Shown: piece by piece, positions 1 through 36,220 of the stretch
Numbering within the stretch: position 1 is the stretch's first letter
Layout: each line of letters opens with the position of its first letter
Source of the DNA: Candidatus Hydrothermales bacterium
Lineage (GTDB): Bacteria; Hydrothermota; Hydrothermia; Hydrothermales; JAJRUZ01
Length of the DNA: 36,220 nt
Assembly (NCBI GenBank): GCA_039630575.1
Contig: JBCNUW010000021.1
Coordinates: 1-36,220, forward strand
Direction: 5' to 3'
Made by a program: the position numbers and the translations under genes
Notes under the pieces: model-generated
The model's input: only the letters and a program-made list of their open reading frames with translations
Told to the model about the DNA's origin: nothing
The model's database searches: none

Positions 1-1
1 A

Positions 2-2074
2 GAGTGGACTTCTTCCACGGACCAAGAAAGGGGCTTTAAATCTTATGGATTTGCAAGAAGAGTTCCAGGGTGGGTTTGGGCTGGAATTTTTACAGCTGGA
101 AGTGCAGCTGATGCTATATGGCCAGCTATCTTTGTTTCCCCCCTTGTTGGAACGGTCTTTTACAGGTATAACACAACAGCTGTTGGTAATGTTAATTGCA
201 ATACATCTTTAATTGATTTATGGGCTGGTTTTCCCTACCTTATGTATGGTGTAATTAGGCATTGGCATCCTACATTAACCTATTATGCACCTCCAGGTTG
301 GACATGGCCAATTACTCCTAACCATGTAGCAGCAGGTAGGGATACTGTTATTGACTCCTTAAGAGGAAAGGATGATGCAATAAATCCATCTGTAAATACT
401 TCTGTTTCCTTTTGTTTTATGAATAAATCTAATGTTTCTATTCCTACTCCACCTAATAAATACTTAAGAGGTCCAATGGATATCTATTTACTTTTTGATA
501 ATCTTTACGGCTTTCATTTTACTTTCAATTCCAGTTTATCTCCTTGGAGTTATGTAAAAAGTAAAAATAATATATTACCTATACCAGGAGGTAGACATAC
601 CCTTACATTGTATTTAGATATGGATCCAAATGGATATGAGTTAATGGGGAATATATTTAATGTTTTTTATAGGTATTGGGGAATGCAATTTTCCTTTAAG
701 GCTCCGAGGATTTCTCCAAAAAAGCCTGTGTTAGCTGAGTTTGTTCCATGGCCAGTTACTGATTTTTCAGAATATTATTATAATGTAACAGTTTTCAGAT
801 TTAAGACTGTTGGTGTTGCGGGCGGCTGGGCACAAAATCCTCCTAATCCAAAGAGATGGCAAGGAATAGCTACAATTGCAAGTAGGTTTAATGTGGCAGG
901 AGACTCAATAGATGTGGACTTAAGACTTTATGCAGATAGTCCAACTACTTTCTATGACGGTTATATAAATGTTTTAGAAGCCTCTGAGGTCGATGGGAGA
1001 AGGACTGATTTTATAATAATAAATGGAAGAAGAGTTTCAACCTTTTATTATGCAGGTATATATAGCTTTGGTGATACCCCTGATTCAGCAATAGTTGATT
1101 TTCAGGGTTCAAGAGCCTTAATTACTCTCAGCTCTACATCTTCAAATCCTCGAACTGAGATCTTTGCCAATTCAAAGATAGACAAAAATGCAAGAGAGCT
1201 CTTCCATATTTATGATATTGTACTTACATCTGGAGTAAATCATCAGATTACAGTTACTCCATTAACTGGTCTTGATGTGGCTGTAGCGATATACGGTTCG
1301 GTTGGTCTTTATGGAAACGATTTCTTTTTAAGGAGAACCGATGCTCTTGCAAGTGTTGATGCAGGCGGTGCAGGAGCAGCTGAAGTCCTAAACTATAACC
1401 CTCCTGTTACTGATACTTATGCACTTGTTATAATAAACAAAAATGTAGTAAATCAATCTTATACCTTAAATGCTTATGATGGTTCAAGATATGCTGGATT
1501 TACAGTTCTCGCCGAACTTGAAGGTAACTTAACTGCCGAAAGTGTAAAAGAAGGAATAAAGATTGTTTGGAACTATGACGGAGAGATAATTGAAGGGGAG
1601 CTCCTAAAGAAAGTTTTAACAGGTGGCTCTGAATCTGTAAAGGAATACACTGTAATTCACAGATTTGATGAAAATAAAGGAAGCTTTATCGATAAAGATG
1701 TTACTCCTTTTGCTGAATATGAGTATATTGTTAAGTTTAATACAGGGGAAAAAGTTTTGACCTTTGGACCTATAAAGGCAAAGTGGGAATATACTTTAAA
1801 TGAATTTTCTATATTAAAGTTTGGACCTAATTTATTTAAAGAGAAGATATCTTTTGTAATAACAGTTCCTGAACATTCTGATGTTGAATTAACGGTTTAT
1901 AATTCTGCAGGAAGAAAGATAAAGAGAATTTTCTCAGGAAAACTTAATCCGGGCTACTATGAGTTTGAATGGAAAGGTGAAACTGACTCTGGTAAGAAAG
2001 TTGAAAAAGGAATATACTTCCTTGTTGCAAGGAACAAAGGAAAAGTAATAAAGAAAAAGATAATAAATATTTAA
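2..2074 (+). CDS. Large secreted protein of unknown function, 5'-truncated by the window edge; PPC-like and Ig/FnIII-like domains and a C-terminal FlgD-Ig/T9SS type A-like domain
   Basis: The frame of ORF 242..2074 is open back to position 2 (EWTSSTDQERGFKSYGFARR...), so the real start lies upstream of the window. The C-terminus LTVYNSAGRKIK...W.G.T.SGKKVEKGIYFL...KKIINI fits the FlgD-Ig/CTD pattern. Confidence 0.75.
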   Translation, partial: EWTSSTDQERGFKSYGFARRVPGWVWAGIFTAGSAADAIWPAIFVSPLVGTVFYRYNTTAVGNVNCNTSLIDLWAGFPYLMYGVIRHWHPTLTYYAPPGWTWPITPNHVAAGRDTVIDSLRGKDDAINPSVNTSVSFCFMNKSNVSIPTPPNKYLRGPMDIYLLFDNLYGFHFTFNSSLSPWSYVKSKNNILPIPGGRHTLTLYLDMDPNGYELMGNIFNVFYRYWGMQFSFKAPRISPKKPVLAEFVPWPVTDFSEYYYNVTVFRFKTVGVAGGWAQNPPNPKRWQGIATIASRFNVAGDSIDVDLRLYADSPTTFYDGYINVLEASEVDGRRTDFIIINGRRVSTFYYAGIYSFGDTPDSAIVDFQGSRALITLSSTSSNPRTEIFANSKIDKNARELFHIYDIVLTSGVNHQITVTPLTGLDVAVAIYGSVGLYGNDFFLRRTDALASVDAGGAGAAEVLNYNPPVTDTYALVIINKNVVNQSYTLNAYDGSRYAGFTVLAELEGNLTAESVKEGIKIVWNYDGEIIEGELLKKVLTGGSESVKEYTVIHRFDENKGSFIDKDVTPFAEYEYIVKFNTGEKVLTFGPIKAKWEYTLNEFSILKFGPNLFKEKISFVITVPEHSDVELTVYNSAGRKIKRIFSGKLNPGYYEFEWKGETDSGKKVEKGIYFLVARNKGKVIKKKIINI

Positions 2075-2075
2075 T

Positions 2076-2137
2076 AAAAAGAGGATTAATTTAAAAAGAC
2101 GAAAATAATTTTTTTAAAGGTTCAATCCCTTTTTTTT
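2076..2137 (+). terminator. Imperfect AT-rich stem-loop followed by a T-tract; possible terminator or mRNA structure
   Basis: aaaaagaggatt..tttaaaaa can pair with tttttaaa..aatccctttt, and a T8 run follows. Pairing was done by eye, has bulges and is low complexity. Confidence 0.3.
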
Positions 2138-2146
2138 GGGTTTTAA

Positions 2147-4699
2147 ATGAGATTTATACTTTTTATAATAGCTTTTATTTCAGAAGAAAATTTTAACATT
2201 TTAAGTGTTGGTAAATACAGATTTGATCCTTTAATAGAAGATCCCCTACCAACTTATTTAAGGGTTACTGAAAAAGAGACAGAATACTTTATAATTCAAT
2301 TTAAAGGTCCTATAAAAAGAGAGGATATTGAGTTTTTAACAAATTTAGGAGTTTTAATATACGATTACCTTCCCCACTTTGCCTATCTTGTCAAAATAGA
2401 AAATGCGCTAAAAGAAGAAGTATTAAATAAGTTAAAAGAGAATGAATATATAAGATTTGTAGGTCCTTTTCATCCTGGATATAAGATCTTAAAATTTAGT
2501 GAAGGAGATTTTGAAAGAGAGTTTAATCTTTTAATCTTTGAAGATTCAGATGTTGATGAGGTTGAAAAGAAAGTTAAAGATTTTAAAATTAAAGTAGTTT
2601 CCAAATCCTATGATTTTGTTAAAAAGTTAATAGTAGAAGCTACTCCTTCTGAGGTTCAGAAGCTTATATTTATTTCCGATATTCAATTTATAGAGGAAAG
2701 ACCAAAAAATAAACCATTAAACGAGGTTATAAGGTGGGCGCTTCAGACATCAGTTTCAGGTGATACTTTTATATGGGGAAAACAGATACGTGGTGAAAAT
2801 CAACTGATAGGCTTTATGGATACAGGTCTTGACTTTTATGATTGTTTCTTTTGGGATCCTCAAGGTGATCCTCCAGGGAACAACCATAGGAAAGTTCAAG
2901 CTTATCAAAATTTTGGCTCAGGTGATGGTAGACCAAACGGGAATGGAGATCATGGAACTCATGTGGCTGGAACACTTGCAGGTAAGATTGATCCAAGCGA
3001 TAACACACAGGATCCAACTGACAGAGATTATGAGGGTATAGCGAAAAATGCAAGACTTGTAGTCCAAGATGTTTATAATGGGACAAGTTTTAACTACGGT
3101 GCAAGTCTTACTACACCTTTACAATCTGCAAGAAATCTTGGTGTAAGAATTCACTCAAATTCGTGGGGCGAATGTGGTGATCCTAATTGTAACACTCCAA
3201 ACAACTCTTATTCAACTGCTGCAAGAGAAGTAGATCAATTTATGTGGACCAACAGAGATTTTTTGCTTGTTTTTGCTGCTGGGAATGAGGGTCCACAAAC
3301 AAACACAGTAACAGCACCCTCAGTTGCAAAGAACTGCGTAAGTGTTGGTGCTTTAAGACACAACAACATCAATCAAATTGCAGGATATTCAAGCAGGGGA
3401 TGGGCATTTGATAATAGGATTAAACCTGATGTTTGTGGAATAGGAGGAGAAGGGTCAGGAAACGATTTTGTTCACTCTGCTTGGAATGATTACCCAAATT
3501 ATCCAGGTCATAGCTACTGTGATATTATAGGTATGGCAGGCACTTCTATGGCAACTCCCTCTGTTGCAGGCGCACTTGCTCTTATAAGACAGTACTTTAC
3601 AGAAGGCTGGTACCCATCTGGAACAAAAAATCCTGCTAATGCATTAATTCCCTCTGCAACACTTTTAAAGGCTATGGTGATCTCCTCAACAAATTTCCTT
3701 GCAAACAATGTATATGACCAGAATTTTGGATGGGGGAGAGTGAATTTGAGAAATACTTTATATTTTTCTGGAGATGCAAAGGATTTAAGAATCGCACAGA
3801 AGGCGGTTTATGCTACTGGAGATTCTCTTGTTTACGCTCTAAATGTCTTATCAAACTCTATACCACTTAAAATAGTTCTTGTCTGGCTTGATGCACCTGC
3901 CTCTGTTGGCGCAAATCCAGCTATTGTAAATAACCTTGATTTAAAGGTAAGGGACCCAAACTCTTTGATTTATAGAGGTAATGTTTTCTCTGGCGGTCAA
4001 AGTGCTACTGGAGGAACTCATGACACGAGAAATACTGTAGAACTTTTTTATAGAACAAGTCCTACCCCTGGTCTTTACTACATTTCTGTAATTGGTAGAA
4101 ATGTTCCTGTTCCTAGTGCGAACGGTGTCCCCTTTGCAATCGTTATAACAGGTGATCTTGGAACCCTAATGGGTGAAGAGGAAAGCTACTTTGTTGCAAT
4201 ACCAATGATAGATAAAATAGTTTTGAAAGCAAGGGGAATTTACATAAACGGAGAAGTCGTTCTTAAAAGAAACGGAAATATTATATATTCAGGTAAATCT
4301 TTAGATGGAAACTTTGAATATACTGATAGAGATGTTAAAATTAATATGGAATATGATTACGAGCTCATATCAACTTCTCCTTTAGGTGAAAAAAGATACT
4401 TTGGTCCGGTTAAGGTAAAATTCAGAGGTTTTAAATTTGATGTAAAAGTTAAAAGAAATATAGCTAACAATGAACTTAACATAATTTTACTTAACCCAGA
4501 AAAGGGAAGAGTAAATCTCTCTCTTTTTGACATTGCTGGTAGAGAACATAAGATTTTTGAAAATAAAGAGATTGAAAGAGGTGTATATTCACTTTTTATT
4601 CCCTTAGATAAATATGAAATAAAACAGGGTAATTACATTCTTTTAGTAAAAAAAGATAAAGAGGAAATCAAGAGAAAGGTTATAGTTTTGGGTAAATAA
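2147..4699 (+). CDS. Subtilisin-family (S8, KP-43-like) serine protease with propeptide, jelly-roll domain and C-terminal CTD-like domain
   Basis: Catalytic motifs MDTG, HGTHVAG, AAGN and GTSMATP; LKIVLVWLD..NNLDL jelly-roll signature; C-terminal LFDIAGR...QGNYIL...KVIVL. Confidence 0.92.
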   Translation: MRFILFIIAFISEENFNILSVGKYRFDPLIEDPLPTYLRVTEKETEYFIIQFKGPIKREDIEFLTNLGVLIYDYLPHFAYLVKIENALKEEVLNKLKENEYIRFVGPFHPGYKILKFSEGDFEREFNLLIFEDSDVDEVEKKVKDFKIKVVSKSYDFVKKLIVEATPSEVQKLIFISDIQFIEERPKNKPLNEVIRWALQTSVSGDTFIWGKQIRGENQLIGFMDTGLDFYDCFFWDPQGDPPGNNHRKVQAYQNFGSGDGRPNGNGDHGTHVAGTLAGKIDPSDNTQDPTDRDYEGIAKNARLVVQDVYNGTSFNYGASLTTPLQSARNLGVRIHSNSWGECGDPNCNTPNNSYSTAAREVDQFMWTNRDFLLVFAAGNEGPQTNTVTAPSVAKNCVSVGALRHNNINQIAGYSSRGWAFDNRIKPDVCGIGGEGSGNDFVHSAWNDYPNYPGHSYCDIIGMAGTSMATPSVAGALALIRQYFTEGWYPSGTKNPANALIPSATLLKAMVISSTNFLANNVYDQNFGWGRVNLRNTLYFSGDAKDLRIAQKAVYATGDSLVYALNVLSNSIPLKIVLVWLDAPASVGANPAIVNNLDLKVRDPNSLIYRGNVFSGGQSATGGTHDTRNTVELFYRTSPTPGLYYISVIGRNVPVPSANGVPFAIVITGDLGTLMGEEESYFVAIPMIDKIVLKARGIYINGEVVLKRNGNIIYSGKSLDGNFEYTDRDVKINMEYDYELISTSPLGEKRYFGPVKVKFRGFKFDVKVKRNIANNELNIILLNPEKGRVNLSLFDIAGREHKIFENKEIERGVYSLFIPLDKYEIKQGNYILLVKKDKEEIKRKVIVLGK

Positions 4700-4737
4700 T
4701 TTGCTTTTTTAATTTTAAACTTTCCAGTTAGTTTCTT

Positions 4738-4743
4738 TATACT
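4738..4743 (+). promoter_or_regulatory. Putative -10 box (TATACT) 6 nt before the ddl ATG; leaderless-type promoter
   Basis: TATACT-taaata-ATG with no Shine-Dalgarno sequence; the -35 match is weak. Confidence 0.5.
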
Positions 4744-4749
4744 TAAATA

Positions 4750-5718
4750 ATGAATTTTAATAAAGAAGAAGTTATTGAAAGATTTAAGGATAAAGTGATT
4801 TTGGTAATATGCGGCGGAACGTCAGGAGAAAAGGAAGTCTCTATAAGATCTGGTAGAAATGTTTATAAGGCGCTAAAGCATTTTGATTTAAATGTTAAAT
4901 TGCTTGAGATAGAAAAAGATTTTGTAAAGGAAATTCTCGATGCGAGACCCTTTGATGTTGTTTTTAACATACTTCATGGAAAACCCGGTGAAGATGGAAC
5001 AGTTCAAGGATTCCTTGAGCTTCTTTCTATTCCCTATACAGGAAGTTCAGTTCTCGGTTCTGCAATTGGTATGAATAAGATAGTAGCAAAGAAGATCTTC
5101 ATAACTGAGGGAATTCCAACACCACCGTTTGTTACAGTCTATCACTATGAGAATTTTGAGGAAAAATTAAAAGAAGCAGAGGAAAAATTTGGGTATCCTA
5201 TGATGTTTAAACCAAAAGATGAAGGTTCAAGTTTAGGTGTAGCCATATGTAGAAATAGGGAGGATGTTATAAGAAATTTTTATGAAAATGAGAATAAGTT
5301 TAAAGATTTTTTTCTTGAAAAATACATAAAAGGCAAAATAATAACAACTGGTATACTGGGTACTGGAAAAAATGCCTTTGCTTTACCAATTCTTGAATTA
5401 AGACCTGTTAGAAGAGAGTTTTATGATTATACAGCAAAGTATACAAAGGGAGAAACAGAGTTTATTTTGCCAGCCCAGCTTTCACCTGAGCTTACAGATT
5501 TAGTTCAAAATTTATCTTTAAAGGCACATCTTGCACTTGAATGTAGAGGGTTTTCAAGAGTTGACGGAGTAATATCTGAAAATGGTGAACCCTATATACT
5601 TGAAGTTAACACTTTGCCTGGAATGACTGATCTTTCTGACTTACCCGCTGAGGCAAAAGCCTATGGATTAACTTATGAAGAGCTTGTTCTTTTTATTTTA
5701 AATACAGTATATGATTAA
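4750..5718 (+). CDS. ddl: D-alanine--D-alanine ligase
   Basis: GGTSGEKEVSIRSG, LHGKPGEDG, KP..EGSS, FYDYTAKY and EVNTLPG motifs. Confidence 0.96.
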   Translation: MNFNKEEVIERFKDKVILVICGGTSGEKEVSIRSGRNVYKALKHFDLNVKLLEIEKDFVKEILDARPFDVVFNILHGKPGEDGTVQGFLELLSIPYTGSSVLGSAIGMNKIVAKKIFITEGIPTPPFVTVYHYENFEEKLKEAEEKFGYPMMFKPKDEGSSLGVAICRNREDVIRNFYENENKFKDFFLEKYIKGKIITTGILGTGKNAFALPILELRPVRREFYDYTAKYTKGETEFILPAQLSPELTDLVQNLSLKAHLALECRGFSRVDGVISENGEPYILEVNTLPGMTDLSDLPAEAKAYGLTYEELVLFILNTVYD

Positions 5719-6367
5719 AAATAAAGTAAAAGTTGGTCCTTCAATAATTGCAGGTGATTTCAGCAACTTAAGAAAAACAATAAGAAAAATTGAAAATTCA
5801 AATTCAGATTTTATCCATGTTGATGTTATGGATGGTAATTTTGTCAGTAACATAACTTTTGGTCCTATGATTGTTGAAGCAATAAGAAAGTTAACAAATA
5901 TGCCAATTAACATTCATCTTATGATTATAGAGCCGATAAGATATATAAAAAGATTTAAAAATTCTGTTCCTGCTGTTATATCTTTTCATGTTGAATCAAC
6001 AAATAAAGTAAGAGAAACGATTGAGGAAATCCATCACTTTACAAGAGCAGGTATTGCCTTAAATCCTGAAACAAAAATTGAAGAAATAGAAAACTATTTA
6101 AATGATGTTGAACAAGTTTTAGTTATGAGTGTAAATCCAGGATTTTCTGGTCAAAAATTTATCGAAGAAGTTTTAGATAAAATAAAAGTTATTAAAGAAA
6201 TTAGGGATAAAAATAAATATAGATTTGAAATAGCTGTAGACGGGGGTCTAAATAAAGAGAATATACCTTTGGTACTAGCCTCGGGAGCCGATACCCTTTG
6301 TATAGGTTCTTTTTTCTTTAAATATAGAAAAATTAAAAGTTATATAGAAAATTTAAAGAGAAAATAG
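5711..6367 (+). CDS. rpe: Ribulose-phosphate 3-epimerase
   Basis: HVDVMDGNFV, HLM, MSVNPGFSGQKF and VDGG motifs. Confidence 0.95.
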   Translation: MIKNKVKVGPSIIAGDFSNLRKTIRKIENSNSDFIHVDVMDGNFVSNITFGPMIVEAIRKLTNMPINIHLMIIEPIRYIKRFKNSVPAVISFHVESTNKVRETIEEIHHFTRAGIALNPETKIEEIENYLNDVEQVLVMSVNPGFSGQKFIEEVLDKIKVIKEIRDKNKYRFEIAVDGGLNKENIPLVLASGADTLCIGSFFFKYRKIKSYIENLKRK

Positions 6368-6377
6368 TTAAATTTTT

Positions 6378-6450
6378 TACGCCCGGCGGGATTTGAACCC
6401 GCAATCTTCTCCTCCGGAGGGAGATGTTCTATCCATTGAACTACGGGCGC
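6378..6450 (-). tRNA. tRNA-Arg(CCG), no encoded CCA
   Basis: The reverse complement GCGCCCGTAGTTCAATGGATAGAACATCTCCCTCCGGAGGAGAAGATTGCGGGTTCAAATCCCGCCGGGCGTA folds into a cloverleaf with anticodon loop CT-CCG-GA and a GTTCAAATC T-arm. Confidence 0.95.
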
Positions 6451-6459
6451 AAAATAAAC

Positions 6460-7755
6460 TTACTTAACATTTTCCCTTAACCACTCAAGAGTCACACTCT
6501 TTGGTCTTTCAATTGGTAAACCAAGTGCTCTGTCCCATATTAACTGAACACATATCCCTATTGCTCTTGAGACTCCGAATAAAACTGTATAATACGGAAA
6601 TTCTTTTATACCATAATGATAAAGAACACAACCTGAATGGGCATCAACATTTGGCCATGGATCCTTAACTTTTTGAAGCTGCTGCAAAATAGGTGGAACA
6701 ACCTCATAAAGCATAGAAACAATCTTAAAGATCTCATCATCAGGCATATACTTTAAAGCAAACTCTCTGAAAGCTACATACCTTGGATCTGTTTTTCTTA
6801 AAACAGCATGACCATATCCTGGAATTACCTGACCAGAATTTAAAGTATCCCAACAGTATTTTTCAAGATCCTCTTTTGTAATTGGTTTATCCTTAAACTT
6901 TTCTTTTAAATTTAAAATCCATCTTAAAACTTCCTGATTGGCAAGACCATGCAGTGGACCTGCAAGACCATTCAAAGCTGCTGAAATTGAATAATAAACA
7001 TCAGAAAGAGCAGAAGAAACTAAGTGTCCTGTATGGGCTGAAACATTTCCTCCTTCATGGTCACAATGAAGAACCATATAAAGCCTCATAAGCTCATAAA
7101 CCTCTGGATTTTCATATCCCATCATATAGGCTAAATTAGCTGCCCAATCAAGATCAGGTTTTGGCTCAATAAACTTTCCCTCCTTATAAAGATATCTGTA
7201 AACATAAGCCGCAACAACTGGGGTCTTCGCTAATAGATCCAAAGTATCCTCATAAAAATATTCCCAATGCTTACCCTTAGGTATACCTTCCCAATAAGCC
7301 TTTGTGAACTTAGACTCTCTCTGCATTGCAAGAATCCCCATTGAAAATAAAGTCATGGGATGAGTATCTGGAGGCATTTTTTTCATCATATCAACTACAT
7401 AAGGTGGAAGATCCATTCTCTTTCTAAATTCATCCTGTATTTCCTTTATATCCTCTTCAGTAGGAAATTCACCGATCAGTAAAAGATAAAAGATTCCCTC
7501 AGGCAACGGTTCATTAAAGCCTTTAGCCTTTGGAAGCTTTTCCCTTACTTCTGGAATTGTATATCCTCTGAATCTTATTCCTTCATTAGGATCAAGAAGT
7601 GAACCTTCCCATACCATACATTTTACATCTCTCATTCCACCATAGGCCTGGTCCACTGTTACTTCCGATATTACTTTATTTCCATATTTTTCCCTAAATT
7701 CTTTTACTTCTTTTACTCTTTTTTCGATTTTTTCTTTTAATTTTTCCTTTAACAT
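6460..7755 (-). CDS. gltA: Citrate (Si)-synthase, eukaryotic/mitochondrial type
   Basis: YGGMR, GIRFRG, DHEGGNVSAH, GLAGPLHGLANQE, PGYGHAVLRKTDPR, WPNVDAHSG and IERPKS motifs; strong SD AGGAGG upstream. Confidence 0.95.
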   Translation of the reverse strand: MLKEKLKEKIEKRVKEVKEFREKYGNKVISEVTVDQAYGGMRDVKCMVWEGSLLDPNEGIRFRGYTIPEVREKLPKAKGFNEPLPEGIFYLLLIGEFPTEEDIKEIQDEFRKRMDLPPYVVDMMKKMPPDTHPMTLFSMGILAMQRESKFTKAYWEGIPKGKHWEYFYEDTLDLLAKTPVVAAYVYRYLYKEGKFIEPKPDLDWAANLAYMMGYENPEVYELMRLYMVLHCDHEGGNVSAHTGHLVSSALSDVYYSISAALNGLAGPLHGLANQEVLRWILNLKEKFKDKPITKEDLEKYCWDTLNSGQVIPGYGHAVLRKTDPRYVAFREFALKYMPDDEIFKIVSMLYEVVPPILQQLQKVKDPWPNVDAHSGCVLYHYGIKEFPYYTVLFGVSRAIGICVQLIWDRALGLPIERPKSVTLEWLRENVK

Positions 7756-7784
7756 TTTTATACCTCCTTTTTGAAATTAGTTAT

Positions 7785-7810
7785 TATGAAATTATAAATT
7801 GAATTTCATA
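7785..7810. promoter_or_regulatory. 9-8-9 perfect inverted repeat (candidate operator) in the gltA/dapF divergent region
   Basis: TATGAAATT-ataaattg-AATTTCATA. Confidence 0.4.
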
Positions 7811-7814
7811 TAAT
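7786..7814 (+). promoter_or_regulatory. Putative leaderless promoter for dapF
   Basis: ATGAAA-17 nt-TATAAT (7809..7814)-ttccaa-ATG; no SD. Confidence 0.5.
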
Positions 7815-7820
7815 TTCCAA
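7791..7820 (-). promoter_or_regulatory. Putative sigma70-type promoter for gltA
   Basis: Minus strand TTGGAA (7820..7815)-18 nt-TATAAT (7796..7791). Confidence 0.45.
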
Positions 7821-8609
7821 ATGAAATTAAATTTTTTTAAAATGGAAGGAACGGGTAACGATTTTATTGTGTTTCTTAATTTAAAACCAGAAAAAGTTAT
7901 AGATTTTATTCCAACTTTATGTGAAAGAAGAAGAGGAATAGGTGCCGATGGTGTTTTGTTTTCTTTGAAAGATAAAAAATTCGACTTCAGAATGATATAT
8001 TTCAATTCAGATGGAAAAAGAGCAAAATTTTGTGCAAATGGAGCAAGATGCCTAATTTATCTTAATTACCTTAAAACAAAAAAGAAAAAGTTTCACTTTA
8101 TTGCTGATGACGGCGAACACTACGGTGAATATATCGGAAAAAATCTCGTTAAACTTAAAGTTTTAATTCCTTCTTTAATAAAAAAAGTTTTTATTTTAAA
8201 TAAAGAATATACATTAATAAACACAGGTGTTCCACATCTTATATGTGAAGAAGAGGATATTGAAAAAATCAACGTTCACGAAAGAGGAGCTTTTTTAAGG
8301 TATCATAAACTTTTTGAACCGGAAGGCACTAATGTGGACTTTATCTCTATAATTGATAAAAATAAAATAAAAATAAGAACATACGAAAGGGGGGTAGAAA
8401 ATGAGACATTATCCTGTGGAACAGGAGCTGTTGCTGCAGCATTATACTTAAGACTTAAAAATAAAAAGAACCAATTTGAAATTTTAACAAAAGGTGGAGA
8501 TACTCTAAAAGTTGACTTTCTTAACGATGAAGTTTTTTTAACAGGAAAAGTTAATTTGTCTTTCAAAGGTGAAATTAACTTAAAATCTTTTTATGTTAGA
8601 AGAATATAA
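7821..8609 (+). CDS. dapF: Diaminopimelate epimerase
   Basis: KMEGTGNDF, GIGADG, NSDG...CANGARC, TGVPH and RTYERGVENETLSCGTG; both catalytic Cys are present. Confidence 0.95.
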   Translation: MKLNFFKMEGTGNDFIVFLNLKPEKVIDFIPTLCERRRGIGADGVLFSLKDKKFDFRMIYFNSDGKRAKFCANGARCLIYLNYLKTKKKKFHFIADDGEHYGEYIGKNLVKLKVLIPSLIKKVFILNKEYTLINTGVPHLICEEEDIEKINVHERGAFLRYHKLFEPEGTNVDFISIIDKNKIKIRTYERGVENETLSCGTGAVAAALYLRLKNKKNQFEILTKGGDTLKVDFLNDEVFLTGKVNLSFKGEINLKSFYVRRI

Positions 8610-9750
8610 AAATTTTATACTCATAACCTGTAAGGAGATTGGATTCCCAGAAGGAATTCTATCTTTAATCTTAGAGCCTGAATATATTGAAATAAGAAAT
8701 ATTCCTTACGAGTATGAGGGAAAAATTTCTACTTTTAGAGGTATTAAAGTGACTCACTCCCTTAAAATACCTTTCTATCTTGGACCTATTAGAATGAAGG
8801 AAAATGTAAATCTTGATGAACTAAAATTACTTTCTCTTTTTACAACGTGGCAAAGTTTCCTTTTAAATGTCCCCTTTTCTGGAATTTCCGCAGGAGTTGA
8901 AATAAACGAAACTTTCATTAAAAATAATAAAAAAAGAAGATTTTTTACAGAAAAATTTATTTCTCGTATAAATGATAATAATGTGTTTTTTTACCCTGAA
9001 ATGGGCTATGAAGAACAAGACACCTTCTTTTACAATTTTTTAGGTAAAGTTCCTGAAATGGGTGGTATTCCTCAAAGAAGAGAAATTTTAAAAAGAGGAT
9101 TAAAAATTATCCTTGATAAATTTTCTGAAATAGAAGACATAAATTTTAAAAAGAAAAGAGTTTTAATTCACGGTGCAGGAAAAATCTCCCTTCTTTTTTT
9201 TGAAATAATGAATGAAATTAATGCAGAAGTTATAGGAATATCAGACTCAAAGGGAGCTATAATTTCTGATACCATTGACTACGAGAAACTTTTATCTTTG
9301 AAAAAAGAAAAAGGTTCTGTTAAAGAATTAGATGGTAAAAGAATTACAAATGCAGAATTTGTTATAAGTGAAACTGATATACTTGTTCTTTGTGGTTCCT
9401 CAAATGTTATAAACAAAAATAATTTTGAAAAAATTAAAGCAAAAGTAATTGTTGAGGTAGCTCCATCAGGTATAAATTACGAAATTTACGAAATTCTTTT
9501 AAAAGATAAAAAAGTTTTACCTGACATGATAATAGGATTACCTATTAATCTTATAAATTCCCTTGAAGCATTAAGGAGGTATTCACCTTTATTTTCTGGC
9601 GAAGATATTAAATATTATGAAGATAATTTAAAAAATATTTTCTCAGATATCTACGCCTTTAGCGTGGCAAAGAATAAATCTTTAAGACTTTCAGCCCAAA
9701 TGATTTCTCTATACAGATTTGGTCGCTTTTTATCCCACAGAGGTATATGA
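8593..9750 (+). CDS. Glu/Leu/Phe/Val dehydrogenase-fold protein with a degenerate active site
   Basis: The GDH scaffold is recognisable (TFRG...H, GK...GG...R, VLIHGAGKI, IGISDSKGAI, DILVLC, IKAKVIVE, LPD), but the conserved Lys motifs are replaced. Confidence 0.75.
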   Translation: MLEEYKNFILITCKEIGFPEGILSLILEPEYIEIRNIPYEYEGKISTFRGIKVTHSLKIPFYLGPIRMKENVNLDELKLLSLFTTWQSFLLNVPFSGISAGVEINETFIKNNKKRRFFTEKFISRINDNNVFFYPEMGYEEQDTFFYNFLGKVPEMGGIPQRREILKRGLKIILDKFSEIEDINFKKKRVLIHGAGKISLLFFEIMNEINAEVIGISDSKGAIISDTIDYEKLLSLKKEKGSVKELDGKRITNAEFVISETDILVLCGSSNVINKNNFEKIKAKVIVEVAPSGINYEIYEILLKDKKVLPDMIIGLPINLINSLEALRRYSPLFSGEDIKYYEDNLKNIFSDIYAFSVAKNKSLRLSAQMISLYRFGRFLSHRGI

Positions 9751-12155
9751 TATTGTTCATTTTCTTTAAAATCTATATTCTCTCACCTTTTCAAGTAGGT
9801 CAAAGAGAAAATTTCGTTGATTTTCTACTACCTAAAGGAGAGGAAAATTACATAATCTCCCCTAAAGATACCTTTTACTCCACACTTTCTAAAAACGGAA
9901 AAATTTTTTGGAAAGAGGCTATGATTGATGAGGAAGGATATATAAAAATTAATGTCGATACAATAGAGATTAAAAGACACTACAATCACCATGGTTTTAG
10001 TTTTATGGCACTAAGTTACATCTATATAGATACTTTCTTAAATGAAGGTTTTTATCTTTTATTTCCAGAAAGAATTCATAGATTTTACATAGATTCAAAT
10101 TTTTTTTACGGTAACCCTTACCACTATTCTAATTTTCCAATTCCTCTTTATTTAAAAGAAAAAAGATACAGAATCCTTCTTGTTACTCATGAGATTGATG
10201 GAAAAGTTAGATTAAGATTTTTAAGAGCTCCAAATTTTCCCTTCATATATAAGGATCTTTCTGTTTTGCCTGACATAATAAAAGATTCGACCTATGATTT
10301 TCATATTGGATTCTGCATTATAAATCCAACTGATATAGTATATGAGAATTTAGTCATAAAGGCTTATGCAGATAATTTGGAATCAGAAAAAAAGATAATT
10401 AAAAATCTTTTACCTTTTGAAATTCTTTATGAAGATATGAAATTTAGGATTTTGAATAAAAATTTTAATAATAAAAAAATTTTAATTTCTCTATCATTAG
10501 AAGGAAAAGATTTTGATACAATAACTAATCTCTATCTTGACATAAAAACAAAGGATGAACCGATCAAAATAACCTTTAAATCAAAAATAGACAACTCTAT
10601 ACAATACTTTTCAGTTCTATTTCCTAAATTTAAGGGAAATTATAAAAAAGGTACTTTATTTACTCTACACGGTGCTGGTGTTGAAGCCTCTGATTTTATA
10701 AAAGCTTATAGACAGAAAGATTCTTTCTTTATCGTAGCTCCTACAAACAGGAGACCCTATGGTTTTGACTGGCAAGATTTAGGAATGCTTGATTTCCTTG
10801 AGGTCATGAATTTAGTCAAAAATAGCTTTGATGTTGATACGAATAAGTTTTACTTAAAGGGTCACTCAATGGGCGGTCATGGTGTTTATTTTCTTGGGTT
10901 TCATTTTGCAGATAAATTTGCTGGCTTAATACCATCAGCTGGCTGGGTTTCCTTTAGAACCTATGTCCCCTACACTCTACAAAGGATAAATTTATTTGGT
11001 AACCCTGAACAGATAAAAATAAGAGAAAAAATTCTATATTCTGAAGATATACAAAAATTTTTAAGAAACGCTTTAAATCTACCTATTTTTATAATACATG
11101 GAAGTGAAGACAAAATTGTTCCTGTTTTTCATTCAAGGTTTATGTTTTCTTTGCTTAAAGAAAATAAAGTAAAGGTTAAATTTCATGAGGTAGAGAATAT
11201 GGGACATTGGTGGGACATAGAAGAGACAGAAGGGATCGATTGTGTAGATTCAGATTCAGTTATGAATTTTATAAAAGGCATTAAAAAAATTTTACCTGAT
11301 TCCTTTGAGTTTCATTTTTCTGATTTAGGTTTAAGAAATACTTTTTATTTTTTAAAAATACATGAACCAGAAAAATTTTTTTATCCTGGATACATAAAAT
11401 TTAAAAGAAAAGATAAAGAAATTTTTATTAATACTAAAAATATATTAGTTTTTGAGATCGATTTATCTATCTTTGATTTTGATAAATTTAATCTTCATTT
11501 AGACGGAAAAAATTTTGTTTTTAAGGGTAAAAGTAAACTTGTTTTTGTAAAGAAAAAAGAATGGGAAGTCTTAAGTGAATATAAAGTAAAGGGAAGAAAA
11601 AGAGGTTTTAATAATCCAGGTCTTATAAAAAATATTTTGAGAAGGGGAATTTTAATAATCTTTGAAAGTAAAGATAAAAATTCTTCTTTTTTAAATTTTC
11701 ATTTCGCAAGAAATCTCTCTTTCTTTCTTTTAACAAGGGCAAACATGAAAGTAAAAATAATACCAGATACGCTTTTTGATAAAAGGTTTTTACTAACTCA
11801 TAATATAATTTTAGTTGGAAAAAGAGAAAACTTTAGTAAAAATGTTAAAGATTTGATTGATAGTGTTCCGTGGTATGTTTTTGAAAAAAATAATATTTTA
11901 AATAATCTTTTGATCTTTGTATACCCTGTTTGCTATTTTAACTGCGATAAGATGGTTCTTTTTGTAAGTTACTCTGATGTTAACGATTTAAAGGAAGCTC
12001 TAAGAATACCTCTTTTTGTCTCAGGGATTGGACTTCCAGATGGAATTTTTATGAAAAGTAGATTTGCTTTAAGAGAAAAAGGATTTAGTGGATTAGGCTA
12101 CTTTCTCTTTAATAACAGTTTCACAGATTTTGAAGAGGTTGCCTTTCCAGATTAG
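9747..12155 (+). CDS. Multidomain alpha/beta hydrolase (prolyl oligopeptidase/esterase-like), probably exported
   Basis: LHGAG oxyanion motif, GHSMGG nucleophile elbow, HGSEDKIVP (Asp) and MGHWW (His); ATGA overlap with the upstream stop. Confidence 0.8.
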   Translation: MILFIFFKIYILSPFQVGQRENFVDFLLPKGEENYIISPKDTFYSTLSKNGKIFWKEAMIDEEGYIKINVDTIEIKRHYNHHGFSFMALSYIYIDTFLNEGFYLLFPERIHRFYIDSNFFYGNPYHYSNFPIPLYLKEKRYRILLVTHEIDGKVRLRFLRAPNFPFIYKDLSVLPDIIKDSTYDFHIGFCIINPTDIVYENLVIKAYADNLESEKKIIKNLLPFEILYEDMKFRILNKNFNNKKILISLSLEGKDFDTITNLYLDIKTKDEPIKITFKSKIDNSIQYFSVLFPKFKGNYKKGTLFTLHGAGVEASDFIKAYRQKDSFFIVAPTNRRPYGFDWQDLGMLDFLEVMNLVKNSFDVDTNKFYLKGHSMGGHGVYFLGFHFADKFAGLIPSAGWVSFRTYVPYTLQRINLFGNPEQIKIREKILYSEDIQKFLRNALNLPIFIIHGSEDKIVPVFHSRFMFSLLKENKVKVKFHEVENMGHWWDIEETEGIDCVDSDSVMNFIKGIKKILPDSFEFHFSDLGLRNTFYFLKIHEPEKFFYPGYIKFKRKDKEIFINTKNILVFEIDLSIFDFDKFNLHLDGKNFVFKGKSKLVFVKKKEWEVLSEYKVKGRKRGFNNPGLIKNILRRGILIIFESKDKNSSFLNFHFARNLSFFLLTRANMKVKIIPDTLFDKRFLLTHNIILVGKRENFSKNVKDLIDSVPWYVFEKNNILNNLLIFVYPVCYFNCDKMVLFVSYSDVNDLKEALRIPLFVSGIGLPDGIFMKSRFALREKGFSGLGYFLFNNSFTDFEEVAFPD

Positions 12156-12172
12156 TTAGATTAAAATAAATT

Positions 12173-12700
12173 ATGATAACCTCAACAACAGTTCTCGGAA
12201 TTTTAAAGGACGGAAAGGCGGTTATTGGAGCTGATGGACAAGTTACTTTTGGAGATACTGTTTTAAAGCATAAAGCAAAAAAAGTTACAAAAATATATAA
12301 CGATGAGGTTTTAGTAGGTTTTGCTGGTTCTGTTGCAGATGCCTATACCTTGTTCGAGAATCTTGAGAAGAGTTTAAAAGAGTATAAAGGAGACATTCTT
12401 AGAGCATCAGTAGAGTTAGCAAGAAGGTGGAGAACAGACAAATTTTTAAGAAGACTTGAAGCCCTTCTTGCTGTATTAAACAGAGAAAAAGCACTTATAA
12501 TATCAGGTGGAGGAGAAGTTGTTGAACCTGAATACGGTATAGTTGCAATTGGATCAGGTGCTGCCTACGCAAGAGCAGCTGCCTATGCTCTCCTTAAAAA
12601 TACAAATCTAAGCCCAAGAGAGATAGTTGAAGAGTCCCTAAAGATTGCTGCTGAAATTTGTATATATACAAATGAAAACTTTACAATACTTGAACTATGA
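12173..12700 (+). CDS. hslV: ATP-dependent protease subunit HslV (ClpQ)
   Basis: TTVL after a short MITS propeptide, ADGQVT, GFAGSVADA, WRTDKFLRRLEALL, AIGSG and ICIYTN. Confidence 0.96.
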   Translation: MITSTTVLGILKDGKAVIGADGQVTFGDTVLKHKAKKVTKIYNDEVLVGFAGSVADAYTLFENLEKSLKEYKGDILRASVELARRWRTDKFLRRLEALLAVLNREKALIISGGGEVVEPEYGIVAIGSGAAYARAAAYALLKNTNLSPREIVEESLKIAAEICIYTNENFTILEL

Positions 12701-13338
12701 AAGATAAAGATGAATTAAGTTTTCAGAAATTTCTTGATTTTATAAAAGAAAAAGATTCTGAAAAATTGGAAAAGGAAAAACCACATAAAAAGGAAAAAAG
12801 TAAAAGGAAAGTAAAAGAAATAGAAAGAAAAGATATTGAAAAAATAGAAGAAAGAGAAATTGCCCCACTTTCAGAAGAACTAAAACCCTCTGATTTAATA
12901 GAAGTTGAGGCTGTTCTAGAGGAAGAAATGGAGGAGTATTTAATTTTTAAGGTTAGTGATGAAAGCTATGCTGTTTATACCTATCAAGCAACAGAGGTTG
13001 TAACTGGTTTGGAAATAATTGAGACGCTTGATCTTCCTGATTATGCTTTAGGTATGACTAATTTTAGAAATTTGATGGTTCCTGTCCTCTCTTTTTCAAA
13101 GTTACTTTGTATTGATATGGAGAGAGAACCCTATTCCTTTCTTTTTATTGAAAAGGAAAAAAAAGAGCATTTTTTTATAAGAATAGGGCAAGTAAGAGGT
13201 ATTTTTAAGAAAAGGGACGTAAAACTTCTTGAAGTTCCATTTAACCTTGATAAGGAAATTGTTAGAAAAATTATTTTGATTGATAAAGAGTTGATACCTT
13301 TGATTGATATTAATAAATTAATCGAAAAGAGGAAATAA
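12697..13338 (+). CDS. CheW-like domain protein with a long K/E-rich N-terminal extension
   Basis: The C-terminal ~135 aa (YLIFKV..E.YAV, PDYALGMTNFRNLMVPVL, LIPLIDINKL) resemble CheW. Confidence 0.75.
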   Translation: MKDKDELSFQKFLDFIKEKDSEKLEKEKPHKKEKSKRKVKEIERKDIEKIEEREIAPLSEELKPSDLIEVEAVLEEEMEEYLIFKVSDESYAVYTYQATEVVTGLEIIETLDLPDYALGMTNFRNLMVPVLSFSKLLCIDMEREPYSFLFIEKEKKEHFFIRIGQVRGIFKKRDVKLLEVPFNLDKEIVRKIILIDKELIPLIDINKLIEKRK

Positions 13339-13341
13339 AGC

Positions 13342-14061
13342 TTGAAAGAGATATTACTTGGGTTGTTCCAAGGATTAACAGAATTTTTACCTGTTTCATC
13401 TTCTGGTCATCTTCTTTTGTTGCAGGAAATTTTAGGTTTTAACATAAAGGGTATAGGAATTGAGACACTATTACACCTTGCCACTTTTTTTTCAGTTGTT
13501 GTTTACTTTAGAAATAGGTTATTAGATTATTATAGAAAAAATTTTCTAAAAGTAATAATAGGGATATTACCAGCAGGTATTTTCGCTCTTTTTTTTAGGG
13601 AGAAAATTGAGTATTTTTTTGAAAATGCTTCTCTTTTATTCATTTTCTTTTTTTTAAATGGTTTTTATCTTCTACTTTCCGTTTTAAAAGAAGGAAACAG
13701 TGCCGTTGACATAAAAAAGGCTTTTATAATAGGTCTTTTTCAAATTTTTGCACTTTTACCTGGCATATCAAGATCTGGATTTACAATTACAACTGGTATT
13801 TTATTAAAAGTAGGTTCAAGGGAAAGTTTTGAGTTTTCTTTCTATATGTATTTACCACTTGTGCTTGGAGCTTTTTTAATTGAAATTGATGATTTAAGCA
13901 ATTTAAAAATTTTACCATCAATTTTTTCTTTTATTTTAGCTTTTTTGTCAGGACTTTTTGCACTTTATATTCTTGAGGGTTCATTAAAAAAGAAATATTT
14001 TCCATATTTCGGTATATATACTATAGTTATTTCCATACTTTGTTTTTTTACTTTAAGATAA
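13342..14061 (+). CDS. uppP: Undecaprenyl-diphosphate phosphatase (BacA/UppP)
   Basis: QGLTEFLPVSSSGHL and ALLPGISRSG motifs; multiple transmembrane segments; TTG start. Confidence 0.95.
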   Translation: MKEILLGLFQGLTEFLPVSSSGHLLLLQEILGFNIKGIGIETLLHLATFFSVVVYFRNRLLDYYRKNFLKVIIGILPAGIFALFFREKIEYFFENASLLFIFFFLNGFYLLLSVLKEGNSAVDIKKAFIIGLFQIFALLPGISRSGFTITTGILLKVGSRESFEFSFYMYLPLVLGAFLIEIDDLSNLKILPSIFSFILAFLSGLFALYILEGSLKKKYFPYFGIYTIVISILCFFTLR

Positions 14062-14067
14062 ATTGAT

Positions 14068-15342
14068 ATGAATTTTTTAGAAGCAAATTTATTCCTTGAA
14101 TCTCTTATAAATTACGAGAAAAAAAATATAAAGGGAGAATTTGATTTTGAAAGGTTTTTGAGAGATTTAAATGAATTTGGTAATCCACAATTTTATCTTA
14201 AAAACCCTTGTATAATAGCTGGTACAAAGGGAAAAGGAAGCACTGCCCATCATATTGTTTCTGGTCTTATACAAAAAGGCTATAAAAATGTAGGTCTTTA
14301 TACATCTCCCCATGTTATGGATGTAAGAGAAAGAATAAGAATAGGAAATGACTTTATATCTGAGAAAGATTTTGTATTTTATGTTTCAAAAATAAAAGAA
14401 AAGATTGAAAAAAAGGTTTTTTTAACATACTTTGAGGCTTTAACAGTGATTGCATTTTTATACTTTAAAGATAGAAATACAGATTTTAATATTCTTGAAA
14501 TAGGACTTGGAGGAAGACTTGATGCTGTGAATTCTTGCCCAACTGATTTTTCCATAATTACACCTATAAGTTATGATCATGAACAGATTTTAGGGAACAC
14601 TTTATCAAAAATTGCCTATGAGAAAAGTTTTGTTATAAAGGGTAAAAATACGATAATTTCACCTCAACCACGAGAGGTTCTTGATGTTTTAACTCAAAGG
14701 GCAAAAAAGGTAAAAAGCGAGGTATATCTTATTTCATTAAAAATTCCATTTAAAATAAGGGAAACTTCTATAAATGGAACTTCTTTTAAGATATATTTTG
14801 ATAACAGATGGCATGAAGTTTTTACTAAACTGATTGGAGATTTTCAAGCAATAAACGGAGCTTGTGCATTTATATACCTTTATCTTATGGGAATTAAAAA
14901 CTATGAATTTACTGAATTTAAAATTTTTGGTAGGTTTGAAAAAATTCATGAAAATCCTTTTTTTATTGTTGATGGTGCCCATAATCCCATATCAGTCTCT
15001 GCTGTTGTAAGAAATGTTAAAAACATAATTAAAAAATCACCTGATTTTCTTATTTTTGGATCAAATAAAGATAAAAATATAGGAAAGATGCTTAAAATTT
15101 TAGAAAGACTTGAACCTAAAAATCTTGTATTAACTCAATCACACATACCAAGAAGAGAAGATCCTAAAGTTATCTATGAAATGGCAAAAAATTTAAATTT
15201 TAAAAAAATAGTAACCTTTGAAGATGCCTACAAAGCTTTTAATTTTTGCTTTGAAAATTCAAATTCAAATTCATTCATACTTTTAGTTGGTTCCTTTTAC
15301 CTTGTTGAACTTGCAAAGAAATTTATGAGTTCTTTTATATAA
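14068..15342 (+). CDS. folC: Folylpolyglutamate synthase/dihydrofolate synthase
   Basis: AGTKGKGST, YTSPH...ERI, EIGLGGRLDA, DH..ILG.TL..IA.EK, DGAHN and GSFYL. Confidence 0.93.
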   Translation: MNFLEANLFLESLINYEKKNIKGEFDFERFLRDLNEFGNPQFYLKNPCIIAGTKGKGSTAHHIVSGLIQKGYKNVGLYTSPHVMDVRERIRIGNDFISEKDFVFYVSKIKEKIEKKVFLTYFEALTVIAFLYFKDRNTDFNILEIGLGGRLDAVNSCPTDFSIITPISYDHEQILGNTLSKIAYEKSFVIKGKNTIISPQPREVLDVLTQRAKKVKSEVYLISLKIPFKIRETSINGTSFKIYFDNRWHEVFTKLIGDFQAINGACAFIYLYLMGIKNYEFTEFKIFGRFEKIHENPFFIVDGAHNPISVSAVVRNVKNIIKKSPDFLIFGSNKDKNIGKMLKILERLEPKNLVLTQSHIPRREDPKVIYEMAKNLNFKKIVTFEDAYKAFNFCFENSNSNSFILLVGSFYLVELAKKFMSSFI

Positions 15343-15348
15343 TATAAA

Positions 15349-17922
15349 ATGTTATACAAGAAACTTGGTAAATACGAAATTCTAAAATGGTTAGGAGGAG
15401 GAACCTTTGGAGATGTTTATCTTGTAAAAGACACTTTGATTGATAAACTCTTTGCAATAAAAGTTCCAAGGATAAGAAAGGAAGAATGGGAGATTCTAAA
15501 AAGAGAAGCTAAAGTTTTATCTGAACTTTTGCACGAAAATATTGTTAGATTTTATTCAGTTGACATAATAGATAACAATCTCATAATGACGATGGAATAC
15601 ATAGAAGGAGTCTCACTTAGGAATCTGATAAAGTCTGCTCCTGTTGAGGAGGATTTAGTTTTAAAAATTTTTAAAAAAGTCCTTCTTGCCCTTTCATATG
15701 CTCACACAAAGGGATTTCTTCATAGAGATTTAAAACCTGAAAACATACTTTTAACATCTGATTTTGAACCAAAAATTTCAGATTTTGGACTTGCCCTTAT
15801 TTTTCAGGAAAAAATGAGTGGTAATGTTGTTGGAACACCCCTTTACCTTGCACCTGAAGGTTGGAGAGGGAACTATTCAGAAAGAACTGATATATTTGCT
15901 ATTGGATGTATGATGTATGAATGTTTTGCGGGATTTCCACCCTTTCATGGCAAAACCTTTGAAGAAATAAGAGAAAAAATAAAAAAGGGAAGTTATAAAA
16001 AACTTACCGAAAATGTAAGTGAAAACACAAGAAAAGTTATAGAAAGGGCAATAGATCCTGACCCTGAAAAAAGATTTAAAACAGCAAAGGAAATGTATGA
16101 ATCACTCGAGGAAGGATTGAAAGTAACATACGTGCCACTAATAGATGTAAAAATAGGAGATAAGAGAAAAAATATAATTGATGACTTGACAGATGAGCAA
16201 AAAGATGCTGTAACTACAGAAGAAAGGTTTGTTCTTGTTATTGGTGGTGCAGGAACTGGTAAGACAACTTGTTTGATAAGAAGGGCCTCTTATCTTATTG
16301 AAGTTAAAAATTTTGAACCAGAGGAAATCATAATCACAACTTTTACAGGTAAAGGAATAGATGAAATAAAATCACGATTATTACTTTTTCTTTCAAAAAA
16401 AAATTACTTGTCGTTAAATGTTTCAACTTTGCATAATTTGGGTTTACAGGTTCTTTATACCGGTGGGTCGAGAATTGGATTTAAGATGGAAGAAGCAAAA
16501 GTTATTTCAAGGAGTGAGAGTTTTCAGATAATTAGAAATAATTTCACTGATCTTTCTCAAGTTGAACTCGAAGAAATAATTAAAACTATTTCAATTTCCA
16601 AAATAAATTTACTTGCTCCTGATGACTTATTAAGATCTGATTTTGTTTGGCTAAGAAAATGTGGTTTTATTTATAAAAGATATTCGGAAATTTTAAGGGA
16701 AAATAATTTATTAGATTATGATGATTTAATATTTTATTCTAATTTAATCCTTGATAAGTATGATGATATAAAGGAGAGATTTTCAGAAAATATTAGGTGT
16801 TTACTTATTGATGAATTTCAGGATTTAAGTTATGGTGAGGTATCACTTTTAAAGAAATTGAGAGAAAAAGGTGGGTATTTATTTGCAACAGGTGATCCAG
16901 ACCAAGCTATTTACGGCTTTAAAGGAGCCTCAACGGAATATATAGAAAATTTCGAGAGATACTTTGAAAATCCAAAAATATATTATCTTACAAAATCTTT
17001 TAGAATACCAGAGCATATTTATGATGCTGGTTTAAAGATTCTCTCCAGAATAAAAAGAAGAAAAGAGATTTTCTTTACACCTGCTGAAAAAAAGGGAGAA
17101 AGGATTTTTGTTTTTCACGCTGAAGATGAAAAGGAAGAAGCGAAATTTGTCTCTAAAGAGATAAAGTTATTACTTTCTCAAGGTATTAAGGAGGAGAAAA
17201 TAGCTGTTTTGTCTAGATTTTCTTACTATTTAAAAAACATACAGGAAGTACTTAAAAAAGAAAATATCCCTTTTAATGTTCAAGGTAAATCAAGATTTTA
17301 TATGAAAAGTATAATTAAAGCTTTAAACAGCTATCTTGAATCTGTCCAGTTTGGTAGAAAAAATGCTCTCAAGAAGACTATAAAGTATTTTTTAGGAGAC
17401 AAGAAGATAAGTGATGATATTTTAAAGTTATGGAAAACTCATCAAAAGGAAAAATTTTTAAAAACTCCTTTTGAAATAGTTGACGAGTTTCTTGAAAAAA
17501 TTAATTTTTATGATTTTTTAAAAAATTTGCCTCCAGATCAGGAAAAAGAGGAAAGAGAATCCTTAGATGAATATTTTTTCCTTTTAAAAGAGTATAAAGC
17601 TAAAGAGATAAAAAAATTTTTAGATTCTTTTTCAATTTTAGAGAGTCTTGAAACAGATTCAAGGGAAGGAGGTGTTTTTCTTTCAACAATTCATGGTGCA
17701 AAAGGTCTTGAATTTGATGTAGTATTTATAACTGGTATGGCTGAATCAATTCTCCCAAGTGTTCAAAGCTTATCAAAAAGAAAAGAATTAGATGAAGAAA
17801 GAAGACTTTTTTATGTGGCACTTACAAGAAGTTGTGAAAAAATTTTCATAACAAGACCTAAAGTTAGAGCAGGAAAGAAACTCTTGCCCTCCAGATTTAT
17901 TGAGGAGATGATCATTCTGTGA
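15349..17922 (+). CDS. Fusion of an N-terminal Hanks-type Ser/Thr protein kinase and a C-terminal UvrD/PcrA/Rep-family SF1 helicase
   Basis: Kinase: LGGGTFGDV, AIK, HRDLKPEN, DFG, GTPLYLAPE, DIFAIG. Helicase: LTDEQ, GGAGTGKT, DEFQD, GDPDQAIYGFKGA, STIHGAKGLEF, EERRLFYVALTR. Single uninterrupted ORF. Confidence 0.92.
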   Translation: MLYKKLGKYEILKWLGGGTFGDVYLVKDTLIDKLFAIKVPRIRKEEWEILKREAKVLSELLHENIVRFYSVDIIDNNLIMTMEYIEGVSLRNLIKSAPVEEDLVLKIFKKVLLALSYAHTKGFLHRDLKPENILLTSDFEPKISDFGLALIFQEKMSGNVVGTPLYLAPEGWRGNYSERTDIFAIGCMMYECFAGFPPFHGKTFEEIREKIKKGSYKKLTENVSENTRKVIERAIDPDPEKRFKTAKEMYESLEEGLKVTYVPLIDVKIGDKRKNIIDDLTDEQKDAVTTEERFVLVIGGAGTGKTTCLIRRASYLIEVKNFEPEEIIITTFTGKGIDEIKSRLLLFLSKKNYLSLNVSTLHNLGLQVLYTGGSRIGFKMEEAKVISRSESFQIIRNNFTDLSQVELEEIIKTISISKINLLAPDDLLRSDFVWLRKCGFIYKRYSEILRENNLLDYDDLIFYSNLILDKYDDIKERFSENIRCLLIDEFQDLSYGEVSLLKKLREKGGYLFATGDPDQAIYGFKGASTEYIENFERYFENPKIYYLTKSFRIPEHIYDAGLKILSRIKRRKEIFFTPAEKKGERIFVFHAEDEKEEAKFVSKEIKLLLSQGIKEEKIAVLSRFSYYLKNIQEVLKKENIPFNVQGKSRFYMKSIIKALNSYLESVQFGRKNALKKTIKYFLGDKKISDDILKLWKTHQKEKFLKTPFEIVDEFLEKINFYDFLKNLPPDQEKEERESLDEYFFLLKEYKAKEIKKFLDSFSILESLETDSREGGVFLSTIHGAKGLEFDVVFITGMAESILPSVQSLSKRKELDEERRLFYVALTRSCEKIFITRPKVRAGKKLLPSRFIEEMIIL

Positions 17923-18770
17923 AAGAGCTAAGTGTTATTATAGTTAATTATTATTCAAAAAATTTAATAAAAAATCTTTTAGATTCTTTACCTTTTAAGG
18001 TTAAAAAAGAAGCAGAAATAATAATTGTAAATAATTCTCCATGTGAAAAGATTAAATTTGAAGATTATCCTTCTTTGAAAGTAATAGATAATGAAATGAA
18101 TTTGGGATTTGCAAAGGCTGTAAACATTGGTTTAAAGGTAAGTAATGGTGAATATATTCTTATTGTTAATCCTGATGTTAGATTCATTAATGGTTTTGAA
18201 AGTGCTTTTGAATTTATAAAGAAAAAAAAGAGAATAGGGATGCTCGTTCCACTTATGCTTAAAGAAAATGGTGAGAAAATTCCTCCGTGGAGAAATACAG
18301 AGTCTCACTTTAGAACCTTTTTATTCTTGTTAGGATTTGCAGATTTTATTAAAAAAAAGGAAAAAAGGAGGATAAGAGAAAAGTTTGTTCCAGTTGCTCC
18401 TTGTGCCTGTGCCTTGTTTCCCTCAATTGTTTTTAAAAAGATTGGTTTTTTTGACGAAAATTTTTTCCTTTTTAAAGAAGATGAGGATTTTGAAAGAAGG
18501 TTAAGAAAAGAAAAATTTTTCGTTTATTTTTACCCTGAATGGACTGTCTATCATGAATTCGGTGGAACTCATAAAGAAAGTCTATTTACCTTTTATCACA
18601 GAATAAGATCACTTTATTATTTCTATAGAAAGAATCAAAAGATAATGTATCCTGTGATAAGAGTTTTGATGCCAATTTTTTTTCTGTTTAAATCCATATT
18701 TTTAAAAGACTTTAAGTATTTTTTAATTTCTTTAAATTTTAAAAGTTTCTTAAAAAATGTAGATCTTTGA
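17919..18770 (+). CDS. Family 2 glycosyltransferase (WbbL-like)
   Basis: LSVIIVNY, IIVNNS, NLGFAKAVN.G, VNPD and GFFDENFFL..ED.D; GTGA overlap with the upstream stop. Confidence 0.88.
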   Translation: MKELSVIIVNYYSKNLIKNLLDSLPFKVKKEAEIIIVNNSPCEKIKFEDYPSLKVIDNEMNLGFAKAVNIGLKVSNGEYILIVNPDVRFINGFESAFEFIKKKKRIGMLVPLMLKENGEKIPPWRNTESHFRTFLFLLGFADFIKKKEKRRIREKFVPVAPCACALFPSIVFKKIGFFDENFFLFKEDEDFERRLRKEKFFVYFYPEWTVYHEFGGTHKESLFTFYHRIRSLYYFYRKNQKIMYPVIRVLMPIFFLFKSIFLKDFKYFLISLNFKSFLKNVDL

Positions 18771-21143
18771 GAAATCTCCTATATTCAAAACCCTTTTTGC
18801 TAATTTCCTTATATTTTTTAATTTTACATCCTTTAAATTTTCTTTGATAAAGTTATCAAAGTTTTCTCCCAAACCTACATAAATGTAAAAACCTTTGTAG
18901 AAACTTCTTGTTTCAGGATTTGATAGTCTTCTTATATAGTTTCCTAAAAAAGAGTTCATTGCAATTTCAAATTCCTCCTCTCCTATTTTTCTTTTTATAT
19001 CCTCAAAAATTTTTTCCATCACATTTTCTACCTTTCTTAAGTTTTCTTTATCTGTTCCTATCTCATAATAAAAAAGTATCTTTTGAGGATAGATTCTAAT
19101 TCCAGATGATAGTCTATAGGAAAGTCCTAACTTTTCCCTTATTATTTCTTGCATTTTTTGGGTTAAAATAAGGGAAAGGGAAATATAATTGAGAATTTCT
19201 TCCCTATTTTCAAGATCAAAAATTCTACCCCCCAAAATGTAGCTCTGCTTTAAATTTAATTTTATCGAATCAATGAAAAGTTCCTCATTTATTTTGAGTT
19301 TTTCTAAAGGTTCATAATTTGATATTTCTTTTAATTTATTTTTTAAAAGACTATCTGGGTTTTCTGATTCGTAAGTTATTATCATATTTTCTTTTTTTAA
19401 AATTTGAGAATATCTGTATAGGTCATCTAACGTAATTTTCTCTATTTTATTTTTATCACCGTAAAGTGATTTTCCCTCATCTTTGAATAGATTCTTTTCA
19501 AATTCCTCCCAAGCCCTTATAAAGGGATCCTTTTCTGAAATTGTTCTTGCTAAAATTGCCTCTTTTTTTGAGTTTTTTAAAATAAAAGTATCGAACTCAG
19601 GTTTTAGTAGTTTATCGATAAAGTCAAAAATTTTATCTCTACTATCCGAGGCAAATACAACTCTTATATATGAAAAATCCCATCTGTGATAGTAATCATC
19701 AAATGGTATGTAAGGGTTATCGAATGTTTTTACCTTTAATCCTTCTTTTTCAATTATTTTGTTTATTTTTTCATTTAAAAGTGCCCTAAAAAATACCTGA
19801 GAAATACCATTTTTGGATTGTTCTTCAGCTTGAATTCTTTTTTTAAAAAGTATATGAATGGACTCTGGAAAAACAACTCTTTTTTCAACCTTTTTAGACT
19901 CTGAAACAATCACTGTTTTACTATTAGAGTTATTAAAGAAGTTTTTAAAAAATTTAATAAAATCATTATATTCTGTTTCCCTTATATTTTCTATGATTTT
20001 TTCCTTTAAAAGAGGGTCTTTGTAAATAAGGTAATTTGCCAGATAGAAAACAGTGTATACAGGATCAAGATCATCGTAAACTTTTTGCTTTAAAATTTTT
20101 TCTTTTAATCTTTCAAAATCTTCTTTTTTTAGGCTATCTAAAAAATCTTTGACAAAGGAATCTAATTTTTCATCTATATGAATTAGACTATCTTTACTTA
20201 AGTTATTCTTGAGAGTTAAGTTAAAGAAAATAACACCAAATCTTCTTTTTGGCTCATAGCTTAAAGAAGCCTCCAAAATTTCTTTAAATTTTTGTTTAAA
20301 TTTATTTAATCCTTGATCAGAATTCATAAGCTCTTCAAGTAAGATAAAATAAGAAGCTGAAGTATGGTTAATTGGTGGTGCCTCAAAACACTTAAAAATA
20401 TAAAAGTTTTTAGCATTATCCAAATTTAAAAATATTCTTTCACCGTAGAATTTTTGTAAATTTAAATTTTTTTCGTCTAAGAGTTTTCCTCCTTTTAATT
20501 CTCTTCCAAATGTTTTTTCAATAAAATCAAAAAGTTCCTTTTCATCTATATCACCATTTAAAAATATTACCATGTTATTAGGTACATAAAATCTTTTATA
20601 AAATTCAATTACTTTCTCTTTTTTTAGATTTTTTATCGTTCTTTCATATCCAATAATTGGATGTGAATAGTTGGTTCCTAGGTAGATAATAGAGTCAACT
20701 TTTTCCTTTGTAATGTTAAATTCTCTTGATCTATCCTGATAGATTTCTTGTAAAACAACTTTTTTTTCTTTTTCAAATTCTTTATCAGGAAAGGTTGATT
20801 TAAAAATCATAAGGTATAAAAGGTATATTCCTTCTTTATAGTTTTCATCAGGTCCGGAGAAGAAATAGGCTGTGTAATCTTCTCTGGTAAAGGCATTTAC
20901 ATAAAGTCCAAGTTTATCAAAATTTTTATTAAGTTCTTCTCTTGAGAATTTTTCATTACCGTCAAATAGCATATGTTCAAGAAAATGAGTCATGCCTTCA
21001 AATCCTTGTTCTTCGTTGAAGCTTCCAGAGTTTACAATAAGAAGAAAAGTGAAGATGTCTGTTTTTTCCTTTTTTTTGTAGATAACATGAAGACCGTTTT
21101 GTAGGTTAAGTGTAAGATAAAAGGTTAAAAAAATTATTAACAT
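18750..21143 (-). CDS. M16 (pitrilysin/insulinase) family zinc metallopeptidase
   Basis: NGL.V, GS..E..G..HFLEH (HxxEH), NAFT..D.T.Y, FY.PNNM and IREKLGLSY; SD GGAGG upstream. Confidence 0.9.
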   Translation of the reverse strand: MLIIFLTFYLTLNLQNGLHVIYKKKEKTDIFTFLLIVNSGSFNEEQGFEGMTHFLEHMLFDGNEKFSREELNKNFDKLGLYVNAFTREDYTAYFFSGPDENYKEGIYLLYLMIFKSTFPDKEFEKEKKVVLQEIYQDRSREFNITKEKVDSIIYLGTNYSHPIIGYERTIKNLKKEKVIEFYKRFYVPNNMVIFLNGDIDEKELFDFIEKTFGRELKGGKLLDEKNLNLQKFYGERIFLNLDNAKNFYIFKCFEAPPINHTSASYFILLEELMNSDQGLNKFKQKFKEILEASLSYEPKRRFGVIFFNLTLKNNLSKDSLIHIDEKLDSFVKDFLDSLKKEDFERLKEKILKQKVYDDLDPVYTVFYLANYLIYKDPLLKEKIIENIRETEYNDFIKFFKNFFNNSNSKTVIVSESKKVEKRVVFPESIHILFKKRIQAEEQSKNGISQVFFRALLNEKINKIIEKEGLKVKTFDNPYIPFDDYYHRWDFSYIRVVFASDSRDKIFDFIDKLLKPEFDTFILKNSKKEAILARTISEKDPFIRAWEEFEKNLFKDEGKSLYGDKNKIEKITLDDLYRYSQILKKENMIITYESENPDSLLKNKLKEISNYEPLEKLKINEELFIDSIKLNLKQSYILGGRIFDLENREEILNYISLSLILTQKMQEIIREKLGLSYRLSSGIRIYPQKILFYYEIGTDKENLRKVENVMEKIFEDIKRKIGEEEFEIAMNSFLGNYIRRLSNPETRSFYKGFYIYVGLGENFDNFIKENLKDVKLKNIRKLAKRVLNIGDFSKIYIF

Positions 21144-21790
21144 ATTTTTCCTCCTTTTTTTATATATTTTTCTGCTAGCACATTTGCTTCTTTTAAGAAT
21201 TTTGTGAAAAGTTCTTTATCTATGTTTTTTTTATTATAAATATAAATTGGTGAAGAAATAAAAACAGTGCAGCGTGAGAAGGGAAACGGGATCATGAATT
21301 TATCCCAGGTGGGAAGTTCAATTTTTTTTGAAAAAGCTACTCCTACAAGATATATGGGTGTTTTTGATAGATAGGAGATGAAAAGTGCACCTTCTTTAAA
21401 AATTTCTCTTGGTCCCTTTGGTCCGTCAGGTGTAATTGCTGCGAGTTTTCCCATTTTTAAAGCCTTTATCATTTCTCTGAAGGCTCTGTCTCCGAATTTT
21501 GTGCTTGATCCTCTTATCACAACAAATCCAAATTTTTTAAGAGGTTTTACTAAGAGTTCTCCATCTCTTGAAGCAGAAATTAAAATTCTTATTTTTTTAT
21601 TTTTATAAAAATAAATTAGAGGAAAAAAAGATTTGTGCCAGAAACAAAAGAGAGCTTTTTTTGTAGGAAATTCTCCTATCTGTTTGAATTTTATTGTTTT
21701 TAAAAGAAAGTAATAAATTATAGGCAAAAATCCCTGAACTAATTTTATGAGAGTTTTATTTTGTAACAAGGGTTCCGAGCCTTTCACCAA
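21137..21790 (-). CDS. DUF374 / lysophospholipid acyltransferase-family protein (start uncertain)
   Basis: FWH, LISASRDGE, IRGSS..G, ITPDGPKGP and WDKF.IP.PF. Confidence 0.85.
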   Translation of the reverse strand: MVKGSEPLLQNKTLIKLVQGFLPIIYYFLLKTIKFKQIGEFPTKKALFCFWHKSFFPLIYFYKNKKIRILISASRDGELLVKPLKKFGFVVIRGSSTKFGDRAFREMIKALKMGKLAAITPDGPKGPREIFKEGALFISYLSKTPIYLVGVAFSKKIELPTWDKFMIPFPFSRCTVFISSPIYIYNKKNIDKELFTKFLKEANVLAEKYIKKGGKIC

Positions 21791-22460
21791 ATAAGACTTT
21801 TTTAAGAACCCCGTTTTTTGTTATGTTAAATACAATTATTTCTATGTTATTTTCTTTACATAAGGCAACAGCTGAAGCATCAAGAATTTTAAGATCATTT
21901 TTTATTATTGTATCATAATCAATTCTATCATACTTTATTGCATCTTTATTTTTAACAGGATCCTTTGAATATATTCCATCTACCTTTGTTCCTTTAAGAA
22001 AATATCTTGCAGATATTTCAACAGCTCTCAAAGCAGCTGCTGTATCTGTTGAGAAAAAGGGATTACCTGTTCCAGTGGCAAAAATAACTATCCTTCCTTT
22101 TTCAAGATGTCTTATCGCTCTTCTTCTTATATAAGGTTCCGCAATCTGTTTTATTTCAATTGCTGACATTACTCTTGTTATTTTACCCTTCCTTTCTAAA
22201 ATGGCTTGAAGGTAAATGGAATTAATAAGAGTTGCAACCATTCCCATGTAATCGGCTGTTACTCTATCAATCCCAAGTTCTTTACTTTGTATACCCCTTA
22301 TGATGTTGCCACCACCAACCACCACAGCTATTTCAAAGCCAAGGTCATGAATTTCCTTTATTTCTTCTGCAACTCTTAAAAAAGAGTCTGCGTCTAATCC
22401 AAAACCAGATGAACCTAATACTTCTCCACTTATTTTTAAAAGTATTCTTTTATTCTCCAT
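21756..22460 (-). CDS. pyrH: Uridylate kinase
   Basis: RILLKISGE, GGGNIIRG, ADYMGM and GNPFFSTDTAAALRA; SD AGGAG 8 nt before ATG 22460. Confidence 0.96.
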   Translation of the reverse strand: MENKRILLKISGEVLGSSGFGLDADSFLRVAEEIKEIHDLGFEIAVVVGGGNIIRGIQSKELGIDRVTADYMGMVATLINSIYLQAILERKGKITRVMSAIEIKQIAEPYIRRRAIRHLEKGRIVIFATGTGNPFFSTDTAAALRAVEISARYFLKGTKVDGIYSKDPVKNKDAIKYDRIDYDTIIKNDLKILDASAVALCKENNIEIIVFNITKNGVLKKVLFGERLGTLVTK

Positions 22461-22504
22461 CTTCCACACTCCTTCTTTTCTTATTAATTTTCTTTTTTAA
22501 AAAT

Positions 22505-23104
22505 TTATTGCTCCCCTATTCTGAATCTTGCAAATCTTTTTACTACTATGTTTTCTCCAAATTTTGTTATGTACTGTTTAATTAAGTCACCAACTGTTAT
22601 TGATGGATCTCTTATATAACTTTGTTCAAGTAAGCATTTTTCTTTATAGAAGTTTTCCATTTTTCCGTCTACTATTTTCTGAATTATATTTTCCGGTTTA
22701 CCGCTTTCCTTTGCTTGTTCGTAATATATTTTTCTTTCTCTTTCAATTATATCCTGTGGAATGTTTTCTCTTTTTACGGCTATTGGACTCATGGCTGCTA
22801 TTTGCATAGCAATTTCTCTTGCTAGTCTGATAAATTCCTCATTTTTTGCAACAAAATCAGTTTCACAGTTAAGCTCTACCAAAACACCAAGTTTTGAACC
22901 TGGATGAATATAGGCTTCTATTATACCTTCTTTTGCTTCCCTATCAAGTTTTTTTTCTGCTTTTGCAATACCTATTTTCCTTAAAATCTCTATTGCCTTT
23001 TCTATATCTCCATCTGATTCAATAAGAGCTTTCTTACAATCCATTATTCCGGCTCCGGTTCTTTCTCTTAGTTCTTTTATTAATTCAAGGTTAATTTCAG
23101 GCAT
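22505..23104 (-). CDS. tsf: Elongation factor Ts (short ~200 aa type)
   Basis: IKELRERTGAGIMDCKKAL and ELNCETDFVA; SD AGGAGG. Confidence 0.97.
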   Translation of the reverse strand: MPEINLELIKELRERTGAGIMDCKKALIESDGDIEKAIEILRKIGIAKAEKKLDREAKEGIIEAYIHPGSKLGVLVELNCETDFVAKNEEFIRLAREIAMQIAAMSPIAVKRENIPQDIIERERKIYYEQAKESGKPENIIQKIVDGKMENFYKEKCLLEQSYIRDPSITVGDLIKQYITKFGENIVVKRFARFRIGEQ

Positions 23105-23840
23105 TCTGTTCCTCCTTTAATTTTGCTTTTCCTCTCAGATAGGCACTAGTTAAAACTCTTGTAATATATTCTATTGATTTCATAGCATCATCGTTTCCAG
23201 GTATAGGATAATCAACAATTTCAGGGTTTCCATCAGTGTCTATTAAAGAAACTATCGGAATATTTAACTTTTTTGCCTCTTTTACTGCCAACTCTTCCTT
23301 AACAGGGTCTACTATGTAAAGAAAGCCAGGTAATTCATACATTTCTTTTAGACCACCTAAATTTTTCTCAAGTTTCTTATAAACTATTAAAATTTTTTGC
23401 TGTTCCTTTTTAGGATACTTTTCAAGTCTTCCATCTTCTCTCATTTTTTCTATTTCTCTCATTTTTTCAATCCTTGTTCTTATTGTCTCAAAATTTGTTA
23501 GAAGACCTCCAAGCCATCTTTCAACAACGTAGTAAGCTCCTGCTTTTGCTGCATACTCTTTTATGATTTCCTTACCTTGCTTTTTTGTACACACATAAAG
23601 GGGTATGGCACCCTCTGAGGCTTTACTTTCTACAAATTCTATTGCTTGCTGAAGTTTTTCAATAGTTTTATTTATGTTTATTATATGGATTCCCTCTTTT
23701 TTACCGTATATATACTCGCGCATCTTCGGATTCCACCTGTAGGACCGGTGTCCGAAATGGACACCATTTTGTAAAAGTTCCTCTACACTGATTTTAACGT
23801 TTTGAATACTGATGAGCTCTTCTGCGTTTTGTGAGCCCAT
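23097..23840 (-). CDS. rpsB: 30S ribosomal protein S2
   Basis: GVHFGH...WNPKM, RWLGG.LTNF and DYPIPGNDDA; the start lies inside the 3' end of rpsI. Confidence 0.96.
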   Translation of the reverse strand: MGSQNAEELISIQNVKISVEELLQNGVHFGHRSYRWNPKMREYIYGKKEGIHIININKTIEKLQQAIEFVESKASEGAIPLYVCTKKQGKEIIKEYAAKAGAYYVVERWLGGLLTNFETIRTRIEKMREIEKMREDGRLEKYPKKEQQKILIVYKKLEKNLGGLKEMYELPGFLYIVDPVKEELAVKEAKKLNIPIVSLIDTDGNPEIVDYPIPGNDDAMKSIEYITRVLTSAYLRGKAKLKEEQNA

Positions 23841-24183
23841 ATTTCATCCTCTCTTTTACTCTTGAATCACGCGTTAACATCCCTCGCGACTTCATAACAG
23901 CTCTAAACCCTTCATTATACTGAACAAGAGCTTTACTCAAAGCATACCTGATTGCACCAGCTTGTCCTGACAGACCTCCTCCTTCTACCTTAACAATAAC
24001 ATCAAAGTCATTTTCTTTCTGAACAACTTTCAGAGGTTCAAAGGCATGGATCACAAGGTCTTCTCTTTTAAAATATTCGGTTGGTCTTTTTCCGTTTACC
24101 CAAATTTTCCCATTACCAGGGCGAAGCCTTAGTCTCGCCCTTGCTGTTTTTCTTCCTCCTGAAGTTAAAATTAATTCACTCAT
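23794..24183 (-). CDS. rpsI: 30S ribosomal protein S9
   Basis: GGRKTARAR, GGGLSGQAGAIR, LTRDSRVKER and C-terminal QYSKR. Confidence 0.97.
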   Translation of the reverse strand: MSELILTSGGRKTARARLRLRPGNGKIWVNGKRPTEYFKREDLVIHAFEPLKVVQKENDFDVIVKVEGGGLSGQAGAIRYALSKALVQYNEGFRAVMKSRGMLTRDSRVKERMKYGLTKRRRAHQYSKR

Positions 24184-24185
24184 AA

Positions 24186-24629
24186 TTACTTGATTTTCTC
24201 TATTTCAATAGGTTCTGGTTTTTGAGCCATGTGGGGATGATTTGGTCCAGAATATACTTTCAATCTTTTTATTAATTTTTTCCCCAATTTATTTTTTGGT
24301 AACATCCTTTTTACAGCAAGTTTTATAATTTTTTCTGGATTTTTATTTAAAAGCTCTTTCATTTTTTGAGCCTTAATTCCACCCGGATAGCCTGAATGAT
24401 GATAATATATTTTATCTTTTAGTTTTTTCCCTGTAACTTTAATTTTTTCTGCATTTATAGCTACAACAAAATCTCCTACATCAAGGTGAGGTGAATAGAG
24501 AGGTTTTCTCTTACCCATCAAGATCATTGAAATTCTTGAAGCAGCTCTCCCAAGAACTTTTCCACTTAAATCAACAAGGTACCATTTCCTTTCAAATTTT
24601 TTAAAACTCATAGGAGTAATTTTTTCCAT
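24186..24629 (-). CDS. rplM: 50S ribosomal protein L13
   Basis: RKWYLVD..GKVLGR, GDFVV.INAEK, HSGYPGG and [11 protein letters not shown] 24629 is preferred because the longer ORF start runs through the promoter. Confidence 0.96.
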
Positions 24630-24638
24630 AGACAAATT

Positions 24639-24668
24639 ATTATACAATTTTATACTAAAATTTTTCAA
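24639..24668 (-). promoter_or_regulatory. Putative promoter of the rplM-rpsI-rpsB-tsf-pyrH operon (near-leaderless)
   Basis: Minus strand TTGAAA-18 nt-TATAAT, then 9 nt to the ATG; no SD. Confidence 0.55.
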
Positions 24669-24673
24669 ACTTT

Positions 24674-24703
24674 TTGAATTCTTTTGTTTAATTATTTTAT
24701 ACT
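24674..24703 (+). promoter_or_regulatory. Putative leaderless promoter of the M23 peptidase operon
   Basis: TTGAAT-18 nt-TATACT-caaatt-ATG. Confidence 0.55.
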
Positions 24704-24709
24704 CAAATT

Positions 24710-25615
24710 ATGAAGGAAAGTTCAAAGAAAGGATTTTTAATTCATGTTGTTCCACTGAGTGGTGTTGGTAAGGTTAGAAGATATCTTATGACCCATTTTT
24801 TAGTTAAATTAATAACAGGCACAGTAATTTTTTTTCTCATACTAAATTTATTTTTATTAGTTTACTTATTTAATATCGAAGTTGATAAGAGCAAGTTAAA
24901 TTTCTTGATAAAGGAAAATTCTTTTCTTACAAAGAAGATTAGCTCATTAATGCTAAAAAACGACTCATTGATTAAAAAGATAGAGAAGTTAGCAAATGAG
25001 ATAAACAGATTGAGGAATCATGCTGGTCTTGATGCTATAGATGAGGATTTTTTAAAAATGGGAATAGGTGGTAGGCTAATACCTAATCAAGATTTGAAAA
25101 GTCTCGAAAAGAGAATTGATTATATGTTAAATCTTGCCCGTGAATTTGATAATAAGTTAGAGGAAGTTAAGGATATTGTTGATAAAAAGAAAAATGAACT
25201 TGAACATACTCCTTCAATTTTACCAGTAATTTCAGGTTTCATAGTTTCAGGATTTGGTTATAGAAGGGATCCCTTTACAGGTAGAATTAAACTACATGAG
25301 GGTATTGATGTTTCATCAGGCTTTGGATCACCTGTTATTTCAACGGCCAAAGGTAAAGTTACATATTCTGGTTGGAGGGAAGGTTATGGTCTTACAGTTG
25401 AAATTGATCATGGTTATGGTTTTAAAACAATATATGCTCATAACTCAAAGAATTTAGTACAAGTTGGTGAAACTGTTAAAAGGGGAGAAATAATAGCTTT
25501 GATGGGTTCAAGTGGAAGAGCAACAGGAGTTCATGTTCATTATGAAGTTAGACTTTTTGATAAACCTTTAAATCCTATAAATTTTATCATTCCTGATCAC
25601 CTTTACTTTGATTAA
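24710..25615 (+). CDS. M23 family peptidoglycan endopeptidase with N-terminal TM helix and coiled coil
   Basis: SGFGYRRDPF, HEGID (HxxxD), YAH and HVHYEV (HxH). Confidence 0.92.
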   Translation: MKESSKKGFLIHVVPLSGVGKVRRYLMTHFLVKLITGTVIFFLILNLFLLVYLFNIEVDKSKLNFLIKENSFLTKKISSLMLKNDSLIKKIEKLANEINRLRNHAGLDAIDEDFLKMGIGGRLIPNQDLKSLEKRIDYMLNLAREFDNKLEEVKDIVDKKKNELEHTPSILPVISGFIVSGFGYRRDPFTGRIKLHEGIDVSSGFGSPVISTAKGKVTYSGWREGYGLTVEIDHGYGFKTIYAHNSKNLVQVGETVKRGEIIALMGSSGRATGVHVHYEVRLFDKPLNPINFIIPDHLYFD

Positions 25616-25621
25616 GAATTT

Positions 25622-28372
25622 ATGAGACTCATTTTTTTTATCTTAATTTTTCTTTTATTTTCTGGAATAAACAAGATTCAATACAAAGATTTTGATTTTA
25701 AATACTTAGAAACCGAGCACTTTAAAATTTATTACTATTCAGGTGGAGAAAAACTGGCTGATTTTGCCTCCTTTTATTTAGAGGAAGCTTACCCTAAGTT
25801 TTCTGATTTTTTTAAGGTTAAAGTAAATTACAAAATACCAGTTATTATATACAACTCTCCAAACGATTTCAGACAAACTAATGTGATTCTTGAGAAATTA
25901 CCTGAGGGAGTAGGTGGTTTTACTGAGATTTTTAAAAAAAGAATTGTTTTACCTTTTAACGGCTCTTATTCTGAATTTAAACATGTTTTAATTCATGAGT
26001 TAACTCATGTTTTTGAGTATGAGCTTTTTTATGGAAGAGTAGGGCAAAATCTTTTAACTGGTAATGTTCCAAATGTCCCACTTTTTGTTATGGAGGGTCT
26101 TGCAGAGTATCTTTCTAAAGATGAAGATGCTGAGACAAGAGGGTTTGTAAGAGATTTAGTTATAAATAACCTATTACCTGATTTGGAAAGATTTTCAACT
26201 AGTGGGGGCTACATTGTTTACAGGTTGGGTGAAATGTTTTTTAGGTTTATAGAGGAAAAATATGGAAAGGAAAAGGTTTCAGAGTTTATAAGAAATTTTG
26301 TTGCAGCAAGAAATTTTGAAAAAAATGTTAAGAAAACCTTTGGTGAAAATATCAATAGGTTATCAGATCACTTTAACTGGTATATTAAAGAAAAGTTTTT
26401 TAGAGATTTTAGAGGCTACAGTTTTCCATATGAGTTAGCAGAGAGTGTAACTGATCATACAATAGAGGGGGGTTTTTTGAACATAGGATGTGCTATTTCT
26501 CCAGATGGTTCAAAAATAGCTTTTATTTCTGATAGGACCGGTTTTACTGATGTGTACATAAAATTTAGAGGAAGAAAAAAAGTAAAAAAAATTATTTCAG
26601 GACAGAAAAATCCATCTCTTGAGAATCTTCATCTTGTAAGACCATCACTTTCTTTTTCTTCTGATAGTAGGTATTTGGTTTTTGTTTCCTCTGGAGGTAA
26701 AAGTGATGTTCTTTTTATTTTTGATGTAGAAAAGAATAAAACCGTTAAAAAAAGAGAATTTTTAGAACTAGATGCTGTATATGAACCCTCTTTTAGTTCT
26801 CAAAGAAAAGAAGTTATTTTTACAGGATTAAAGGGTGGTTTTTCAGACATATACGTTTTTAATATTGAAACTGATCAAATTTTTTCTTTAATGGAAGACA
26901 AGTTTGATGATAGAAATCCCATTTTTATAAACGATAGTTTGATTTTATTTATTTCTGATAGAAATTTTGAGGGTAAATTTGGGGATTATGCGGTTTTCTC
27001 ATATAATCTTAAAAGGGGAAATTTAAAAAGGTTAACTCCCTATCTTGGAAGCATTGATGATCCTTTTATTTATGGTAAAAGAGTTTATTTTCTTTATGAT
27101 GAGCCTAAAGGTTTAAGAAATCTCTGCTATTATGACCTAGAGAAAGATTCTCTTTACAGGTTTACTAATTTTCCAACGCATGTGAGGGATATTTCCTATT
27201 CAGAAAATATAAACTCTATTTCTTTATCACTTCTTTGGAAGGGTGGTTATGATATTTTTTTAATCAAGGATATTTCTTCTTTAAGGTCCGAGATTGTTTT
27301 ACTTGATGAGAAAGAGATAGAGGAATACAAAGAGGGTGATTATCCAAGAAAGGATTATACTATTAACTTAACACCGGATTGGATAATAGCTGGTTTTGGA
27401 TATTCTCCACTTTTTGGATATTTTGGGGGTTTTACACTTGGAATTTCAGATATTCTTGGAAATTGGAAAATTGAATTTTTTTCAGAGCTATCGCAAGATC
27501 TTTTGAATTCTAATTGGGATTTGCGCGTATTTTATCTTAAAAATAGAGCAGATTATATGTTTCAATTTTATCAGTATTTTCCCTATTATGTTTTGTCTCA
27601 AACTGAGGATGCTTTAGACAGAGATCTCGGTATTTTGGTTCTTTTTAGTTATCCCTTTGATATTTTTAACAGTATAACTTCTGGTTTTAATGTTGGTTAT
27701 AGGGAACGATACCTTATAGATTATTTTAGAGATAAAATTACCTTTCAGACTTTTATGGTATATGACTTTATTTTATTTTATCTTTTTGACAGGAGCTTTA
27801 GATTAGAAAATAAAGTAAAGGATGGAGAACTGTTGGGTTTAGGATTTGTGAAGGGATTTTCTCCTAGTTATAATTATTATGAACTTCAGGCTGATTTAAG
27901 AAAATATTTTAGGTTAACTCCCCGTTCTAACTTAGCAATTAGGTTTTTCTCAGGCTTCATAGATGGAAGTGAAAAAGTTATATCTTACTATTTTGGTTCA
28001 CCCTATCTGATGAGGGGTTATAGCCTATTTTCGAAGTGGGGAAGAATGTTTATTTATAGTGCATTAGAACTTAGGATTCCTTTTCTTGATAGGCTCAGAA
28101 TAGGTTTTTTCCCTGTTGAAATTGGAGGTATAAAGAGTGTATTATTTATTGAAGCAGGTTTGTTGGGAAATAAAGAAGATTTAAGAAAATTTAAACTTTT
28201 TGAAAAAACTGACTTTTTTGTAAAAGCTAAGGATTTACTTATGGATTTAGGGATTGGTTTCCGTTTTGATTTGGATTATTTTTATTTGAAGCTTGATTTT
28301 GCAAGAAAGTGGGATTTGAAAAAATTGTATGATAATTGGCAATTTTGGTTAACATTTGGTGATGATTTTTAG
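25622..28372 (+). CDS. Omp85 (BamA/TamA)-family outer membrane protein with an N-terminal zincin-like domain and a TolB/PD40 beta-propeller
   Basis: HELTH...EGLAEY; SPDGSKIAFISDR-type repeats; barrel with LMRGY loop motif, ELR.P, DLGIGFRF and a terminal Phe. Confidence 0.82.
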   Translation: MRLIFFILIFLLFSGINKIQYKDFDFKYLETEHFKIYYYSGGEKLADFASFYLEEAYPKFSDFFKVKVNYKIPVIIYNSPNDFRQTNVILEKLPEGVGGFTEIFKKRIVLPFNGSYSEFKHVLIHELTHVFEYELFYGRVGQNLLTGNVPNVPLFVMEGLAEYLSKDEDAETRGFVRDLVINNLLPDLERFSTSGGYIVYRLGEMFFRFIEEKYGKEKVSEFIRNFVAARNFEKNVKKTFGENINRLSDHFNWYIKEKFFRDFRGYSFPYELAESVTDHTIEGGFLNIGCAISPDGSKIAFISDRTGFTDVYIKFRGRKKVKKIISGQKNPSLENLHLVRPSLSFSSDSRYLVFVSSGGKSDVLFIFDVEKNKTVKKREFLELDAVYEPSFSSQRKEVIFTGLKGGFSDIYVFNIETDQIFSLMEDKFDDRNPIFINDSLILFISDRNFEGKFGDYAVFSYNLKRGNLKRLTPYLGSIDDPFIYGKRVYFLYDEPKGLRNLCYYDLEKDSLYRFTNFPTHVRDISYSENINSISLSLLWKGGYDIFLIKDISSLRSEIVLLDEKEIEEYKEGDYPRKDYTINLTPDWIIAGFGYSPLFGYFGGFTLGISDILGNWKIEFFSELSQDLLNSNWDLRVFYLKNRADYMFQFYQYFPYYVLSQTEDALDRDLGILVLFSYPFDIFNSITSGFNVGYRERYLIDYFRDKITFQTFMVYDFILFYLFDRSFRLENKVKDGELLGLGFVKGFSPSYNYYELQADLRKYFRLTPRSNLAIRFFSGFIDGSEKVISYYFGSPYLMRGYSLFSKWGRMFIYSALELRIPFLDRLRIGFFPVEIGGIKSVLFIEAGLLGNKEDLRKFKLFEKTDFFVKAKDLLMDLGIGFRFDLDYFYLKLDFARKWDLKKLYDNWQFWLTFGDDF

Positions 28373-28697
28373 TTTAATTTCACAGTCTGGTACACAAGAG
28401 GTTAACCCGATTGGTGCTATTATTGTTTTTGTTTTTCCTTTTGTTGTAATGCTTTTTATTTTTTATTTCTTTTTTTTAAGACCTCAGCAGAAGGAGGAGA
28501 AAGAAAGGTTTAAGATGATAAATTCCTTAAAGAAAGGAGATAAAGTAGTAACACTTGGTGGTATAATAGGAACAGTTATTAAGGTTGATGATAGTGTAGT
28601 TACTTTAAGAACAGGTCCAGGAACTATAATAAAGTTTGAAAAGAGTGCGATAAAGAGAAAAATAGGTGAGAGTGTGGAAGGTGAAAAAAATTCTTGA
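28362..28697 (+). CDS. yajC: Preprotein translocase subunit YajC
   Basis: FYFFFLRPQQK and LKKGDKVVTLGGIIG. Confidence 0.95.
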   Translation: MIFSLISQSGTQEVNPIGAIIVFVFPFVVMLFIFYFFFLRPQQKEEKERFKMINSLKKGDKVVTLGGIIGTVIKVDDSVVTLRTGPGTIIKFEKSAIKRKIGESVEGEKNS

Positions 28698-29208
28698 AAT
28701 AAGGTATTACGGAGATCCGATTCTTAGGAAGGAGACAAAACCAGTTAAGAGAATAACTAAAGAAATCAAGGATTTAGTAGTTCAAATGATTGATACAATG
28801 GAATTTTTTGAGGGAGCAGGTATTGCGGCAAATCAAGTTGGAGAAAATCTATCAATTTTTGTAGTTTCAAAAAAAGTAGTGGGAGAGGAGAAGGGTCATC
28901 TTGTTGTTATAAATCCGGAGATTGTTGATATTAGGGGTCAGATTTTAATGGAGGAGGGTTGTCTTTCTATTCCTGGTGTTTATGCTGAGGTTGAAAGAGC
29001 CGAGTTTGTTGACTTAAAATATATAAACTTAAAGGGTGAGAATGATTTTTTGAAGGCGGATAGTCTTTTAGCAAGAGTTATATTACACGAATATGACCAT
29101 TTAAAGGGTTTTTTATTTCTCGATAGGGTTGATAGGGATACAAGAAGGATTTTGTTAGCCCGTTTTAGAAAGAATTTTGAATCAGAAATAAGTAGAATTA
29201 AAGTTTAA
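28681..29208 (+). CDS. def: Peptide deformylase (GTG start at 28681 or 28666)
   Basis: YGDPILR, GAGIAANQVG, EGCLSIPG and HEYDHL.G. Confidence 0.96.
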   Translation: MKKILEIRYYGDPILRKETKPVKRITKEIKDLVVQMIDTMEFFEGAGIAANQVGENLSIFVVSKKVVGEEKGHLVVINPEIVDIRGQILMEEGCLSIPGVYAEVERAEFVDLKYINLKGENDFLKADSLLARVILHEYDHLKGFLFLDRVDRDTRRILLARFRKNFESEISRIKV

Positions 29209-29252
29209 AAGGGTTTAATTCCCTTAATTTTCTTTTTAAATTTTAATACAGG

Positions 29253-30179
29253 ATGTTTGAAGGTAGTTTTATATTCTTTGGCACAGGTGATTTTGCTGCA
29301 AAGGTATTTATATCGATGTTAAAAAATGGTTTGAAACCAGATGCTGTTGTTACAGCTCCTGATAAACCTCAAGGTAGAGGATTGAAGATTACTCCTTCTC
29401 CTGTTAAAGAGCTTTCTTTACAGCATGGTATAAGAAGGGATAGAATTTTCCAGCCCTATGATGTTAATCATCCTGCAAGTGTAAGTGAATTAAAAAAGCT
29501 TGAGCCTGAATTAATCCTTTTGACAGATTATGGTCAGATACTTGGTAAAGAACTTTTAAATTTACCAAAGAATGGGGCTATAAATCTTCATCCTTCTCTT
29601 TTACCAAAGTATAGGGGTGCTGCACCTCTGGAAAGGGCGATTATGAATGGAGAAGAGGAAACAGGTTTTACTTTTTTTATAATGGATGAAAAGATTGATA
29701 CTGGAAAAATAATCTATCAAGAAAAGATTAAGATAGGGGATAAGACAAAGGGGGAGATTGAGTCTATAATTTCTGAGAGATCAATTAGTATTTTTTCTGA
29801 GATTTATGATAAGTATAAAAGAGGAGAAATAAAACCCAAACCGCAGCGTGGGGAGTCATCTTATGCTCACAAGTTAGATGAAGATGAATTATGGATTGAC
29901 TGGAAAAAGGATGCCTTTTTTGTGATGAGGCATATTCATGCTCTTTCACCAACACCTGGTGCGAGGACTCATTTTGATGGCAAATATATAAAGATATATA
30001 AAGTTCAAGAGAATAGGGATTATTCAGGTCCGATAGGTAAGATAATAATTGAAGGTTCAAGGTTATTTGTTATGTGTGGTGAGGGTGCTGTAGAAGTTTT
30101 AGAACTTCAATCAGCTGGAAAGAGGAAAATGACGGCTTCAGAGTATGTTCAAGGTAACCACCCTTTTTGGGCAGAATGA
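29253..30179 (+). CDS. fmt: Methionyl-tRNA formyltransferase
   Basis: FFGT..FA, VVT.PDKP.GRG, NLHPSLLPKYRGAAP and D.G; adjacent to def. Confidence 0.96.
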   Translation: MFEGSFIFFGTGDFAAKVFISMLKNGLKPDAVVTAPDKPQGRGLKITPSPVKELSLQHGIRRDRIFQPYDVNHPASVSELKKLEPELILLTDYGQILGKELLNLPKNGAINLHPSLLPKYRGAAPLERAIMNGEEETGFTFFIMDEKIDTGKIIYQEKIKIGDKTKGEIESIISERSISIFSEIYDKYKRGEIKPKPQRGESSYAHKLDEDELWIDWKKDAFFVMRHIHALSPTPGARTHFDGKYIKIYKVQENRDYSGPIGKIIIEGSRLFVMCGEGAVEVLELQSAGKRKMTASEYVQGNHPFWAE

Positions 30180-30427
30180 AAATACTTGAGGAATTTGGAA
30201 GGTTATCTATCATTTTAGGGGTATTTTTAGTTTTAATTGGTCTTTTTTTCTATTTTTTCTCAAAGGTTGAGATTCAAAGGAGTTTTCTGAAATTGCCGCG
30301 TATGCCTTTTGATATATTAATAGAAAAGGAAAATTTCAAATTTTATTTTCCCTTAGGAACTTCAATAATTATTTCAATTATTTTAACGATAATTTTAAAT
30401 GTTTTCTTTAAGTTCTTGAAAAAATAA
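30176..30427 (+). CDS. DUF2905-like small membrane protein
   Basis: Two hydrophobic helices flanking P.DI.IE.ENFKFYFPL.TSI; ATGA overlap with the fmt stop. Confidence 0.8.
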   Translation: MKILEEFGRLSIILGVFLVLIGLFFYFFSKVEIQRSFLKLPRMPFDILIEKENFKFYFPLGTSIIISIILTIILNVFFKFLKK

Positions 30428-30445
30428 AAATATAAGATGTATAAT
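30416..30445 (+). promoter_or_regulatory. Putative promoter directly upstream of rpsE (near-leaderless)
   Basis: TTGAAA-18 nt-TATAAT, then 8 nt to the ATG; no SD. Confidence 0.55.
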
Positions 30446-30453
30446 AAAAAGCT

Positions 30454-30957
30454 ATGGAAGAGGGAAAAACCTTTATAGAGAATATTATATCTTTGAGTCG
30501 TGTTGTTAAGGTTGTAACTGGTGGAAGAAGATTTAAGATTTCTGCTTGGGTTGCTGTTGGTGATGGAGAGGGAAAAGTAGGGATAGGACATGGTAAGGCG
30601 GCAGAAACTCCTGATGCTATTGCAAAAGCCTTAAAAAGGGCGAGAAAGAATATGATAAATGTTCCCATTATAAATGGAACGATACCACATCCAGTTCTTG
30701 GAAAAGTTGGTGCCTCTAAAATTCTTTTAAAACCGGCGGGTCCTGGTACAGGTTTAATTGCTTGTCACACTGTCAGAGCAATTCTGGAGGCAGCTGGTTA
30801 CAGAAATGTTCTAACAAAATCCTTAGGTTCAACTACACCTTGTAATCTTGCTCAAGCTACAATGGATGCCTTATCAAAACTTAAGGATCCGAGACTATTT
30901 TCAAGGAGAAGAGGGTTACCTCTTTTAAGGGTTACAAGAAAATTTATGATTTCATAG
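30454..30957 (+). CDS. rpsE: 30S ribosomal protein S5
   Basis: RV.KVV.GGRRF, VGDG.GKVG.G.GKA, TIPH and LKPAGPGTG.IA. Confidence 0.96.
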   Translation: MEEGKTFIENIISLSRVVKVVTGGRRFKISAWVAVGDGEGKVGIGHGKAAETPDAIAKALKRARKNMINVPIINGTIPHPVLGKVGASKILLKPAGPGTGLIACHTVRAILEAAGYRNVLTKSLGSTTPCNLAQATMDALSKLKDPRLFSRRRGLPLLRVTRKFMIS

Positions 30958-30958
30958 T

Positions 30959-31168
30959 ATGGAAGAAAGGTATTTAAGGATAAAGCAAATCAAGTCTAAA
31001 ATTGGGGCAAACTGGAGAGCCAAGAGAACTCTTGAGGCTCTTGGTCTTAAAAAAATAGGTCAGGTTGTAATAAAGAGGGATACTCCTCAGATAAGAGGTA
31101 TGATAGACAAAATAAGATATCTTATTGAAGTTGAAGAGATTTTTGAAAAAGATAAAGGAGGGTTTTAA
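30959..31168 (+). CDS. rpmD: 50S ribosomal protein L30
   Basis: [19 protein letters not shown] and TPQIRGMI; located between rpsE and rplO. Confidence 0.95.
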
Positions 31169-31169
31169 T

Positions 31170-31616
31170 ATGCTTGATTTAAGTAAACTAAGGCCTGCAA
31201 GGGGAGCTAAAAAGAAGCCAAAGAGAGTTGGAAGAGGTATTGGTTCAGGTCATGGAAAGACATCTGGTAGGGGGCATAAGGGTGCAGGATCAAGATCGGG
31301 AAAGGAAAAGGGTCCTGAATTTGAAGGTGGACAGACTCCATTATACAGGAGGTTGCCGAAAAAGGGATTTGTAAATCCTTTTGGTGAGAAATATGAGGTT
31401 ATAAATATAAAAAATTTAGTAGAGAAGTTTAAAGAAGGAGAGGAGGCTACATACGAGGAAATGAAAAATAGAAGAGTTTTAAGGAGGAATTTTAAGGTTA
31501 AGCTTCTTTCAGACGGAGAGATAAATTTTCCTTTGAAAGTTTATGTTCACAAGGCTTCTAAGAAGGCAATTCAAAAAATTAAAAATGTAGGTGGTGAGGT
31601 AATATTTATAAAGTAA
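31170..31616 (+). CDS. rplO: 50S ribosomal protein L15
   Basis: [21 protein letters not shown] and [23 protein letters not shown] before ATG 31170. Confidence 0.96.
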
Positions 31617-31617
31617 A

Positions 31618-32949
31618 ATGGCAAAGGAACCTACGATTGAGAGAATAAGGAATATTTTTAAAATAAAAGATTTAAAGGAGAGATTTTTATTTACAGCGCT
31701 TGTTTTAGTGATTTTCAGGTTAGGAACACATATACCTATTCCTGGAATTGATGTAAAAGCTCTCGGAGAACTTTTTGCTCAGCAGTTAAGGGGTTCATTT
31801 CTCGGGCTATTTGACCTTTTTGTTGGTGGAGCGCTTTCAAGAGCTTCTATCTTGGGAATTGGAATAATGCCTTACATTTCTTCTTCTATTATATTTCAGA
31901 TTCTTACAACATCGGTTCCTTATCTTGAAAAAATACAAAGAGAGGGGGAGGCTGGGAGGAGGAGGATTGAGCAGTGGACAAGATATTTAACAGTATTTGT
32001 TGCTGCTATTCAATCTTTCGGAATTGCTTCACTTTTGACGAGATTTACTTCTCCTTCTGGATTACCAATTGTTCCGAATCCAGGAATAGGTTTTACTCTT
32101 TTGACAGTTATAACACTTTCAGCTGGTGCAGTTTTTTGTATGTGGTTGGGTGAGCAAATTACAGAAAGGGGTATTGGAAATGGTGCCTCTATGCTTATTT
32201 TTGTGGGTTCACTAGATACTGTACCGCAAGAGGTTTTACAAACTTTCAATTTATTAAAAAACGGAGCAATCTCCTTAGCTGGTATTTTATTTGCACTTTC
32301 TACTTTGTTTTTACTTACCTATTCAATAGTTTTTGTTAATCTTTCTTCGAGGAAAATTCCTATTCAGTATGCAAGAAGAGTAATTGGAAGGAAAGTTTAC
32401 GGAGGTGCTTCAACTCATCTACCTCTTAAGATGACGCTTGCTGGTGTTATGGCTATAATTTTTGCTCAGAGTATAATGATTTTGCCCTATTCTTTAGGTT
32501 CTTTCTTTCCGCAACTACAGGACATAATGATTTATACCCAACTTTTTAATCCAGGGCATCTCTTGTACGATTTGATTTATGGTATTCTTATTATATTTTT
32601 TAACTATTTCTACACAGCAGTTGTTCTGAATCCTAAAGATATAGCAGATAATTTGCAGAAATACGCTGGTTTTATTCCAGGTGTAAGGGCGGGTGATAAA
32701 ACCGCAGAGTATATCGATAATGTTTTAAAGAGAATTTTATTACCTGGTGGAATATTTATAGCACTTGTAGCAATTTTACCTTATTATATTTCAAGAATAA
32801 CCAATGTTCCCTTTTATTTTGGGGGAACGAGGCTTTTAATAATAATAGGTGTAGCACAGGATACTCTCCAGCAGATTGAGTCACATCTTCTAACAAGACA
32901 GTATGAGGGATTGTTGCAAAAAGGTAGATTCAAGGGAAGAAGAGGTTAA
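31618..32949 (+). CDS. secY: Preprotein translocase subunit SecY
   Basis: HIPIPGID, GIMPYI, WLGEQITERGIGNG, FIPGVRAG and FGGT.LLI. Confidence 0.97.
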   Translation: MAKEPTIERIRNIFKIKDLKERFLFTALVLVIFRLGTHIPIPGIDVKALGELFAQQLRGSFLGLFDLFVGGALSRASILGIGIMPYISSSIIFQILTTSVPYLEKIQREGEAGRRRIEQWTRYLTVFVAAIQSFGIASLLTRFTSPSGLPIVPNPGIGFTLLTVITLSAGAVFCMWLGEQITERGIGNGASMLIFVGSLDTVPQEVLQTFNLLKNGAISLAGILFALSTLFLLTYSIVFVNLSSRKIPIQYARRVIGRKVYGGASTHLPLKMTLAGVMAIIFAQSIMILPYSLGSFFPQLQDIMIYTQLFNPGHLLYDLIYGILIIFFNYFYTAVVLNPKDIADNLQKYAGFIPGVRAGDKTAEYIDNVLKRILLPGGIFIALVAILPYYISRITNVPFYFGGTRLLIIIGVAQDTLQQIESHLLTRQYEGLLQKGRFKGRRG

Positions 32950-33581
32950 TGAGAATTCTTTTTATAGGTCCTCCAGGAGCTGGAAAGGGGACACAAGCAA
33001 AAAAGCTTTCAGAACATATGGGTATTCCTATGATTTCTACTGGGGATTTACTCAGAGAAAATGTAAGGAAAAATACAGAACTTGGTACGATTGCAAAGAA
33101 ATATATGGAGCAAGGTGTTCTTGTTCCTGATGACTTGATGGTTAAAATTGTAGTTAATGCTTTGGTCAGTTTCGATAGTTTTATCCTTGATGGATTTCCC
33201 AGAAACATAAATCAGGCAAAGGCACTTGACAGATTGTTAGAGGATTTGAATAAACCTCTTACACATGTTATATATTTTGATGTAGATGATGACGAAATTA
33301 TAAAAAGGTTAACATCAAGAAGATTATGTCCAAAATGTAATAAAATATACAATCTAAGTTATGACCCACCTGTTAATGATGAGATCTGTGATCAATGTAA
33401 TGTAAAACTTATTACACGGGATGATGATAAAGAAGAGGTAATAAGAAATAGATTGAAAGTTTTTAAAGAAAATACCTATCCTCTTGTTGATTATTACACT
33501 AAATTGGGTATTCTTAGAGTTATTGAGGGGAAAGGGGATGTTGATGAAATAAATGCTAAAATTAGAAAGATATTTTTATGA
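32949..33581 (+). CDS. adk: Adenylate kinase with Zn-binding LID
   Basis: GPPGAGKGTQ, STGDLLR, LDGFPR, CPKC...CDQC and RDDD. Confidence 0.97.
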   Translation: MRILFIGPPGAGKGTQAKKLSEHMGIPMISTGDLLRENVRKNTELGTIAKKYMEQGVLVPDDLMVKIVVNALVSFDSFILDGFPRNINQAKALDRLLEDLNKPLTHVIYFDVDDDEIIKRLTSRRLCPKCNKIYNLSYDPPVNDEICDQCNVKLITRDDDKEEVIRNRLKVFKENTYPLVDYYTKLGILRVIEGKGDVDEINAKIRKIFL

Positions 33582-34330
33582 TAATTCTAAAATCAAATGA
33601 GGAGATTGAAAATATAAAAAAAGCTTCAAAGATAGTAGCTTGTGTCTTGTTTTATATAGAGGAGTACATAAGACCAGGCATAACTACAAAGAAGTTAAAT
33701 GATATAATTGACAGGATGATAAGGAAGATGGGTGGTTTACCAGCTTTTCTTGGCTACAAGGGTTTTCCTGCCTCAGCTTGTATTTCAGTTGACAATGAGG
33801 TTGTTCATGGTATACCGTCAGATAAGAAAGTTTTAGAGGAGGGTAATATTGTTAAGATAGATGTAGGTGTAAATATGTACGGTTTTTTTGGTGATGGAGC
33901 AAAGACTTACAAAGTTGGTAAGGTTAACGGTGAAGTTGAAAAACTTATATACGTAACAGAAAAAGCTTTGTACCTTGGAATCAGTCAAGCAAAACCATTT
34001 AGAAGGGTTGGTGATATTGGGTTTGAGATTCAAAATTATGTTGAAAGTAACGGTTTTAGTGTAGTAAGAGATCTTGCTGGTCATGGTGTAGGTCATTATT
34101 TACATGAGGAGCCAGTGGTTCCAAATTATGGAAAAAAAGGTCAAGGTCCTTTGTTGAAAAGGGGTCTTGTTCTGGCAATTGAACCTATGGTTAATATGGG
34201 AACTTATGAGGTTAAGATACTTGATGATAAATGGACAATTGTTACTCTTGATGGTAAACCATCGGCTCATTTTGAGCATACTGTTTTGGTTGATGATGAA
34301 CCAATTATTTTAACAGAGAGCTCTAATTAG
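33578..34330 (+). CDS. map: Methionine aminopeptidase type I
   Basis: C.SV...VVHGIP, GHGVG..LHEEP, AIEPM and SAHFEHT. Confidence 0.97.
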   Translation: MIILKSNEEIENIKKASKIVACVLFYIEEYIRPGITTKKLNDIIDRMIRKMGGLPAFLGYKGFPASACISVDNEVVHGIPSDKKVLEEGNIVKIDVGVNMYGFFGDGAKTYKVGKVNGEVEKLIYVTEKALYLGISQAKPFRRVGDIGFEIQNYVESNGFSVVRDLAGHGVGHYLHEEPVVPNYGKKGQGPLLKRGLVLAIEPMVNMGTYEVKILDDKWTIVTLDGKPSAHFEHTVLVDDEPIILTESSN

Positions 34331-34339
34331 GGAGGTATT

Positions 34340-34558
34340 ATGTCAAAGAAGGGTGTTATAAGAATGGAGGGAACTGTAAAGGAAGTTTTACCAAATACAA
34401 TGTTCAGAGTTGCCTTAGATGCAGGTCCTACTGTTTTATGTCATCTTTCCGGTAAGATGAGGTTGAATTTTATTAAGATACTTCCTGGTGATAGGGTTGT
34501 AGTTGAGCTTTCTCCTTACGATCTTACAAGGGGAAGAATAATTTTTAGAAAAACTTAA
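34340..34558 (+). CDS. infA: Translation initiation factor IF-1
   Basis: [13 protein letters not shown] and [24 protein letters not shown]. Confidence 0.97.
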
Positions 34559-34568
34559 ATTTAAGTTT
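34551..34568. repeat. Perfect 18-bp palindrome spanning the infA stop codon
   Basis: AAACTTAAATTTAAGTTT equals its own reverse complement; function unknown. Confidence 0.5.
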
Positions 34569-34605
34569 AAAGGTTCTATTCCTTGATTATAATTTTAAGT
34601 AAAAA

Positions 34606-34800
34606 ATGCCAAAATTGAAGACAAAAAAAGCGGCAAAAAAGAGGTTTAGGTTGACAAAAAAAGGTAAGGTTAAGTATTTTCATTCTTTTCATTCTCATTT
34701 AGCTGGGAGTAAAAATGCAAAAAGAAAGAGAAGATTGAGAAAGCCTGATTATTTAGAGGGTGAAGATGCAAAGAGAATAAAAAGATTGGTAAATATTTAA
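34606..34800 (+). CDS. rpmI: 50S ribosomal protein L35
   Basis: MPKLKTKKAAKKRF..T..GK, SHL and KRKRRLR. Confidence 0.95.
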   Translation: MPKLKTKKAAKKRFRLTKKGKVKYFHSFHSHLAGSKNAKRKRRLRKPDYLEGEDAKRIKRLVNI

Positions 34801-34801
34801 A

Positions 34802-35197
34802 ATGCCTTGGATTTTAAGGAAGAGAGTAAAAAGAGAAGTTGGACATATGCTTTCTAACTATCAGGGTAAATGTGGTTTTCCCCATGGTCATACTTATTGG
34901 TTAGAAGTTGAAGTTCAGTTTGAGGAACTTGATGATAGGGGAATGGGAAAGGATTTTGAGGAGATAGAAACTATAATAAAGGAGATTTTTCCAGATCATG
35001 TTTTTTTTAAACATAAAGATGATAACAGGATAGAGGAGAAAGAGGGAGTTATAAGCTTGCCCTTTAATCCAACTGCAGAAAATTTATCGAAGTGGGCTTT
35101 CGAAAAAATTAAGGAAAAGGGTTTGAAGGTAAAAAGTGTTAAGATAGAAGAAACCCCATTTTCTCATGCAATATATTTTGAGTCAGAGAAAGAATGA
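34802..35197 (+). CDS. queD: 6-carboxy-5,6,7,8-tetrahydropterin synthase
   Basis: H.L....GKC...HGHTY, DF, DH, PTAENL and ET; adjacent to queE. Confidence 0.9.
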   Translation: MPWILRKRVKREVGHMLSNYQGKCGFPHGHTYWLEVEVQFEELDDRGMGKDFEEIETIIKEIFPDHVFFKHKDDNRIEEKEGVISLPFNPTAENLSKWAFEKIKEKGLKVKSVKIEETPFSHAIYFESEKE

Positions 35198-35846
35198 TCT
35201 ACCAGTTGTAGAAATTTTTGATTCTATACAGGGAGAAGGTCCTTTTTGTGGAAGACCCTCAGTTTTTTTGAGATTTGCCTTTTGTAATCTTAGATGCAAA
35301 TGGTGTGATTCAGAGTATACTTGGAAGAGAAAGGTTAATTTTATGTGGAAATCCATAGATGAGATAAGGGAAAAGATTTTGAGGTATAATATCAAACATC
35401 TTGTGATTACAGGTGGCGAGCCCCTTCTTTGGGAGAGAATTTTTTTTCCTCTTGTAGAGGATTTTTTAAAGATGAATTTTCGAATTGAGATAGAAACTAA
35501 TGGAACAATCCAAAGTTTTTTACAGAATGAAGTTTATTTTAATGTTTCTCCTAAACTTTCAAATTCAGGTAACAGTTTAGATAAGAGAATAAAGGTAGAT
35601 GTTTTAAAGAGTTTTAATAAAAGGGAGAGGGTAATTTTTAAGTTTGTTATAAAAAAGGAGAGTGACTTAGTTGAGGTAATTGATTTAAAGGAGAAAGTTG
35701 GGATTGAAAATAGTAAGATATTTTTGATGCCAGAGGGAAAAAGTTATTTGGAGTTAAGGGATAGGAGGAAATTAGTTTATGAGTTATCAAGGAGATATGG
35801 TTTTAGGTTTACAGATAGGTTTCATATTTTGATGGGTGTAAAATAG
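35166..35846 (+). CDS. queE: 7-carboxy-7-deazaguanine synthase (radical SAM)
   Basis: EIFDSIQGEG, CNLRCKWCDS, ITGGEPL, IETNGT and SPKL. Confidence 0.93.
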   Translation: MQYILSQRKNDLPVVEIFDSIQGEGPFCGRPSVFLRFAFCNLRCKWCDSEYTWKRKVNFMWKSIDEIREKILRYNIKHLVITGGEPLLWERIFFPLVEDFLKMNFRIEIETNGTIQSFLQNEVYFNVSPKLSNSGNSLDKRIKVDVLKSFNKRERVIFKFVIKKESDLVEVIDLKEKVGIENSKIFLMPEGKSYLELRDRRKLVYELSRRYGFRFTDRFHILMGVK

Positions 35847-35857
35847 TTTTTTTGTTG

Positions 35858-35886
35858 TTGATTTTTAAATAATATTTTTTTATAAT
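35858..35886 (+). promoter_or_regulatory. Putative promoter for tRNA-Pro
   Basis: TTGATT-17 nt-TATAAT, 9 nt before the tRNA. Confidence 0.55.
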
Positions 35887-35895
35887 ATTACCAAG

Positions 35896-35971
35896 CGGGG
35901 CGTAGCGCAGGCCGGATTAGCGCGCTACCTTGGGGTGGTAGAGGTCCGGGGTTCAAATCCCCGCGCCCCGA
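35896..35971 (+). tRNA. tRNA-Pro(GGG), no encoded CCA
   Basis: Acceptor stem CGGGGCG...CGCCCCG-A, anticodon arm CTACC-TTGGGGT-GGTAG and a GGTTCAAATCC T-arm. Confidence 0.95.
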
Positions 35972-36049
35972 TTTTAAATAATAAGTTCTTTATTTATACT
36001 AAAAGACTCTCTAAATTCAAAAGCCCTTAAAAAATTAAATCTTAATTCT

Positions 36050-36220
36050 TTACTTCTGTATTACAAATTTTGTGATTTTTTTAATTTCAGCAGTTTCGAG
36101 TGAGAGGAAGTATATACCAGAGGGTAGATTGATTTTTGTTTCCACTTTATGTATTCCTTCTTTTTTCTCTTCATTAACAAGAGTTTTTATAACTTTTCCT
36201 GAGATGTCATAAAGTGTTAA
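36050..36220 (-). CDS. C-terminal fragment of a protein ending in a T9SS type A-like CTD (5' part outside the window; not in the ORF track)
   Basis: Hand translation: LTLYDISGKVIKTLVNEEKKEGIHKVETKINLPSGIYFLSLETAEIKKITKFVIQK*, which has the YD..G and L.SG.Y motifs and a terminal K..I.K. Confidence 0.8.
   Translation of the reverse strand, partial: LTLYDISGKVIKTLVNEEKKEGIHKVETKINLPSGIYFLSLETAEIKKITKFVIQK

Follow-up and report, generated by a model that had tools for sequence, protein, structure and literature searches.

A kinase-helicase fusion of the WOR-3 phylum and its likely partner ARPP-1: a candidate DNA-triggered signaling device

The stretch of 36,220 nucleotides analyzed here (the window) encodes, at positions 15349 to 17922 of the forward strand, an 857-aa protein in which a Hanks-type Ser/Thr kinase is joined to a PcrA/UvrD-like helicase motor. 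Together with the ARPP-1 protein (Pfam code PF20208), this fusion likely constitutes an uncharacterized signaling device triggered by DNA; a mobile anti-phage system is less likely. In bacteria, phosphorylation-based signaling of DNA damage is known from few kinases, of which YabT is an example, and we know of no DNA-damage kinase that has a DNA motor of its own. The pair bears on two questions, namely, if kinase activity can be gated by a translocase and what function ARPP domains have. It also links the widespread ARPP-1 domain, for which no structure has been solved, to one specific partner. Our searches of the open-access literature in PMC and bioRxiv brought up no account of the fusion or its pairing with ARPP-1.

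The fusion is a genuine single polypeptide in which both active sites are conserved. Its reading frame translates without internal stops, and Pfam places a Pkinase domain at residues 9 to 249, a UvrD-helicase domain at residues 280 to 539, and a UvrD_C domain extending up to residue 835. Both domains are likewise found in at least 93 other proteins (29 to 88% identity) among the best 120 of 4466 database matches; those two-domain homologs that bear a taxon name come from WOR-3, Hydrothermota, or Hydrothermales, besides one named simply “bacterium,” so that the host most probably belongs to WOR-3. The initial annotation, which recognized a kinase and an SF1A helicase in one reading frame, is thus borne out by the frame, the domains, and the homologs. 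It is further borne out by the sequence across the domain junction, which the annotation had marked for checking: contigs of three runs from one hot-spring study, one of which is a possible source of this DNA, cross positions 16100 to 16200 without a joint. Together with the homologs, these bridging contigs lead us to reject an assembly chimera. Between the domains lies a probably flexible linker (about residues 254 to 279; 16108..16185, forward strand), which at 27 aa is close to the approximately 25 aa first noted and which ranges from 21 to 40 aa across 70 aligned relatives. The AlphaFold model (pLDDT 86, pTM 0.57) comprises two well-folded units connected by this loose linker, with pLDDT below 50 at residues 257 to 270, and displays no fixed packing of the kinase against the motor. 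Transmembrane (TM) segments are absent, as had also been claimed: the best 19-residue hydropathy is 1.25, versus 2.62 in the membrane kinase of the same genome, and none of the 70 relatives reaches 2.0 or displays a clear TM segment.

The N-terminal half (residues 9 to 249; 15373..16095, forward strand) is an RD kinase devoid of PASTA domains and is recovered by the Pkinase profile with 183 bits. All the hallmarks of the Hanks Ser/Thr kinases are present, namely, the Gly loop, the catalytic Lys, the helix-C Glu, HRD, DFG, and APE, in agreement with the complete set of motifs reported at the outset. Across the 70 aligned relatives, K38, E53, H125-R126-D127, K129, N132, D145, G147, T163, and E170 are invariant, and S159 is kept in 90% or more of the kinase alignment. 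The domain falls outside the Stk1/PknB type (NF033483 score of 196 versus a cutoff of 450; TM helix absent), and the one other kinase of this genome is of the membrane type. Comparison with a relative from the same genus yields a dN/dS of 0.042 for the kinase domain.

The C-terminal half (residues 280 to 857; 16186..17919, forward strand) belongs to the SF1A helicases, as indicated by motifs Q, I, Ia, II, III, IV, V, and VI and by its fold, for which the best Foldseek matches are PcrA (1pjr) and UvrD (4c2t and 2is6). Its G304-K305-T306, D488, D492, R552, R623, R819, and R827 residues are invariant in the 70 relatives, and Q284, E489, and Q519 are kept in 67 to 69 of them; this alignment confirms the Q motif, the Walker A motif, and motifs III to VI as first described. 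The small motif deviations pointed out earlier do occur, but they are mostly traits of the family (F551 in 70/70, S550 in 58/70, F524 in 21/70, and G334 in 19/70), with K525 being the single rare variant (4/70, versus R in 64 of 70). Three family-specific Thr residues (T281, T307, and T514) adjoin the motor motifs. The SF1A helicases track along ssDNA in the 3'-5' direction in an ATP-driven manner, and the motor of the fusion, which looks intact, would be expected to translocate likewise.

The PcrA, UvrD, and Rep helicases (PDB codes 1pjr, 4c2t, 2is6, 1uaa, and 9dci) provide the best sequence and fold matches, sharing motifs Q and I to VI and the 1A/1B/2A/2B fold. The fusion differs from them in its N-terminal kinase, its short 2B subdomain without the GIG element, the loss of the C-terminal Tudor tail, and its position in a separate clade. 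Both the shortening of 2B (about residues 654 to 769; 17308..17655, forward strand) and the missing tail had been noted from the sequence, and both observations hold. The 2B-bearing segment between motifs IVb and V measures 131 aa in the fusion and 117 to 170 aa in the family, versus 162 to 176 aa in 17 of the 18 WOR-3 PcrAs measured; in the structural model 2B is shortened but still present. The RGIG element is missing in 70/70 and 40/40 fusions, whereas the Gly column of GIG is kept in 25/25 unfused helicases. At the other end, the protein terminates 7 residues past PSRF, with tails being similarly short family-wide, and the missing Tudor tail speaks against the role that PcrA plays with RNA polymerase. 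The fusion scores below the PcrA/UvrD ortholog cutoffs (329.6 versus 911.2 for TIGR01073; 248.7 versus 1144.45 for TIGR01075), and in our tree the fusion motors form one clade distinct from the WOR-3 PcrAs. The question of a separate uvrD/pcrA gene, raised in the initial annotation, is settled by a normal PcrA with both RGIG and a Tudor-like tail in the same genome (contig C16, 13362-15407), which also encodes UvrA. Hence, the fusion is an additional, second motor, because the genome carries its own PcrA. Its naturally GIG-less 2B is relevant to the restraint that 2B exerts on UvrD-family motors: the 2B/GIG contact with DNA has been reported as a mark of the inhibited monomer (PMC11912403), and deletion of 2B has been reported to unmask a harmful helicase in UvrD1 (PMC13646824).

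The fusion is found in 117 of 272 genomes of the WOR-3 phylum, 114 of which were recovered by a kinase-specific profile that leaves a gap between the fusion kinases and all others (E values of 2.7e-86 versus 1.8e-73), the other 3 being cases cut by contig ends. Its presence mostly follows whole families, and no family among the 272 genomes keeps the kinase and motor halves as separate genes. In a set of 28 genomes, distances in the fusion tree correlate with those of rpoB (rho of 0.80), and 11 of 15 strong splits are common to both trees, with 4 not shared. The kinase tree is 1.33x and the motor tree 2.04x as long as that of rpoB; the kinase half, therefore, evolves almost as slowly as RpoB. 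With the same-genus relative, the dN/dS of the fusion is 0.063, versus 0.064 for rpsB and 0.059 for pyrH. As judged from these sequence comparisons, purifying selection on the fusion is at the level of housekeeping genes, its inheritance is mostly vertical, and the join looks ancestral to the phylum. Among the mobile-element records matched, none of 233 from phages and none of 3692 from plasmids covers 80% of the protein. The module is dispensable, being absent from 154 of the 272 genomes.

The surroundings of the gene convey a similar picture, with hslV, uppP, and folC upstream and a GT2 gene, pyrH, tsf, and ribosomal genes downstream, at a local GC content of 28-29%. We compared 116 neighbor proteins, one per cluster, from within three genes of the fusion loci with the PADLOC profiles and obtained matches at 1e-10 for 7 of them, four of which are strong and situated each at a different locus. 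ARPP-1 has no PADLOC match, and neither MkoB nor GajA was found among the genes of the window or the 116 neighbor proteins. The early suggestion that the housekeeping context favors a core role over a defense island is upheld by the slow evolution, the rpoB-like tree, and these sparse PADLOC neighbors.

Label-free clustering of 40 fusion loci returned a sole recurring neighbor, ARPP-1, which outside the window's class accompanies the fusion in 21 of 24 loci and inside it in 0 of 16. In the present genome, ARPP-1 resides on another contig (C1:34546-35457), where the gene directly after it is, by its sequence, diadenylate-cyclase-like. A tree of 61 ARPP-1 proteins (quick search; 1 of 40 fetched ARPP loci had no ORF and was excluded) splits into two clades with 100% support. 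The short clade (43 rows), with proteins of about 300 aa lacking a hydrophobic N-terminal extension, unites linked and unlinked copies from fusion-positive genomes with one contig-end case. The second clade (18 rows) contains longer proteins, whose N termini are signal-peptide-like by eye, from fusion-free genomes, as well as second paralogs. A tally of the 272 genomes, with profiles derived from members of these same genomes, counts 112 with both fusion and ARPP-1, 5 with the fusion only, 1 with ARPP-1 only, and 154 with neither; the short-clade profile leaves a gap between E values of 2.5e-77 and 3.4e-61, and one contig-cut copy was added. The ARPP-1 gene of the ARPP-only genome runs to the contig end, and the 5 fusion-only genomes are fragmented, two of them showing weak or partial ARPP-1 matches.

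Outside the window's class, fusion and ARPP-1 lie side by side in 67 of 73 genomes, with ARPP-1 being upstream in 65 of these 67 pairs; inside it, they do so in 0 of 39, this genome included. For 47 genomes that we selected to represent different families, mapping presence onto the rpoB tree gives 9 changes of state, and 9 independent pairs are concordant (p of 0.004-0.008). The losses in families f7/f8 and f9 fall inside the class in which fusion and ARPP-1 are unlinked; since these are two joint losses without linkage, deletion of a single operon cannot account for all of the co-occurrence. ARPP-1 distances correlate nearly equally with those of rpoB (rho of 0.71) and of the fusion (0.74), so the mirror-tree comparison adds nothing to the case for a partnership. 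From the pattern of presence, we consider the cytoplasmic ARPP-1 to be likely a conserved partner of the fusion, co-inherited with it whether linked or unlinked.

ARPP-1 displays invariant Cys and Gln residues, and the Cys/Gln/Arg set is also invariant in the signal-peptide-like clade; others have proposed that its chemistry is directed at sugar moieties. Its AlphaFold model has a pLDDT of 94.8, and we found no sequence match in the PDB and no Foldseek match at an E value of 0.001 or better, the best VIA match having a Z score of 4.4 over 69 residues with an rmsd of 5.2. A search for longer ARPP-1 fusions gave one weak match among 8000 candidates, and the cluster of HIRAN fusions with ARPP has 228 members. 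In a published survey, ARPP domains are placed mainly in predicted anti-ADP-ribosylation systems that counter viral ADP-ribosylation, and their neighbors include HIRAN and WYL (PMC9503650). The ARPP-1 described there has an invariant Cys and Gln like the partner of the fusion, with ARG, HIRAN, WYL, and deacetylase among the ARPP partners; the main text of that paper does not contain the term “UvrD.” The association of ARPP with HIRAN and WYL hints at DNA ends and damage signaling. The predicted complex of the kinase domain with ARPP-1 scores 0.60 versus 0.01 for the best control. Unless the pairing is likely beforehand, a pass at such a score is wrong more often than it is right: 116 of 157 solved pairs and 2 of 215 mismatched pairs attained the mark, and only 18 of the solved pairs, along with both mismatched ones, lie at 0.60 or under. 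At least 88% of the contacts are shared between runs, with a partner pLDDT of at least 85, and the model is unlikely to have reproduced a similar known complex, because no solved relative of ARPP-1 was found. The prediction weakly suggests that the kinase domain binds ARPP-1, either as a substrate or as a regulator.

The nearest characterized kinase-helicase polypeptide is MkoA of the type I Mokosh system, which, like the fusion, combines a kinase and an SF1 helicase in one chain (10.1101/2022.05.11.491447). As described there, however, the helicase of MkoA is Upf1-like (COG1112) and works with the PLD nuclease MkoB, whereas the motor of the fusion is of the SF1A class and its partner is ARPP-1. 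The PADLOC match of MkoA to the fusion covers the kinase only (residues 6 to 255), and AAA_12 yields 24 bits, below the cutoff, leaving the fusion outside the Upf1-like helicases. With both helicase class and partner being different in MkoA as described, the original assertion that this exact two-domain architecture is uncharacterized stands. The Gabija protein GajB has a UvrD-like motor as in the fusion (PADLOC matches up to 1e-73), but the fusion is without a GajA neighbor, carries a fused kinase, and shows core-like inheritance. A functional model is offered by YabT of Bacillus subtilis, a DNA-activated Hanks kinase that acts on genome-maintenance proteins (PMC6333020) and that, like the fusion, is without an extracellular sensor. 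YabT is membrane anchored and binds DNA via a basic stretch, whereas the fusion is soluble and possesses an ATP-driven motor.

A kinase-UvrD fusion with the same domain order is also found in Blastocatellia (P0105 family; about 965 aa). When this protein was used as a query, the order was the same in all of the best 120 matches listed, with the motifs being intact in 119-120 of the 120. Its kinase nests among acidobacterial kinases, and a common kinase origin with the WOR-3 fusion is rejected, as a single kinase clade of WOR-3 and Blastocatellia has a p-AU of 0.017. In the motor trees, a branch with support of 91 and 94 places the fusions of both groups on the same side. We read the Blastocatellia fusion as a probable separate capture of a kinase, with shared ancestry of the motor being compatible with the motor trees. 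In two Blastocatellia genomes seen to have the fusion, ARPP-1 is on other contigs.

Considering all of the above, we propose that the fusion is a DNA-gated kinase, whose ssDNA-loaded motor switches on the kinase, which in turn acts on ARPP-1; we assign this reading a probability of roughly 0.45. As is typical of the family, the motor would load on ssDNA exposed at a gap or a stalled fork and track 3'-5'. By analogy to YabT, several copies of the fusion might collect on one ssDNA stretch, allowing their kinases to trans-activate. RD kinases undergo autophosphorylation of the activation loop, for which the invariant T163 and the highly conserved S159 would be candidates. The active kinase would then bind ARPP-1 and probably phosphorylate it, with a likely role in chromosomal DNA-damage or fork signaling. 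Candidate phosphosites in ARPP-1 are S167, T169, and S171, the last being an invariant residue in the cytoplasmic clade alone. In this proposal, we infer that the kinase depends on DNA, that control runs from motor to kinase, and that ARPP-1 is the substrate. A fuller version is more doubtful and should be taken as tentative: a motor-gated checkpoint, ancestral to the phylum, in which the ssDNA-tracking motor carries the kinase, phosphorylated ARPP-1, as a Cys-dependent enzyme, goes on to act on damaged or modified DNA ends, and the kinase-UvrD join was invented twice, again in soil Acidobacteria.

A chromosomally fixed anti-phage system, comparable to Mokosh I or Hachiman, is less likely than DNA-triggered signaling and in itself improbable. 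Here the motor would sense foreign or damaged DNA, with the kinase and ARPP-1 triggering arrest or undoing viral modification. Domain-level matches to GajB, Mad6, PD-T4-6, and the kinase part of MkoA accord with such a role, as do the kinase-SF1 helicase combination in MkoA, the published placement of ARPP in predicted conflict systems, and at least 9 gains or losses. It is at odds with the whole-family presence, the mostly vertical inheritance, and the slow evolution, with the few PADLOC matches among the neighbors, the lack of one for ARPP-1, and the absence of a neighboring MkoB or GajA, and with the lack of a whole copy on the phage or plasmid records matched; moreover, fusion and ARPP-1 are still co-inherited once unlinked. 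We likewise consider it unlikely that control runs in the reverse direction, in which case the motor, partly de-inhibited through its 2B, would be a constitutively active helicase that the attached kinase, itself tuned by ARPP-1, turns on and off. The universal absence of GIG, together with the published links of GIG contact to the inhibited monomer and of 2B deletion to a harmful UvrD1 helicase, argues for this, as do the family-specific Thr residues beside the motor motifs, but 2B is shortened rather than lost, the separate PcrA and UvrA cover housekeeping repair, and the need for ARPP-1 is left unexplained by reverse control itself.

ARPP-1 might instead be the brake, an inhibitor or eraser restraining a potentially toxic kinase-motor in a toxin-antitoxin-like manner, although we regard this as a long shot. 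Its predominant position upstream of the fusion, often overlapping the fusion start, would suit such a role, as would the fragmented state of the fusion-only genomes (two with traces of ARPP-1), the weakly predicted kinase/ARPP-1 binding, and the absence of a PF13672 phosphatase match from this genome and most fusion-positive families. Against it, the genome encodes a SpoIIE-type phosphatase, family f6 has a PrpC-like gene in addition to the fusion, the Cys/Gln/Arg set is equally invariant in the signal-peptide-like clade without such a kinase, and the cytoplasmic ARPP-1 is likewise not retained without the fusion. That the fusion is a passive one, of two independently acting enzymes, we deem very improbable. 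The flexible linker without predicted interdomain packing and the apparent interruption of the reading frame in four genomes (G043, G046, G111, and G177) might be taken to favor it, but the join is kept phylum-wide with a narrow range of linker lengths, no family has the halves as separate genes, and Blastocatellia probably acquired this architecture independently.

Some features of the locus are local. The coupling to the GT2 gene claimed at first is real as a 4-nt overlap but incidental as an association, being found among 40 loci only in two of the same genus, and GT2 is rejected as a functional partner on account of this genus-limited junction. As regards a possible replacement of the SOS response, the genome has no lexA above the cutoff, but an HTH-S24 repressor is present beside umuDC-like genes. 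In many linked relatives the fusion start overlaps the ARPP-1 stop by 4-8 nt. In the window, the TATAAT noted earlier is confirmed at 15338..15343 on the forward strand, 5 nt ahead of the ATG and overlapping the folC stop, and a search for a -35/-10 pair before the fusion found none. This hexamer is enriched 5-8 nt ahead of ATG genome-wide (69/911 long ATG ORFs), and several unlinked relatives without an upstream ARPP-1 have similar hexamers 5-8 nt upstream. The spacing suggests a leaderless start, with TATAAT being a candidate -10 element of an acquired leaderless promoter.

In families f1 and f2, a membrane diadenylate-cyclase-like gene lies directly 3' of, or overlaps, the gene for cytoplasmic ARPP-1, the co-inherited, predicted partner of the kinase-helicase fusion. 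This junction is present in 4/4 loci of the two families (L119-L121 and L189, the last being C1:34546-36214 of G000, the window's own genome), and the pairing was not seen in families other than these. In f26 and f27, the position immediately 5' of ARPP-1 is occupied by a gene for a protein of 140-170 aa without a Pfam match (L103-L105, L108, and L110-L112), and a TonB-dependent receptor gene precedes both.

The fusion itself is missing from f7 and f8, both of which possess an operon, shared with f6, that codes for a PrpC-like phosphatase and a membrane kinase (L240-L242 and L251); immediately ahead of this operon stands a gene whose product has about 129 aa. In one relative (locus L208, G046:C62), a single frame change is found in the fusion gene near residue 585, with the two halves otherwise conserved. 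A large second family of kinase-UvrD fusions with intact motifs was recovered from Blastocatellia, which are soil Acidobacteria (P0105 and P0122-P0240; loci L258 and L259); it was found in 2/5 genomes checked.

Across G000, TATAAT peaks 5-8 nt upstream of ATG starts (69/911 long ORFs), and this spacing suggests that many of its transcripts are leaderless. The same genome carries umuD- and umuC-like genes with a divergent HTH-S24 repressor (C13:3808-6131); no match to lexA was obtained in it above the cut-off.

Elsewhere in the window, the citrate synthase (6460-7755, minus strand) scores 655 bits, above the cut-off of 620, against the eukaryotic-type model TIGR01793, and at 12173-13338 (plus strand) hslV is followed by a lone CheW-like gene, with no adjacent hslU. 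The S5-L15-secY-adk-map block (30167-31616, plus strand), from which the upstream spc genes are missing, is a split spc operon, with def, fmt, and a DUF2905 gene immediately 5' of it.
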